Part shown: piece by piece, positions 1 through 64,000 of the stretch
Layout of the letters: each line of letters begins with the position of its first letter
Position numbering within the stretch: the stretch's first letter is position 1
Assembly (NCBI GenBank): GCA_963735595.1
Contig: CAVTLK010000004.1
Location: forward strand, 288,001 to 352,000
DNA length: 64,000 nucleotides
Reading direction: 5' to 3'
Source of the DNA: an uncultured delta proteobacterium
GTDB taxonomy: Bacteria; Desulfobacterota; Zymogenia; Zymogenales; Zymogenaceae
Made by a program: the position numbers and the translations under genes
The notes under the pieces: generated by a model
Database searches by the model: none
What the model saw: the letters and a program-made list of their open reading frames with translations, nothing else
What the model was told of the DNA's origin: nothing

Positions 1-64
1 CGGAGAAGCGCCAACCGGCGCATTACCCGCTGTCACCGGCGCCCGCAGCCGCGGCCGATTCGTC

Positions 65-349
65 CTATTCGTCCCCGTCCGGCTCCGGGCTGGCGTCCTC
101 GTCCCGTGGCGGGGCGGCGGCCGGCATGTCCGTGTACCTGTTTCTTCTCAGCAGCGCGTTGGAGATGAGGTATATCACCAGCTGGACCATGGCTAAAAAG
201 AGCAATAGGGCCAGCAAGAGGAAGCCGGCCAGGGCCAGATTTTCCGTCAACCGGCCGGAAATCATCAGCACCACGAATACGCCGCCCGTTAAAAAGGCGA
301 CGGACAGAAACGTCACGATATAAAATCTCTCTCTGTTTAACGGGCTCAT
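65..349 (-). CDS. Small two-TM membrane protein, unknown function
   Basis: 94-aa ORF with two hydrophobic helices and an acidic tail; GAAGG-like RBS upstream. Confidence 0.55.
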   Translation of the reverse strand: MSPLNRERFYIVTFLSVAFLTGGVFVVLMISGRLTENLALAGFLLLALLLFLAMVQLVIYLISNALLRRNRYTDMPAAAPPRDEDASPEPDGDE

Positions 350-476
350 CGGAAAACCTTCTTCTCATGGAGGATAAAATCGCCGACTCGCGCGATAGTG
401 TATGTGAAAGGGCCGTGAGAGTCAAATATAAACGTGGGGCGCGGGCGGCGAAGAGACCGATGCGGCAGTCTATAAC

Positions 477-882
477 GGCCTCGCAATGACGGCGAAGTGA
501 CGTAAACGGAGGACGGGCACGACATGTCGTGCCCCTACGGATTCAAACGGGTAACGTCCATAACACCCGTAGGGGTCGCATATATGCGACCCGTCCGATA
601 CGATGATCTTACACCGGGCGGGTGTTTGCCACGTCGCCTTCGGCTCCTCGCGATGACGGGTCAGGTTCCCGGAGTTAGTCAGGGGATTGCCACGTCGGCC
701 CCGCAGGGCCTCCTCGCAATGACGGAGAAGTGCAATCCCAACCCGCCACGCCCTTCACTAAGACGGGCACGACGTGTCGTGCCCCTACAAATTCTAACAC
801 GGTACGTCCTTAACACCCGTAGGGACACCACATGTGGTGTCCGTCCGATCCCGCCCACGGGCAACCTGTCGGTTCGCCCGTG
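477..882. repeat. REP-like palindromic repeat cluster
   Basis: CTCGCAATGAC units, GGGCACGAC..GTCGTGCCCCTAC twice, GTAGGGGTCGCATATATGCGACC, CACGGGCAACC..GGTTCGCCCGTG; same families recur elsewhere in the window. Confidence 0.8.
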
Positions 883-898
883 CCCCCCTCTTTTCCCC

Positions 899-928
899 TT
901 GACATTGCTGCGTTTTTCGTGGTATCAA
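899..928 (+). promoter_or_regulatory. Sigma70-type promoter for the ileS operon
   Basis: TTGACA-18 nt-TATCAA with an extended -10 TG. Confidence 0.55.
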
Positions 929-990
929 ATTACATTTATTTCCTTTGAAAAATCAAGGAGATATGAGAACGCGTGCACCCGGAGACAACG

Positions 991-3778
991 ATGGACTATA
1001 AAGAAACGCTCAACCTTCCCAAGACCGAATTCCCCATGAAGGCCGACCTCACCAGGCGGGAGCCGATGTTCCTTGACCGCTGGACCGAGATGGGCCTCTA
1101 CGACCAGATCAAGAAGGCCTCGGAGGGCCGCGAAAAATACATCCTGCACGACGGGCCGCCGTATGCCAACGGGCACATACACCTGGGCACGGCGCTCAAC
1201 AAGATCCTCAAAGACATCATCGTCAAGTCCCGCTTCAAGATGGGGTTCGACAGCTACTACGTGCCGGGGTGGGACTGCCACGGCCTTCCCATCGAGCACC
1301 AGGTGGATAAGGAGCTGGGGGCGGCCAAGGCCACGATGAGCAAGACCGACATCCGGCGCAAGTGCCGCGCCTTTGCCGAGCAGTTCATCGACATCCAGCG
1401 CGCGGAGTTCATCCGGCTGGGCGTGCTCGGCGAGTGGTTTGACCCCTACCTGACGATGGCCTACGACTACGAGGCGACCATCGTGCGCGAGCTTGCGAAG
1501 TTCGCGCTCTCGGGCGCGGTCTACCGCGGCAAGAAGCCGGTCTACTGGTGCTCGACCTGCGTGACGGCGCTGGCCGAGGCCGAGGTGGAATACCACGACC
1601 ACGTGTCCCCCTCGATCTACGTCAAGTTCCCGATGATCGACGACCTCTCGGCAGACTTCCCGGCGCTCAAGGGGAAATCCGTATATGTCGTCATCTGGAC
1701 CACGACCCCCTGGACGATCCCGGCAAACCTCGCCGTGGCGCTCTCCCCCGAATATACCTACGTCGCCGCCGAAGTGAAGGGCGGCGAAGTCTACATCCTG
1801 GCCGAGGACCTGGCCGACCGCGTGCTGCATTCCTTCGGGATGGGCGACTACACGGTCCTGGCGACGTTTTCCGGCAAAGCGCTCGAAGGCAAAAAGGCGA
1901 AGCACCCGATCTACGACCGTCCGTCGGTCGGGATACTGGCAGATTACGTGACGCTGGAGGCCGGCACCGGCATCGTCCATACCGCGCCCGGCCACGGCCA
2001 GGAGGACTACGAGTCCGGCCTGAAATACGGCCTTGAGATCTACGCCCCGGTGGACGACCACGGCAAGTTCACCGACGACGTGGAGTTTTTCGCGGGGAAG
2101 TTCGTCTTCGACACCAACGGCGAGGTGATCAAGAAGCTCGACGACCTGGGCATGCTGCTCTTGAAGAGCGACTATTCCCACCAGTACCCGAGCTGTTGGC
2201 GCTGCAAGAACCCGATCGTCTTCCGCTCCACGCCGCAGTGGTTCATCTCGATGGAGACCAACGACCTGCGCAAGAACGCGATGGCCGAGATCGACCGGGT
2301 GCGCTGGATACCCAAGTGGGGGCGGGAGCGCATCTCCGGGATGATCGAGAACCGGCCCGACTGGTGCATCAGCCGGCAGCGCTCGTGGGGCGTGCCGATA
2401 ACCTTCTTTTATTGCGCCTCCTGCGGCAAGGAGATCATCGACGCACAGAGCCTGGAGCGCGTCGCCGAATTCGTCGCCAAGGAAGGCGCCGACGCCTGGT
2501 TTGACCGCTCCGTGAAAGAGCTCGCCGCGCCGGGGCTGACCTGCCCCGCCTGCAAGGGGACGGAGTTCACCAAGGAAGAGGACATCCTCGACGTCTGGTT
2601 TGACTCCGGCGTGAGCTACGCCGCGGTCTGCGAAAAGCGCCCGGGCCTCAAGGCGCTGCCCGACATGTACCTCGAGGGCAGCGACCAGCACCGCGGGTGG
2701 TTTCACTCGTCGCTGCTGGCGTCGGTCGGGACACGGGGGCACGCGCCCTACAAGGAGGTCCTCACGCACGGGTTCCTCGTGGACGGCGAGGGCAAGAAGA
2801 TGAGCAAATCCCTGGGCAACTTCATCGCCCCCGAGGAGGTCATCGACAAGTTCGGGGCCGAGGTGCTGCGCCTCTGGGTGAGCGCCGAGGACTACCGGGA
2901 CGACATCCGCATATCCCAGGAGATCCTCCAGCGGCAGTCCGAGGCCTACCGGCGCATCAGGAACACGGCGCGGTTCATCCTGGGTAATCTGTATGATTTC
3001 GACCCGAAAAAGGACCTCGTTGCGGCGGCCGACATGCCCGAGATCGACCGGTATATCCTCATCAAGTTCACGAAGCTGGCCAAGCGGATCGTCGAGGCCT
3101 ACACGGCCTTCGAGTTTCACGCCATCTACCACAGCATCCACAACTTCTGCACGGTGACGCTGTCTGCCTTCTACCTCGATATCCTCAAGGACCGGCTCTA
3201 CACCGAGCCCGCGGGATCGGCCAAGCGCCGGGCGGCCCAGAGCGCGATGTTCATCATCCTCTCCGGCATGACCCGGCTCATGGCGCCGATCCTCTCGTTT
3301 ACCGCAGACGAGATCTGGGAGATGCTGCCGGGCGACGGCAAAGAGGCCAGTGTCCATCTGGCGGCATTCCCGCCGGTCGACGATTCGCTGTTGGACGACG
3401 GCTTAGAGGCCGCGTGGGACAAGCTCATCGAGGTCAGGGAGCAGGTGCAGAAGACGCTGGAGGAGGCGCGGCGGGGCAAGGTCATCGGGCATTCGCTGGA
3501 CGCCGTGGTGACGCTCGCGCGCGAAGGGCAAGGAGAAAGACCTGCTGGCGAAATACGCGGACCAGCTGTCCGATATCTTTATCGTCTCCAAGGTCGTGCT
3601 GGCCGATACCGCGCCCGCGGGGGCGACGGCAAGCGAGACGGTCCCGGGGCTTTCCGTGGCCGTGGCCAAGGCGGCGGGCGCCAAGTGCCCCCGCTGCTGG
3701 AACTATACCGAGGATATCGGCACGGACGCCGCCCATCCCGAGGTCTGCGGGTCGTGCGCGGGAAATTTGAAAGGTTGA
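991..3778 (+). CDS. ileS: Isoleucine--tRNA ligase (one frameshift at ~3520)
   Basis: [12 protein letters not shown] (HIGH-like), [14 protein letters not shown]-terminal CPRCW..CGSC zinc finger continues in another frame (3596..3778) after a GCGCGCG tract. Confidence 0.97.
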
Positions 3779-3814
3779 AAGGCTGAGGGCCGAAGGCCCG
3801 TAGGAGCAAACCGG

Positions 3815-4333
3815 ATGAAGAGTGCGTTGGCAAAATATCTCCTGTTCGGGGTGGTGAACCTCGTTATCGTGGCGTCCGACCAGTGGACCAAGCTTATCGT
3901 CGAGCGGCATATGTTCCTCAACGAGTTCATCACGATCGTCCCGAACTTCTTCGACATCCGCTACATCAGGAACACCGGGGCCGCCTTCGGGCTGATGGCG
4001 CGCCTGCCGGACGGCGCGCGACTGCCGTTTTTAGTCGGCGTGTCGCTGGTGGCCATCGGGATGATCTTCTTTCTCTTCGTGAAGGCCGAAAAGGAGCGGG
4101 TGGCATATCTCTTATCACTCTCGCTGGTCTTCGCCGGGGCGATCGGAAACCTGGTCGACCGGGTCATGTTCGGCGAGGTGCGGGACTTCCTGCACATGCA
4201 CATCTATAACCTCTCCTGGCCGATATTCAACATCGCCGATTCGGCCATCACCGTGGGCATCGTGCTGCTGTCGTGGCAGCTACTCATCGTCGAGCCGAGG
4301 CTCGAAAAACTGCGGGAGGGGAAGGCCGCCTGA
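3815..4333 (+). CDS. lspA: Lipoprotein signal peptidase II
   Basis: DQWTK, NTGAAFG, GNLVDR, VRDF, FNIAD motifs; follows ileS. Confidence 0.96.
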   Translation: MKSALAKYLLFGVVNLVIVASDQWTKLIVERHMFLNEFITIVPNFFDIRYIRNTGAAFGLMARLPDGARLPFLVGVSLVAIGMIFFLFVKAEKERVAYLLSLSLVFAGAIGNLVDRVMFGEVRDFLHMHIYNLSWPIFNIADSAITVGIVLLSWQLLIVEPRLEKLREGKAA

Positions 4334-5181
4334 TGCATCCAATCCTTTATTCATTCGGCGGGGTCACGCTCTATACGTACGGCATGATGCTCTCGATCGG
4401 GTTTCTCACGGGCTTCGCGCTGTTTCTCTTCGACCTGAAGCGGCGGTCGCTCTCGGTCGACACGGGTATCGACCTCGCCTTCTGGGTGCTGCTGTCGTCC
4501 ATCGCGGGGTCGCGGCTGGTCTACGTCCTGTTGAACCTCTCCTATTTCGGGAAGAACCCGGTGAAGATATTCATGCTCTGGGAGGGGGGGCTGGTCTGGT
4601 ACGGGGCCTTTTTGGGGGCGCTGGCGGCCGTCGTCATATACTTTCGCGTAAAGAAACTGGACGGCTGGCTCTGGGCGGATATCGCCATCCCCTACGTGGC
4701 GCTGGGCCAGGCCATCGGGCGGATCGGCTGCTTCATGGCGGGCTGCTGCTACGGCATGCCCACGGACCTGCCGTGGGGGGTCACGTTTACCCAGTCGGAG
4801 ATCGCGCCCCTCGGCGTTGCGCTGCACCCCACCCAGCTCTACGAGATGCTCTTTAACCTTATAATATTTGCGGTCCTCTTTTTCAGGAGAAACCGGGTCT
4901 CGTTCCGGGGCGAGCAGTTCCTCTCGTACCTCTTTCTCTACGGCGCGGCGCGCGGCATCGTCGAGATCTTCCGGGGCGACCCGCGGGGGTTCTGGCTCTG
5001 GGGTACGGTCAGCACGTCCCAGCTCATCGGCGCGGCGATGATGGCGGCCGGGATTGTCCTTTACTTCAGGATTCGGGTGAAAAACCGGATCAGTCCCGCG
5101 GATGCGGTCCCGGCGGCCGGGCGGGGCGTCCCCGCGAAGGGCGCGGGGAAGAATTCTCCCAAAAAGAGCGATAGGAGTTGA
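4333..5181 (+). CDS. lgt: Prolipoprotein diacylglyceryl transferase
   Basis: MHPIL start overlapping the lspA stop; WEGGLVWYG, GRIGCFMAGCCYG, HPTQLYE. Confidence 0.95.
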   Translation: MHPILYSFGGVTLYTYGMMLSIGFLTGFALFLFDLKRRSLSVDTGIDLAFWVLLSSIAGSRLVYVLLNLSYFGKNPVKIFMLWEGGLVWYGAFLGALAAVVIYFRVKKLDGWLWADIAIPYVALGQAIGRIGCFMAGCCYGMPTDLPWGVTFTQSEIAPLGVALHPTQLYEMLFNLIIFAVLFFRRNRVSFRGEQFLSYLFLYGAARGIVEIFRGDPRGFWLWGTVSTSQLIGAAMMAAGIVLYFRIRVKNRISPADAVPAAGRGVPAKGAGKNSPKKSDRS

Positions 5182-5183
5182 TC

Positions 5184-5690
5184 ATGGCGCACGGGAAAAA
5201 ATTCATGGAAGTCCTCTTCCCGCCCTACCGGCTCACCGACGAGGTCCCCTTCGGGTTCTGGTACGTCGGGTTTTTCGGCATGGTGGCGGCGTTCTTCAAC
5301 CTCTCGATCAATTTCTTTTCCCACCTCTCGGTCGCCCTGGGCAGCTTTACCGGCACCCTTGCGCTGTCCGGCATACCGCGCGACCCGACGGGGCTGGATA
5401 TCACGCTCTCGATCGTGTTCGCGCTCTACTACCTGGTCAGCGCGCCGCTGTTCGTCCGGCTATCGTCGGCCTACTGGAACTTCAAGCCGAAGGCGAAACA
5501 AAGGCTCCTGATCCTGGTCTCGATAGACGTCTTCATCTTCTGCCTCTACAACGTCCTCTTCTTCACGGGGATCTACCTCTACCGGAACCACTACCTGATG
5601 CCCAAGCTCCCCTTGTACGCGGTGCTGGCGGCGGTCGCCGTCTATTTTTTGATGGGGAAGTCGGACGAGGAGGCCAAAAAGGCCGTGTAG
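5184..5690 (+). CDS. Hypothetical 4-TM membrane protein
   Basis: Hydrophobic ORF with AGGAG RBS, adjacent to lgt. Confidence 0.65.
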   Translation: MAHGKKFMEVLFPPYRLTDEVPFGFWYVGFFGMVAAFFNLSINFFSHLSVALGSFTGTLALSGIPRDPTGLDITLSIVFALYYLVSAPLFVRLSSAYWNFKPKAKQRLLILVSIDVFIFCLYNVLFFTGIYLYRNHYLMPKLPLYAVLAAVAVYFLMGKSDEEAKKAV

Positions 5691-6405
5691 GGGTAGGGAT
5701 ACTACGTATCACCCGTACGTGTATCTAACACGGTACGGTTTAGCACCCGTAGGGGCGGCAACTCTCAACCCTGTCGCCATTGGCGACGATTATTATTGTC
5801 ATTGCGAGCCCACGAAGTGGGCGTGGCAAACACCGCCCGTTTTGAGTTTACCTCACTTCACCGTCATTGCGGGGGCCCGAAAGGGGGCGCGGCAAACAGC
5901 GCCCGTTTTGCGTTTACGCCACTTCACCGTCATTGCGAGCGGCCGTTCTACACTTCGGCTGTCATTGCGAGGAGCGTAGCGACGTGGCAATCCCCTCACT
6001 GTCACCGTAGACCGATCGCGTCATTGCGACGGCGCGGCAGCGCCCGTGGCAAACACCGCCCGTTTTGCGTTTACCTCACTTCACCGTCATTGCGGGGGCC
6101 CAAAGGGGGCGCGGCAAATCACCCCCCGAAGCGATGGGTGCCACCGACAAGCAAGGCTTGTCGGTGTCCCTCCCGGCACGGGCAACCTGGCGGTTAGCCC
6201 GTGGCACCCGGCCCGCCGGTTTATACTCTTGATTCCACCGTCATTGCGAGCCGCCGCCCGACACTTCGGCTGTCATTGCGAGGAGGCCCGAGCGGGCCGA
6301 CGTGGCAATCCCCTGACTACGTCCCGTAAACGCCGTTAAACCGCACGTCTTTCCTCCGTTGTATGGGGATTGCTTCGGTCGTTTCACTCCCTCGCAATGA
6401 CGGTT
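5688..6405. repeat. Large REP-like mosaic array
   Basis: About ten GTCATTGCG(AG) units, three ~60-70 bp GGCAAACA(C/G)CGCCCGTTTTG..CACTTCACCGTCATTGCG copies, CACCGACAAGC..GCTTGTCGGTG and CACGGGCAACC..GGTTAGCCCGTG palindromes. Confidence 0.85.
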
Positions 6406-6464
6406 GGAACGCCGTATCCCTCCCTTTCCTCCCCTCCCTTCCATTCATAAATTCGTTATCGCCC

Positions 6465-6500
6465 CCCGCCCTGCCGTACGATGGTCGGGCGGGTTTTTTT
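6465..6500 (+). terminator. Intrinsic terminator-like hairpin directly before the CHC2 gene
   Basis: CCCGCCC..GGGCGGG stem followed by T7. Confidence 0.5.
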
Positions 6501-6516
6501 ATTTTGGGGGACGACT

Positions 6517-7113
6517 ATGACGTTTGATTCGCGTCGGGGTGGATACGTCTCGTTTGCCGCCGTCAAGGCGGCGACCGGCCTCACCGACCTGGTGCTCGAA
6601 TGCGGCGTGGAGATAAGCCGGTCGGGGATGGCGCTCTGCCCCTTCCACGACGACTGGCGGCCGTCGCTCTCGATCCGGGGGGAGCGCTGGCACTGCTTCG
6701 GGTGCGGAGCGCACGGGGACGTGTTTGACTGGTGCGAGCGCTTCCACCGGATGGACACGGGCGGGGCGCTCCGGTACCTGGCGGCGCGGGCCGGGTTCGC
6801 GCGCGTTTCGTCCGGGGGGGCGGCGGCCCCCGTGCCCACGCCGGAGGAGGCGGCCGCGCGAAGGCGGAGGGAGCTGCGGGACCGCTTCTTTTCGTGGATG
6901 CACGACGGGCGGGGCAAAAACGCCGAGCTCATCCGGCGGCTGGATAGCATCATCGGCGCTTTAATCAAGACGCCGGAGGACCTCGCCACGGAGACGGCGG
7001 AGTATCTGTATGACAAACGGACGCGGGCCGAGGGGGCAAAGGAGACGCTGTGGGACCGGGACTGGGAGGTGCTGGCGGAATACTATCGGGAGGAGACGAT
7101 TGGCAAAGTATAG
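6517..7113 (+). CDS. CHC2 zinc-finger protein (primase zinc-binding domain, no TOPRIM)
   Basis: CPFHDDWRPSL..WHCFGCGAHGDVFD..ALRYLA matches zf-CHC2. Confidence 0.88.
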   Translation: MTFDSRRGGYVSFAAVKAATGLTDLVLECGVEISRSGMALCPFHDDWRPSLSIRGERWHCFGCGAHGDVFDWCERFHRMDTGGALRYLAARAGFARVSSGGAAAPVPTPEEAAARRRRELRDRFFSWMHDGRGKNAELIRRLDSIIGALIKTPEDLATETAEYLYDKRTRAEGAKETLWDRDWEVLAEYYREETIGKV

Positions 7114-8263
7114 GAACCCCTACGGGGATATCGACGTGCGGTTAGAGGTGATCGAGGTGGAGCGGGAGGAGCGGGCGGCGATTGATCATAAACGGCAGGA
7201 ACACGCTGCCGTTGTGTATGAACGGCGGGAGGAGCGGGAGGCGATAGAGAGCGAAGGGGGCGACGCGATCGACGGGCTGATCTCCGCGGACGCGATCCTT
7301 TCGACGGCCTGGCCGGAGCCGCGGTGGGCGGTGCCCGGGCTGCTGCCGGCGGGGCTGACCATCTGCGGGGGCAGGCCCAAGGTCGGCAAGAGCTGGCTGG
7401 GCCTCCAGCTGGCGCTGGCGGTGGCCGGCGGCGGGCAGGTGCTGGACACGCGGGCCAAGGAGGGCAGGGTGCTCGTCCTTGCGCTGGAGGACCCGCCCCG
7501 GAGGCTGAAGGAGCGGATGGACAGGCAGCGCTGGCCCCGGGGCCTGCCGGTGGAAGTCCTGCCGCTGGGCAAATTCCAGGAAAAGGTCGGGGACCTGGGC
7601 CGGGGCGGGGCCGGGCGGCTCGCCGACCAGATGGAGCGCGGGCAGTACCGGCTCGTGGTGATCGATACGTTTTCCCGCGCGTTTGCCGGCGACCAGAACG
7701 ACCACGTGGAGATGACGACGGCGCTCTCCCCCATCCAGGAGATCGCCCAGACGCTCAACACGGCGGTGCTGATCATCGACCATTTGCGCAAAGGCGTGGG
7801 GGGCGACGCGGACGCGGTGGTGGACCTGCTGGGCTCCACGGCGAAAGCGGCACTGTGCGACGCGGTGATGGGGCTCTACCGGGAGCGGGGCAAGACGGCG
7901 GCGCGGCTCCTGGTGACCGGGCGGGATATCGAGGAGCGAAGCCTCGCGCTCACGATGGACTGGCAGACGGGGCTGTGGCGGTGCGAGGGCAGGGCCGACG
8001 CGCTGGAGCTTGCCGGCCGGCAGGCCGAGATCGTGGCGGTGATCCGGGAGATGGGAAATGTAGGAATTATGGAGATTTCAGCCGCCGTCGGCCTTAACAG
8101 GGGCGTCGTCTACCGGACGTGCGCCGAGCTATGCGAGACGGGCGTGCTCGTTAAGGGCGGGACCCGCAGCAGCGGTGTACGGTATACGCTTGCGGATGAT
8201 CCACGGGAAGAGATAGAGGGTGATATAGATACGGGATACGGCGGGTATGCCCTGAAACAGTGA
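7100..8263 (+). CDS. AAA_25/RepA-type (RecA-fold) helicase with C-terminal winged helix
   Basis: TTG start after GGAGGA; WAVPGLLP, Walker A GRPKVGKS, ALED, Walker B LVVIDT, IIDH, LLGS, GRD. Confidence 0.85.
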   Translation: MAKYRNPYGDIDVRLEVIEVEREERAAIDHKRQEHAAVVYERREEREAIESEGGDAIDGLISADAILSTAWPEPRWAVPGLLPAGLTICGGRPKVGKSWLGLQLALAVAGGGQVLDTRAKEGRVLVLALEDPPRRLKERMDRQRWPRGLPVEVLPLGKFQEKVGDLGRGGAGRLADQMERGQYRLVVIDTFSRAFAGDQNDHVEMTTALSPIQEIAQTLNTAVLIIDHLRKGVGGDADAVVDLLGSTAKAALCDAVMGLYRERGKTAARLLVTGRDIEERSLALTMDWQTGLWRCEGRADALELAGRQAEIVAVIREMGNVGIMEISAAVGLNRGVVYRTCAELCETGVLVKGGTRSSGVRYTLADDPREEIEGDIDTGYGGYALKQ

Positions 8264-8417
8264 AACAGTGAAACAGTGAAACAGCGAAACAACCCTGTAT
8301 ATAAGTAGTGGGAGGTGTGTGGGGGGGGTGTTTCACCAGTTTCATCCTTCAAGGGGTCTCTGAAACAACGTAAGTATATAGTATCGTTATAAATACGGAG
8401 TTGTTTCAGTTGTTTCA
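8253..8417. repeat. Iteron-like TGAAACAG array with inverted copies (putative ori)
   Basis: TGAAACAG x4 plus CGAAACAA at 8253-8292; TGTTTCA at ~8329, 8402 and 8411; TGAAACAA at 8361; AT-rich spacer. Confidence 0.7.
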
Positions 8418-8480
8418 GGTTTATATGCCGGGCCGCATGTATGCCGCCCGTCTTGAGGCTTGTACGTGGCAATAAATAGT

Positions 8481-8726
8481 GTGACCTCTTCCGAACCGCA
8501 CAGGGCCCGGATCGTCGAGGCGCTCGGGCGGATGGGGCCTTCCAGGATCGTGGAGATCGCCGGGGCGGCGGGGATGAGCAACGGGGCCGCCTTCCGGTAC
8601 TGCTACGGGATGTACGAGAAGGGCATCCTCTCGCGGATGACAAACGGCAACGCGCCGGTGCGGTATTGCCTTGCCGACGGCGGTGATTATGGTCATTGCG
8701 AGGAGGGCGTAGCCCGACGTGGCTAA
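8481..8726 (+). CDS. Small winged-helix protein, paralogous to the helicase C-terminus
   Basis: RIVEALGRMG..IVEIA..AG...G..FRYC....EKGIL...VRY.LAD; 3' end runs into a REP unit. Confidence 0.65.
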   Translation: MTSSEPHRARIVEALGRMGPSRIVEIAGAAGMSNGAAFRYCYGMYEKGILSRMTNGNAPVRYCLADGGDYGHCEEGVARRG

Positions 8727-8830
8727 GCCTAGCAATGTCGCCTCCGGCGACGATTGCTATTGTCATTGCGAGGAGCAAAGCGACGTGGCAACCTACTGTT
8801 ACCGAGAACGCCCCCCCGTCATTGCGAGGG
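8677..8830. repeat. REP-like cluster
   Basis: Three GTCATTGCGAGG units. Confidence 0.75.
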
Positions 8831-9077
8831 CGTTAAACGGAAAACCGAAACGTTTCCCTCGGTGAATAAGGGTCAAACGGGGATTTGGCCCCCTTTCTTG
8901 TTGACCCCCTTTCTTGCTTGGCCTCTTTTATCGACTTTAGTGGTATCGGTCAAAAAAGGCTTAAATGATAATAGATAGTACAGTATTTGTTGCTGGATTT
9001 TCGATCAGTTTTAAGATATAGTCTAGATGCAAGACTAAAAGGCGTTAGCGATATTCACATCAGTTTTCAAGCCGGCC

Positions 9078-9962
9078 ATGAAAAGCACTCAAGCGACATT
9101 TCCAATACAATCATCAAACGCGATTGACCTTAACGATGACGCGTGTCGTATTCTAGTCGGCGATTCGCTTAAGATACTCGGAGAGTTCCCTGACAAAGTG
9201 TTCCAATGTTGTATTACATCTCCACCATATTGGGGTCTTCGGGATTACGGTATTGAAGGGCAGGTTGGCGCCGAGATGGATGTTAATGATTACATCGGGC
9301 ACCTGGTAAAAGTATTCCAAGAAGTTAGGCGAACACTTCGGAATGACGGCACGCTCTGGCTGAATATAGGCGATTCATACACAAGTGGGGGGCGGACTTG
9401 GAGACAGAAAGATTCAAAGAATAAAGGCCGCCAGATGGATTACAGGCCTCCGACGCCAAGAGGGTTGAAACCTAAGGACTTAATTGGCGTTCCATGGAAA
9501 ATTGCTTTCGCCCTTCAAGAAGACGGTTGGTATCTTAGGTCTGATATCATTTGGTATAAGCCGAACTGTCAACCTGAATCTGTCAAGGATCGTCCGACCC
9601 GAGCACACGAATATCTATTCTTGTTTTCAAAGACGGAAAAAGGGTATGTATATAATTATGAGGCTATTCTAGAGTCTACTAAAGAAGGAAATGGTAAGAA
9701 GAACCGAAGGACTGTTTGGGCCATAAATACCAACGGGTTCAAGGGCGACCACTTCGCGGTGTTCCCTCCTTCCCTTGTCGAGCCGTGTATGCTGGCAGGT
9801 TCAAATGAAGGCTCCACAGTTTTAGACCCCTTTTTTGGAACGGGAACTGTTGGCGAAGTAGCAATAAGAAAGAAACGAAAGTGCGTAGGCGTTGAGCTTA
9901 AGCCCGAATATGCCGAAATAGCTATAAAAAGATTGAAATCAGCAACACCGGAATTATTCTGA
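9078..9962 (+). CDS. Beta-class N4-cytosine DNA methyltransferase, M.SmaI/M.Cfr9I-like
   Basis: TSPPYWGLRDYG catalytic motif N-terminal, VLDPFFGTGT SAM motif C-terminal; low GC. Confidence 0.92.
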   Translation: MKSTQATFPIQSSNAIDLNDDACRILVGDSLKILGEFPDKVFQCCITSPPYWGLRDYGIEGQVGAEMDVNDYIGHLVKVFQEVRRTLRNDGTLWLNIGDSYTSGGRTWRQKDSKNKGRQMDYRPPTPRGLKPKDLIGVPWKIAFALQEDGWYLRSDIIWYKPNCQPESVKDRPTRAHEYLFLFSKTEKGYVYNYEAILESTKEGNGKKNRRTVWAINTNGFKGDHFAVFPPSLVEPCMLAGSNEGSTVLDPFFGTGTVGEVAIRKKRKCVGVELKPEYAEIAIKRLKSATPELF

Positions 9963-10736
9963 GTTACCCACCGGTGAGAATTTCCATTCCGCATGTATAA
10001 TACAGTACTTCTTATCTAAATTTTTTATCTGAAGTTTCCTTTCTGTCCCACCATCAAAGTAAAGAGAGAATTTAAGTTTCCCCTTTTCATAGACATAGCA
10101 ATATCCGGGTTTCGGGAATTGGGAGCTACTATGCATCATTTCGAGTTCCCCTTGCATTGCTTCGAGGAGCAAGTCTTTTGGAATTTCCACTAGTTCATAG
10201 CTCCAGTAAATCGGGGGTTTGTCGAGTAGTCGCAAAACCAGTATTCGGTCATATCCCTTCATATGCTTAAAAAACTGGTTTCTTAGACCTACTAGTTCTT
10301 CTTCCTTATTAGTCCATACACCTTTCCCTAGCTCATGGAACTTAGAGATATGAATATGACTAGCTTTTGTACTTTTCTCGGCCTGGGTCTTTAACGAAAA
10401 ACGTTGCGTACTGATTTCAATATCATGGCCAGGGTTTCCGGTTTCGGCTTTTTTTGCCGGGATATGATTTTCATTAAGGACCGCTACTAGGGCGAATTCA
10501 AATTTATCTTTAGTAAATGGTTCAATTGAGGAACTATGATGACTTCTCAGGGCGTCAGCAAAGGCATTTAGGATATCTTCATTTACGACTAAATCTGATT
10601 TTTCATTCCGAAAAAAGCTGTGATCGCTTGTGAATTGGTCGACCAGTTGATTTATCTTTTTAAGTTGATTTATTGTAAGTTTCAGGAGTTTTTCGCCAAT
10701 GATCCGTATTAAATTATCCTTCTCATTTAGAGCCAT
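9954..10736 (-). CDS. Type II restriction endonuclease, SmaI family (predicted CCCGGG)
   Basis: NPGHDI, LKTQ, HISKFHELGKG, YELVEIPKDLLLEA, PKPGY, FSLYFDGGTERKLQIK match my recollection of R.SmaI; convergent with and overlapping the MTase. Confidence 0.85.
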   Translation of the reverse strand: MALNEKDNLIRIIGEKLLKLTINQLKKINQLVDQFTSDHSFFRNEKSDLVVNEDILNAFADALRSHHSSSIEPFTKDKFEFALVAVLNENHIPAKKAETGNPGHDIEISTQRFSLKTQAEKSTKASHIHISKFHELGKGVWTNKEEELVGLRNQFFKHMKGYDRILVLRLLDKPPIYWSYELVEIPKDLLLEAMQGELEMMHSSSQFPKPGYCYVYEKGKLKFSLYFDGGTERKLQIKNLDKKYCIIHAEWKFSPVGNSE

Positions 10737-11004
10737 ATATTAACCTCTATGGTAATTAGCTTTCTTTTCGGATTTCTTTATAACATCCTTTTCGAATAGA
10801 CTCAAGGCCGAAGAAGATAATTACAGTCCTATTTAAATGATAGTCTATTACAATCATTTTCTTGTCGTTATACCTCTATTGTTTGTTGGATTGGCCCCCT
10901 CCTCTCTCACCTCGATTCTCTCCCCATAGGGGCCCGACGAGGCCTGTTTTGTGAGGTGTCAGTCGGGCGGCATTAATACCGTCCCTACATTTCGTACACG
11001 GTGA

Positions 11005-11150
11005 CAGTCAGAAGGTTGCTTCGGCCCCTAAAGGGGCCTCGCAATGACAATAGTAATCGTCGCCGGAGGCGACATCATTATGCTTTGCCACGTCGGCTAC
11101 GCCTCCTCGCAATGACAGCCGAAGTGTAGGACGGCGGCTCGCAATGACTG
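11005..11150. repeat. REP-like cluster
   Basis: Three CTCGCAATGAC units, GGCCCCTAAAGGGGCC hairpin. Confidence 0.78.
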
Positions 11151-11176
11151 CCAGATCGAGGGAAGGAGTAAAAAGC

Positions 11177-11211
11177 AAAGGGGGCGCTCCCAAGCGGGAA
11201 GGCCCCCTTTT
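11177..11211. terminator. Possible bidirectional terminator downstream of the Cache genes
   Basis: AAAGGGGGC..TCCC-AAGC-GGGA..GCCCCCTTTT. Confidence 0.55.
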
Positions 11212-11246
11212 CCGTAACCGTGCCGGATACCCGGCGTTACCCGGTA

Positions 11247-11777
11247 CTATTTCAGGTTCTTGTTGAGGTCGTCGGCCGTGATCCCCGCGGGGCTGTAGAT
11301 GCCCGCGCCGACGGTATACTTGGCGCCCGGCGCCCGGTAGATGTAGGAAAGCTTCGGCTTCACCACTTTGGTCTCCGGATTTATCCAGTCGAACTGGATC
11401 CACCAGCCGTTCGGCTTGCTTGCATCAGCCGCGATCTCGCAGAGGTGGAGGCCGACGGGCTTCCCCTCGGTGTCAACGGTCTTGATATCCTCGATCTTTT
11501 TTCCTACCATGCCCGGCGTGATGTTGCCGACGCATTCGCCCACCGCGCAGTCATAGACGAACACGTAGGTATCCTTCCAGACCCAGCGGGTGTTGTTCGG
11601 GTCGCTGAATTCGGCAACCGCCGCGTCTCCCTTTTCGAGCAGGTAGGCGGAGGCTTCCTTGCACTTGGCCACGATCTCGTCGGGCGTGACGGTTTCCGCG
11701 GCAAACGCGGGGACCGCGATTAGAGCAGTCAGCGCCACCAGAGACGCCAGTAAAACGAACAGTGAAACTTTTTTCAT
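11247..11777 (-). CDS. Secreted stand-alone Cache-domain protein
   Basis: Signal peptide; KDTYVFVYD, GWWIQFDWINP, KLSYI, VGAGIY. Confidence 0.8.
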   Translation of the reverse strand: MKKVSLFVLLASLVALTALIAVPAFAAETVTPDEIVAKCKEASAYLLEKGDAAVAEFSDPNNTRWVWKDTYVFVYDCAVGECVGNITPGMVGKKIEDIKTVDTEGKPVGLHLCEIAADASKPNGWWIQFDWINPETKVVKPKLSYIYRAPGAKYTVGAGIYSPAGITADDLNKNLK

Positions 11778-11886
11778 GTCTGTCTCCACATGATAATGAG
11801 GTTAAAAGAGACATCCGCCGGTTGCGGATGTATATAGATGTATCTACGTCGGCCTGCGCCGTCCCGGTTACGAAACGCGGCCGCCT

Positions 11887-12411
11887 TTATTTGGCAAGCA
11901 TCTTGTTGAGCTCGTCGATGGTCAGCGTCGGCTCATAGATACCGGCGCCCACTTCCATCGACTGGCCGGGCACCTTGAGGATATAGGATATCTTGCGGCG
12001 GTATTCGGCGGCGCCGGACGCATCGACGGCGTCGGTCGGCCTCCAGTACTCTACCCAGCCGCCCGAGGGTTTTTGGGACTCCCCGCAGAGGGCGACGTTG
12101 AACTTGAAACCGTTCTTATCGGCCCGCGTGGTCAGGTCCGTGCCGACCAGCTCCTTGCTGGGGTGGCCGATGATGGTGCCCTTGCTGCAGTCAAACACGA
12201 AGACGTAGGTATCCTTCCACGACCAGGGGCCTTTCGGGTCGTTAAACTGGGGCAGCCCCGCCTCACCCTTCTCGGAAAGGAAGGCCGCCGCCTCTTTTAC
12301 CTTGGCGACCACCTCGGCGGGGGTAACGGCCTCCCCGGCCGCCGCCGGGAGCACCCAGGCCGCCGTGCATAGAAATGTAACCGCTATCAGTATCCCGAAC
12401 GTTCGCTTCAT
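11887..12411 (-). CDS. Secreted stand-alone Cache-domain protein (tandem paralog)
   Basis: Signal peptide; FNDPKGPWSWKDTYVFVFD, GHP, GGWVEYW, KISYI, VGAGIY. Confidence 0.85.
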   Translation of the reverse strand: MKRTFGILIAVTFLCTAAWVLPAAAGEAVTPAEVVAKVKEAAAFLSEKGEAGLPQFNDPKGPWSWKDTYVFVFDCSKGTIIGHPSKELVGTDLTTRADKNGFKFNVALCGESQKPSGGWVEYWRPTDAVDASGAAEYRRKISYILKVPGQSMEVGAGIYEPTLTIDELNKMLAK

Positions 12412-12591
12412 AGATTTTCTCCTGATATATTCGATAACTTTTCTTATTATCATCATACGCCGCCGATGTCAAGGGGAAGGCGATGGAGCGGGCGGCCGGA
12501 GCAGCCGATGAATTTCACCGAAGAAAAGTTATTGGTGTAAAACGCATTGTTTCCTGCTATAATAACTTAATTTACAACACGCGGGATTACC

Positions 12592-13515
12592 ATGGAAGTC
12601 GTTGCCCTCCTGCTATTGGCCGTCGCCCCCGGTTTTTTTATCCTGTGGTACGTCTACCACAAGGATAAATACGAGCGCGAACCCAAAGGGCTCATCGTGG
12701 CCACCTTTTTCCTCGGCGTGGCGGTCGCCGTTCCGGCCGGCATCATCGAATACCTGTTCGAATGGGGGACGGGCATCCCCATGACCGGCAACCTGCTCGG
12801 GGCCTTTATCGGCTCGTTCTTCGTCGTCGCGCCGGTCGAGGAGGTCGCCAAGTACTTCGCGGTCCGCGTCAAGGCCTACCGGGCGGACTCGTTCAACGAG
12901 GTTATGGACGGCATCGTCTATTCCGTAGCGGCGGCCCTCGGCTTTGCGACAATTGAAAATGTCTTTTACGTATTTCAATTCGGGGCGGCCACCGGGCTCT
13001 TCCGCGCGTTCCTCTCCGTGCCGCTGCACGCGATGTGCGGGGCGATCATCGGGTATTACCTGGGCATGAAAAAGGTGTATAAGGAAGATAAAAAATACTT
13101 CGTCGGCGCCGGCCTGTTGATCGCGATCCTGTTTCACGGCGCGTACGACTTCGTCCTCTTTTCCGAGACGTTCCTGGGCGTCCTGATCGTCCCGATCATG
13201 ATCTGGCTCTTTATCGTGTACAAAAAGCGGCTCTTTGTCGCCCTCAAAGATTCCCCCTTCAGGGGCGGGAGAGACGACGCGCTGTTTGCCGCCGTCAGCC
13301 GGCACCACACCCCCGCCGGGATCATCAAGCTGGTCGCCGCGGTCGTTTCCCTTACCTTCAGCGCGGTGATGGTGGCCGGGTGGGTGGCCACGGTCAACCA
13401 GGGGCAATCGTTTACGGCCCAGCAGTACGGCTATTTGATCGTACTGATCCTGGCGCCGCTTGGCGCGGGGATCGCGTTTCTCCTTTTTTCCCGAAAAGAC
13501 GTGGTGGCGCGATGA
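12592..13515 (+). CDS. prsW: PrsW-family glutamic intramembrane protease
   Basis: DKYEREP, VEEVAK, DGIVY..ALGFATIEN.FY, PLHA, HGAYD. Confidence 0.88.
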   Translation: MEVVALLLLAVAPGFFILWYVYHKDKYEREPKGLIVATFFLGVAVAVPAGIIEYLFEWGTGIPMTGNLLGAFIGSFFVVAPVEEVAKYFAVRVKAYRADSFNEVMDGIVYSVAAALGFATIENVFYVFQFGAATGLFRAFLSVPLHAMCGAIIGYYLGMKKVYKEDKKYFVGAGLLIAILFHGAYDFVLFSETFLGVLIVPIMIWLFIVYKKRLFVALKDSPFRGGRDDALFAAVSRHHTPAGIIKLVAAVVSLTFSAVMVAGWVATVNQGQSFTAQQYGYLIVLILAPLGAGIAFLLFSRKDVVAR

Positions 13516-14040
13516 CGCGGCGTTGGGCAATTTCTCTCGGTTTTCTCTGTATCCTTGCGGCCGGCTGCGTCCACGGCCGGGTTTCGGACGGCGCGTTTGT
13601 CTCCGACGACTACGGCTTTTCCGTCAGTCTGCCGGGCCCGCCCTACGAGCGGATCGCCCCGAAAGACGCCCTCGTGGCGCTTACCGACCCCGATACGGGA
13701 GTGTCGTTCGCGGTTGCGGTAAGCCCCGATCCCTACCCGGACCTGGCCGAGCAGGATAAGGTCCTTGACTACCTGGCGCGGGACCTCCTGTTCTTTCTCA
13801 CGAAAAAGGAGTACCGGGCCTTTGAGGACGCGACGCTCGGCGGGGCGCCCGCAAAATTTATTACCGTCACCGGGCTTACGGATGATACCGAGCTGATCGT
13901 CTCGGCCTACGTGGCCCGTTACGAGGGGGCGGTCTACGACATTCTTACTGTGGTGCCCGCCAGCCTATTTCGAAACGGGGCGGCCGGTGTTCCAGGAAAT
14001 GGTCGAGACGTTCAGGTTCCAGCGGGAGACGGGCCAATGA
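13512..14040 (+). CDS. Hypothetical lipoprotein (frameshift at ~13947)
   Basis: Lipobox LAAGC; probable true C-terminus ..FQEMVETFRF..* in another frame, ending in an ATGA overlap with mlaE. Confidence 0.65.
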
Positions 14041-14822
14041 AAGAATTCCTGGAGCTGTTGGGGCGCCGATTCATAAAGGCCGTGATCTATTTTGACGGCT
14101 CCACCCGGATGCTGGTGCGCGCGGCGGCGGTCCTCATTACGCCGCCGTTTAACGTCTCGAGCGTCGTCGAGCAGATCGAATACATCGGCATAAAGTCGAC
14201 CCTGATTGCGACCTTCACCGCGCTCTTCACGGGGCTGGTGATGGCGCTCCAGCTTGCCTTTTCGCTGCAGCGGTTCGGCGCCCAGTCGTTTGCGGCAAAC
14301 GTGCTGGCGGTCTCGCTGGTGCGCGAGCTGGGGCCGGTGCTGACGGGGCTGCTGGTCGGCGGCAGGGTCGGGGCCGGCATCACCGCCGAGGTGGGCTCCA
14401 TGAACGTCACCGAGCAGATCGACGCCGTCAGGGCGCTCGGCGCCGACCCCATCCGGGAGCTGGTGCTCCCGAAGATCCTGGCGTGCGCCATCGTGCTGCC
14501 GGTCCTGACGGTCTATTCCATCGTGGTGGGGATCCTCGCGGGGATGCTCATCACCATGACCGAACTCGGCGTAAACGCGACCTTCTACATGAACCAGGTC
14601 TACGCGGTCCTCGAGGTCAGCGACTTTGCCGGGGGCGTGGGCAAGTCGGTCTTCTTCGGCGTCATTATCGGGCTGGTTGGGTGCTACCGCGGGTTCACCA
14701 CTGTCGGGGGCACCGTGGGCGTGGGACGCGCCACGACGGAGTCGGTGGTTACGATATCGCTCTCGATCCTCGTGGCCGATTTCTTCTTAACCAAACTCTT
14801 TATCCTGCTGTTTCAGGCGTAA
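14037..14822 (+). CDS. mlaE: MlaE-family ABC permease
   Basis: RELGPVLT, GRVGAGITAEVGSMNVTEQIDA, VGRATT. Confidence 0.93.
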   Translation: MKEFLELLGRRFIKAVIYFDGSTRMLVRAAAVLITPPFNVSSVVEQIEYIGIKSTLIATFTALFTGLVMALQLAFSLQRFGAQSFAANVLAVSLVRELGPVLTGLLVGGRVGAGITAEVGSMNVTEQIDAVRALGADPIRELVLPKILACAIVLPVLTVYSIVVGILAGMLITMTELGVNATFYMNQVYAVLEVSDFAGGVGKSVFFGVIIGLVGCYRGFTTVGGTVGVGRATTESVVTISLSILVADFFLTKLFILLFQA

Positions 14823-14828
14823 TATACT

Positions 14829-15569
14829 ATGTCGTTCATCGAATTTACCGGGATCAGGAAGTCGTTCGACGAGAAGGTGGTATATACCGGGCTTGACCTT
14901 TCAATCGAAAAGGGAGAGACGATCACCATTATCGGCGGCAGCGGCTCGGGCAAGAGCGTTCTTCTCAAACTAATGGTCGGCCTGATGAAGCCGGACAAGG
15001 GATCGATCACGATAGGCGGGATCGACATCGTCCCCCTTTCCGAGCACGACCTCGTCTCGGTCCGCAAGCGTATCGGCATGCTGTTCCAGGGGGGCGCGCT
15101 GTTTGACTCAATCTCGGTCGGCGAAAACGTCGGATACGGGCTGGTAATGCACAAGGGGATGAGCGAGAAGGCGATCGGCAAGAAAGTGGCGCAGTGCCTC
15201 GATATGGTGGGGCTGCCGGGAATCGAGCAGATGATGCCCCCTGACCTCTCCGGCGGGATGAAAAAACGGGTGGCGCTGGCCAGGGCGATCGCCTACGACC
15301 CGGAGGTCATCCTCTATGACGAGCCGACGACGGGCCTGGACCCGACCAATTCAAACCGCATCAATCACCTCATCAACGAGATGAGGGAGATCCTCAAGGT
15401 CACCTCGGTCGTCGTGACCCACGATATGAGATCGGCATTTGCCGTATCGGACCGGCTCGCCATGCTCTTCAAGGGCAAGATCGAGGCGGTGGGGACGCCG
15501 AAAGAAATCGAGCGGTCCAAAAACCCGGTCGTGAGGGGGTTTATCGAGGGCAATATCGGGGAACTGTAA
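14829..15569 (+). CDS. mlaF: MlaF-family ABC ATPase
   Basis: GGSGSGKS, FQGGALFDS, LSGGMKKRVALAR, YDEPTTGLDP. Confidence 0.93.
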   Translation: MSFIEFTGIRKSFDEKVVYTGLDLSIEKGETITIIGGSGSGKSVLLKLMVGLMKPDKGSITIGGIDIVPLSEHDLVSVRKRIGMLFQGGALFDSISVGENVGYGLVMHKGMSEKAIGKKVAQCLDMVGLPGIEQMMPPDLSGGMKKRVALARAIAYDPEVILYDEPTTGLDPTNSNRINHLINEMREILKVTSVVVTHDMRSAFAVSDRLAMLFKGKIEAVGTPKEIERSKNPVVRGFIEGNIGEL

Positions 15570-15727
15570 GGGGCGGGGAGGTAACGGGCGGAGCTGTAAC
15601 GATCGAAGGACGCGCCGGCGGCACGACCGGCGCGGCATGTACGAGAGGCGCACGGCCCGGCCTCGGACGAAAAACGCGCCGGGCGGCGGCTTCTCCATAC
15701 ACGAGTGAGTAACAGTAGAGGCAGATT

Positions 15728-16594
15728 ATGGCCAAGAAGACGTCGCAGGAAATCAGGGTCGGGCTTTTTATTTTCATCGGGCTTATCCTCGCCTTTGTCG
15801 CCGTGTTCGCCATCGGGAGCAAGAGCCAGCTCTTCAGGGAGCAGTATACCCTCTATACCAATTTCAAGGACGTCGGCGGGTTGATCGCCGGCTCTCCCGT
15901 GAGGCTGGCCGGCGTTGAGGTGGGCACGGTATCCCGGATATGGTTTCTGACCGAGCGGGACAAGAAGCTGGTGGGCGTGGAGATGAAAATCAATACGAGC
16001 GTCATGGAGCGGATCCATACCGACAGTACCGCGAGCATCCGTACGATGGGCGTGCTGGGCGATAAGTATATCGCGGTAACCATCGGGAGCCCCGACAAAC
16101 CGGTGCTGGCCGACGGGGATTACCTCACCGCCGTCGAGACGGCCGAGCTCTTCTCGTACCTGGAAAAGGCCGATAAGATCGTCGATGATATCGAGGAGAT
16201 TACCGATTCCCTCAACGTATTCCTGACCCCCCTCAAGGAACGGGAGTCGGGCGAAGACGTGGCGCGGATTCTCAAAAACACCGATATGATCGTCACCGAG
16301 ATCAAGGAGGGGGACGGAACGTTGCATTCCCTCGTCTACGGGGACTCCGAAGGCGGGGAAAACACGATGGAAAGCCTCGATAACTCGGCGGAGCGGCTCG
16401 GCAGCATCCTGAAAAAGATCGACAGCGGGGAGGGAACCTTCGGCGCGCTGGTGAACGACCCGACGCTCTACGAAGACCTCAAGACGCTCATGGGCGGGGC
16501 GAAACGGAGCAAGGTTATCAAGGCCGTCGTTGATCTCAGCATAAAGAAGGGGAGGAAAACGCCGCCAGACATGAAAGAAGAGAAAGAGGAGTAG
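15728..16594 (+). CDS. mlaD: MlaD/MCE-family protein
   Basis: N-terminal TM, GL..GSPVRLAGVEVGTV, GVLGDKYI. Confidence 0.92.
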   Translation: MAKKTSQEIRVGLFIFIGLILAFVAVFAIGSKSQLFREQYTLYTNFKDVGGLIAGSPVRLAGVEVGTVSRIWFLTERDKKLVGVEMKINTSVMERIHTDSTASIRTMGVLGDKYIAVTIGSPDKPVLADGDYLTAVETAELFSYLEKADKIVDDIEEITDSLNVFLTPLKERESGEDVARILKNTDMIVTEIKEGDGTLHSLVYGDSEGGENTMESLDNSAERLGSILKKIDSGEGTFGALVNDPTLYEDLKTLMGGAKRSKVIKAVVDLSIKKGRKTPPDMKEEKEE

Positions 16595-16601
16595 CGGCAC
16601 C

Positions 16602-17108
16602 ATGACAGAGGCGATTCTAACGGGAAAGGCGTTTATTTTCGGGGACGATATCTCCACCGACCACATAGCCCCGGGGAGATATTTCCACCTGCGGTCAAAC
16701 CTCCCGGAGCTTGCCAGGCACGTCCTGGAAGACGCGCGGACCGATTTCGCGGGGAAGCTCTCCCCGGGCGATTTCGTGGTCGCGGGCAAAAACTTCGGCC
16801 TGGGCTCCTCGCGCGAGCACGCCCCGCGCATCATCAGGATGGCAGGGGTCGGCGCGGTCCTGGCGCAGTCGTTTGCGCGGATATTCTTCAGAAACGCGAT
16901 CAACGTGGGGCTCCCGGCGATCATCGTGGATACAACCCGTATCAAGGAGGGCGACCTGCTCGAGGTGGACCTCGCGCAGGGCGTCGTCAGGAACGTGACG
17001 CAGGCAATCGAGCTTACCTTCCCGGCCCTGCCGAACGTCATGCAGAAGATTCTCGAAGACGGGGGGCTGGTCGATCACATCAAGCGGCACGGCAGGATCG
17101 CGGTATAG
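16602..17108 (+). CDS. leuD: LeuD/HacB-type dehydratase small subunit
   Basis: GDDISTDHIAPGRY, NFGLGSSREHAP, SFARIFFRNAINVGLP. Confidence 0.88.
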   Translation: MTEAILTGKAFIFGDDISTDHIAPGRYFHLRSNLPELARHVLEDARTDFAGKLSPGDFVVAGKNFGLGSSREHAPRIIRMAGVGAVLAQSFARIFFRNAINVGLPAIIVDTTRIKEGDLLEVDLAQGVVRNVTQAIELTFPALPNVMQKILEDGGLVDHIKRHGRIAV

Positions 17109-17195
17109 CCTATAGCGGCGCGGGCGTGATGTCGGCGTGCGGGACCCCTGCCGACCGTCGGCTATTCGTTTTATTCAGGAAGGATACGATTACTC

Positions 17196-18440
17196 ATGGC
17201 GCATGACACCTATCTTACCCCCCCCGACGGCTCCACCATAACCGTCAACCCCGACAGGGGGCTCTCCGTCCCCGACGACCCCATCATCCCCTTTATCCGG
17301 GGCGACGGCACCGGCCCCGATATCTGGCACGCCACAGAGATGGTGGTGGCAGAGGCCGTGAAGCGGGCCTACGGCGGCAGGCGCGAGATCCGCTGGTTTG
17401 AGGTCGCCGCGGGAGAGGCCGCCTACAAGAAGACCGGCTCCTGGCTGCCGGACGAGACCGTTGAGGCCATCAGGAAATACGTGGTGGCAATCAAGGGGCC
17501 GCTGACCACACCGGTGGGCGGGGGCATGCGGAGCATCAACGTGGCGCTGAGGCAGCTCCTGGACCTCTATGCCTGCGTGAGGCCGGTTCGCTACATCCCG
17601 GGCGTCCCCTCACCCGTGAAACACCCCGAGCGGGTGGACATGGTGATCTTCCGCGAAAACATGGAGGACGTCTACGCGGGCATCGAGTGGAAACGGGACA
17701 GCGACGAGGCCAGGCGGATGATCGCTATCCTCAAGGACCAGTTCGGCGTCGCTATCGCCCCCGATTCGGGCATCGGCATAAAGCCGATGAGCGAGACCGG
17801 GACCAAAAGGCTGGTGCGCCGCGCGGTCAGGTACGCCGTGGACACCGGGCGGGACTCGGTGACGCTCGTGCACAAGGGTAACATCATGAAGTTCACGGAG
17901 GGGGCGTTCCGTGACTGGGGCTACGAGGTAGCCCGCAACGAGTTTTCGGACCTGACCGTTACCGAATCCGACCTTAACGGCCCGAACGCCAAGGGCACAA
18001 AGGGCCGGGTCGTCATCAAGGACCGTATCGCCGATGCGATGTTCCAGCAGGTGCTTCTCAGGCCCGAGGAATATTCGGTCATCGCCACTCCCAACCTCAA
18101 CGGCGACTACCTCTCGGACGCGCTTGCCGCGCAGATCGGCGGGCTGGGCATGGCGCCGGGGGCCAACATCGGGGACCACGCGGCGCTGTTCGAGGCGACC
18201 CACGGCACGGCGCCCAAGTACGCCGGCCAGGATAAGGTCAACCCCGGCTCGCTGATACTCTCGGCCTCGCTGATGCTGGAGCACATGGGGTGGAAAGAGG
18301 CGGCCGAGATGATCTATTACTCGCTGGAGGCGACGGTGGCAAAAAAGACCGTTACCTACGACCTGGCGCGCCAGATGGACGGGGCCGTGGAGGTCTCGTG
18401 CTCCGGCTTCGCGAAGTCGATGATCGAATCGATGGGGTGA
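17196..18440 (+). CDS. icd: Isocitrate dehydrogenase (NADP, E. coli type)
   Basis: [57 protein letters not shown]. Confidence 0.96.
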
Positions 18441-18471
18441 TACAAAATAGTGGGGCGGGGTGGAATATCCA

Positions 18472-18715
18472 CCGTCATTACGAGTAAGCGAAGCGACCGA
18501 AGCAATCCCCTTACTATACGGTGACAATTGGGTTGCCGCGCCCCTTCGGGGCTCGCAATGACAATAACAATCGTCGCCGGTGGCGATAGGGTTTAGCTTT
18601 GCCGCGTCGGCCTCACGGCCTCCTCTATAGTGACGGTAGGGTTGGGTGCCACTGACAAGCTTCGCTTGTCAGTGCGCCTTAAAGACGGGCCGCATGAATG
18701 CGGTCCCTACGGGTG
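18472..18715. repeat. REP-like cluster
   Basis: GTCATTACGAG..GAAGCAATC, CTCGCAATGACAATAACAATCGTCGCC, CACTGACAAGC-TTC-GCTTGTCAGTG, GCCGCATGAATGCGGTCCCTAC. Confidence 0.78.
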
Positions 18716-18810
18716 TTAAGGACGTTCCGCGTCTATCATACATAGACGTATTATAACGTGCCGTGCAGAGTATACTCTATAGCGTCGGCTTTGTTCGAGG
18801 ATTGACTGAC

Positions 18811-19752
18811 ATGCCACAACGCAAGAAGATCGCTATCATCGGGGCCGGAAACGTGGGCAGCTCCTGTGCGCTGTTTGCCGCCCAGAAAAATCTCGGGGAT
18901 ATCACGCTGATCGACATCGTCACCGGGATGCCCGAGGGCAAGGCCCTGGACATCATGGAGGCGACGCCCGTCGGTGGGTTTGACGCGCGCGTTTGCGGCA
19001 CGAACGACATGGGGGCGCTTTCCGGGGCGGACGTCGTGATCGTGACGGCGGGGCTGGCCCGCAAGCCCGGGATGAGCCGGGGGGACCTCGCGAAGGTCAA
19101 TACGGGGATCGTGAAGGGGGCCGCCGAGAAGATCCGATCTCTTTCGCCGGAGGCCTTCGTCATCGTCGTGACAAATCCGCTGGATACCATGACCTGGGTG
19201 ATAAAACAGGTCACCGGTTTTCCGCGCGGGCAAATCGTGGGGATGGCCGGCGCGCTCGACGCCGCGCGGTTTTCGGCCTTTATCGCAGACGCCCTGGGCG
19301 TCTCGGTCTCCGACGTGTCCGCGATGGTGCTGGGCGGCCACGGCGATACGATGGTGCCGCTGGTCCGGTGCGCGTCGGTCGCCGGCATCCCGGTCACCGA
19401 GCTTCTCTCCGCCGAAACAATCGAAGGGCTGGTGACGCGGACGCGGCACGCCGGGGGCGAGATCGTCAAGCTCCTCGGTACGGGCAGCGCCTATATCTCG
19501 CCGGCGGCGTCCGCCGTGATGATGGCCGAAAGCTACCTGTTTGACCGGGGGCGGGTGACCGGGGCGTCGGCATACCTCGAGGGCGAATACGGCTTTTCGG
19601 GTATCTGCCTGGGGGTCCCCGTGAAGATAACGGGAAAGGGTGTAGAGCAGATCATCGAGATCGGGCTTTCCGCCGACGAAACGCGGATGCTCGCCGAATC
19701 CGCCGCCGCGGTCGCCAAAGAGATAGACGAGATCAGGGGGGAGATCGGGTGA
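18811..19752 (+). CDS. mdh: Malate dehydrogenase (LDH-like)
   Basis: GAGNVG, GLARKPGMSR, VVTNPLD, LGGHGDTMVP. Confidence 0.93.
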   Translation: MPQRKKIAIIGAGNVGSSCALFAAQKNLGDITLIDIVTGMPEGKALDIMEATPVGGFDARVCGTNDMGALSGADVVIVTAGLARKPGMSRGDLAKVNTGIVKGAAEKIRSLSPEAFVIVVTNPLDTMTWVIKQVTGFPRGQIVGMAGALDAARFSAFIADALGVSVSDVSAMVLGGHGDTMVPLVRCASVAGIPVTELLSAETIEGLVTRTRHAGGEIVKLLGTGSAYISPAASAVMMAESYLFDRGRVTGASAYLEGEYGFSGICLGVPVKITGKGVEQIIEIGLSADETRMLAESAAAVAKEIDEIRGEIG

Positions 19753-20588
19753 GGCAAATTCCCGCGTCCCTCATCGCCGAGCGGGTCAGGCAGCTGGTCG
19801 TCAAGGCAAATATCGAGCTCGGCGCCGACGTCACGGCCGCGCTCGAGGGGGCGCTTGGGCGCGAGGAGTCCGAGGCGGGCAGGCTGGTGATCGAGGAAAT
19901 CCTCGAAAACCGCAAGACCGCGGCGCGCGAACGGATGCCGCTGTGCCAGGATACCGGGACGGCAATATTCTTTGCCGATATCGGGTCCGAGGCCCTCGTC
20001 GGGGGGGGAGACCTTGAATCGGCAATCACCGAGGGGATGCGGCGGGGTTACCGGGACGGGCTGTTCAGGACGTCCATGGCCGACCCCCTGACCCGCGTGA
20101 ACACGGGGGACAACGCGCCGGCCGTCATCCATATCCGGCATGTCCCCGGGGATACATTGACCATAACGTTTCTTGCCAAGGGGGGCGGGGCGGAGAACGC
20201 CTCCCGCCTGTTGATGCTTGGGCCGTCGGAACGGGAAGACGCCGTCGCGGCGCGGGTCGCGTCCGTCGTGGACGAGGCCGGGGCCCGTGCCTGCCCGCCG
20301 CTGATCGTGGGGGTGGGGCTGGGGGGGACGTTTGACACCGCGCCGATCATGGCGCGCCGGGCGCTGCTGCGGCCGGTCGGCGCGCCGCACCCGGAGCCGC
20401 GGATCGCCGAGCTCGAGGCGCGGATGCTCGGGGCCGTCAACGACCTGGGCATCGGGCCGATGGGCCTGGGGGGGAGCGTCACTGCGCTCGCGGTCCATGT
20501 CGAGATCGCCCCGTGCCACATCGCCAGCCTGCCGCTTGCCGTCAACCTCCAGTGCCACAGCGCGCGGCACGGGGAGATAGTGCTGTAG
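19749..20588 (+). CDS. Class I fumarate hydratase/tartrate dehydratase alpha subunit
   Basis: PLCQDTG, NTGDNAP, KGGGAEN, ACPP, GIGPMGLGG, CHIASLP, CHSAR. Confidence 0.92.
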   Translation: MRQIPASLIAERVRQLVVKANIELGADVTAALEGALGREESEAGRLVIEEILENRKTAARERMPLCQDTGTAIFFADIGSEALVGGGDLESAITEGMRRGYRDGLFRTSMADPLTRVNTGDNAPAVIHIRHVPGDTLTITFLAKGGGAENASRLLMLGPSEREDAVAARVASVVDEAGARACPPLIVGVGLGGTFDTAPIMARRALLRPVGAPHPEPRIAELEARMLGAVNDLGIGPMGLGGSVTALAVHVEIAPCHIASLPLAVNLQCHSARHGEIVL

Positions 20589-20603
20589 AAAACCGCGAAG
20601 ACC

Positions 20604-21082
20604 TTACCCCCCGAATACTTTCCCGATCCAGGCCCCCACGAAGTGCGTCGTGACGATGACCAGCGCCGCTATCGTCAGGTGCTCGGCGATGACCACGGCG
20701 GGCTTTTTGCCCTGCATCCGGGCGATGACGAAGCTCAGGAACCCCAGCGCGATACCCCCCAGGCAATGCTGACGGCGATTGCCCACGAGAGGTCCAGCAG
20801 GAACACCGGGACGAGAAACGTGGAGGCAAACAGGAACTTGGAGGCGAGGGTGGAGATCGTCGAGGTCCAGATCTCGGCCTCGGTGTGCATGTCCTCGGAT
20901 TCCTCGGAGATGTGGACGCCCAGCGCGTCGGAAAAGGCGTCGGCTATCGCGATGGTCAATACGCCGCCGATGACGACGAGCTTCGAGTGGGTGCTGGAGG
21001 AGAGCCCCATCATCAGGCCGAGGGTGGTGATGATGCCCGAGGTCAGCCCGAAGCTCATGCCGGAAAGGATTGATTTCTTCAT
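20604..21082 (-). CDS. VIT1/CCC1-like membrane protein (frameshift at ~20760)
   Basis: FGLTSGIITTLG, AIADAFSDALG..SEE; C-terminus in the 20604..20786 frame. Confidence 0.78.
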
Positions 21083-21088
21083 AATTAA

Positions 21089-22538
21089 TTACTGCCTTTT
21101 CTTACCCGCCGGCCTGTTGTGCTCCCCGTAGGCCGCGAGGTTGCGTGCCGCGGCCCCTGCCGCCTCGATCGACGGGTGGGTGGAGATCCCCCTCTCGTTG
21201 AGGTAGACAAAGGACCTCAGCCACTCGTCGCCGGAATAGTAGAGCGGCATCACCACCATGAACATCTTTTTTACACCCGCGGCGACGTTGACCATCGCGT
21301 CCAGGAGGTACTGGTTGTAGCCCTCCTTGAAGAGGTGGGCGAACTCGATCTGGTGCTGATATATGATCATATCGGTCTCGGGGTCGTCGTCTATGATCCC
21401 GAACATCTTCTCGAAGACGCCGGGCAGCCCCCCCACGAGGGAAAAATCGACCGGGTTTATAAAGCCGGTGCCCTCCGACGGAATAATGGAGGCAAGGGCC
21501 TCCTGCGTCTCCTTCGCGAAGGGGGGGACGGCCAGGCCCATGCCCGGCAGGACGTCCGCCGCGACGACCCCCTCGCCCCCGCCCCGGTTGACCAGCGCGA
21601 CGCGCCGGCCCACGGTGCCGCGCCGCTTGGTGAAGGCGGAAACCGTCCCGACCAGCTCCTCGAAGGTCGGGACACGGACAGCCCCCGCCTGGCGAAGGGC
21701 CGCGTCCCATAGCCGCGCGCTTCCGGCCATGATGCCGGTGTGCGACGAGGCCGCCTTGGCCCCCGCCTCGCTCATCCCGACCTTGAGCACAACGATCGGC
21801 TTTACCGCCGAGCCGCGTTTGACCAGCTCCGTGAAGCGGCCCGTGTCCGCCGACCCCTCGAGGTAGACGGCGATAACCTCCACGGTTTGATCTGCAATCA
21901 TATATTCCAGGAAATCCTCGACCGAGAGATCGACGGTATTGCCCAGGCTCACGGCCTTGTTTACCCGGTAGGCATAGTGCGCCCCGCACCAGATGAGCGC
22001 CTGGGTCGTGCCGCCGCTCTGGGAAACCACCCCGACGGTGCCCACCCCTTTCGGGAAGATGCCGGGGGGAAAGGCGATACCCACCGCGGGGGAATAGACT
22101 CCCAGGCAGTTGGGCCCGATCACGCGGAGGCCCGTCTCCCGAGCCGCCCGCCTCAACTCGGCTTCAAGCTGCCTGCCCTTGTCGTTTTCCAGGTCGCCGA
22201 AGCCGGAGGAAAAGACATGGGCGGCCTTGACCCCCCTTTGTGCGAGGCGCCGCACGGCGTCAGGCACCTCGCGGGACGGAACGCAGAGGATTGCGTAGTC
22301 TATCCCGGCCGGCAGCGCTTCGATCGAATCGCACGGCTCGTAGTCTCCGACACGGGCCGCCGTTCGTGGAAATGACATATACCTTCCCGGAATAACCCTG
22401 GTTGACCAGGGCATCGAGAAACATGGAGCCGCCCTTTGCGGGGCCCGTCTTTCCCACGAGGGCGATGGTTTGCGGCAGGAAAACGGCGTTCCAGAAGGGG
22501 TCGGAGGGGGGTGGTGTCGGTGTCACGTCAATCTCCAT
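21089..22538 (-). CDS. Acyl-CoA synthetase (NDP-forming) alpha subunit/CoA-binding protein (frameshift at ~22360)
   Basis: GPNCLG, SQSGG, SLGN..D, YLEG, AASSHTG phospho-His, GGG.GV..AD, NPVD. Confidence 0.85.
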
Positions 22539-22777
22539 TATTAGGCCATTATGTTGGCCATCAGTTGGCCATCGGTTAGGCATCGGTCTCGGGTCGTAGC
22601 GGGCCGCGGTGCAGGCATCGTTCTTTTTACTCCATATCTGCCGGCGGATCGGGGCGGCTCTATCCGGCGTTCGCCGGGCTACCGGGTAAATACCGTATCA
22701 TCTGCCCCTTTTTTGTCAAGTATTTTCGTTATTTTCCCGAGATTGGCAAATAAATGAAGCGAACAGTAATAAAACAT

Positions 22778-22808
22778 TTGACAAATCATAATCGTAACGT
22801 TATATAGT
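22778..22808 (+). promoter_or_regulatory. Sigma70-type promoter for the peptide ABC operon
   Basis: TTGACA-17 nt-TATATA. Confidence 0.65.
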
Positions 22809-22962
22809 ATAGTAGCTTTTACTATTTGCTATGGGAAGTGCTCCGTAAGAAGATGCGAAGGGAAGGAACCGCTTATAATACCGTTCGCCGTGTTTGCCCG
22901 CCACGCCCACTATCGTTTTCCCTGTGTGTTTACTATAGAAACTACCTAGTTATGGAGGATTT

Positions 22963-24528
22963 ATGAAATCAAGGAAATTACTTTATGCGGGGTTGATCCT
23001 CGTGTTGGCCGTAGGCCTCGTCTGGGCCGCCGGCTGTGAGAAGAAACCCCCGAAGACCGCCGGCGGTGAGATTGTCATCGGCACTACCGAAAAGATCACG
23101 AAGCTTGATCCGGCAGAGGCCTACGACTTCTACACCTGGGAGATCTTCCAGAACATCTACCAGACGCTCCTGGCCTACAAGCCCGGCACGACCGAACTGG
23201 TCCCGGGGCTGGCCGCCGAGATGCCCGTCGCATCTGCGGACAACAAGGAGTGGACCTTCAAGCTCAGAGAGGGCCTCATGTTCTCCGACGGCACCCCTCT
23301 GACGGCCGACACGGTCAAGTATCAGATCGACCGGGTTATGCTTACCAAGTCCGACCCGTCGTGGCTGGTGGATGACTTCGTCGATCACGTCGAAGTAATC
23401 GACCCGCTGACCGTCAAGTTCGTCCTCAAGACGCCGGTCGCCTACTTCCCGTCACTGGTTGCGACCCCGCCGTATATGCCGGTGGATCCGAAGATCTATC
23501 CTGCCGATAAGACCATCGCCGATCCTACCGCGTTTAACTGCGCGGGCGCCTACATGGTGGAGAAGTTCGTGCGTGACGTGGAGCTGGTTCTCGTGAAGAA
23601 CCCGAACTACTACGGCGACGCAGCGCTCAACGACAAGATCATCATCAAGTTCTACAAGGACGCCACGACGCTTCGCCTCGCCGTCGAAAAGGGCGAGATC
23701 GACATCGCGTGGAAGGCCCTCAACCCCTCCGACATCAAGGACCTGAAGGCCAACCCGAACCTGAAGGTCGTCGAGGCATCCGGCGCCCAGATCAGGTATC
23801 TCTGCTTTGTCTGCAACGGCGATCCCTTCAAGGAGAAAATCCTGAGGGCGGCGGTTGCGGCGGCCGTTGACCGCGCCTCCATTGTCGACAAGATCTTCCT
23901 CGGCACGGTGGAACCCCTCTACTCCATGGTCCCCATCGGGATGTGGAGCCACAAGGATTCCTTCAAGACCGAATACGGCGACGCCAACATCGAAAAGGCC
24001 AAAGAGCTCCTCAAGGGGCTGGGCTTTGACGAAGCCAATCCGTTTACCTTCGAGCTGTGGTACTCGCCGAGCCACTACGGCGATACCGAGGCCGACGTGG
24101 CCCTGCTCCTCAAGCAGGCCCTGGAAGCCACCGGCGTCATGAAGGTCGAGATCAAGAGCGCCGAATGGGGCACGTACAACGAGAACTTCGACAAAGGCAA
24201 CATGAGCGTCTTCCTCCTCGGCTGGTATCCGGATTACATCGACCCGGATGATTACACCTCGGTCTTTGCCCTGTCCTCTGCTTCCGACAGCATGGGGATC
24301 TTCTATGCCGATCCCAAGATGGACGAGCTGCTCCTGAAGGCCCAGGTTACGCCGGACCTGAAAGAGCGGACCAAGATCTACGAAGAGGTCCAGGACTACT
24401 GGGCAAAAGAAGTCCCGACCTGCCCGCTTTTCCAGGGCAAGCTCACGCTTGTGACCCAGCCCTATATCGAGGGCATCAACATTGGCGCGACCATGATCTT
24501 CAACTACGACGTGGTCTACCGCAAATAG
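22963..24528 (+). CDS. Family 5 (peptide/nickel) ABC substrate-binding lipoprotein
   Basis: Lipobox AAGC; LDPA, LVPGLA, WTFKLREG..FSDGTPLTA, GWYPDYIDPD. Confidence 0.93.
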   Translation: MKSRKLLYAGLILVLAVGLVWAAGCEKKPPKTAGGEIVIGTTEKITKLDPAEAYDFYTWEIFQNIYQTLLAYKPGTTELVPGLAAEMPVASADNKEWTFKLREGLMFSDGTPLTADTVKYQIDRVMLTKSDPSWLVDDFVDHVEVIDPLTVKFVLKTPVAYFPSLVATPPYMPVDPKIYPADKTIADPTAFNCAGAYMVEKFVRDVELVLVKNPNYYGDAALNDKIIIKFYKDATTLRLAVEKGEIDIAWKALNPSDIKDLKANPNLKVVEASGAQIRYLCFVCNGDPFKEKILRAAVAAAVDRASIVDKIFLGTVEPLYSMVPIGMWSHKDSFKTEYGDANIEKAKELLKGLGFDEANPFTFELWYSPSHYGDTEADVALLLKQALEATGVMKVEIKSAEWGTYNENFDKGNMSVFLLGWYPDYIDPDDYTSVFALSSASDSMGIFYADPKMDELLLKAQVTPDLKERTKIYEEVQDYWAKEVPTCPLFQGKLTLVTQPYIEGINIGATMIFNYDVVYRK

Positions 24529-24545
24529 CGACAATCTGATGCACC

Positions 24546-24582
24546 GGGGGGGAAGGCCAAACGCCTTCCCCCTCCTTTTTTC
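24546..24582 (+). terminator. Hairpin plus U-tract after the SBP gene
   Basis: GGGGAAGGC-CAAAC-GCCTTCCCC..TTTTTT. Confidence 0.65.
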
Positions 24583-24599
24583 ATCCGGGCGGTTTGCCA

Positions 24600-25639
24600 A
24601 TGAGAGCTCTCTTATCATATATACTGACGCGCATCCTTCTGACGATCCCGATGATCCTCATCCTGCTGACCCTGGTCTTTTTCATCATCAGGGTTATGCC
24701 CGGCGATCCCGTCAAGTCGATGCTGGGGGCGCACGCTCCCAAGGAGACGATGGACGAGATCCGCCACCAGCTCGGGCTGGACAAACCTATCATCGACTTT
24801 TCCACGAACAACCAGTTCGTTGATTATATGTCGGCGCTGCTCCACGGCGATTTCGGAATGTCGCTCTGGTATAAAGTGCCCGTAACCAAGAAGATAGCCC
24901 AGTATTTTCCCGCAACCCTTGAGCTGACGATCTTTGCGCTCCTGTTCGCGGTGGGCCTGGGGGTCGCCACGGGGGCATTTGCGGCCCACAAGCGGAAAAG
25001 CGCCGCCGACTATGCGATCAGGCTCTTCGGGATCACGACCTATTCCATCCCGGTCTTCTGGCTGGGACTGATGCTCCAGATGTTTCTGGGCGTCGGGATC
25101 GGCTGGTTTCCCAGCTGGTTTCCGATCGCCGGCAGGATCGGCGCGCGGATATCGCCGAACGTCGTTACCGGGCTCTACGTCGCTGGACGGGATTATCACC
25201 CTCAATTTCGAACAGGTGATAAGCGCGCTGTGGCACCTGGCGCTGCCGGCCACCGCGCTGGGCCTTATCCTCTGCGGGATCTTTATCAGGCTCACCCGGG
25301 CCAATATGCTCGATGTCCTCAAGCAGGACTACGTCCTGGCGGCCAATGCACGGGGCATCCCCAAACGGAGGGTCGTCTATAAACACGCCCTGAAAAACGC
25401 CTTCGTCCCGATCCTGACCATGATGGGCCTCGAGTTCGCCTACCTCATGTCCGGGGCGGTCTCTGACCGAGACTACCTTCTCGTGGCCGGGGATGGGCAG
25501 CTTCCTGGTCGAGTCGGTCAATTATCGCGATTTCCCGGCCCTGCAGGGGACGATTATTTTTATTGCAATGCTGGTGATGGGAATATCGCTGTTGGTCGAT
25601 ATCCTGTACGCGATCATCGATCCGCGGGTGAGGTACTGA
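24600..25639 (+). CDS. DppB/OppB-type permease (two frameshifts)
   Basis: PGDP, LGLDKP, PATLEL, SIPVFWLG, HLALPA, ARG..V.YKHALKNA, DPRVRY end. Confidence 0.88.
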
Positions 25640-25641
25640 CA

Positions 25642-26517
25642 ATGCGGTACGGCTTTTTATCACGCCCCATCCGCTATTTCATCGAAATGGCCAGGGAACA
25701 CAAGGCCGAATGGTACATCGTTGTGGCCGGCGCCATAATCCTGACCATTATCGTGCTTTCCTCGGTGTTCGCGCCCCTGATCGCCCCGTACGGTCCGCTG
25801 GTGGAAGCCGGAGAGCGGTTCTCGCCGCCGAGCCGTGAATTCATCATGGGGACTAACAACCTCGGGTTCGACGTCTTTTCCCGGATTCTCTACGGCTCCC
25901 GGACGGTGCTCCTGATCTCGATCGCGGCATCGATATTCTCCGCCTTTTTCGGGATACCTATCGGTCTGCTTTCCGGATATTACGGCGGAAAGCTGGACCG
26001 CACCCTCTCGCTGGTCATGGACTCGATCTACTCCTTCCCGGGGCTGATCCTGGCGATCGCCATGGCGGCGATGCTCGGCCCCGGCGTCATGAACATCTCG
26101 CTGGCCATCGCGGTGATCTACGTCCCGACCTATTTTCGTATCGTTCGCGGCCAGGTGCTTTCCGTCAAAGCAGGAGCTCTACGTGGAGGCCGCCCGCTCC
26201 ATCGGGGCAAGCCGGTGACCATCATGAGCGAAATACGTCTTTCCCAACGTGATCGCCTCGGTTGTCGTCATATTTTCGCTGAACGTCGCCGACGCCATCC
26301 TTACCGAGGCGGGCCTCTCGTACCTGGGTCTGGGTCTTCCCCCGGATCTGCCCGGACTGGGGGATCGACCTGTCAAAGGGAAAGGTATTCGTGCCCAGCG
26401 GTATGTGGTGGATCGTTACGTTCCCCGGCCTTATGATCACTGATGGTGGCCCTCTCGTTTACGATGATCGGCGAGGGGCTCAACGAGATCCTCAATCCCC
26501 GGCTCAAGGAGAAATGA
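25642..26517 (+). CDS. DppC/OppC-type permease (several frameshifts)
   Basis: MGTNNLGFDVFSR, GL.SGYYGG, RIVRGQVL, EAGLSYLGLG, WW..TFPG. Confidence 0.85.
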
Positions 26518-27484
26518 GTGGACGACGCTATCCTGACTATCAAGGGTCTCTCTATCCATTACCCGACCTCGTCGGGCATTGTTAGGGCCGTCGACAGCGT
26601 CGATCTTTCTCTGCCGCGGGGCGGCGTCGTGGGGCTGGTGGGGGAAAGCGGCTGCGGAAAATCGACGCTGGGGCTGGCGATCCTCAAGCTGATGCGTCCC
26701 CCGGGTCAGATCGTATCGGGGGATATCGTCCTTGACGGAGAAAACCTGATAGACAAAGACGAAGCCGAGATGAGGAAGGTCCGCGGGCCGAAGGTATCCA
26801 TGGTCTTCCAGGACCCGATGACATCGCTCAACCCCCTGATACGGCTCGACCGGCATTTCCTCGAGACAATCGCGCCCATGAAAACGGCGTCGAGCAAAAA
26901 GGCCGCCATGGCGCGGGTCAATTCGCTGGTGGAGCACCTCGGCATCTCTCCTCGCGCCTCAAGGAATTCCCCCATGAGCTGTCCGGCGGGATGCGGCAGC
27001 GGATCATGATCGGGCTTGCCCTCATCCTCAACCCGCGGCTGATCATCGCCGACGAGCCGACGAACTCGCTGGACGTGATCGTCGAGGCCCACTTCCTCGA
27101 CCTGCTCAAGAGCCTTCAGAAGGAATATAACCTGACGATTCTCCTGATCACCCACAACATGGGGATCGTGGCGCAGCTGGCCGACCGCGTGGCGGTCATG
27201 TACGCCGGCAGGATCGTCGAGGAGGCCGACGTGATGGACCTGTTCGGCAACCCGCTGCACCCCTACACGAGGGGTCTCCTCTCGTCGATCCCGAACATAG
27301 AGGTGGATCAGATGCACCTCTACACGATGCCCGGCTCCCCGCCCGACCTGACGGACCTCCCGCCGGGTTGTCCGTTTCACCCCCGCTGCCCCAGCAGGAT
27401 GAAGATCTGCGACAAGAAATTACCCAACGATATCACCACCGACGGACGGCAGAGTGGAATGCTTCCTCTACGGGGGGGAAATAA
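26518..27484 (+). CDS. DppD/OppD-type ABC ATPase (frameshifts)
   Basis: GESGCGKS, FQDPMTSLNP, MRQR, ADEPT, HPYT, GCPFHPRC. Confidence 0.88.
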
Positions 27485-28497
27485 TGCCTGAACGCGAGAC
27501 GCTTGTGAGCGTTAAGAATCTTAAGAAATATTTCCCGACCCACGGGGGACTTATCGAGGGCCTGTTTACGCCCGAGAAGCGCTACGTCAGGGCCGTGGAC
27601 GACGTATCCTTTGATATCGAGAAGGGCGAGGTAATGGGCCTTGCGGGCGAGAGCGGGTGCGGTAAGACAACGACGGGACGGCTCGTTATGCGGCTCGTTG
27701 ACCCGACCGAAGGCGAGATCAGGTTTGAGGGAAAAGATATCACGCATCTGACGGGCGAGGCGCTGCGGCGGTTCCGCCCGCATATGCAGATGGTTTTCCA
27801 GGACCCCCATGCGTCGCTCAACCCCCGCATGACCGTGGGAGAAAATATCGGGTATTCGCTGGTCATCCAGTCAATCGGAACAAAGAAAGAACAGGAAGAG
27901 CGGGTCAAGGAGGTCATGCAGCGGGTGGCGCTTACCCCCGTGAACGATATCTATAACCGGTACCCGCACCTGCTGTCCGGAGGACAAAAGCAGCGGGTCG
28001 TCCTGGCGCGGGCGCTGGTCCTCTCGCCCAAGCTGGTTGTGGCCGATGAGCCGATCGCCATGGCCGACGTGTCGGTTCGGGCGCTCATCCTCGAGATGAT
28101 GATCAAGCTAAAGGAAGAGCTGAAGCTGACGTACCTGTTCGTCACGCACGACCTGGCCACGGCCAAATATATCTGCAGCCGAATCGCGGTGATGTACCTG
28201 GGCGTTATCGTCGAGATCGGGACGGTGGATCAGGTCTTCCATAACCCGATGCACCCCTACACCAGGGCGCTTCTTGCGGCGGTCCCGGTCCCGAACCCCA
28301 CGCTGCGCCGGCGCCATGCCATAGCGCGGGGAGAGATCCCCTCGGCTATCGCCCCGCCGCCCGGGTGCCGCTTTCACACCCGCTGCCCCATCTCCGACAA
28401 GGGCTGCTGCGAGTATATTCCGCCGATGGTGGAGGTAGAACCGGGCCACCTGGTTGGCTGCTGCAGGCTGGATGAGTGGAAAAAAAGGGGGATGTGA
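27484..28497 (+). CDS. DppF/OppF-type ABC ATPase
   Basis: GESGCGKT, LSGGQKQR, ADEP, HPYT, GCRFHTRC. Confidence 0.92.
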   Translation: MPERETLVSVKNLKKYFPTHGGLIEGLFTPEKRYVRAVDDVSFDIEKGEVMGLAGESGCGKTTTGRLVMRLVDPTEGEIRFEGKDITHLTGEALRRFRPHMQMVFQDPHASLNPRMTVGENIGYSLVIQSIGTKKEQEERVKEVMQRVALTPVNDIYNRYPHLLSGGQKQRVVLARALVLSPKLVVADEPIAMADVSVRALILEMMIKLKEELKLTYLFVTHDLATAKYICSRIAVMYLGVIVEIGTVDQVFHNPMHPYTRALLAAVPVPNPTLRRRHAIARGEIPSAIAPPPGCRFHTRCPISDKGCCEYIPPMVEVEPGHLVGCCRLDEWKKRGM

Positions 28498-28656
28498 GAC
28501 CGTCTGTCGCCTTCTCTTGCCCCCGGCGGCTCTCCGTACCGGGGCACCGTTTTCTGCCGAGAGGGCTTCGCTTTCCCCACCGTATCGTGCGCCCAACGGC
28601 CACCGGCCAAAAATACCGGCGGCCGTTTTGGTTTTCCGGAAAGTCCCGGCGGGGTG

Positions 28657-29352
28657 TCAGCTGGCCAGCCGGTGATGCGCCTTTCTGATTTCCTTGGGAG
28701 TGAAGTGGTAGACCCGCTTGAATTCCCTGCAGAAATAGCCGAAGTGATTGTACCCGACGGCCTTGGCGATCCGGTAGATGGCCAGGTTCGACGTCTCGAG
28801 GAGCTCCTGGGCCTTTTGCATCCTGATGTCTCGCAGGTAGGACTTGATACCCTTTCCGTAGCGCTTTTTGAAATGGTAGAATATCTTCTGCCTGCGGATG
28901 CCAACCGAGTCGGAGAGGTCATTGACCGAGATATCCTTCATGTAATTCTCCAGAAGGAAAAACCGCACCCGGTCGATGGGGTCCATTTCGGTATTGGGAT
29001 TTCCGGTGACCCGCGCGATTGCGGCGGTCAGGTCCTCGAGGTGAACCGGCTTCTTGAGGTAGTATGCTGCGCCGGCGTTGAGGGCCTCAATTGCCATCTC
29101 CTCGGTGGACAGATGCGTCACGACGATAGAGGGAACACCCCATTTCTTTGATTCCCGGATGACCGAGAAGGATTCCTCGGCCCCCACCGCAAAATTGACG
29201 AGTGCCACGTCGGCCTTGCAGGAGCGAATCGTATCAAGCGCACCGACGGCCTCCTTGGTCCATGCCACCTCATAGGCCTTGCCCAGCGCGGAAATGAGGG
29301 AGCTGACGAATTGAGAATCATTGTCGAACACCATAAGACGTTTACTTATCAT
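28657..29352 (-). CDS. Receiver + AraC HTH regulator (atypical receiver)
   Basis: REC fold with ALNAGAAYYLKKP; AraC signature IAKAVGY...YFCREFK; Asn at the expected phospho-Asp position. Confidence 0.85.
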   Translation of the reverse strand: MISKRLMVFDNDSQFVSSLISALGKAYEVAWTKEAVGALDTIRSCKADVALVNFAVGAEESFSVIRESKKWGVPSIVVTHLSTEEMAIEALNAGAAYYLKKPVHLEDLTAAIARVTGNPNTEMDPIDRVRFFLLENYMKDISVNDLSDSVGIRRQKIFYHFKKRYGKGIKSYLRDIRMQKAQELLETSNLAIYRIAKAVGYNHFGYFCREFKRVYHFTPKEIRKAHHRLAS

Positions 29353-29817
29353 GGTTGTCTCCTTTCCCCTTCAAGGATACGTATAACTTGTGTTAGGACG
29401 CCCGTTTGGACGGGGGGTACCGGCTCCGTCCGCATAGTGTTTATAGCAATAAGCATGCCTATTCGAGGATTGCGCGGCATTCTTTTTCAAGTGGACAAAT
29501 GAAGCAAATACAATGAGTTACGGCCCGACAGGTGCGTTGCCCTCATTCGAGAGGCCAAAACTGACTAAAAGTGCCAAATAGTTATACAAAAGAGCGAACG
29601 TATTACGTATCGCTACCGATATTTCGAATAATAACGGCATCTTTCAGAGGTGTAAAATTTTTTTACAGATGGATTGCGCCCGCAAAATATTCATCACGCG
29701 TCGCCTGTCCGCCCCCAATTCCGGCGCACGGGAGCGCGTCGGACCGATAGGCCCGGGCACCGCCCGGTTCTCTTGTGCCGCCCGCGCCGATTCGCGATTC
29801 ACGGCATGTCCCTTCGA

Positions 29818-29870
29818 CGCTTAGACCTTGACGCTTAGACCTTGACAGATACCGGGCGAATCGGTATCAT
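29818..29870 (+). promoter_or_regulatory. Sigma70 promoter of rph with tandem repeat and spacer palindrome
   Basis: CGCTTAGACCTTGA x2, TTGACA-17 nt-TATCAT, GATACCG-N7-CGGTATC. Confidence 0.6.
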
Positions 29871-29898
29871 CTACCCTCACTTCTATCGGGGAGCGTGC

Positions 29899-30666
29899 GT
29901 GAAAACAACGAGAAACAACAGGCCGGTCGATTGGCTCCGGCGGAACGGACGGCAGTTTAACGCCATCCGTCCGGTTACAATGACCAAGAACTATATCCCG
30001 TATGCCGAGGGCAGCGTGCTCATCGAGATGGGGATGACGAGGGTCATCGCCACGGCCTCCGTGGAGGACCGGGTCCCCGGCTTCCTCAAGGGAACCGGCG
30101 GCGGTTGGGTCACCGCGGAATACGGGATGCTGCCACGCTCCACCGAGACCAGGATGACCCGCGAGGTCACGCAGGGGAGGGCCGGCGGCAGGACGCTGGA
30201 GATACAGCGGCTCATCGGCAGGGCGCTCAGGGCAGTCGTCGACCTCAGGGCGCTGGGCGAGCGCACGATCTGGATAGACTGCGACGTGATCTGCGCCGAC
30301 GGGGGAACGCGCACCGCGTCCATCACCGGGGGTTTTGTGGCCCTGGCAGAATGCCTCATGAAGATGAAAAAGACCGGCCAGATATCCCGCGTGCCGATCA
30401 GGGACTACATCGCGGCGGTCAGCGCCGGCGTCGTGGACGGAAAGACCCTGCTCGACCTGGACTACAAGGAAGATTCGGCGGCGGAGGTCGACATGAACTT
30501 CGTCATAACGGGCTCCGGCCTCTTCGTGGAGGTGCAGGGCACGGCCGAAAACCACCCCTTCGATCAGAATACGCTCGATACCATGATGGGGCTTGCCCGG
30601 GACGGGATTGCCCTGCTCATCGAAAAGCAGAAAGAGCTCCTCGGGGAGATCAGTGACAAGACCTGA
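29899..30666 (+). CDS. rph: Ribonuclease PH
   Basis: [57 protein letters not shown]. Confidence 0.97.
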
Positions 30667-31264
30667 GATCGTGATTGCCACCAAGAACCGGGGCAAGCTC
30701 GCGGAATTCCGGCAGATCATGGACGAGCTGGGGCTGACGGACAGCGTGGAGGTGACGTCGCTCCTCGATGTTGCCGATTACCCCGACGTCGAGGAGACGG
30801 GCGGCACCTTCGAGGAAAACGCCCTGATCAAGGCGCGGGCGGCGGCGGCTTTCACGGGCCTGCTTTCCGCGGCAGACGACTCGGGGCTGGAGGTGGAGGC
30901 GCTGAATGGGGCGCCGGGGGTGCTGTCGGCCCGCTTTGCGGGCCCTTCGTCCACGGACGCGGCCAACAACGAAAAGCTGCTGGGGCTCCTCGCCGGCGTT
31001 TCTCCCGAGCGGCGGTCGGCCCGGTTCGTGGCGGTGATCGCGCTGGTCACCCCGGACGGGCGGGAGGCCATCGTGCGCGGGGAGTGCCGGGGCGCTATCG
31101 CCGATGCGCCCCGGGGCGGCGGCGGGTTCGGGTATGACCCGGTTTTCTTTTATCCCCCCCTCGGCAAGACCTACGCCGAGATGAGCGACCCCGAGAAAAA
31201 CCGGATCAGCCACCGCAGGCGCGCGATCGAGGCGCTGTGCGGCGTGCTGCCGGAGTTTCTGTAA
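30653..31264 (+). CDS. rdgB: Non-canonical purine NTP pyrophosphatase (HAM1)
   Basis: ATKNRGK, ENALIKA, ADDSGL, GFGYDP, KNRISHR. Confidence 0.96.
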
Positions 31265-31290
31265 TCTGCCAATCAAGCGGGGGTTGCGGC

Positions 31291-31740
31291 ATGGCGAGGC
31301 AGCTTTCCCTTTACCGTATCTGCTCGTATCTCTTGATCGTCTTTTGTGCCCTCCACACGTTCGGCCTGCTGAGCCGCGCAAGCTACGGGACGGGAGTCGA
31401 TACCGTACGGTCGCTGATGGACTCGGCCGGGTTCACGGTTATGGGCTCGAACGTCACCTGGGGCGGGATGTATCTCGGGCTCGGCCTCCTCTTTTCGGTC
31501 TTTCTTCTCTTTTCCGCATTTCTGGCCTGGTACATGGGCGGGTTCACGGGAAAGCTCGCAGCCCCGTTCCTGCCGATAGGGTGGGCGCTGCTGGCGACCT
31601 TCGCGCTCGTGGCCGGCGTGAGCTGGGCCTACTTTTTTACCGCACCGGGGATTATGGCGACCCTGATTGCGCTGCTGATGGCGGCGGCAAACGTCCTGAT
31701 ATACGCGGGGATAAACAATAAGGGTGTAAGCAAGAGGTGA
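31291..31740 (+). CDS. Hypothetical 4-TM membrane protein
   Basis: LHT.G N-terminal motif, YFF.AP, four hydrophobic segments. Confidence 0.7.
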   Translation: MARQLSLYRICSYLLIVFCALHTFGLLSRASYGTGVDTVRSLMDSAGFTVMGSNVTWGGMYLGLGLLFSVFLLFSAFLAWYMGGFTGKLAAPFLPIGWALLATFALVAGVSWAYFFTAPGIMATLIALLMAAANVLIYAGINNKGVSKR

Positions 31741-31791
31741 AGCGTAAAGCGTTACCGAGGGTTTACGCCGGATATCATTGAGGAGGGAATA

Positions 31792-32427
31792 ATGCATAAG
31801 AGGTCTTTCCTATTAGCTTTGATTTGTACGTTCTTACCTTTAGTCGTTTCGTGCTATACAATGCCACCAGTTAAGCCAGAAAAAGTACAGATTGATAACA
31901 TATTTACTGTTGATATTCCCTCTGATAAGGTTTTCGATGCCTTTATAGATTACTTTAGGGACAAGAATCTTACCTTGATAACGTCTGACGACTTTACTGG
32001 AAAGATTGTTACAGATGACATTATGATTACCGATACAAACATGTATGAATTCTATTATGACTATGTCAAAGAGAATAGGGTTGAACCCTACTATGGCATG
32101 CATAAAGGACAGTTCAATAGGATGCTCCTCGACGGAGAAAAAGTTAGATTTGAATATTGCGACTGTGGGAACGCCATGCATTTGTCGCTTTCTAGATCAA
32201 AAGATAAATACAATGAATGGCAGAATCTTTTTTATCATTATGAAATAGATATAAGAAAGGAATCGAGTACAACGACATCTTTCAGAGTACAAACGAAGTT
32301 CTGGACAGAGCTGTTTACATTCGGTGGAATATACTTCTCTTATGAAGGTATTTGGGACTGCTATTCCACAGGGGAATACGAAAAGAAGCTAATTGAAGAA
32401 GTAAAGACGAAATACTTAAAGAAGTAG
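31792..32427 (+). CDS. Low-GC hypothetical lipoprotein
   Basis: GAGGAGG RBS, lipobox VVSC, C-terminal C.STG..E motif; visibly AT-rich. Confidence 0.8.
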   Translation: MHKRSFLLALICTFLPLVVSCYTMPPVKPEKVQIDNIFTVDIPSDKVFDAFIDYFRDKNLTLITSDDFTGKIVTDDIMITDTNMYEFYYDYVKENRVEPYYGMHKGQFNRMLLDGEKVRFEYCDCGNAMHLSLSRSKDKYNEWQNLFYHYEIDIRKESSTTTSFRVQTKFWTELFTFGGIYFSYEGIWDCYSTGEYEKKLIEEVKTKYLKK

Positions 32428-32590
32428 TACCCCTTACTTAAGTTGTGCGATTCGTAGAGTTGGTTTCAACTTTTTCAACAACAAATCGAGCCGGTAGTTT
32501 TGTTTCCTCGCAATGGGAGAGAGTCGAATCTGATTCTCCCGCCGCTTCACGGCAAATACCCCAGGTCAGGCATATTCCCGTACGTAATTA

Positions 32591-33187
32591 TCAAGAGCTG
32601 CGTCGAGTTGAGGCCGTAGGAAAAGGTCCCGGGTCCGCGCGCCACATCGTCTCCAGCGCCCGGATCAGGTCGGCCGTGCTGTCGTAGGGGCGGCTTATCC
32701 TCCCGTCGGTAAACCCGTCGGGGTAGCCCTGCAGGTAGTATTCCTTTCGCGTGGCCTCGTCGTGAAACAGCACGATCCGGTGGTCGAATATCTCGCCCCC
32801 ACGCCGGAAATGCATTTCGAGCACGTCGACGGTATACCCCATCTTCTCCAGGGCGCTGCCGATAAACAGCGAATAGTCCTCGCAGTCGCCGCTCCGGTCA
32901 TACATAAACCGGCGGACGCTCTTGAGCCTGTCTTGCTTATCCTCCTGATATCTGAAATTGGAGAAAACGTAGGCCTCGACATCCTTCGGGGTTTTGAACG
33001 TCGCGACGAGATTATTAAACGGGTCCTTGCTTGCGGTCCTCATGTGCTGGGCGGGTTGGGCGGGAAGGGCAATTGACGCAATGAGCAATAGTATTACCGA
33101 TATTGAGGCGGCCAATGCTATCGAAGGATTATGTCTTCCGGTTAGATTATCCCACGTATCAAAAGGGGCGTATTGTTTCGTAATCAC
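32591..33187 (-). CDS. Transglutaminase-like (papain-fold) protein; ends uncertain
   Basis: GDCEDY Cys motif, downstream H (DHRIV), N-terminal hydrophobic helix; possible C-terminal frameshift extending to 32548. Confidence 0.65.
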   Translation of the reverse strand: MITKQYAPFDTWDNLTGRHNPSIALAASISVILLLIASIALPAQPAQHMRTASKDPFNNLVATFKTPKDVEAYVFSNFRYQEDKQDRLKSVRRFMYDRSGDCEDYSLFIGSALEKMGYTVDVLEMHFRRGGEIFDHRIVLFHDEATRKEYYLQGYPDGFTDGRISRPYDSTADLIRALETMWRADPGPFPTASTRRSS

Positions 33188-33204
33188 CTTCTTGCCGGAT
33201 ACTC

Positions 33205-33606
33205 CCCGTTTTGCGGACACCATATGTGGTGTCCCTACGGGTCCAAACAGGTAACGGGTTGCAGGCCGTAGGGGCACGATACATCGTGCCCGTTCTGATA
33301 CGTATGCGGGCGGCGAGGTTGCCGTGGCCCCTAACGGGGCCTCGCAATGACAATAATAATCGCCGCCTGAGGCGGCATTGTTAAGCGTTGCCGCTCCGAC
33401 GGGATACCGGATTACGGTGACAGTCAGGGGATTGCTTCGTCGGCTACGCCTCCTCGCAATGACGGCGAAGTATGCGGGCGGTGCGGAGGCCGTCTCCCCG
33501 CGACACGAACTAGGGTGATAAGCAGGGGTTCGACCATCACCCCACAAATGCAAGCATTTGTGGGGGCCCCGATGAAGGGGCTACCCCGCACCCCTCGCAA
33601 TGACGA
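33205..33606. repeat. REP-like cluster
   Basis: GGACACCATATGTGGTGTCCCTAC, GTAGGGGCACGATACATCGTGCCC, three CTCGCAATGAC units. Confidence 0.82.
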
Positions 33607-33629
33607 TGGCTCGACAACCCCCGATCAGA

Positions 33630-35222
33630 TCACTCCTCCTCGATCTCGCTCAGGATGCTTTTTATCACCCCCAGCCGGTCGGAGACCTTCTTCCTGCCCG
33701 CGATGCCCTTCTTCTCGATCGTGTCGATCCTCTCCTTGATATAGGCCAGGTCCTTCTTGAACTTCCCGGAGAATATCTCGATTTTTTCGCCCGCCTCCGT
33801 GACCGAGAGCGACCGGAATTCCTTTCCGGGAAGGAGCTGTACCGTCTCTCCCCAGTCGGGCACGTAGGTCTTGAGCGAAAGCTCGCCGGTGAGCGTGCGG
33901 GCAAAGTCGAACGCCGCCCGCTCCTCCCCGTGTATCACAAACGTCATGGGGTCGGCCCCCCGAAAGTGCGATGCCCAGTCAAGGAGACCGTCCCGGTCGG
34001 CGTGGGCGGACAGGCCGTTGATGGTGTAGATCTTGGCGTTTACCTGGATCTCCTCTCCGAAAATACGGACCATGTCGTCCCCGTTGACGATGCGCCGGCC
34101 CAGTGTGCCCTCGGCCTGGAAGCCGACGAAGATTATCGTGGTCTCGGGCCGCCAGAGGTTGTGGCGCAGGTGGTGCTTGATCCTGCCGCCGTCGCACATC
34201 CCGGACGAGGAGATGATAACGGCGCTTCCCTTGAGCGTGTTGACCGCCATCGATTCCTCGGTGGAGCGGGTGAATTTCAGTGCCGGGATGTCCAGCGGGC
34301 GCTTCCCCTCGGCCATCAGGTCGTTGATGTCCTGGTCGAAGCAGTCGGGGTTGTTCTTGATGATCTGCGTCGCCGAGGTGGCCATGGGGCTGTCGACGAT
34401 GATCGGCACGTTCGGGAGCTTTCCCGCGCGCGACAGCTCGGCCAGGTAGTAGATGATCTCCTGGGTCCTGCCAACCGCAAAGGACGGGATGATGACCTTG
34501 CCGCCCCGGCCGATCGTTGCCAGCAGCGCCTCGGTGAATTCCTCCTTGCTCTCCTCGATGGTCTTGTGCAGGCGGTTGCCGTAGGTGGATTCGATAAACA
34601 GGAAATCGGCCTCGGTGATCACCGAGGGGTCCCGGATGATGGGCTGGCCGCTGGTGCCCACGTCGCCCGAAAAGACAAGCTTGGTCTTCTTGCCCCCGGT
34701 ATCCGCCCATATCTCCAGCATGCCGGAGCCCAGGATGTGCCCCGCGTCCCGAAAGACCACCTCGATCCCCGGTACGGGCGAGACCTTTTTGTCGTAGGCG
34801 ACCGGCTCGAAATGCGTCATGGCGCGCTCGGCGTCCCTGACGGTGTAGAGGGGAGGGGTATCGCCGATGCCGCGGCGCCGGTTCTTGCTCGTCTTCCAGC
34901 GCGATTCCATCTCCTGGATATGGGCGCTGTCTGCCAGCATCAGACCGCAGAGGTCGGTCGTGGCGCGGGTGGCGTGGATGCGGCCCGAAAAACCGTCCCT
35001 GACGAGCTTCGGGATCAGGCCGCTGTGGTCGATATGGGCATGCGTCAGGACGACCGCGTCGATATCTCGCGGGTCGTAGATCGTCTCGAGGTAGTTACGG
35101 GCAACGAGGTCCCGCCTGCCCTGAAACATCCCGCAGTCGACCAGGACGTTGGCAGAGTCGGTGGAAATCAGGAACGAAGAGCCGGTGACGGTGCGCGCAC
35201 CGCCGATAAAGCTGATTTTCAT
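33630..35222 (-). CDS. MBL-fold beta-CASP ribonuclease
   Basis: VTGS, DCG, THAHIDHSG, AGHILGS, ESTYGNR, FAVGRTQE, SAHAD, HGE. Confidence 0.93.
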   Translation of the reverse strand: MKISFIGGARTVTGSSFLISTDSANVLVDCGMFQGRRDLVARNYLETIYDPRDIDAVVLTHAHIDHSGLIPKLVRDGFSGRIHATRATTDLCGLMLADSAHIQEMESRWKTSKNRRRGIGDTPPLYTVRDAERAMTHFEPVAYDKKVSPVPGIEVVFRDAGHILGSGMLEIWADTGGKKTKLVFSGDVGTSGQPIIRDPSVITEADFLFIESTYGNRLHKTIEESKEEFTEALLATIGRGGKVIIPSFAVGRTQEIIYYLAELSRAGKLPNVPIIVDSPMATSATQIIKNNPDCFDQDINDLMAEGKRPLDIPALKFTRSTEESMAVNTLKGSAVIISSSGMCDGGRIKHHLRHNLWRPETTIIFVGFQAEGTLGRRIVNGDDMVRIFGEEIQVNAKIYTINGLSAHADRDGLLDWASHFRGADPMTFVIHGEERAAFDFARTLTGELSLKTYVPDWGETVQLLPGKEFRSLSVTEAGEKIEIFSGKFKKDLAYIKERIDTIEKKGIAGRKKVSDRLGVIKSILSEIEEE

Positions 35223-35518
35223 GATATACCCGATACATGGATGAAAAGGTAGTCTAAATCATACCAGAGGGCGGGCCGCCTTTCAACAGATTTGATCAGC
35301 GGGTCGGACGGGCAAACGTCTCACAACAAAGTCACGATGACAAATAGCGGACGATAGATATGAGGAGGAGGCGTAAGCCCATCGTCCGGGGTTTGGCTTT
35401 TGGCCTTGACCGGCCGCCGGTTGTGTGATACCTAATTATATAGGGTAATACGCAGCGTTTTTACCGGTGCGATCCTGAAACGAGGAACGACCGGGGAGGG
35501 CCGGGAGGAATTTCCATT

Positions 35519-36768
35519 TTGTCCGACTCCGATTATCCGAAACTGCGCAACGTCGAGTTTGTCCCCACCAGCGTCGGGGGGAGGCAGGGGCTCGTGCTCC
35601 GGGACCCGTTTCTCTATACGGACAAGATCCTCTTTATCCCCCGGGAGGTGGTGGGCATCATCCAGTTCTTCGACGGCACCAAGACCTACCGTCAGATCCA
35701 GGAGGAGATACTGAGCCGCTCCGGCAGCAAGGTTGACGCGGGAGACATCAAGAAGGTCGCCGACGAGCTGGAATCAAGCCACTACCTGGTCAGCGAATCG
35801 TTCCTGAAACAGAAGCGCCGCGTCGACGAGGACTTCTTCGGATCGCCCGTCCGCCGGCCTGCCCATGCGGGGGCGGGCTACCGGGCCGAGCCGGACGAGC
35901 TCAGGGCAGAGCTGTCGTCCTATTTCGCCGCGGCGGGCACCGCCGCCGAAGAGCCGGGCCAGACGGCACGCCCGGCAACGGGCTTGTCGCCGCCATCGCC
36001 CCGCACATCAGCATCAACGCCGGGGGCGCCAGCTTCGCGCGCGTTTACGAGGCGATCAGGGCCGCGGGGCCGGCCGATCTCTACGTTATCCTCGGCGTGG
36101 GGCACGCCGGCATCGAAGACCTCTTTGCCGGCACGAAAAAGGAGTTCGCTACCCCGTTGGGACCCGTCGCCACCGACCGCGCCTTCATGGACGACCTCTC
36201 GCGGCGCTTCGGCGACCGGCTCTTTTCGGGCGAGATGCTCCACCGGACCGAGCACACCATCGAATTCCAGACGATATTCCTGAAATACGTCTTCGGGGAC
36301 GCGCCCTTTGCCATCGCGCCGATTTTGACCTCCTTTCCCCATACGATCTTCACCCACGACCGGTTTTCGGCGGTCAGGGAGGTGGCGGAACAGTTCATCG
36401 AGGCGCTCAAGGCGGCCCTGGCGGCCTACCGGGGCCGGGCGGTGGTGCTGGCCTCGGTCGATTTCGCGCACGTGGGGATCAAATACGGGGATGAAGAGCC
36501 CCCGACCGAACAAGAGATCGAACGGGTAAACGAACAGGACCGCCGTATGATCGAGATCATCGCGGCGGGCGACCCGAAGGGATTTCTCGAACACATCGCC
36601 GCCGACGACGACCGGCGCAGGATATGCGGCTTTCCGGCGATCTATACGATGCTCTCGGTCATCGACGGCGCAAAGGGCAGGCTTATCTCGTACGACAGCA
36701 CGGTGATGGACGAGGAGCGCTCCACCGTCACCTTTGCGGCAATGACGTTCGGCTCCGGTTGGAAATAG
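35519..36768 (+). CDS. MEMO1-family (AmmeMemoRadiSam B) protein with N-terminal extension (frameshift at ~35975)
   Basis: R.PAHAG..Y, PHI, LGVGH, TPLG, HRTEHTIEFQ, SVDFAHVG, ICG. Confidence 0.88.
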
Positions 36769-36818
36769 AAGGCCTCATCGAAACCAGTCGTGCTCAAACG
36801 GGCCCGTAGGGCTCAATC

Positions 36819-38072
36819 GTGGCGACGGGCGAGACGAGGGCGCCGGGCCCTTACGATAGTCAGACAATCAACGGCAGACAGGGGGAAACCGCCATTTTCA
36901 GACGATCAAAAAAGACCCTTCTCGTCGTCCCCGTGGGATTTGAGGCGTTCAACTACGGGCCGGGCCACCCGCTGAGGTGGGAGCGGGTAACCTACGCGAT
37001 GGAGCTGATCCATGAATACGGGATGGACGAGCTGGCGAACGCGCTCTATATTTCCCCGCCTCCCGCAACCGAACAGGACGTCCTCTCGTATCACGACCCC
37101 GACTACGTAGCGGCGCTCAAGACGGCCAACAACGGTCACTACCTTCCGGAGCTGGAAAAATATAACATCGGCCCCGGCGATAACCCGGTCTTCCCCGGGA
37201 TATTCGACTTTTCCCTGGCGGTGCTGGGCAACTCCCTTGCGGCCGCCCGGGCCGTGGCCGAGGGGACGGCGTGGGCCGCGTTCAACATGGCCGGCGGGAT
37301 GCACCACTCCATGCGCGACAAGGCGGCGGGTTTTTGCTTCGTCAACGACATCGTCATAGCGATCAACTACCTGCTCTCAAAACGGCTCAAGGTGATGTAC
37401 GTGGACATCGACGCCCACCACGGAGACGGCGTCCAGGCCGCCTTTTACGATACCGACCGGGTTTTGACCCTCTCGTTTCATGAAAGCGGAAAATCGCTCT
37501 TCCCCGGGACCGGCTTCACCGGGGAGCTCGGCCGGGAAAAGGGGAGGGGCTATTCGATCAATGTCCCGCTGCGCTACGGGACCGACGACCGGACGTTTAC
37601 CTGGGCGTTTGACGATATCTTTATACCGATCATAGAGAAATTCTCCCCCGACGTGCTCGTATCGCAGGTCGGGTGCGATATGATGCTTACCGATCCCCTG
37701 GCAAACCTCAACCTGACCTCACAGGGGTACCTCCACGCCATTACCACGATGCGCAAGCACGCAAAACGGTGGATCGCGCTGGGCGGCGGCGGTTATAACC
37801 ATTTCAATACCGCCCGGCTCTGGACGATGGTCTGGGCGGTGATGAACGACCTGCCGATCCCGGATAAACTCCCCGACCGGTTCGTGCAAAAGGCTAAGGA
37901 GGAGGGGTTTGACCTCCAGGGGCTTTCCGATCACCCGTTTCGACTCGACGAATGGCGGAAGCAGGAGGTGATGATTGAGGCGGGAAAGAGCATCCGGGAC
38001 GTCCAGCGGGACATCTTCGGCCTGCTCAAGATCAAGATGAAGAAACGGTTCTTCGACGATATCTTTTCGTAA
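36819..38072 (+). CDS. acuC: AcuC-type histone-deacetylase-family protein
   Basis: GPGHPL, GDNPVF, GGMHH, GFCFVND, DIDAHHGDGVQ, FPGTG, GGGGY; start uncertain. Confidence 0.88.
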   Translation: MATGETRAPGPYDSQTINGRQGETAIFRRSKKTLLVVPVGFEAFNYGPGHPLRWERVTYAMELIHEYGMDELANALYISPPPATEQDVLSYHDPDYVAALKTANNGHYLPELEKYNIGPGDNPVFPGIFDFSLAVLGNSLAAARAVAEGTAWAAFNMAGGMHHSMRDKAAGFCFVNDIVIAINYLLSKRLKVMYVDIDAHHGDGVQAAFYDTDRVLTLSFHESGKSLFPGTGFTGELGREKGRGYSINVPLRYGTDDRTFTWAFDDIFIPIIEKFSPDVLVSQVGCDMMLTDPLANLNLTSQGYLHAITTMRKHAKRWIALGGGGYNHFNTARLWTMVWAVMNDLPIPDKLPDRFVQKAKEEGFDLQGLSDHPFRLDEWRKQEVMIEAGKSIRDVQRDIFGLLKIKMKKRFFDDIFS

Positions 38073-38176
38073 TGCGACCCGTCTCCGGGCCGCCTTTCTT
38101 CCCGAAATAGCCGTTTGTTTTATGGGGGAACCGGCAGGCTTTCCCCCTTTGGATTTTACTCGGTTTGGAGCGGCGC

Positions 38177-39745
38177 ATGCCCCTGACCAGGATTATCGAG
38201 GAGCTGAGCAATCGGCGCGCCTATCCCCACGGCCCTAAGACGGTGCGCGTCATGCAGACCCATATCTCGGTTGTCTTTATTGCCGATGACCTCGTATTCA
38301 AGATCAAAAAACCGGTCAGCTTCGGATTCCTGGACTTCTCCGACCTGGACCGGCGCAAGTACTACTGCAATGAGGAAGTCAGGCTCAACAAGAGGCTCTG
38401 CCCCGATATCTACCTCGGGGTCGTCCCGGTTACCGACGACGGGACGGGGGCCGTGATCGAGGGTACAGGCCCGGTCGTCGAATACGCCGTCAAAATGAAA
38501 CGGCTCCCGGAAGATTGTATGATGGACGGCCTGCTTTCCCGCGGCGCGGTTTCGGCCGGCGACGTGGGCCGGATAGCCGACGTCCTCGTCCCTTTTTACC
38601 GCGGTGCCCTAAGCAGCCCGAGGGTCGACCGATTCGGGGCCATGCCGGTCATCGGGCTCAATTGCGACGAGAACTTCAACCAGACGCGGCCCTACGTCGG
38701 GAAAACGATATCTCCCGAGCTCTTCGAAGGCGTCAAGGAGTTTACGGAGCATACCTTCAAGACGAAGGCCGATCTCTTCGAAGAGCGGGTACGGGGCGGG
38801 TTCATACGGGAGGGACACGGCGACCTCCATTCCCGAAACATCTGCGTAACGCCGGAGAACGTCTATATCTATGACTGCATCGAGTTCAACGAGCGGTTCA
38901 GGATGGGCGACGTTGCCCAGGATATCGCGTTTCTTTCCATGGACCTCGACTTCTTCCGGTATCCCGCCCTGTCGCGCGCCTTTATCGACGCGTACGTCGC
39001 CCGGTCGGGCGATACGGGCCTTGCCGGTCTCGTCGGTTTTTACGCCTGCTACCATGCCTTTTCGCGGGGCAAGGTCATCAGCTTTGAGCTGGGGGAGGCC
39101 GAGATAGATAGCGAGGAGAAAGAGCGGGCGGCCGCAAGCGCCCGCGCCTACTTTCACCTGGCCCACCACTATGCGGTCAGGGAGACGAGCCCTTTTCTCG
39201 TGATTACCTTCGGGCTGGCAGGGACCGGGAAGAGCGGGATCGCCGACGACCTCGCCCGAGAGATGGGGCTTGAGATCATCCGGTCCGACGAGGTGAGAAA
39301 GGAGATCGCCGGGGTCGATCGAGAAGAACACCATTACGGGCGGTTCGGGGAGGGTATCTACTCGCGGCGCATGACCGAAAAGACCTACGAAGCCATGTTC
39401 GACCGGGCCAAGCGGATGCTCGCGGATAACCGGTCGGTGATCCTGGACGCCTGTTTCCTCGCGGAGCGCGAGAGAAAGCGCGCCCGTGAGATCGCCGAAG
39501 AGACGGGGTCGCGCTTTACCATCATCGCGGTGACCGCTCCCGACGAGGTCGTGAAAAAGAGGATTTCCCAACGGATGAAGGAAAAGAGCGTATCGGATGC
39601 GACCCTTGAGGTGTATCTCAAGCAGAAGATCGTCTGCCAGCCGTTGACCGGCCGCGAACAGGCCGATGCCCTCGGCCTGGATACGACCCACGACCAACGG
39701 GACAACGTGCGCGCTGCCGTCGGACGGCTGCTGCTGGCCCCATAG
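38177..39745 (+). CDS. Fused phosphotransferase-like/AAA_33 kinase protein
   Basis: THIS, KIKKPV, EVRLN, HGDLH..NI, DCIEFN; P-loop GLAGTGKS, RSDEVRK, SDAT. Confidence 0.88.
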   Translation: MPLTRIIEELSNRRAYPHGPKTVRVMQTHISVVFIADDLVFKIKKPVSFGFLDFSDLDRRKYYCNEEVRLNKRLCPDIYLGVVPVTDDGTGAVIEGTGPVVEYAVKMKRLPEDCMMDGLLSRGAVSAGDVGRIADVLVPFYRGALSSPRVDRFGAMPVIGLNCDENFNQTRPYVGKTISPELFEGVKEFTEHTFKTKADLFEERVRGGFIREGHGDLHSRNICVTPENVYIYDCIEFNERFRMGDVAQDIAFLSMDLDFFRYPALSRAFIDAYVARSGDTGLAGLVGFYACYHAFSRGKVISFELGEAEIDSEEKERAAASARAYFHLAHHYAVRETSPFLVITFGLAGTGKSGIADDLAREMGLEIIRSDEVRKEIAGVDREEHHYGRFGEGIYSRRMTEKTYEAMFDRAKRMLADNRSVILDACFLAERERKRAREIAEETGSRFTIIAVTAPDEVVKKRISQRMKEKSVSDATLEVYLKQKIVCQPLTGREQADALGLDTTHDQRDNVRAAVGRLLLAP

Positions 39746-39788
39746 CGGGGTGTGACCGTATTCACAGAATGAAAGGTGGTTACCTGAG

Positions 39789-40796
39789 ATGATAGTAAGA
39801 ACCGGCGCCGCTTCGAAACGCTACGATGTCTGCGGAATCGGCAGCCCGCTGCTCGATTTTATCGTCGAGGTGGACGACGGCCTGCTTGCCGAGATCGACA
39901 TGCAAAAGGGGCACATGCACCTTATCGACGAAGAGCAGAGCGGGCGCATCCTCGGCATGATCGAGAAGGGCTACCGGGTCAAGACCGCGCCGGGCGGCTC
40001 GTCGGCCAATACGCTGGCCTGCGTCGCCGCGCTCGGGGGCAGCGCCGTCTTTCTGGGTAAGATCGGGGACGACTACCACGGGACGGTATACGAACAGAGC
40101 ACCGTGGACTCCGGCGTCCAGTCGCGGCTGAGCAGGCACCAATCGGGGATAACCGGGCACGCGATCACCTTCATCACGCCGGATTCGGAGCGGACATTCG
40201 CGACCCATCTGGGGGCGGCGCTCCACTTCCGAAAGGACGACGTCTTCGACGAGGATATCAGGCAGAGCCGAATCCTGCACATTGAGGGATATCAGCTGGA
40301 AGACCCGGAGCTCAAGGAGACATGCGTTCACGCAATGGAGGTCGCGCGTAACTCGGGGGGTAAGGTTTCCATTGACCTTGCCGACCCCGCGCTCATCGGC
40401 AGGAACCTCGAGCCGATCAGGGACCTGGTGAGAGAACGGGCCGATATTATCTTCGTCAACGAAATGGAGGCGCGGGCCTTTACCGGGCTTTCCGACGAGG
40501 AACAAGCGCTGGCCGCGATATATGATATGTGCGAGGTGGCCGTGGTCAAGCTCGGCGACCGGGGAAGCCTCATCGAGGCAGACGGACGGGTCATCAGGGT
40601 GCCGATCTACCCGGTGGCGGTCGTCAACAGCAACGGGGCGGGAGACGCCTACGCGGCCGGTATCCTCTTTTCCATCGCGCGCGGCATAGACTTCGAGCGG
40701 GCGGGAAGGATTGCGGCCTACGTTGCAGCCCAGGTCGTCGGCAGCGTCAGCGCCCGGCCGGAGCGGAACCTGGCCGTCGAGATAGAGAATCTTTAA
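39789..40796 (+). CDS. PfkB-family (adenosine kinase-like) kinase
   Basis: GGSSANT, G.IGDD..G, ERTF, NE.EA, GAGDAYAAG. Confidence 0.9.
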   Translation: MIVRTGAASKRYDVCGIGSPLLDFIVEVDDGLLAEIDMQKGHMHLIDEEQSGRILGMIEKGYRVKTAPGGSSANTLACVAALGGSAVFLGKIGDDYHGTVYEQSTVDSGVQSRLSRHQSGITGHAITFITPDSERTFATHLGAALHFRKDDVFDEDIRQSRILHIEGYQLEDPELKETCVHAMEVARNSGGKVSIDLADPALIGRNLEPIRDLVRERADIIFVNEMEARAFTGLSDEEQALAAIYDMCEVAVVKLGDRGSLIEADGRVIRVPIYPVAVVNSNGAGDAYAAGILFSIARGIDFERAGRIAAYVAAQVVGSVSARPERNLAVEIENL

Positions 40797-40819
40797 CGTA
40801 TATCCACAAGGAGAACAAC

Positions 40820-41527
40820 ATGAAACTCAAGAGAAAAAATCCGATCTTCTTAGTCGCCTTTTTAGCGGCGGCAATGTGCCTGCTGTCCGTGTCCGCCTTC
40901 GCCCAGGCCGGGGGCGCGTCGCTGACGATCCCGAAGCGGGGGTATGCCCCCGGGGAGTCGATCACCGCAACGTTTAATGCGCCTCCCGGCCTTCCCAACA
41001 ATGCCTGGGTGGGAGTCATCCCCTCGTCGGTCCCGCACGGAAGCGAAGTGACCAACGACCAGAACGATATCTCCTACAAGTACCTGGAGGGCAAGACCTA
41101 CGGAACCCTCGTATTTACCGCACCCACTACTCCGGGCAACTACGACCTGCGGATGAACAGCTCGGATAACAGCGGGGCCGAGCTGACCTACGTTTCCTTT
41201 ACCGTGTCGGGCGGCGCGGCGCCCTCCCCGGCTTCGCTGAGCCTGAATACGTACAGCGTATCTCCCGGGGGGTCGATCGCCGTAACTTTTAGCGCCCCGG
41301 CGGGGCTTTCCTCCAACGCGTGGATCGGGATAATCCCCTCGTGGGTGGCCCACGGCAGCGAGGCGACCAACGATCAGTACGACCTGTCCTATCAATACCT
41401 CCAGGGAAGGACCTCGGGCACGCTCTACTTCAGCGCTCCGACGACTCCCGGCTCGTACGACTTCCGCATGCACAGCACCGATGACAACGGGACGGAGCTG
41501 ACGTCCGTCACCTTTAGCGTCAGGTAG
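40820..41527 (+). CDS. Secreted protein with two tandem beta-sandwich repeats
   Basis: AAGGAG RBS, signal peptide, two ~97-aa repeats (AWxGxIPS..HGSE.TNDQ.D.SY.YL.G..GTL.F.APTTPG.YD.RM). Confidence 0.82.
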   Translation: MKLKRKNPIFLVAFLAAAMCLLSVSAFAQAGGASLTIPKRGYAPGESITATFNAPPGLPNNAWVGVIPSSVPHGSEVTNDQNDISYKYLEGKTYGTLVFTAPTTPGNYDLRMNSSDNSGAELTYVSFTVSGGAAPSPASLSLNTYSVSPGGSIAVTFSAPAGLSSNAWIGIIPSWVAHGSEATNDQYDLSYQYLQGRTSGTLYFSAPTTPGSYDFRMHSTDDNGTELTSVTFSVR

Positions 41528-41549
41528 GCCGCCGGCCTATACGCTCACC

Positions 41550-41607
41550 AGGGGGTCTCGATTAACCGCGCCGCGGGGCGGTGAAAGATCGAGACCCCCT
41601 TTTTTTG
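41550..41607 (+). terminator. Intrinsic terminator
   Basis: GGGGGTCTCGAT..ATCGAGACCCCC followed by a T8 tract. Confidence 0.75.
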
Positions 41608-41657
41608 TCCGGCCGCCCGCCCGAAATCGGGCCGACGGGTACGGCCACTCATTTTGC

Positions 41658-41686
41658 TTGAGAAATCCCCAAAAATATGATAGAGT
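41658..41686 (+). promoter_or_regulatory. Putative sigma70 promoter for the selA run
   Basis: TTGAGA-17 nt-TAGAGT with an extended -10 TG. Confidence 0.5.
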
Positions 41687-41711
41687 TTCACGCAAATTAC
41701 CGAGTGGCGTC

Positions 41712-43176
41712 ATGCCGAAAAAGACCGAAAAACCGGCCCCCCAATCACCTCTCTCCAAACTCCCCGCGGTGGACAAGCTTCTGTCTCATCCGCACGTCAG
41801 GGAGCTTTCGGAGCGGTTTCCCGCGATGGTGGTCAAACAGGCCGTTCGGGAAGCGGTATCCGACGCCCGCAGGCAGCTCAAGGAACAGCCCGCGTCCGAC
41901 GTGATTGCCGAGCCGGCCCTCCTTTCACTGATCGAGGAGTGGCTGCTGATGTCGATCACGCCGCGGCTCGTGCCGGTTATCAACGCAACCGGGATCATCC
42001 TCCATACCAACCTCGGACGGGCGCCGCTGGCTAACGAGGCGCTCGATCATGTCGCGGCTATCGCCTCGGGCTATTCAAATCTCGAATTTGACCTCGACGA
42101 AGGACGGCGGGGGTCGCGCCGTGACCACCTCTCGTGCGCTGATAACCGAAATCACCGGCGCCCCGGCGTCCGTGGTCGTCAACAACAATGCCGCGGCGGT
42201 CCTTTTGGCGCTCAATACGCTGGCCGATGGTCGGGAGGTAATCGTCTCCCGGGGCGAGCTTGTGGAGATCGGCGGCGCGTTCAGGATTCCCGACGTGATG
42301 GAAAAGAGCGGCGCCCGCCTGCGCGAGGTGGGGGCGACCAACCGGACGAGGCTTTCCGACTACGAACGCGCCATCGGCTCCCAGACGGGGCTGCTGTTGA
42401 AGGTTCATACATCGAACTACCGGATCGTCGGGTTTACCGAGGAGGTCACCGCAGCCGAGCTTGTCGCCCTCGGAAAGCGGTACGACGTGCCGGTCATGGA
42501 GGACCTCGGCAGCGGCTCGATTATCGACCTGACCCCCTGGGGGCTCCCCCACGAGCCGACCGTCCCGGAGGTGGTCTCGTCGGGCGTTGATATTATCACG
42601 TTCTCCGGGGATAAGCTGCTGGGCGGGGGGCAGGCCGGCTTCGTCATCGGGGCGCTCGATTACGTCGAGCGGGTCGCGAAAAACCCCCTGTACCGGGCCA
42701 TGCGCGTCGATAAGATGACGCTGGCCGCTGTCGAATCGACCCTCATGCTGTACCGCGACCCGAACGAGGCCCGGCAAAAGATCCCCGTCGTCAGGATGAT
42801 CACGATGTCCTACGACGAGACGAAGCGGCGTGCGCAGGGCATCGTTCGGCAGCTCAACCGGGAGCCCCACCCGAACCACGACGTCACCACCGTGGACGAC
42901 GTCTCCGGAGTCGGCGGCGGGGCCTTCCCAACTTCCGAACTGCCCGGCCGGGTGGTTACGATCATCCCGCTGGCCGAGAGCCCCGTCAGGCTCGAGGAGC
43001 GCCTGCGCCGGCAACCGGTCCCTATCGTGGCCCGGATTGCCCATGAACGACTGATCCTGGACCCCCGTACAATCACCGACCGCCAGATGCCGGACCTGAT
43101 CCGGGGGACGGCGGCCGCGCTGCGGGGGGAGACGGGATCCCGGCATAGCAACAGACCCGAAAAAGACAGTGTGTGA
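41712..43176 (+). CDS. selA: L-seryl-tRNA(Sec) selenium transferase (frameshift at ~42133)
   Basis: VINATGIILHTNLGRAPL, YSNLE, VNNNAAA, SRGELVEIGG.FRIP, VHTSNY, EDLGSG, FSGDKLLGG. Confidence 0.95.
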
Positions 43177-43187
43177 GGAGGAGTGCG

Positions 43188-43442
43188 ATGTCCGAAGAGG
43201 TAATGGTTGGAGAGGTCATCAAGTTTTTTGCCAAGCCGTCCGTTGCGGCGATAAAGGTAACCGGCCCCATCAAGGTCGGCGATGAGCTCCATTTCAAGGG
43301 CGCCACGACCGATTTTACCGGGGTGGTGGCCTCGATGCAGATCGATAACGCCGAGGTGACGGACGTCCGGTCGGGGGCGCTGGTAGGGATAAAGATCGCC
43401 GACAAGGTCCGACCGGGGGATCACGTTTTTAAAAAGCCATAG
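43188..43442 (+). CDS. Small translation-factor domain II-like beta-barrel protein
   Basis: VG.V..FF.K.SVA, IKVGD.L.FKG.TTDF...V.SMQID, VGIK..KVR.GD.V. Confidence 0.75.
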   Translation: MSEEVMVGEVIKFFAKPSVAAIKVTGPIKVGDELHFKGATTDFTGVVASMQIDNAEVTDVRSGALVGIKIADKVRPGDHVFKKP

Positions 43443-43443
43443 C

Positions 43444-44338
43444 GTGAAGACTATGCTCATCGAAATCAAGGGCCTGCACCACGTGTTTTTCCCGGGGACG
43501 CCCCTTCAAAAGGCCGCGCTGTCGGGGATTGACCTTGCAATCGACCGGGGCGAGTTCATCGCCCTTATCGGCCGGACCGGCTCGGGAAAGACGACGCTGG
43601 CCCTTTCCCTCAACGGGCTGTTGATCCCGACCAAGGGCAGCGTCCGCGTCGGCGACATCGAGGTCAAACCCTCGACAAAGAAGACCGCGCGGCTCCGGGA
43701 TCGGGTGGGGCTGGTCTTCCAGTACCCGGAGCACCAGCTCTTTGAGGAGACGGTCATGGCCGAGATATCGTTCGGCCTCGTGAACCGGGGGGGGCTTTCC
43801 GAAGACGAAATCCGTACCCGGGTCTACGGGGCCGCGCGCCTGGTAAACCTTGACCTCGACCGATTGGCCGACCGCTCGCCGTTTACCCTGTCGGGGGGCG
43901 AGCAGCGCAAGGTCGCCATAGCTTCGATTATCTCCATGGACCCGGATATCCTGGTTTTCGACGAGCCGACCCAGGGGCTGGACTCCCGTTCACGCACCGA
44001 GACGCTGCAGAAATATCAAGGAACTCAACGGCCGGGGAAAGACCGTTATCATCATCTCGCACGACATGGAAGAGATCATCCGGGTGGCCGATCGGATCAT
44101 TATCCTTGACCGGGGTAAAATTGTCCTGGATCGCTCGCCCAAGGCGCTCTTTGACGACCCGAAGGCCCTGAATACGGCGCGGCCGTTTTTGCCCGATGTC
44201 ACCCAGTTATTAATCGGTTTGAAGGAGAAGGGATGGGATATCAAGACAAATACCTATCGTTCGGACCGGGCGCTGAGCGAGATATTGTCCGCCCTCGGCC
44301 CCGACGCGCCGGAAGGGCGCGGGAGGATACGCGCATGA
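43444..44338 (+). CDS. ECF transporter ATPase EcfA2 (frameshift at ~44010)
   Basis: GTP....AL, GRTGSGKT, FQYPEHQLFEETV, SPF.LSGGEQR, DEPT. Confidence 0.88.
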
Positions 44339-44933
44339 GCGGCATCCGGCGTCTCTCGTACGTCCTGCTGATATCGGCTGCCGCGATGCTCTGGGGGTGC
44401 CATGCGGCGCCGCCCGAGGGAGAGGGAACGCCCGCGAAGGGCGGCGTTTTCGCCGACGTGATCGCGGCCGTCGAAACGGTCAATACATCCATACCCGATC
44501 CCGGAGAGCGTGACTCCGACGTGCCGCGCGGCGAATGGAAGCTCATCCTGGACGCGCGGCAGCGATTCACGGTGCCCCGCATCGTGTCCGACTACTCCGC
44601 GGAGACCGATTACTACGAACCCGAGGAGGCGGATACGGCGGGCAGTACGGACATGACACGGGGGGACGCACTAGACGTTATCCTTGACGCCGAGTGGGAC
44701 GAGTATACGACGCCTCTCGAACTCGGTTCTTTCCGAGACGGCCGACCCGCAGCTGGTAAAGGTACGCCGAGGAATCGCTCGCGGATTTCTACCGGGACCT
44801 GCCGATCCTGATGGACGCGGTACCGGACACGATGAGGGAGCGGGTGCTCCATATCGTCGTGTTGAGGTATTTCAATACGATCCTGCGGGCGGGGGTGGAC
44901 CCCCGTCTCTATACGCTCATGCAACCCCGCTAA
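44335..44933 (+). CDS. Hypothetical lipoprotein (frameshifts at ~44725-44780)
   Basis: Lipobox LWGC; coding-like continuation DFYRDLPIL..QPR* in another frame. Confidence 0.55.
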
Positions 44934-44962
44934 AAAAGGCCGGGGACAATAGGGAGCACGTC

Positions 44963-46726
44963 ATGCGACAAAGAATCCGGATTTCGGCAATCGCCCTGGG
45001 CGTAGTGGTCGCGGTCGCGATGAGCATTACGCTCGTAATGAGCCTCGGGGACGCCCGGGCGGAAGCCCCCGACGAGCTTCTCGGGCTCGTCCCCGAAAAC
45101 GTCGAGTCCCTTATCTATCTGCGCGACCTGAGACAGGGGCTCTCGCCGTTTCTCGGGAGCGACTATTATGACGAGGTGAGCGACCTTTCCGTCTTCGACG
45201 GTCCGTTCAAGAGCGATCTCTCAGCGCCGCTCCTCACAAAACTCGGCGATTTTGAAAAATCGACGGGCATCCGTCCGACACCGCGCCGGGTGTTGTGGAT
45301 GGTCGGCAAACGGGCCATCTTTTTTACCACGAGACTGCCTTCCGGCACGGCCTCGGCGGGGATAATCGAGACGGGATTTCTCAAGCGTCTGGTCATCAGC
45401 GCCGCCTCGATCTTTTCGGGCGGCGTCGCCAAGGAGGACTGGGGGACCTATTCGGTCTGGGTGGTCACGGCCGGCGGCAAGCATATATATTACAAATCGA
45501 CAAAACAATACACGGTCTTTTCCGATTCGGCAGAGCTGTTCAAGAGCCAGTGGGAGATAGTATCGGGAAGCGGTTCCGCCGCGATCACGAATAACCCCCG
45601 TTTCACGGGTCTCCTCTCACGTTTGCCCGGCCAGTACCACATCCTCTACTACTCGACGAGCGTCATGAACCCTGATCCCGAAAAGAAGGGGCTCCGGGCG
45701 CGGATGGTGCGGCTGTTGAAAGGTACGGACGCGGTAGCGGCCACAATATCCTTTACCGAGACGGGGCTTGACGCCTCGGTCCTGGCCCCGTACGGTACGG
45801 CGGAGGACGCTGCCGACCTTATGGCCCTCGGGATGCTTACCGATACGCCGTTGATCGACCTCGGGCAGATCCCGGGGGAAACGGCGGGCCTGATCGTCTT
45901 TCGGGCCTTCGACCCGGGTATCGTCTACACGCACTTTTCAAAGAGCTGGTTCGGGGACGTTACCGAGCGGATCGCCTATATCTCCGTGCTCAAGACGTGG
46001 AAAGAGAAGGGGGGATTCGATCTCGAGGGAGGCATCATCAACAACCTCGGCAGGGGTGCGACGGCGGCGCTCGTCGGCCTCGGCTGGGAGGCCCAAAAGC
46101 CGCACCTGAAGGTGATAGCCTCCGTGGGCGTGAAGCCGGGCGGCGAGGCCGCGCTCGCGGAAAACCTCTCCAAGTTCTTCGCCTATTCGTTTTTCGATGC
46201 CGGCCCCCAGGTCATTACCCTGGATAATGCCACGCTGTCGTACATGGGCGGTTTCCGTGAAAAGAGCATCAATTGGAACGGCTCCGAATATGACGTTTCC
46301 GTAAAGGCAAACCCGGGATTCGGATTCTGGGGAGGGAGGCTTTTTCTGTTCTGGGATCTCTCGGCGGTCCAGCGGCTCGTCGACAACGCCGCGCTCTCGT
46401 CGATGAAGGAGGCGGGAAACCTCTTTGACCGGGACTTCCTCATTAAATCGGCGGCGTTTATCGAGGCCCAAAAGAAGATCCCCGCCGACAATTACGATCT
46501 CTACGGCTATGTTGACGGGAACAACGCGGTCTCGCTCCTGGAGGATTACCTGGTCAATCTCTCGGCCAACTATACCTATTTTCTCTATCAGGATTCGGAA
46601 AAGCGGCTGCTGCCGCTTCTGGAACTGACGCGGCACGCGTTTGTCTCATGTTCCGGGGGCATTAACTTCTCGGGTGACGCCATAGAAGGCACGGTTACGC
46701 TCACGGCAAAAGACCTCGATGAATAG
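44963..46726 (+). CDS. Exported/membrane-anchored hypothetical protein (position analogous to YfaA/MagB)
   Basis: N-terminal TM/signal, L..VP....L beta-rich body; overlaps the DUF1175 gene. Confidence 0.7.
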   Translation: MRQRIRISAIALGVVVAVAMSITLVMSLGDARAEAPDELLGLVPENVESLIYLRDLRQGLSPFLGSDYYDEVSDLSVFDGPFKSDLSAPLLTKLGDFEKSTGIRPTPRRVLWMVGKRAIFFTTRLPSGTASAGIIETGFLKRLVISAASIFSGGVAKEDWGTYSVWVVTAGGKHIYYKSTKQYTVFSDSAELFKSQWEIVSGSGSAAITNNPRFTGLLSRLPGQYHILYYSTSVMNPDPEKKGLRARMVRLLKGTDAVAATISFTETGLDASVLAPYGTAEDAADLMALGMLTDTPLIDLGQIPGETAGLIVFRAFDPGIVYTHFSKSWFGDVTERIAYISVLKTWKEKGGFDLEGGIINNLGRGATAALVGLGWEAQKPHLKVIASVGVKPGGEAALAENLSKFFAYSFFDAGPQVITLDNATLSYMGGFREKSINWNGSEYDVSVKANPGFGFWGGRLFLFWDLSAVQRLVDNAALSSMKEAGNLFDRDFLIKSAAFIEAQKKIPADNYDLYGYVDGNNAVSLLEDYLVNLSANYTYFLYQDSEKRLLPLLELTRHAFVSCSGGINFSGDAIEGTVTLTAKDLDE

Positions 46727-47776
46727 GTGGGCCGGGCCGCTCCTGCTGATCGTATCGGCGGTAACGGCCATCTCGTGCGCCCGGCCGACCGATATAACCG
46801 TCACTCCTTCAAAGGAATAGGCTTTCGGCGAACAAGGAAGACACCGTGGAGATCGCCATTAACGCGGTGACGGAGGCCGGAACCCCCGTCCGCAGGTACG
46901 ACGGGCCGGTAACGGTGACCCTTTCCGGCCCCGCGGTGACCATGACGGAGGGCGGGCCGATCCTGTTCCACAATGGGGCGGCGGCGGCGCGTCTTATTTC
47001 GACGTTCGAGACCGGCACCCTTTACGTTACGGCCGAGGTGCCGGGGCTTGACCCCGGACGGGCGACGATCGACGTCGTCGGTGACTACCGGGATCGGGAC
47101 GAGGACGGCTTCCCGGACGTGACCGAGCTCTTCGGGGATACCGACCGGCTCAACTTCAGGCGCTGGTTTTGCGCCGTGGCAGAATCCCAGGTGTTCGAGG
47201 AAAACCGGCGCTGGGATGAGCTCAACCGGGACTGTGCGGGCCTGGTGCGGTTTGCCTATATCGAGGCCCTCAAGCCGCACGACGACGCGTTTTTCGCGTC
47301 GTACGCCACGCTGGTTTCGCCGGCCAGCCCGGACGTGAAGAGGTACGCGTATCCCGACGTGCCGCTCCTGGGAACGGCGGTCTTTCGCACGTCGCCGGGC
47401 GCGTTTACGCCCGACGATATCGGCCTCAACTTTTCTGCGGCGGGCACGGCCGAGGCGCTGCTCCAGTATAACGTCGTCTTTCTGGGACGCACCGAGCGTG
47501 ACGTGCTTCCGGGAGATCTCTTGTTCTTTTTCAACCCGGATAACCCGCGGATGCCGTCCCATACGATGATCTACCTGGGCGAGTGGGGAAGAGAGGCCGA
47601 TGACGACGAGAACGAGGACTGGCTGGTCTACCACACCGGCCCGAGGACGAACGACCGGGGCCAGGTGCGAAAGGTGAGGCTGGCCACGCTCAAGGTAGCA
47701 CCCGGACGAGCGGTGGCGGCCGGTGACGGAAAACGACCATTTTCTCGGATACTATCGGCTCAAGATACTGGATTGA
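46719..47776 (+). CDS. DUF1175 (YfaT-like, NlpC/P60-type) lipoprotein (two frameshifts)
   Basis: Lipobox AISC; FRRWF, RDCAGLVRFAY.EAL, PGDLLFF, HTMIY, YHTG, W.P...N..FLG.YR. Confidence 0.85.
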
Positions 47777-47960
47777 AGCCCGTGTCCCCTTTCGAGAGAG
47801 GACGTCGAGAGGGACGTATCACAAAGCGCCGGGGGCGCCGACAGGCGGGGCCTGCCGGTGGTCCTGAGGTACACGGGCAGACTTCGGCTCATCCACGCGG
47901 CCCCTGCGGCCGGTAGCAGTGGATAGATATATAACGGCATACCTATCGACGAGGGAAATC

Positions 47961-50900
47961 ATGAAAAAGTCCCTTATCCTTACCGTCGTGCTTTCTTTGG
48001 CTCTTCCGGCCGTGTCTCGGCGGCTCCTTCGAGCTTTCCACCGACAAGATCTTCGCCCCCGGCGAGCCGGTCTCGGTCACGGTGTCGGCCATGGATATCC
48101 CGACGCTGGATATCCGGCTCTACCGGGTCGACGACCCGAAGTCCTACTTCCTGGGGCTCTGAGGACGTCCACTCGCCGGAGGTCGAGTTACCAGGCGCGG
48201 ACGTATCCTCCCCCTCGGAGATGGTGGGCGCGGTCAAGCGCAAGGCCGGGCGGCTGTTGAGGGACGATTACCGGGGCAAGCTCACCGATAACATCCGCAA
48301 CGACATGGTGTCGGCCCTGGGCCTGCCCCACGCCTCGGAGCCGGACAGCCCCGCCCCCGGAAAGCTACGAGCTCTTCCCGATCCTGAAGCGCTTCAACTT
48401 CCTGAACCGCTGGCAGGAAAACCTCGTTATTTCACGTTCCGGCCAGTGGCAGTATCACACGATTAACCTGAATATCCCCGAGATCGGCTGCTATCTTGTC
48501 GAGGCGGTCTACCAGGACGAGGTGGCCTATACGATGGTGGTGGTTACCCCGATGTCGTTCGTCGTCAAGAATTCGTCCTCCGACAGCCTTATCTACGTGG
48601 CCGACCGCGTGAGCGGAAAGCCGATGCGGGGCGTCAAGGTCTCGGTCTACGACCAGAAGAAAGACCTCCTCTTTAAGGGCACGACCGACTCGGAAGGGAC
48701 CTACTACTCGAAGGTGAAGACGGGCGATTCCAACACGATCTACGTCTTCGCCGAGGACGGCGAGAGCTTCACGCTGGCAGATCCCTATGCCTACTGGTGG
48801 GACGATCGGCCGACGATAAGGTCTATACCTACACCGACCGGCCCGTCTATCGTCCCGGAGACACGGTCTTTTTCCGCTCCATCCTGAGGGAATCGACCGA
48901 CTCGGGGCTCAAGGTCCCCGACCGGGGCGACGACTACCTGGTTATCATCAACGACGCCAAGGGCAACGAGGTCTTCAGGGACGAGCTTCCGATCACCGAA
49001 TACGGGAGCCTGGCCGGCACATTACGTCCTGGGCGGCGAGCCCTCTCTCGGGGAGTACCAGATCGTCGTGGGCCTAAACGGCCAGAATTACTACAGCCGA
49101 TTTAAAGTCGAGGAATACAAGAAGCCGGAGTACGAGGTCAAGGTCAACACGGATAAGGGCGTCTATATCCGGGGCGAGACGATCCGTGCCGATATCGACG
49201 CGGGATACTATTTCGGCAGCCCCGTATCGGAGGCGAAGGTCGACTATACGATTTACCGGTCTGTCTACGAGCGCCCCTGGTGGTGGGGGTACGACTGGGG
49301 CTGGTATTTCATGGACTCCGACTACTACTATGCCCATGATAAGGTCATGGTGGACAGCGGCACGACGGCCCTGGATAACCAGGGTAAGCTCATGCTGACG
49401 GTTGATACATCTCAATATCTCGAATCGGCCGATAAAGATTATATGTTTACCATCGAGGCCTCCGTCACCGATCTCTCCCGCCGAGTGGTCACGACAAGCT
49501 CGGTGGTCAAGGTCGTCCGCTCCTCTTATTCGCTGTAACGGTTCGCCCGGACCGGTGGATCTACGCCCCCGGCGACACGGCGCGCGTGACCGTTACCGTC
49601 TCCGACTTCGACAACAACGGGATCGCCGGCGTCCCGGTACCGTGATCGTACGGTGACCGACTGGAGGACAACGTCGCCCCCGCATCGATGACGCTTACCG
49701 GTATCACCAACGTCGGCGGGGACGCCGTTATTGAATATCCCGTCGAAGACGTGGGCGATCTCACCTTTGTCGCCACGGTCTTCGATAAGGCGGGCAACAG
49801 CACCACCGCCAGGGACAGCTCCTACTCGATTACCGAGGGATATGCCTACGGGGGGGATTCGGGGGGCGGAGTTTCCATCGTCCCCGACAAGCACACCTAT
49901 GCCGTCGGCGATACGGCGCATGTCCTGATCGCAGCGCCGGTTACCGATACGTATCTCCTGGTTACAACCGAGGGGGAGGCGATCTACGACAGCAGGGTCG
50001 TAAAGATCACCGGCGGTTCGACGATGATCGATCTCCCCATCAAGGAGCGGTACGCGCCGAACATCTACATCTCGGTCTCGGCGATCTTTAACGATGAGCT
50101 CTACACCGAGAATAAGAACATCATCATCCCGCCGATCGAGAAATTCGTCACCATCGAGGTTACCTCCAACAAGGCGGTATACGAGCCCCAGGAAAAGGGG
50201 ACCTTCACTATCAAAACGACAGACGACAAGGGCAAACCCGTGACCGCGGAGGTCTCGTTGGGCATCGTCGACGACGCGATCTACGCCATCTCGCCGGAGC
50301 TGGTCGACGAGATACAGAAGTATTTCTATAGCCTCCGCTACCACTCGGTGGATACGTCTTCGTCGCTCTACTTCCGTTTCTACGGGTATTCCCACCGTAA
50401 GGGGCTTTTGGCGGGGCTCCCCGAAAAGGAGACGAAGCTCGCCGACTTCAAGGGGGACAGCCTCGTGGAGCCGGTGATCCGAAAGGATTTCAAGGATACG
50501 ATGTACTGGTCGCCCACCATCACCACCGACAGGGACGGCACGGCCACGATCAGCGTGAGTTTCCCGGATAACCTGACGCGCTGGCGGGCGACGGTGCGGG
50601 GGATTACCGGCGGCGATATGATGGGACAGGTGACCTACACCGTCATCAGCAGGAAGGACCTTCTGGTCAGGATAGAGTCGCCTCGGTTCTTCCGGCAGGG
50701 GGACGACCTGGTGATCTCCACGATCGCCCATAACTATCTCTCCACCGACAAGAACGTCCGATTCACCTTCGAGGCCAAGGGGCTCACGCTCATATCCGGC
50801 AAACCGGTCGACGCAATCGTCCCGAAAAACGGCGAAAAACGGATCGACTGGCACGTCAGGGCCGATCTCGTTGGGGAGGCGACCCTCACGGCCAAGGCGA

Positions 50901-52607
50901 TGACCAACGAGGTCTCCGACGGTATGGAGCTGACTATACCCGTGCTGCCGATGGGCGTCAGGGAGACGAGGAGCGAGGTGGGCGAGATCATCAAGGAATC
51001 GGGCACGATTACCGTAAAGGTGGATAAGCCGGCCTCCACGATAAAGAACGCCGCCGAGCTTGTCCTGACGACAAGCCCCACGCTCGCCAATACGATGCTT
51101 GCCGCCATACCATTTCTGGTCGGCTACCCATACGGCTGAAACGAGCAGGTAATGGCAAGGTTCTTGCCATCAATCATGGTTGGTTCGGTACTGAAGAAGC
51201 TTGATCTGAGCGAAAAGAGCATCGAGAAGGACCTCCCCGACTACATCAACAGCGGGCTCATGGTTCTGTATAAACGGCAGCACGACGACAACGGCTGGGG
51301 GTGGTATGAGTTCGACGAGACCGACCCCTATATGACGGCCTACGTCCTGTACGGCCTCCTGGAGGCAAAACGGATGCTGCCGGAGGCGGGTATCCCCATC
51401 ACGGTCGACGAGGGGGTAATCAAGCGGGGGACGGCCTCTCTCATCACCCAGCTTCCCTCGATAGAGGAGGACTCGGTCAGGGTCTATGCCCTGTACGTCC
51501 TCTCCCACACCGACAAGCTCAAGCTGACCTGGCTTGACGAGATGTTTGAGAAACGGGCCAAGCTCACCTCGATCTCCAAGGCGATGCTGCTATTGGCCTA
51601 CGAGAACAAGGGTGTCGAGGGAAAGGCGAAGGTCCTTTACGACGAGCTGATGAAGGAAAAGGTCGAATCCAACGGAATGGTCCACTGGGGATACACCGGC
51701 GAGCAATTCTACTGGTGGGATTGGGAGGCCGATCCGCTCGAGACGACGGCCTATATGCTCCGGGTCATGGCCAAGCGCGACATAGACAACCCCTTGATCC
51801 CCAAGACGATCCGCTGGCTCATCGTCAACCGAACGGGAAGCTACTGGCGGTCAACCAAGGTCACCGGGAAGATCATCTACGCGCTGACCGATTACCTCAC
51901 CCGGACGGGAGAGACCTCGCCGAATTACACCCTGACCGTTACCCTCAACGGTAAGGATATTAAGAAGAGTAAGATCACCAAGGATACGATGATCTCTGAA
52001 GCGGGATCGATCACGATCCGGGAAGCCGACCTGAAGACCGGGACGAACACGATCGAGTTCAAGAAGGACGGGCCGGGCAGCCTCTATTATTCGTCAGGCT
52101 TTACCTACTACACCGCGGCCGACCGCATCGATCCGAAGAACAACGGGTTCGAGGTGAAACGGAAATATTACCTCCTCAAGCGGGTGGCGAAGAAGGGCGA
52201 GCTGATTTACGCCAAGGAACCCCTGACCGGGCCCGTCACGAGCGGGGACGAGATCCTCGTGGAGCTGACCGTCACCAACGACAAGGACGTGAAATACTTC
52301 CTGCTGGAAGACTACTTCCCGGCCGGGTGCGAGGCCGTTACGGACGATGCGAACTACGTTATCTCCGGCGACGATCTCTACACCGGCGACGCCTACTGGT
52401 GGTACGCGGGCAAGGAATACCGCGACGAGCGGATTGCCCTCTCAATGGAATACTTCGGTAAAGGTACGAAGGTCTTCAAGTATATCCTGAGGGCGCAGAA
52501 TCCCGGCACCTACGGCGTGATGCCCGCCGAGGCATACCTGATGTACTTCCCCGACCGGTCTGGGACGCACGGAGAGCGCGACCATCGTCATTACCGATAC
52601 GAAGTGA
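47961..52607 (+). CDS. Bacterial alpha-2-macroglobulin with in-frame UGA (candidate Sec) at the thioester position; multiple indels
   Basis: Signal peptide; YTDRPVYRPGDTV, VEEYKKPEY, VD.AIY, RKDFKDT.YW, FPDNLTRWR, YPYG*NEQ, Q..D.GWGW, W.STK.T, LED..PAG.E, PAEA..MY.P. Confidence 0.9.
51152..51170 (+). promoter_or_regulatory. Candidate bacterial SECIS hairpin
   Basis: ATGGCAAG-GTT-CTTGCCAT perfect 8-bp stem beginning 12 nt after TGA (51137-51139); loop begins with G. Confidence 0.72.
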
Positions 52608-53629
52608 GCGGCGGGGGATGGGTGGGATTTCTTCATCGGCGGCTTGGCCCCTGGGGGGCGGCCGCCCTCTTTATCGCCGTGGTCTCCTGCTCCCCGTCTT
52701 CGGAGGCGACGCTTGACAAAGACTCCCGGCTCAGGGAGGCCGCAATCGACGCCATGGACGGCCGACCGGGGGCCGTGGTGGTCATGGACGTGGGGACGGG
52801 CAGGATCAGGGCGATGACGGGGGAAGAAACGGCGGCCGGGTGGGCTTTCCCCCCGGGGTCCCTCGTTAAGCTGGTGACCGCCTGGAAGGCGATAGAGGAG
52901 GGAACTCTTTCGGCCCGGAAAAAGGTTCGTCTGCAAGGGGAGCGCCCGCTTTTCGGGGATCGAATACCCGTGCTGGTATCCACCGGGCCACGGCGATCTC
53001 GATCTCGTCCACGGGATTGCCTATTCCTGCAACCTCTATTTCCTTTCCCTGGGCGACACGGTACCGGCCGATTCAACCTACCGCGGCCTCGTGGAGCTCG
53101 GTTTCGGACACAAGACCGGGGTCAACCTCCCCGGCGAGGTGGCGGGGAGGCGTTTCGCCGCCCGACGGACTCGGCCGCGACTATCTCATCGGAAATACCG
53201 ACTCCGTTACGGCCACGCCCGTGCAGGTGATCACATATCTTTCCGCACTGGTAAACGGCGGGAGCGTGTGGGTCCCGGCGGTAACCGGCTCGGCCGGCGA
53301 GATCGCGTCATTCAGCCCGCGGCTCGCGCTACAGGATAGATGCGTCGCGGGCGGCCCCCGTCATCGTCAAGGGAATGCGCGATGCGGCCCGCTACGGCAC
53401 CGCGACTAACGGCGGCCTAGAAGGACACGAGGTCATGGGCAAGACCGGCACGGGGACGCTCCTGGGGGTACCGTGGGAGACGCACGGCTGGTTTCTCGGA
53501 TTTGCCCCCGCCGAGGCGCCCGAGATTGCCGTCGTCGTCTTCCTCTACCGGGGAATGGGCGGGGAGGACGCGGCGCCGGTGGCCCGCGAGGTGTTCCGGG
53601 CATATTTCGAGGAAGGTGCGAACCAGTGA
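52604..53629 (+). CDS. Penicillin-binding transpeptidase-domain lipoprotein (frameshifts)
   Basis: Lipobox VVSC; PGSLVK (SxxK), SCN (SxN), GKTGTG, HGWFLGFAP. Confidence 0.82.
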
Positions 53630-54267
53630 GGAGGACGTGGATCGCCTCGCTTATCGTGATCCTTGCGGCCGCGCAGGCGCCCGCGCTCGATTTTTCACTA
53701 GATCGAGACCAGGCACTTTACGATCAGGTTCGGTGAAACGTCCGCGTCACGAATACGTAACGCGGCCGCGCTCTTCGAGGCGGCCTACGGGACGATTGAA
53801 CAGGTGCTCGGGACAATCGGTACGCGGCCGATCGACGTGGTAATCTTTGCCGAGACGGGCGATTTCACCGCCGAGACGGGGCTTGCCGTATGGTCGGCCT
53901 CGGCAACGATCGACGGGGCGATCTATATGCAGCCGGTCCCGGTGCTCACGGCCCGCGGCGTGCTGGACACGACGATCCGCCACGAGGTATGCCTCGTTTT
54001 TCTGCTCAGACGCTACGGGGCCGACATGCCGGCGTGGCTCGCGGAGGGCCTGGCGGTCTATCACGCGGGCGAGATCGAGGTCCTCCGGCGGGGACTTTTC
54101 GGGGACGCCACCCCTGATCTCGGCTCCGGACGACATCGACGCAACTCCTGTTTGACCGGACCGACCGGGAAAGAAATCGCTGGGGATACGTGATGGCCTA
54201 CGAGGCGGTGCGGTCGATGATAGAGGGAGAGGCCGCGGCGCATGCGCGCAAGGGAAGTACGCGATAA
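53626..54267 (+). CDS. Peptidase MA-like domain protein, zinc motif degenerate (frameshifts)
   Basis: Signal peptide; RHEVCL in place of HEXXH; PAWLAEGLAVY. Confidence 0.65.
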
Positions 54268-54300
54268 TCCCGTACGGGCGGCGAGCCGGGGCCGTTATTC

Positions 54301-54329
54301 TTGACAAATATAGCAGATTTTATTACTAT
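54301..54329 (+). promoter_or_regulatory. Sigma70-type promoter
   Basis: TTGACA-17 nt-TACTAT. Confidence 0.65.
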
Positions 54330-54373
54330 ATCGGCAAAATACAGTTTTAATCGCACTACGAAAGGGTTTTGGA

Positions 54374-54983
54374 ATGAAAAGGAACGTTGTTCTCATTGTG
54401 ACTGCTTTTAGTATCGATCACCGTCCTGACAACGGGCTGTGATCAGATCAAGCAGCTGCTCGGGCTTGTCGCCCCGGGTTCCACGGATTCCGGCCCCGGC
54501 GCGGTGATCCCCGGCACCTCGCCCGGAGGGCCCGGCCCGGGCCCCGCTATTAGAGTGCTCAATTGCTGCGATATATCAAGCCTCAAGGCGGGAATCGTGA
54601 ATCTCGATAGCGCGGGAGATTACACCGGCATTACCGAGACGACGACGGTTCCTTACGTTCCCGGAACGTATATCGGCATCTATTTCGAGTATCTCAGCAA
54701 GACGGGGAAACCCATCCAGTACCGCGAAGAGGAGTTCTTCCCGTATCCGCCCCAGAACTGGAGCCTTTGGGAGGGCAGCGAGGGCAGTTACCGGACATAC
54801 CCCGAAGAAAGCCGGGCCGAGTATACGACCGTACTGACGCCGAGCACTTCCCCGTCCCCGTTCCTGAGCCACTGGGGGTTCAATACTTCCGGGGACCCTA
54901 CCGGGCAATGGAGGTGGGACATCTACTTTGATAACGAGTACTATACGACTGTGGTTTTCAACGTCGTCCCGGCCACCTATTAG
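54374..54983 (+). CDS. Hypothetical lipoprotein with Gly/Pro linker and beta domain (frameshift at ~54415)
   Basis: MKRN.. signal, LTTGC lipobox, GDPTGQWRWDIYFD. Confidence 0.65.
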
Positions 54984-55140
54984 CCATCAGCTCGGAACGG
55001 CTCAAACACGTTCCTACCGGTATAACGGGAAACGGGGTTGTGAGGGAATACTCAAACCCCGTTTTTCCGTATAAGGCCGCGGGTCCCGGGGGCGCGGCCG
55101 TCGGGTCATCCGCGTAGTACTTATCAGAAAAGGGGGCTGT

Positions 55141-56082
55141 GTGATAAAGGAGTCGACGAGGAACTTCTGGAAGATGCAGGGCGAAGGGGCGCGGGGCATG
55201 CTCCGGGCCGTCAACATGGCCCACGGGTACATTTACTATACCCTGTACGACCGCTACGTCGCCGTCGCGCTTTCGGCCCTGCGGTTCCTGACGCGCCGCT
55301 TCCCCTCGCTTTCGCTCACGCATTTGGTGATCGCCTACCTGGTTGACCATTACCACGCAAAGGTCCTTACCGTCGAGAATGCGCGAAAGCTCGTCACGCT
55401 GGACCGGGAGCTCTTAGTCCCCGATGGGGAGAGCAAACGCATAATACCGTTTGACATCGCCAACAGGCTCATCTTCAACCATAGGGATCACATCGCCCTC
55501 GTCGACTGCCCGTGCCGGCTGGAAAATATCAGCCGGGGGCTGCCTGCGTGTGAGCCGCTCAATACCTGCATGTTTCTCGGGAGGACCGGGGTCGATTTCG
55601 TGACGACCCACATGCCCCGAATGCGCGGAAGGCGGGTTTCTTCGCGGGAGGCGGCCCTGCTCATCGAGACGCAATACCGGCGGGGCGTCTCGTTCAACCT
55701 CTGGTTCAAGGACGCCACCGGTTACCGGGGAGGCGTCCTCTGCTCGTGCTGCAGCTGCTGCTGTAAGGGCGCCGAGGCGTTCCGAATCATCTCGCAGATC
55801 GGCGGGCTTGACGACAAAAGAATAGTCGCCCCATCGGGCTACGCAGCCAAAAGGGACGGCGCGAAATGCCGGGCGTGTGGGGGGTGCGCAAAGGTCTGCC
55901 CCTACGGTGCCCTGGTTTTTACCGATTCCCCCTCAGAAAGGCCGATAGATTTTATCTACGAGAGATGCAACGGCTGTGGGGCCTGCGTATCGGTTTGCGA
56001 AAACGGCGCGGTTGCCCTTGTCAGGGACGCAAATAAAGGCGAGGTTCTCGATGTCGATCGGCTCGTCGACTCGTTCACGTAG
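55141..56082 (+). CDS. 4Fe-4S dicluster-domain protein
   Basis: CPCR, CSCCSCCC, CxxCxxCxxxCP and CxxCxxCxxxC. Confidence 0.85.
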   Translation: MIKESTRNFWKMQGEGARGMLRAVNMAHGYIYYTLYDRYVAVALSALRFLTRRFPSLSLTHLVIAYLVDHYHAKVLTVENARKLVTLDRELLVPDGESKRIIPFDIANRLIFNHRDHIALVDCPCRLENISRGLPACEPLNTCMFLGRTGVDFVTTHMPRMRGRRVSSREAALLIETQYRRGVSFNLWFKDATGYRGGVLCSCCSCCCKGAEAFRIISQIGGLDDKRIVAPSGYAAKRDGAKCRACGGCAKVCPYGALVFTDSPSERPIDFIYERCNGCGACVSVCENGAVALVRDANKGEVLDVDRLVDSFT

Positions 56083-56131
56083 CGTTGCGCCCCGGTGGCT
56101 ACGCAACAGGCTGCGGGCGGTCGGTCGGGTA

Positions 56132-57733
56132 TCAGTCCTCTTTTATCCGATAGATCACGATAGAATTATCCCCGGTGCCCCGAATCATCTGAATCTGCTC
56201 GATGACTCCCCCCGCCGAGAGGGCCTTGATCGGTTCCGGCAACGGCCCCGAATCGGTATCCCAGAGAATATAATCCGGGTTTGCCTTCGCAATGGTTCCC
56301 TCGAGCGTGGAGGGATCACGGTAGATTATCTCCGTACCGCCGGAATAAAAGACGGTAAGCCTGTCGGACGGCAGGATCACGAGTACCGGATTGGGCCGCC
56401 CCAGGCCCTTGATATATTCCCCGGCCGCCCTCTTATAGTAGCGCTTATCGATCTCGGGGTCCAGAAACGATGTAAAGATGAGGGCGAGGATCACCGAGGC
56501 TGCGAAGAAGACAGATAGTATCAAACCGAAAGACGCCGGTTTCGTTTTATATCTTCTGCGCGCCCGCTCCTGGCACCACCCGATGATTCGATCCAGCGCG
56601 AGGGCCGACCAGGGCAGGAGAAGGATTACCAGTATCAGTGCGTGCCGCTTGGAAAGGAAAAAGAGGTTCATGACGATAAAGACGTCGATAAGGGCCACCA
56701 CCGCGGCGCAGGCCAGCACAAACAGGCCGGGCCCGCGTTTTATCAGGGACGAGCGGGCGATATAGGCGCCGACTAAAAAGAGGACGGTAATGACTACTGA
56801 GGATGCGGTGACCAGGACGTCAAAAAATGTGCGGACGGCCGAGAGCCAGGGGTAGGAGGTGATCATCTTCAGGTAATATGGGTCCATATCCGGATTATTC
56901 GCCGTCAGGATATCCGCGTACGATCCAACCAGCAAGAACCTATGCGAGACTGTCCAGAAAAGGTGTAGTACGGTCTCGGTAATATACTCGCCGCCGGCGC
57001 CGACATAGAACCGGAAAAGGAGATACCCCAGAACCGGTGCCGGAAATGCAAACAGCACAAGCTCCCGGGCGGTTTCATGCCATTTTCGCCGATCGACCAG
57101 TCCCATCACGATGATTGCCACAGATATCGATACGACAACGACAATTCCGTAAACCCTCACCAGACTGGTCGTCCATGCGGCAACGCCCGCAAGAAATGCC
57201 AGCAGATACCCCTTGTTCTTGTGACCTCTCAGGGCAAGGGCAAACGACGTTACCGCAAAGAACAGGAGCATGGAGTCTTTCAGGACATCGGCCGAATACT
57301 TGATCAGGTACGGGTGTATAGCCGCGAGAAAGGCCGCGCATAACCCCGCCCGGGGGCCCATCGTTTCCGAAACGAGGAAGTATATCGGGACAATAAGGAG
57401 GCAGCCGAAGAAAAGAGAGATCAACTGGCCCGACAGGATGGGGTCGGGCACGAGTAGATTAACGAGATACAGGACAATGGAGTATATCGAGAAATTCCCG
57501 GAGAAACCGTTAAGGAATAGGCTGCGCAATCCATCGGTGCCGATCGACAGGGCGTCGCGAATATAGCCGGGACCATCCGGGGAAACAACGACCGTACGGA
57601 AAAGCCGTATCACCCTCAGCCCGATTGCGGTACCGAGGATTACAAATAGGATGATGCGATATCGAGCGATCGCCGAGGGATCGGCCGGTTGATCCGATGG
57701 GCCGCGTATAAGAGAACCGTTTCTGAAAGGCAT
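56132..57733 (-). CDS. GT-C/GT39 (ArnT/PMT-like) membrane glycosyltransferase
   Basis: DGPGY..A first loop, HP....S...LKD, R..G, many TM helices. Confidence 0.78.
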   Translation of the reverse strand: MPFRNGSLIRGPSDQPADPSAIARYRIILFVILGTAIGLRVIRLFRTVVVSPDGPGYIRDALSIGTDGLRSLFLNGFSGNFSIYSIVLYLVNLLVPDPILSGQLISLFFGCLLIVPIYFLVSETMGPRAGLCAAFLAAIHPYLIKYSADVLKDSMLLFFAVTSFALALRGHKNKGYLLAFLAGVAAWTTSLVRVYGIVVVVSISVAIIVMGLVDRRKWHETARELVLFAFPAPVLGYLLFRFYVGAGGEYITETVLHLFWTVSHRFLLVGSYADILTANNPDMDPYYLKMITSYPWLSAVRTFFDVLVTASSVVITVLFLVGAYIARSSLIKRGPGLFVLACAAVVALIDVFIVMNLFFLSKRHALILVILLLPWSALALDRIIGWCQERARRRYKTKPASFGLILSVFFAASVILALIFTSFLDPEIDKRYYKRAAGEYIKGLGRPNPVLVILPSDRLTVFYSGGTEIIYRDPSTLEGTIAKANPDYILWDTDSGPLPEPIKALSAGGVIEQIQMIRGTGDNSIVIYRIKED

Positions 57734-57887
57734 TGTACGTGAAAGCCGAATACTATGGTAAAAAATAATCAGAACTATATCACCCGCTTCGGGGTTTGTC
57801 AATTGTCTGTGGGACGCAGTCCGCCGGGATTCGGAGCAGGTCCTAAAAACTGTTGCCTCCCATGGTGTTTACTGGTATGTTCATACT

Positions 57888-59864
57888 ATGAAGAGCAGTA
57901 AGAAACGATATCCCCTCTTCTTCAAATTCCTGATCGGCGCAATTATCGGATTATCGGTCTTCCTCTCTGTCAGCCTTCTCTTTATTACGGGCGTCTTTAC
58001 ATCCCTCGAAAACAAGACGGGAGACGTGCGGTTTCGGTTGTTTGCCGATCCGGGTTACGACGGCAGGATAGTTATTATCACCGTCGATGAAGCGAGCCTC
58101 AATTTCTATCGGGAGTCTCTGGGGACGTGGCCCTGGCCGCGGGAGGTTTTTGCCGCTCTCGTTGACTACCTGACGGCCGGCGGTGCGCGAGTCGTCGCCT
58201 TCGATATGCTCTTTGCCGAGCCGGATCTCGATAATCCCGCCTCCGACGCCGAGTTTGCCCGGGCGGCGTACGCGTCGGGCAGGGTCATTACGTCCGTGGC
58301 CTTTTCTTTACCCCCTCAAACCGGTGACGATACCTACGAAGCCCTCCTCAAGAAAGGATATCTTTCCGAGCATTTCTCGGTCGGTGTCGTTAATGACGGC
58401 ACAGTTGTATTTGAACAACACCATTCCGCAACGCTCGCCTACCTGGGGCTCTTCACCTCTTCGGCCGCGGCCGGTTGCATTAACTTCGTGGCCGATCCCG
58501 ACGGACCCTCCCGGGCGTCGTACCCCCTCTTCCGGTACCGGGATCACTACTACCCATCGCTCGCGCTCGTTTCGGCCGCCCGCTATCTGGGGGTCGACCT
58601 GAATGATGAGAAGGTTACTATCTCAAAGGATAATACCATGACGGTTGGGCCGGTTCGGGTGCCGCTGCTTGACGACGGAAGAATGCTCCTCAACTGGCAC
58701 GGACCATATCATACGTACGACTATTACTCCATCGGCGACATAATCGAATCGATGGCGGCAATCGGCCGGGGTGATGCCCCGAGGATTTCCCCGGAGACCT
58801 TTGCGGATAAGATCGTGCTCGTGGGGACGACCGCGATCTCGCTATACGACCTGAGGGCGACCCCCTTTTCTCCCGTCTATCCGGGGGTTGAGCTCAACGC
58901 GACGGCAATAGACAATATCCTCAACGCCGATCACGTCACGACTGTCGGCCGTTACGGGACGATACTGCTGATCCTGGCGATTTCCCTGATAGCTGCCCTC
59001 ATTTCCGTCAGGCTCGGCTCGGCCTGGATCGGTATCGGCTCGACGCTGGCGCTCCTGGTCTCGTTCACCGCCGCCGTCGTTCTTCTGTTCGTCTTCGGGC
59101 GGATCATGGTGGAATTCGTAGCGCCGACGTCGGCCCTCCTGCTATCGTTCGTGTCGGCCCTCGTCTTTAACTACGTGACCGAGGGTCGGGCCAAACGAAA
59201 GTTCAGGGAGGCCTTTGCGAAATACGTCTCGCCGCAGGTGGTCGACGAGATCAGCAAAAACATCGACGACTTGAAACTGGATACCGGGGACCGCAGGGAT
59301 ATCTCCATTCTCTTTTCCGATATCCGCGGGTTTACCAGCATGAGCGAGAAGCTGGCCCCGGAAGAAGTCGTGCGGAGATTGAACATCTATTTCAAGGCGA
59401 TGGTGGAGGTGGTCTTCCAAAACGACGGCACCCTGGATAAATACGTCGGCGACGCCATCATGGCGTTCTTCGGGGCGCCCAAGGACGATCCCGAGCACGC
59501 CCGCAAGGCGTGCCGCTGCGCACTCGGAATGAAGCAGCAGCTCGAGGCCGTCAACGAGCACCTCGCGGCCGAAGGGATACCGCCTATGAAGATCGGCATC
59601 GGTATCAACACGGGAGAAGTCGTCGTCGGCAATATAGGATCGGAGCGCCGGATGGACTATACCGTTATCGGGGACAGCGTCAATCTCGCGTCGCGGCTGG
59701 AGTCAATGAACAAGGAATTCGGCACAACCATCATCATCAGCGAGTTTACGCTTGGCGAGGCGCCGGGGTTTGTGGTCAAAGACCTGGGCTCCGTCCGTGT
59801 AAAGGGAAAGGAAGAAAGCGTCAGGATATACGAGCTTACCGGGGAGAAGGAAGGTCAAAGATGA
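57888..59864 (+). CDS. CHASE2 adenylate/guanylate cyclase
   Basis: VDEASL..G.WPWPR, FDMLFAEP, PGVE..A; FSDIRGFT, DKYVGDAIMAFFGAP, GNIGS..R.DYTVIGDSVNLASRLE. Confidence 0.94.
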   Translation: MKSSKKRYPLFFKFLIGAIIGLSVFLSVSLLFITGVFTSLENKTGDVRFRLFADPGYDGRIVIITVDEASLNFYRESLGTWPWPREVFAALVDYLTAGGARVVAFDMLFAEPDLDNPASDAEFARAAYASGRVITSVAFSLPPQTGDDTYEALLKKGYLSEHFSVGVVNDGTVVFEQHHSATLAYLGLFTSSAAAGCINFVADPDGPSRASYPLFRYRDHYYPSLALVSAARYLGVDLNDEKVTISKDNTMTVGPVRVPLLDDGRMLLNWHGPYHTYDYYSIGDIIESMAAIGRGDAPRISPETFADKIVLVGTTAISLYDLRATPFSPVYPGVELNATAIDNILNADHVTTVGRYGTILLILAISLIAALISVRLGSAWIGIGSTLALLVSFTAAVVLLFVFGRIMVEFVAPTSALLLSFVSALVFNYVTEGRAKRKFREAFAKYVSPQVVDEISKNIDDLKLDTGDRRDISILFSDIRGFTSMSEKLAPEEVVRRLNIYFKAMVEVVFQNDGTLDKYVGDAIMAFFGAPKDDPEHARKACRCALGMKQQLEAVNEHLAAEGIPPMKIGIGINTGEVVVGNIGSERRMDYTVIGDSVNLASRLESMNKEFGTTIIISEFTLGEAPGFVVKDLGSVRVKGKEESVRIYELTGEKEGQR

Positions 59865-60583
59865 ACCGAATCTTCGTCGACGGGAGGCTTTCGGTAGGGG
59901 AAATCGCGCCGCTTTCTCCGGCCCAGGCGCACCACCTCAGAAATGTCGTCAGGCTTTCGATGAATGACAGCGTGATCCTCATCGACGAAACCGGGCGCGC
60001 ATTTCGGGCGCAGATCGCCGGGAAAAAGGGCAAAGACATGGGCCTTGCCGTCGTCGAGGAGGTCGGCTCCTCCCCCCGTCCGGTCCTCTCCATCAGCCTG
60101 TTTGCGGGGCTCATGAAGGGCAAAAAGATGGAGCGCCTCGTCCGTGACGCGGCGGCCCTCGGGGTCGAATCCGTAACTCCCTTCATCAGCTCCCGAACGA
60201 TTCCGAAGGACATCGGCGATATGAAGCTTGAGCGAATGAAAAAGATCGCCGTTGAAGAGTCGGGCCTTTCCGGGCGGAACCGGCCGCTCCAGGTCCGGCT
60301 GCCGGTCGCCTTTGCGGAGGCTGTCCGGTCCGGGGCCGATCTCTCGCTGTTCGTCTGGGAAGAAGAGACCACGGACATCAGGGAGGTGATACGATCGCGC
60401 CGGACGACGCCGGCGACGGTCGGGCTCTTTACCGGGCCCGAGGGAGGATTTTCCGCCGGGGAGGCCAAGACGGCCGCCGACGCGGGCCTCGTATCGGTGG
60501 GGCTCGGCCGGCGAATCATAAGGGCGGAGACGGCCCCACTCGTGGCGGCCGCGATCGTCCAATACGAATGGGGGGACCTCTGA
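59861..60583 (+). CDS. rsmE: 16S rRNA m3U1498 methyltransferase
   Basis: HHL..V.R, GPEGGFS..E, LGRRIIRAETA. Confidence 0.92.
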   Translation: MNRIFVDGRLSVGEIAPLSPAQAHHLRNVVRLSMNDSVILIDETGRAFRAQIAGKKGKDMGLAVVEEVGSSPRPVLSISLFAGLMKGKKMERLVRDAAALGVESVTPFISSRTIPKDIGDMKLERMKKIAVEESGLSGRNRPLQVRLPVAFAEAVRSGADLSLFVWEEETTDIREVIRSRRTTPATVGLFTGPEGGFSAGEAKTAADAGLVSVGLGRRIIRAETAPLVAAAIVQYEWGDL

Positions 60584-60587
60584 GATC

Positions 60588-61232
60588 ATGAAATGCCCGG
60601 AGTGCGGATACAATAATCGTTCCGGGGCCCGCTCCTGCCGCTCGTGCGATGTGCTGCTGGCGAGGCCGTCCGGCGTGACGTCGAGGAGGCGACCCCAACA
60701 GAGCCCAACGCGTCAGAACAATACCATCGTTTCGGCACGGCACGGCCTCGTTCGGCTCAGAAAGGACATCGCCGATTTCAAGCGGGCCGGATTCGGTATC
60801 CGCGGCCTGGCAATGGCCGTCGATCTTCTCTTCGTGGTGATGCTGGACGGGGCGCTCCTCTTTGGGGGCGGTGTGCTGATCGGCAAGACCACGGGAATCG
60901 TCGACCTGGTCCTGACAAGCCGTGGCTTCGAGTTTCTTCAGGTCGTCACCCCGCTCCTGAAGGCGGCCTTCGCCACGACCGTTTGCGTTCCCCCGCTCTA
61001 TTTCATAGTCATGATTGCCGTTTTCGGGCAAACCATCGGAAAGATGATAGCCGGAATCAGGGTAGTCAGAGGCAACGGGGAGCGTGTCTCGTTCGTGCGG
61101 GCGTTTGTCAGATTCGTTGGATACGTCCCGTCCGGTATGCTGTTATTTGCCGGCTTCCTCTGGGTCCTCTGGGACCCGGAGCGACAGGCGTGGCACGATA
61201 TGCTGGCCGATACCGTTGTGATTAGATTATAG
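60588..61232 (+). CDS. RDD-family protein with N-terminal zinc ribbon
   Basis: CPECG..N....C..C; AGF.IR..A..VD, GQTIGK...GIRVV, Q.WHD.LA.T.V. Confidence 0.88.
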   Translation: MKCPECGYNNRSGARSCRSCDVLLARPSGVTSRRRPQQSPTRQNNTIVSARHGLVRLRKDIADFKRAGFGIRGLAMAVDLLFVVMLDGALLFGGGVLIGKTTGIVDLVLTSRGFEFLQVVTPLLKAAFATTVCVPPLYFIVMIAVFGQTIGKMIAGIRVVRGNGERVSFVRAFVRFVGYVPSGMLLFAGFLWVLWDPERQAWHDMLADTVVIRL

Positions 61233-61355
61233 GTGGTCCGAGAGGGAGAAGCCCCGCCCCTTTGTGCGGTTATCGCGCCGGGTTGGGAAGCCCTCCTGTT
61301 GGCAATGGGATCGGGAAAGACAGGATTCGGCTCACCTATATTCGGGAGGTGCTCT

Positions 61356-62124
61356 ATGGACGAGTTTACCTGCATTACGCTCACCCGGGATGGTCTGTGC
61401 GCCGTTTTGACCCTCAATCGGCCGGCTCGAAGGAATGCCCTCGGGAAGGGTATAATCGATGAGCTGGTTCAGGCGTTGGATATAATTCACCACGCCACGG
61501 ACGTCAGGGTCCTCATCGTGACCGGGGCCGGTGGCGACTTCTGCTCGGGAATGGACGTAATCGACATGGCCGAGGTCGACGAGCAGGAGGGCTTACGGCT
61601 CGTCAGGGCCGAGGCCAAGGTCTTTGAGATGCTGCACGGCCTGTCCCAGGTGACGATCTCGGCGGTGGAGGGATATTGTCTCGGCGGCGGCATGGAGCTT
61701 GCGCTTTCCTGCGATATCCTCGTCGCCTCCGACCGGGCGCTTTTTGGGGAGCCGGAGGTTAACTTTTCGGTGCTTCCGGGAATCGTGCGTGTCTGGCGGC
61801 ACGCCGGGCTCAACCGGGCACGTTACATGGCGCTCACGGGGTCAATCTTCCCCGCCCGTGAGGTCGCCCAGTGGGGGATCATCTCCAAGATCGTGCCGGC
61901 CCGAAAAACCCTTGCCGAGAGCAAGAAAATCGGCCGCCGATATCATAGGTAAGCCGCCCGAGGCCGTAAAGACCGTCAAGCGTCTCTTCTCGGAGGTTAT
62001 GGATATGACCTTTAGCGACGCGTCCCAGGTCGAGAAAGAGACGTTTTTGCAGCTCTTCCGGAATCCGGAACGCCGGTCACTGATGAGTGAGTTCGGGAAA
62101 CGAAAGGGGCGCCGCAGACCATGA
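61356..62124 (+). CDS. Enoyl-CoA hydratase/isomerase (frameshift at ~61930)
   Basis: LNRP.RRNAL, FCSGMD, G.CLGGGMELALSCD, FGEPEV. Confidence 0.88.
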
Positions 62125-62537
62125 CGGGTCACGCAATTATCCGGTGAGCGGGGGTCTTTCTCATAGACCCGTAATAGTGAGGAGGCCGGCCTATGCTCAG
62201 AAATGATTTGCATATTACGATAAACTATGTAATAATTATAACGTTTTATGCGGAGGTTCAGCCCGGTGATTAAGCGCTCGTTGGAATCGCCGTTCGTATC
62301 ACTGTCATCGGTGTTGCTGCCGAGCGTATCCTTCAGACCCGCGACCCGTTCTCACTATCCATTCCCATCCGACAGAATTCAGTGCCTTCTCTTCGTACAC
62401 GCGTTAGGGGCGGCTCGCTCACCGTTGATCGTACGCCGGTTTTTACTGCCGGGTTGAACGCACTTTCATTTGATCATGGTCACGGCTTGATCAAGCCTAT
62501 CTGATAATACCTGCTTTCACACTATTGGCGACGGAAC

Positions 62538-64000
62538 ATGACGGGAAAAGGTAGAATTGCACTCCTCGTTATTATAATGGTCATCGTGCTGGCGGCCGTC
62601 GGTGCCGTCTCGATGATCATGCTCTACCGCGCCGCGATCCAGGAGCAGAAGGAGCGCCTTTCAGAGATCGCCCGGAGTATGGTTTCCCACTATGAGGAGG
62701 TCTTCCCCGCAGAAGGGCATCCGGCCGATACCCTCGGCGGGACGTTGGATACTGCAACGTTCCACGATTTTCTTGAGCTACATACACACTACCTGACCAA
62801 TACGAATACCGGTGAGATCGTCGTTGCCCGGCGTGAGAACGACAGGCTGGTCTTTCTCCTGAATAAAGGATCGCATAAAGAAGCAGGCCCCGACACGCTG
62901 AGCCCGGATTCTGCCTTCGCAGAGCCTATGCGCCTTGCCCTCTTGGGGCAATCGGGCACGATGATCGGGACCGACTACCGGGGGAAGGAGGTGCTTGCCG
63001 CTTACGAGCCGATGTTGACGCTTGGACTCGGGGTTGTGGCAAAGATCGACCTCGCGGAGATCAGGGCCCCCTTCATACGGGCGGGGACCACGGCCGGGAT
63101 CGTGGCGCTTGTGCTGGCGATTATAAGCTCAATCGCTTTCGTAAGGGTATCGGCCCCGATAATCCGGCAAATCGACGAGAGCGAGGCCAAATACCAGGAC
63201 CTTTACGAGAATGCCCCCGATATGTTCATCTCGGTGGACGCGAAAACGGCGACTATCGTCAAATGCAACGAAACTCTGGCGAAGCTGACCGGCTATTCAA
63301 AAGATGAGATCATCGGGAGATCTATATTTGAAATGTATCACCCCGAAAGCGCTGAGTATGTCAGGAACGTCGTTTTCCCGGTTTTCCGAAAGACGGGGCT
63401 TGTCAATAACGAGGAGCTTCGGGTACGGAGGAAAGACGGGTCGATAATCGACGTAATCCTCAATACCACGTCCGTCCGTGATGCGGAAGGCAACGTGCTT
63501 TACAGCCGCTCTGTCTGGCGTGACATCACCGAGCGCAAGCGGGCCGAAGAAACGCTGCGCGTGCTTTCCCTGCGGCAGGAGGCCATCCTCGACGCCGTCC
63601 CGGATATCATCATGGAGGTGGATTCTAATAAAATATATACGTGGGCTAACCGGGCAGGTTACGACTTCTTCGGGGACGATGTGATCGGCAAGGAGGCCGA
63701 GTCGTATTTTGAAGGCGAACAGGATACGTACGCCGCGGTACAGCCGCTGTTCAACGGCAACGAAGATATATTTTACGTGGAAAGCCGGCAGCGGCGTAAG
63801 GACGGGCAGCGCCGCCTGCTCGGCTGGTGGTGTAAGGCGCTCAAAGATGAAATGGGTGACGTCACCGGCGCCCTCTCCTCTGCCCGAGACATAACCGATT
63901 GGCGGACCGCCGAAGAGGAAGTCAGGAAATCGGCCACGTTCCTCGACAGTATGATCGTCCAGAGCCCGGTCCCCACGTGGATCTCGGACGAAAACGGGAC
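62538..64000 (+). CDS. Membrane sensor with Cache-like domain and multiple PAS/PAC domains (truncated by window end)
   Basis: Hand translation: TM, DYRGKEVLAAY, TM, YQDLYENAPD, RRKDG..RDITERK, second PAS ..RDITD. Confidence 0.88.
   Translation, partial: MTGKGRIALLVIIMVIVLAAVGAVSMIMLYRAAIQEQKERLSEIARSMVSHYEEVFPAEGHPADTLGGTLDTATFHDFLELHTHYLTNTNTGEIVVARRENDRLVFLLNKGSHKEAGPDTLSPDSAFAEPMRLALLGQSGTMIGTDYRGKEVLAAYEPMLTLGLGVVAKIDLAEIRAPFIRAGTTAGIVALVLAIISSIAFVRVSAPIIRQIDESEAKYQDLYENAPDMFISVDAKTATIVKCNETLAKLTGYSKDEIIGRSIFEMYHPESAEYVRNVVFPVFRKTGLVNNEELRVRRKDGSIIDVILNTTSVRDAEGNVLYSRSVWRDITERKRAEETLRVLSLRQEAILDAVPDIIMEVDSNKIYTWANRAGYDFFGDDVIGKEAESYFEGEQDTYAAVQPLFNGNEDIFYVESRQRRKDGQRRLLGWWCKALKDEMGDVTGALSSARDITDWRTAEEEVRKSATFLDSMIVQSPVPTWISDENG

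Follow-up and report, generated by a model that had tools for sequence, protein, structure and literature searches.

An in-frame TGA at the thioester position of a bacterial alpha-2-macroglobulin is a conserved candidate selenocysteine codon

Members of the alpha-2-macroglobulin (A2M) superfamily, such as A2M itself, complement C3/C4 and the TEPs, have a single reactive bond that has long been studied as a Cys-Gln thioester, and the question raised by the locus described here is what becomes of such a protein when the codon for that cysteine is TGA. The window, i.e., the whole 64,000-nucleotide stretch of DNA that was analysed, belongs to a member of the Zymogenaceae and reads TAC CCA TAC GGC TGA AAC GAG CAG GTA ATG at positions 51125-51154, which gives Y-P-Y-G-TGA-N-E-Q-V-M. 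This is how it had been read in the first-pass annotation, which saw a single TGA between two open reading frames (49688..51139 and 51152..53230); the two do share a common frame and this reading stands, whereas the extent of 49688-53230 given to the gene was wrong and has been replaced, by alignment to intact relatives, with the one in Table 1. The class of Ca. Zymogenaceae / Zymogenus is described, in the portion of bioRxiv 2021.03.22.436540 used here, as anaerobic and fermenting sugars and amino acids.

Table 1. Features of the locus in window coordinates (G000 is the window genome, G001 another family member).
Feature	Position	Strand	Basis or remark
selA (selenocysteine synthase), one frameshift here	41703..43173	+	some 9.4 kb before the TGA
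DUF1175 gene directly upstream of the A2M gene; in G000 and G001, not in every relative	46641..47773	+	
A2M gene; product of about 1,550 aa where the relatives are intact	47961..52607	+	alignment to two intact relatives; Pfam domains
Signal-peptide-like N terminus, MKKS and a hydrophobic stretch, lipobox Cys not seen	47961..48020	+	by eye
Probable bait region	50384..50473	+	phmmer alignment with E. coli YfhM segment GRLAALRFGGDG, which we take to be its bait
Y-P-Y-G; both Tyr correspond to TED pocket tyrosines, Tyr1175/1177 in Salmonella A2M (PMC4498604, part consulted)	51125..51136	+	
TGA at the thioester Cys column, candidate selenocysteine	51137..51139	+	253/255 motif-bearing homologue proteins have Cys here
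N-E-Q, with Gln (51146-51148) as acyl partner of the putative ester	51140..51148	+	E and Q invariant in a 121-row alignment
SECIS-type hairpin AUGGCAAG-GUU-CUUGCCAU, loop at 51160-51162	51152..51170	+	20 nt after UGA
Met-Tyr of C-terminal MG10, predicted lid of the ester pocket; Met1625/Tyr1626 in Salmonella A2M (PMC4498604, part consulted)	52541..52546	+	near-invariant M528, Y529; YfhM alignment
Gene, immediately downstream, for a transpeptidase-only penicillin-binding protein (PBP) of 343 aa in G001; disrupted here by frameshift	52628..53614	+	

Translation of 49688-52609 with TGA read as U yields 974 residues with a single such codon, and the Pfam domain TED_complement spans this codon, flanked by A2M_BRD, A2M and bMG10. 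The motif was found in 255 of 258 homologue proteins, which apart from cysteine have one Pro, one Ile and no U at the column, bearing out the earlier claim that the TGA falls on the conserved reactive cysteine of an A2M. The A2M copy of this assembly is itself frameshifted; six relatives have intact A2M reading frames of 1546-1555 aa. Compared with two of the intact relatives, the gene here has around ten frameshifts in its upstream third (before 49688) and one near 52550, with zero net frameshift over 49688-52548, TGA included. Frameshifts were likewise present in each of the five neighbouring genes tested, and those of the A2M gene therefore look like assembly indels.

In an assembly this rich in indels the TGA might be a sequencing error, or a nonsense mutation shared by copies of a pseudogene, as a single change turns TGC or TGT into TGA. 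Of 61 genomes searched with a 200-aa query, 19 had matches, among them all nine other family members, and at the thioester column eight of the ten family genomes have TGA (G000, G002, G003, G004, G005, G007, G008 and G009), while two have a cysteine codon (TGT in G001, TGC in G006); ten distinct loci outside the family had Cys, and of the remaining loci three were without the motif and one was an unrelated match. The TGA is the only stop within the gene in each of the four intact TGA genes translated, which come from four of the cleaner assemblies (G004, G005, G007, G008; 1546-1553 codons). Both halves of the gene are, judging from their codons, under purifying selection, with dN/dS of 0.11-0.19 in four TGA-TGA pairs (a rough Nei-Gojobori estimate with dS partly saturated). 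A contig from an independent public run, X5 (library type not on record), spans 51111-51358 with four differences, none of them within the TGA. One contig of an RNA run, X19, covers 50993-51246 with ten differences, six of them listed, and neither transcription nor the codon can be read from it; run X1 stops short of the codon, which in X2 falls at the contig end. Recurrence of the TGA with intact flanking frames, selection on both sides, an invariant hairpin (see below) and the unchanged codon in X5 refute error or pseudogene for the family and make it scarcely credible as an explanation overall, though the hairpin-less singletons L067, L102, L071 and L113 may be errors or nonsense mutations. 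We consider it confirmed, at the level of sequence comparison, that the TGA at the thioester site is a real, conserved codon of the selenocysteine (Sec) type.

The hairpin that follows the TGA starts 12 nt past it and has an 8-bp stem, a GUU loop and an energy of -9.1 kcal/mol, all within the limits for bSECIS elements set out in section 5 of PMC13188914 (a loop of 3-9 nt with G in one of the first two places, a stem of 4-16 bp, a distance of 16-37 nt from the UGA and an energy of -7.5 or lower). The first-pass annotation makes no mention of this hairpin. Starting with the TGA itself, a run of 35 bases is identical in 13 TGA copies, from the eight genomes and five metagenome contigs (L082, whose context extended beyond its contig, was left out), and third positions are invariant in 10/10 codons after the TGA as against 1/10 before it and 1/10 further on. 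The two Cys copies differ from them at 8 and 6 bases of the hairpin stretch and both encode Ser, the family consensus, where the TGA copies encode Ala.

A synonymous-recoding test, limited to unbulged stems, was applied to 39 distinct TGA contexts (12 duplicates being skipped) and 12 Cys contexts (L057 having no row), and gave p<0.05 for 24 of the former and for none of the latter (lowest value 0.050). All ten contexts of the family type passed (p<=0.017 throughout) compared with 14/29 of the others, so that 15 of the 39 fail, and four of the passing contexts have their best hairpin at 32-33 nt and not at 20. The first G of the loop is invariant in 13 contexts chosen for having a stem near this register, where it is the wobble base of a codon for Arg, Lys, Gln or Gly. 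With a fixed 8-pair stem across 13 clades, only 64% of cells are paired and 13 cells have two-sided changes, covariation exceeding that of all shuffles, while pair-type counts do not; the fold z-score of the 60 nt is only -2.25, and Rfam gave zero matches over 51000-51300. The hairpin behind the UGA of the formate dehydrogenase gene of the same genome (GUGGCAGGUCUUGCCAC) is near-identical to that of the A2M. By these sequence comparisons the hairpin is tied to the TGA state.

Selection on both halves would also fit a conserved split gene, with the TGA as a true stop, a fresh start of the C-terminal half at an ATG five codons later (51152) and a hairpin that governs re-initiation; gene callers do annotate two proteins. 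That ATG is, however, buried in the hairpin stem, some lineages have no start codon near the TGA (L061), and the C-terminal half would be left without a signal peptide. Several separate lineages would also each have to be broken at precisely this Cys column, and an unbroken Cys gene would have to have been regained twice, which makes a split gene very improbable.

Sec insertion at the TGA calls for its own machinery, and the genome of the window contains selA, selB, selD and tRNA-Sec (selC), so that the check for selB, selC and selD proposed in the first-pass annotation gave a positive result, with selA in addition. A single selB was above the cut-off in this genome, which is 93% complete, and two matches above it were obtained for selD (C3:6046-6975 and C3:24832-25476), one of which has an in-frame TGA and a hairpin of its own. 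In the family, selB was found in 9/10 genomes and tRNA-Sec in 8/10, selB being absent from what was recovered of G001 and tRNA-Sec from what was recovered of G004 and G009 (genomes 88-94% complete), all three of which have selA; the selB match of G009 holds a TAA. G006 has Cys in its A2M despite having selB and selC. G001, G002, G004 and G005, but not G007 or G008, have a gene that begins in the same way as the selA of the window and lies at a like distance, about 9.4 kb, before the A2M TGA.

The UGA could instead be decoded as cysteine by a tRNA-Cys of the selC* type with a UCA anticodon, such as is known from some delta-proteobacteria according to the part of PMC5389517 consulted, or read-through, whether leaky or global, could insert some other residue. 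The selC* tRNA-Cys described there has U73, whereas the sole UCA tRNA that ARAGORN found among the 47 tRNA genes of the window genome has G73 and G1:C72, and there is no second selB above the cut-off. TGA is moreover the commonest stop of long open reading frames, ending 195 of the 522 with at least 500 codons, so that it is not reassigned across the genome; these stop-codon counts are the only result used from a genome-wide read-through screen that was itself too noisy for an inventory of the selenoproteome. There is, accordingly, only a slim chance that the codon is read in either of these ways.

Other in-frame TGA codons of the same genome were also noted. At G000:C1:960094 (+) a candidate selenoprotein gene reads VIPCG*EGKR (the asterisk marking the TGA), with 75 codons before and 276 after it and a strong G-loop hairpin of -13.3 kcal/mol lying 19 nt out. 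Likely Sec codons on the same contig are those at 684632 (-) RI*HS, 781467 (-) PT*PYC and 603717 (+) KGG*PYT, which we take to belong to a second formate-dehydrogenase-like protein, a glutaredoxin-like protein and a small protein, respectively; they come from a motif screen in which most rows were chance.

Beyond the family, a scan of metagenome contigs for the TGA pattern gave 64 matches, 43 of them in frame in A2M genes (assigned by BLASTP at E<1e-5, 22-85% identity) and 21 due to chance. As the pattern required E-Q and a following purine-pyrimidine, variants such as U-x-C-Q would be missed and the conservation of these features among the matches is circular. Eight of these A2Ms are of the family type. 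The others come from several lineages; among them are a clade in which the two halves carry the label Ca. Fervidibacter / Armatimonadota and another labelled Planctomycetota. The first-pass annotation had proposed a search for TGA homologues with Cys orthologues, and the same column is indeed TGA in family genomes and metagenome copies alike, with Cys orthologues existing. It had also named results that would tell against it, such as reads with TGC or TGT or a genome without selB and selC; where such tests were run, all favoured its reading.

In the phylum to which the window belongs, 18 pattern matches were obtained in 401 genomes, eight in the family and ten outside it, and none of these ten lies in an A2M. 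A sample of 201 genomes from another phylum, built around a Planctomycetota record, gave two matches, both A2Ms, and both genomes have selA and selB. One of the two (L142, G484:C47) has selB 6.4 kb downstream of the A2M, on the same strand and contig, while the TGA-bearing A2M of L143 (G459:C9), at about 2,300 aa, is far longer than others. In the Fervidibacter-type clade all six top cluster representatives end at YPYG, and at NCBI the two halves have consecutive locus tags with the second filed as a separate hypothetical protein. F. sacchari PD1 has been cultured; in PMC11535203, selA, selB and selD appear in its RNA table, and two MG2-domain proteins appear both there and in the proteome table, neither of which could be matched to the TGA gene. 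Among the Fervidibacter-type members listed there was no RefSeq accession.

In a FastTree phylogeny of 302 TED rows, TGA copies turn up in many different clades and have Cys copies as sisters (14 changes by Fitch parsimony), which suggests several origins, though the most distant TGA sequences have no close Cys relatives in the sample. In an 18-row tree built without the motif and hairpin codons, the Cys copies of G001 and G006 fall within the TGA group on well-supported branches, and because all TGA copies have one hairpin sequence in common, the simplest reading, as judged by branch support, is that Cys was regained twice independently and the hairpin lost each time. Selenium is then not essential to the protein, as two reversions show, and since these two lineages went back to Cys while retaining Sec genes, the gain from it appears modest.

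An AlphaFold model from TED to MG10, with Cys modelled for Sec, had a pLDDT of 91 and a pTM of 0.78; its best match was native E. coli A2M (E 2.6e-26, about 20% identity), with a higher TM score against the native structure 4ziu (0.53) than against the activated 4ziq (0.42). MG domains, a bait-region domain, TED, a C-terminal MG and the predicted fold are all found, and on this evidence from sequence and model the protein is assigned to the A2M superfamily. The ester pocket of Salmonella A2M is formed by two TED tyrosines and a C-terminal Met-Tyr, as described in the part of PMC4498604 consulted, and sequence alignment indicates that these residues are kept here, the tyrosines in the Y-P-Y that precedes the Sec and the Met-Tyr close to the C-terminal end.

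Selenocysteine is with high probability inserted at the UGA of this A2M. SelB would, with equally high probability, bind the hairpin, which lies 20 nt beyond the UGA, and deliver Sec-tRNA, so that translation would continue to about 1,550 aa, and the product would be exported by its signal peptide and fold as a bacterial A2M. The selenol would then attack the Gln three residues on with loss of ammonia, giving an internal gamma-glutamyl selenoester shielded by the Tyr/Tyr/Met/Tyr pocket; once Sec is in place, we consider this bond quite probable. As a selenol is ionised at neutral pH, ring closure would be made easier. Cutting of the bait by a protease would cause TED to swing out and the selenoester to acylate a lysine of the protease, which would be trapped; such covalent trapping we infer by analogy with E. 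coli and Salmonella A2M.

In peptide chemistry, ligation through selenoesters outpaces that through thioesters by orders of magnitude, according to the part of PMC8883728 consulted, and by analogy the selenium ester is likely to be a faster acyl donor than a thioester, with a modest gain. Selenoesters also hydrolyse (same source), hence a stable stored selenoester is not assured, and this lends weight to a different outcome of Sec insertion, in which the selenoester is absent or quickly lost to water and the protein traps proteases non-covalently as MagD does, or carries a redox or metal-binding selenol. MagD, which has no thioester, does trap protease in the account consulted in PMC5764988, and catalogued selenoproteins are mostly redox proteins (PMC13188914). 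Against this, the protein retains the Gln, the Glu and the four pocket residues of thioester A2Ms, the window protein has no second Cys near the Sec, and Sec and Cys are swapped without further change except the Ala/Ser in the hairpin; a protein with Sec and no lasting ester is in our judgement rather unlikely. Formation of the internal selenoester, as deduced from sequence, is moderately likely, and an exported, full-length Sec-A2M with a selenoester trap is a reasonably likely account of the whole. The wider proposal, of a stored, self-formed Sec-Gln selenoester warhead that has arisen several times in unrelated bacteria, with selenium supply deciding whether the cell makes the full covalent trap or only a truncated protein of about 1,060 aa, is one that we favour slightly.

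The gene lies in an operon made up of DUF1175, A2M, the transpeptidase-only PBP and an unclassified exported protein. The last of these, at 53693-54252, is conserved, has about 215 aa in relatives, looks exported and contains a WLAEGLA motif, with no Pfam match; we take it to be metallopeptidase-like, and it may act together with the A2M or be one of its targets. Upstream of DUF1175, at 44878-46723, a conserved, exported-looking protein of 600 aa has no match in Pfam or NCBIfam, and NCBIfam has no model for the A2M protein either.

The first-pass annotation knew of no selenoprotein in this family, and none was found in the selenoprotein catalogues and literature searched, which cover few subscription papers. 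A2M is absent from the main text and Table 1 of the 2026 catalogue of 119 selenoprotein families (PMC13188914), and the word 'Macroglobulin' from PMC12013277 (main text and four supplements), PMC9312934, bioRxiv 2022.07.06.499078 (main text) and PMC13326102 (main text); nor did the literature searched give any example of a natural intramolecular Sec-Gln selenoester in a protein. The A2M very probably contains selenocysteine and may have a selenium ester as its warhead, and such a use of selenium does not occur in these catalogues; if true, it would give the selenoproteins one more family whose chemistry is not redox. The natural pairs of Sec and Cys orthologues, which are 86-87% identical, permit a direct comparison of ring self-formation and of protection from water by the pocket, which could show how selenium affects speed or the choice between amine and water. 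Such genes also fall into a blind spot of annotation, being split in two by databases.

In comparison with known systems, Type I A2Ms (E. coli ECAM/YfhM, 4ziu, 5a42 and 4ziq; Salmonella SaA2M, 4u48) share with the present protein the MG-BRD-A2M-TED-MG10 order, the fold, the x-E-Q motif, the Tyr/Tyr/Met/Tyr pocket and an adjoining PBP gene. They differ in having Cys where a Sec codon is found here (UxEQ as read, not CxEQ), in being only about 20% identical, in the lipobox, which was not seen in the window protein, and in adjoining pbp1c, whereas the PBP here is a 343-aa transpeptidase-only protein without a transglycosylase Pfam match. Likeness to Type II A2Ms (P. aeruginosa MagD, E. coli YfaS) is seen in the nearest homologues, which are named 'YfaS (alpha-2-macroglobulin family)', and in the DUF1175 gene upstream here, DUF1175 being presumably linked to the yfa/mag operon. 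Type II is, however, described as being without CxEQ in the part of PMC5764988 consulted, while the motif column, Glu and Gln are kept here, and the operon fits neither type as defined there. Outside the superfamily, a UGA at a reactive, non-redox Cys is likewise found in the glutamine amidotransferase-type NF004836 (GxUxG) and in methylated-DNA-protein-cysteine methyltransferase (PMC13188914 Table 1). These two are enzymes or suicide acceptors, with an adduct that is transient or intermolecular. By class I amidotransferase chemistry, the Sec form of the former would pass via a gamma-glutamyl selenoester. In the A2M, unlike in either of them, the bond would be intramolecular and stored, within a 170-kDa exported structural trap.

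Follow-up and report, generated by a model that had tools for sequence, protein, structure and literature searches.

A predicted SECIS element at an in-frame UGA in the thioester position of a bacterial alpha-2-macroglobulin

Background

Bacterial SECIS elements are described in Fig. 2 of PMC13188914 as hairpins with a loop of 3-9 nt and an upper stem of 4-16 bp, where the first or second base of the loop is a G, the distance from the UGA to the loop is 16-37 nt and the energy is -7.5 kcal/mol or lower. Table 1 of the same paper (2026) gives 119 prokaryotic selenoprotein families and BSepDB (PMC13326102) gives 111. For the Salmonella alpha-2-macroglobulin, the part of PMC4498604 that deals with the ester-protecting pocket describes it as two tyrosines of the thioester domain together with a Met-Tyr of the C-terminal domain. 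The host of the macroglobulin studied here belongs to a class of Desulfobacterota whose members are presented in passages of bioRxiv 2021.03.22.436540 as Gram-negative anaerobic fermenters, and selenium is not mentioned in those passages.

We analysed a stretch of 64,000 nucleotides, referred to as the window, together with its own genome (G000) and nine other genomes of the family (G001-G009; relatives labelled Ca. Zymogenaceae). An earlier note on this DNA had described a SECIS-like hairpin right after an in-frame UGA.

The macroglobulin gene and its operon

The UGA is located in a macroglobulin gene which forms an operon with selA, a DUF1175 gene and a penicillin-binding protein gene among others.

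41754..43131, + strand: selA (selenocysteine synthase), with one frameshift in the assembly
46810..47773, + strand: DUF1175 gene, operon partner upstream of the macroglobulin
47961..52607, + strand: alpha-2-macroglobulin gene of about 1,550 codons
52664..53614, + strand: penicillin-binding protein gene coding for a transpeptidase domain alone, frameshifted in the assembly, operon partner on the downstream side

The operon runs in the order selA, ECF-type ATPase, two unknown genes, DUF1175, macroglobulin, penicillin-binding protein and two further unknown genes. The penicillin-binding protein has the transpeptidase domain only and is not PBP1c. Judged by its genes, the operon mixes the type I and type II traits that are described in parts of PMC5764988. 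Four operon genes (window 44335-46717 and 53702-54974; about 188, 605, 222 and 232 aa in G006) were found to be conserved across the family and gave no Pfam match; these may be partners like MagA/B/C/E/F. A gene with CHASE2 and adenylate/guanylate cyclase domains is located downstream of the operon (57888-59864). The selA gene lies four genes upstream of the macroglobulin in seven of the ten family genomes (window 41754-53614, L063-L068), both Cys forms included, and on another contig in G007-G009. The position of selA beside the operon was dropped as evidence for selenocysteine in the macroglobulin, since the Cys genomes G001 and G006 have selA there too and G007-G009 do not.

The assembly contains about 15 small indels in the macroglobulin gene at 47942-49676 and one near 52548, with none that shifts the frame in between; three 2-nt gaps near 51211-18 amount to a single in-frame difference of 6 nt. 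A second in-frame TGA near 49643 sits among the indels and was rejected as frameshift noise. The integrity of the window's macroglobulin is inferred from its relatives because its own copy is frameshifted upstream, like most of the neighbouring genes. The gene is intact in G004, G005, G007 and G008, where it has 1,557-1,574 codons with the UGA as the sole stop.

When the frame from 49646 to beyond 52550 is read through the UGA, it matches A2M_BRD, A2M, TED_complement and bMG10 of Pfam, and upstream pieces of the gene match MG2, bMG3 and bMG5. The domain set and fold of the alpha-2-macroglobulin superfamily are present according to Pfam and Foldseek (MG, bait-region, thioester/TED and C-terminal MG domains). 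An AlphaFold model of 50927-52552, in which Cys was placed at the UGA, forms a single A2M unit (pLDDT 86.8, pTM 0.69) and was matched by Foldseek to macroglobulin and complement structures, with an E value of 3.6e-25 for E. coli 4ziu. Six proteins searched against NCBIfam matched 0 families, so no model was found there. The N-terminus is hydrophobic as judged by eye and a lipobox was observed in none of the eight N-termini checked; the macroglobulin is therefore likely to be exported and soluble.

51122..51148, + strand: thioester motif GYPYG-(U)-NEQ with two pocket tyrosines, from the alignment
51137..51139, + strand: in-frame UGA at the position of the thioester Cys, predicted selenocysteine codon, from the alignment (TGA in 8/10 family genomes)
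52541..52546, + strand: Met-Tyr in the C-terminal MG domain, matching by position the second half of the pocket that protects the ester

The UGA, which is just upstream of the hairpin, is aligned with the Cys of the homologues and with the thioester Cys of TEP1 among them; E. coli YfhM, Salmonella A2M, CD109 and human A2M were also matched. The residues needed for the ester are kept along with the UGA (E, Q, YPY and the C-terminal MY). YPY and LMY were found in the window and in all six full genes checked, where they were matched to the Salmonella residues by position and not by superposition. The intact G005 protein has one Cys only.

The hairpin downstream of the UGA

51152..51170, + strand: upper stem-loop from folding, read either as 8 bp around GUU or as 7 bp around GGUUC
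51148..51175, + strand: possible lower stem, 51148-50 paired with 51173-75, weakly suggested by one-sided G-U changes only

The hairpin was found exactly as the earlier note had it, with ATGGCAAG at 51152-59, the loop GTT at 51160-62 and CTTGCCAT at 51163-70, and the spacing is also correct, the stem starting 12 nt and the loop 20 nt past the UGA at 51137-39. All eight pairs of the stem have pair probabilities of 0.90-1.00, and the energy is -10.5 kcal/mol for 35 nt. The z-score of the fold against shuffled sequences is -2.33 for 64 nt (4/200 shuffles were as good) and -2.61 for 46 nt (3/200). The fold energy alone is modest evidence because the z-score drops to -1.53 over 81 nt and -0.57 over 111 nt. 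In the whole genome, 388 of 109,966 TGA triplets (0.35%) are followed by such a stem, counted as at least 8 Watson-Crick pairs with a G-led loop of 3-9 nt located 16-37 nt downstream of the TGA. No Rfam family matches the hairpin (there were two chance matches of 13 nt). Elsewhere in the window, an in-frame TGA at 6525 on the + strand is followed 34 nt downstream by a hairpin of 8 bp and is flanked on either side by about 65 open codons, which is probably due to chance.

The third codon positions around the UGA are poorer in G and C. GC3 is 0.82 over 903 codons and 16/28 at codons -13 to +17 around the UGA, and the lowest 25-codon value in the stretch (0.56) falls at the UGA site. The dip that a sliding window had been expected to reveal is thus real, although little of it is seen in L049 (20/28) and L050 (21/28), and the hairpin accounts for only part of it. 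Of the 11 A/T-ending codons that had been listed as unusual, the 13 UGA forms described below keep only GTA (+4), GCA (+6) and CCA (+10) without variation. The others vary: these are ATA, CCA, TTT and CCA upstream and TCA, GTT, GGT and GTA downstream, and the Cys orthologue of G001 likewise has ATA and TTT. A constrained zone is therefore present but narrower than the list of codons implied, since it extends only from the UGA to +11.

Conservation of the UGA and the 35-nt block

51137..51171, + strand: 35-nt block of UGA, spacer and hairpin, predicted SECIS region, invariant in 13/13 distinct UGA forms

The macroglobulin gene was found in all nine other family genomes, seven with TGA and two with Cys at the site (TGT in G001 and TGC in G006). 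Among eight metagenome loci, seven have TGA and the remaining one does not cover the site. A set of 13 distinct UGA forms was assembled from eight family genomes and five metagenome loci, from which L052 and L053 were dropped as they are identical to G008 over the compared region. These forms are 64-97% identical to the window's protein and their stop codon is TGA in 13/13, never TAA or TAG.

All 13 forms carry the same 35 nt, which supports the claim that synonymous sites here are constrained by a SECIS-type hairpin. The second-longest invariant run, over 590 codons in eight sequences, is 10 nt, and when the four intact genes are compared over their whole length the run at the site is 38 nt against 14 nt elsewhere. 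After the UGA, the synonymous codons are identical at 9/9 degenerate sites, as against 28/251 elsewhere (173/728 in the four intact genes) and 3/10 just upstream of the UGA; the 13 UGA forms are kin and these odds are therefore overstated. In the macroglobulin stem, 9/11 pairs never vary and 0/11 change on both sides. Covariation is absent because the stem never varies, and the case for the structure therefore rests on invariance, on folding and on likeness to the formate dehydrogenase (FDH) element described below.

Since the assembly is rich in indels and most of the neighbouring genes are frameshifted, an error at the UGA had to be excluded. Short-read contigs that bridge the site, from runs X3 and X4 of two studies, show no change at 51137-71, and one of them has 13 differences in the flanks, yet 51137-71 is unchanged. 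Several metagenome contigs were observed to start or stop inside the invariant block (window 51142-51171). Such breaks are expected because the strains share a stretch longer than the assembly word, and this shared block may hide the site in short-read assemblies.

The DNA pattern PYG-TGA-x-EQ was searched in 401 genomes of the phylum and matched 11 of them. Eight are the family genomes, and the other three were rejected as chance matches outside any macroglobulin frame. The pattern was not found in a macroglobulin in the other 391 phylum genomes searched with it, and nothing was found in viral contigs with a DNA pattern of the same kind.

Comparison with SECIS elements of the same genome

The macroglobulin hairpin agrees with the bacterial model of PMC13188914 in loop size (3 or 5 nt), stem length (8 or 7 bp), a G at the first loop position, distance from the UGA (20 or 19 nt, depending on the reading) and energy, so that all four constraints of the model are satisfied. 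The SECIS of formate dehydrogenase in G000 reads GTGGCA-GGTCT-TGCCAC and lies 18 nt past the UGA. Read in the same style, the macroglobulin hairpin is ATGGCAA-GGTTC-TTGCCAT, 19 nt past the UGA. The closing pair of the FDH hairpin shows a compensatory change between A-U and G-C (4 and 3 of the 7 genomes matched, among 10 searched), which supports the five-base reading of the loop, GGUNN. The selD gene has a hairpin GCGCA-GGTCA-TGCG located 32 nt past its UGA in 8/8 loci, where it is part of the lowest-energy fold in only about 3/8. A second Sec-type molybdopterin oxidoreductase (G000:C1:683859-684899, L104) has an FDH-like UGA (ARI*HSATV) with a hairpin that looks different. The comparison with elements of the same genome, which the earlier note had called for, thus shows the FDH element nearly copied but the second molybdoenzyme gene with a hairpin of another appearance.

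Genome G000 has selA (in the window), selB, a Sec-type selD with its own UGA and one tRNA-Sec. This tRNA is the only one with a UCA anticodon (75.9 bits, long variable arm, G discriminator), and tRNA-Trp has CCA. Two near-identical copies of selD were observed in opposite orientation (G000:C3:6046-6975 and C3:24665-25541), both with the UGA and the same hairpin, and these are either a real duplication or an assembly repeat. Furthermore, a TGA at G000:C2:756603 on the - strand is followed at 17 nt by a SECIS-like GCAGGTTCTGT hairpin and by 239 open codons (KGYH*GPAV), which makes this gene a candidate selenoprotein. As for other Sec control genes in G000, MvhD gave 0 matches, HdrA gave weak partial matches of which none was over the cut-off, and no stops were found inside the matches to NiFe hydrogenases. 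Among the relatives, searches gave no selB in G001 (89% complete) and no selD in G004 (94% complete) or G009 (88% complete).

Cysteine orthologues and residue +6

The Cys orthologues of G001 and G006 have no hairpin; they use other codons and their fold is no better than shuffles (z of +0.60 and -0.70). GC3 at the site is 23/28 in G001 and 26/28 in G006. The same hairpin and GC3 dip in Cys orthologues, which the earlier note had named as the outcome that would overturn its reading, would have spoken against a SECIS, and neither is present in these two genomes. The hairpin therefore tracks the UGA, occurring in 13/13 UGA forms and 0/2 Cys orthologues. Both genomes retain genes for selenium use: G001 keeps selA, a Sec-type selD and an FDH gene that has both its UGA and its hairpin, and G006 keeps selA, selB and a Sec-type selD.

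51155..51157, + strand: Ala codon at +6, with its G base-paired to 51167, the leading C of the invariant +10 Pro codon

Residue +6 is Ala in all 13 UGA forms. Among 129 Cys-type representatives it was observed to be Ser in 108, Asn in 19, Thr in 2 and never Ala, and Pro at +10 is invariant in 129/129. The four Cys forms within the family (G001, G006, P0010 and P0016) all have Ser at +6. The stem needs Ala at this position because a Ser codon would break the G-C pair with the codon at +10. Ala(+6) thus looks like the footprint of the RNA hairpin at the protein level, where accommodating a SECIS within the coding sequence would have cost a change from Ser to Ala. We also considered that Sec might require Ala(+6) chemically; this is disfavoured, as most of the downstream halves that begin at +5 in other lineages retain Ser (many are on short contigs).

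Trees were built without the motif columns; nine rows are split proteins, known as proteins and taken as UGA forms by assumption, and the branches leading to the outgroups are long. The four in-family Cys forms fall on separate branches among the UGA or split forms. The AU test rejects both the grouping of G001 with G006 (p = 5e-49) and the placement of all four Cys forms with the outgroups (p = 9e-48), and the fewest Sec/Cys changes on the tree is 5. The simplest reading of the tree would be one gain of Sec followed by four returns to Cys, with Ser restored each time. Branches are clearly longer for P0010, P0016 and G006 (0.18-0.27) than for the UGA or split forms that are their sisters (about 0.05-0.13), as if the three had evolved faster after reversion.

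Occurrence in other lineages

Public gene callers split the macroglobulin gene into two proteins. As an example, NCBI protein MBN1573732.1 (Ca. Zymogenus saltonus) corresponds to the downstream half, which is entered there as a gene of its own. In a protein search limited to 440-1,400 aa, 18 of 56 matches stop exactly at PYG/PFG, just before the Cys position; 13 of these belong to the family and five are distant (32-53% identical). In the P0061 cluster, which has 58 members with one named Ca. Fervidibacter sp., 13 of the 15 members listed end at the motif. The same holds for 9/10 members of the P0067 cluster (one named Anaerolineae) and for 6/9 members of the P0117 cluster, where the other three read through with Cys. 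Among the best 150 library representatives, 129 read through with Cys, five end at the motif and 16 do neither, and the motif-ending lineages are scattered among the Cys forms in a fast tree. The UGA in these other lineages is an inferred codon since they are represented by proteins only, and the single-member cases P0047, P0114 and P0141 could be nonsense changes.

In the cultured Fervidibacter sacchari, the RNA-seq table of supplement 3 of PMC11535203 includes SelA, SelB, SelD and two MG2-domain proteins (WP_259096277.1 and WP_259096003.1), and the proteomics table (public data set MSV000094290) includes SelA, SelD and both MG2-domain proteins, either of which may be the orthologue of P0061. 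On balance we lean slightly towards a Sec macroglobulin that arose several times (in Ca. Zymogenaceae, Fervidibacter, Anaerolineae and no fewer than three other lineages), that toggles with Cys within clusters of 90% identity and that would carry a genetically encoded internal selenoester as a covalent protease warhead.

Proposed mechanism and alternatives

Selenocysteine at the UGA is very likely because the codon is located exactly at the reactive Cys position and is followed by a hairpin that is conserved letter for letter in the relatives, and we hold with high confidence that this hairpin acts as the SECIS element for the macroglobulin. In the mechanism we propose, SelB-GTP-Sec-tRNA would bind the GGUNN loop and decode the UGA, and the full-length macroglobulin of about 1,550 aa would be exported via its N-terminal signal. 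The Sec would then attack the Gln three residues on to give a buried Sec-Glu selenoester, like the Cys of type I macroglobulins; once Sec is inserted, we consider this step likely from the residues around it. Since the Gln, the Glu and the pocket are kept, the Sec is predicted to form a selenoester which acylates the trapped protease after bait cleavage, and it is probable that an internal selenoester takes the place of the thioester as the protease-trapping bond. Bait cleavage would expose the ester so that a lysine of the protease is acylated faster than by a thioester, at the price of faster hydrolysis.

To our knowledge, selenoesters are known only from synthetic peptide chemistry, and the literature listing consisted of chemistry papers and reviews with no macroglobulin case. 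In the model aminolysis of section 5 of PMC7232547, a phenyl selenoester gave 92% in 2 h and the thioester 8% in more than 40 h. The same section states that more activated esters hydrolyse more; these are aryl esters in DMSO and not proteins. As selenoesters hydrolyse more readily, the Sec-Glu bond of the macroglobulin might not persist.

Sec could accordingly be inserted without a stable selenoester, remaining a free selenol or forming a Se-S bond, with a role in non-covalent trapping or in redox. This is the main rival, possible but doubtful. The greater lability of selenoesters relative to thioesters (PMC7232547) speaks for it, as do the type II macroglobulins that trap proteases without an ester (in the part of PMC5764988 that treats them), the repeated reversion to Cys, and the operon itself, which with DUF1175 and several partners is nearer to the multi-gene type II operons than to the two-gene type I pair. 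However, the UGA forms checked retain the Gln partner, the Glu, the two tyrosines of the pocket and the C-terminal Met-Tyr, the single Cys of the intact G005 protein means that a conserved redox partner is lacking, and the ease with which Cys is exchanged at this thioester-forming site points to the same chemistry.

The remaining alternatives do away with Sec altogether. An in-frame AUG at 51152, 12 nt past the UGA, and the two proteins annotated by public callers would fit a real conserved stop with a restart, giving an ester-less macroglobulin of two chains in which the hairpin tunes re-initiation; ester-less type II macroglobulins do exist, as parts of PMC5764988 relate. Such a split protein is disfavoured because the stop is always TGA (13/13, never TAA or TAG), the AUG for the restart is hidden within the stem and a signal peptide is missing from the second half. 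In the modelled thioester domain the cut would also separate helix 54-65 from helix 72-91, NEQV is kept although it would be untranslated, the four reversions are all to Cys and the hairpin copies the FDH SECIS, which leaves this explanation improbable. It is less probable still that a variant code or suppressor tRNA reads the UGA as Cys or Trp, to yield an ordinary thioester protein or a Trp variant. The Cys orthologues do show that Cys works at the site, but the sole UCA-anticodon tRNA is tRNA-Sec, tRNA-Trp has CCA, and TGA ends ordinary genes, including the macroglobulin gene itself in most relatives. Lastly, the roughly 15 small indels in the macroglobulin gene and the frameshifts in most neighbours would suit a sequencing error or a recent nonsense mutation in an error-rich assembly. 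The same codon occurs in 13 distinct sequences from four genera and metagenomes, and the bridging contigs from two other studies are unchanged at 51137-71; this explanation is refuted, in line with the view of the earlier note that a random base-call error is an unlikely source, given that UGA and block are the same in the 13 forms and the short-read contigs. We therefore retain selenocysteine at the UGA, with an internal selenoester as its predicted use.

Comparison with known systems

Alpha-2-macroglobulin is absent from the 119 families in Table 1 of PMC13188914, and the whole text of that paper contains none of the terms macroglobulin, thioester, MG2 and A2M. Macroglobulin terms are also absent from deep-Sep (PMC12013277; main text and supplements), from BSepDB (PMC13326102; main text and the portion of its supplement that was searched) and from the main text of the preprint by Haft and Gwadz. 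No report of a Sec macroglobulin was found in the literature listings, with Haft and Tolstoy 2025 and Deng et al. 2026 outside their scope. Public databases now annotate such genes as two broken halves.

The hairpin resembles bacterial SECIS elements, including those of FDH genes, in its location in the coding region after the UGA, in its small G-led loop and in its spacing within 16-37 nt, and its stem and GGUNN loop are nearly the same as those of the FDH element in G000. It differs from them in that it is found in a gene family which the catalogues do not count among selenoproteins, forces Ser to Ala at +6 and has no match in Rfam. We judge the SECIS-type element to be real and to mark what is likely a new selenoprotein family.

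With the type I macroglobulins (E. coli ECAM/YfhM and Salmonella SaA2M; 4ziu, 4ziq, 5a42 and 4u48), the protein shares the MG, bait-region, thioester and C-terminal MG domains, the xEQ motif, the YxY and MY pocket residues and an adjoining penicillin-binding protein gene. Unlike in type I, UGA replaces the Cys codon here (UGA-NEQ in 8/10 family genomes and CNEQ in G001 and G006), the lipobox is lacking, the neighbour is a transpeptidase-only protein and not pbpC (PBP1c), and the operon is larger and includes DUF1175. The protein has the multi-gene operon in common with the type II macroglobulins (P. aeruginosa MagD; JGI label YfaS), and its source labels are YfaS as well. Type II proteins lack CXEQ according to the part of PMC5764988 that describes them, whereas the motif is kept here, with Cys in most lineages and UGA in this one. 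The macroglobulin is thus predicted to work like type I without being a plain member of it.

Like the catalogued prokaryotic selenoproteins, the macroglobulin presents a Sec/Cys pair at a conserved reactive position together with a SECIS, which are the standard criteria for a predicted selenoprotein. None of the catalogued ones is a macroglobulin or protease inhibitor, and most are redox or metal-binding proteins. If our reading is correct, this uncatalogued family would use Sec as one half of a strained acyl-transfer bond and not as a redox or metal ligand, which would be a non-redox role for selenocysteine in an exported defence protein. It would also be a natural selenium version of the complement-C3/macroglobulin thioester superfamily, with a chemistry new in biology, and the natural Sec/Cys pairs at 85-90% identity (G001 and L049; the P0117 cluster) would allow selenium to be compared with sulfur outside redox catalysis.
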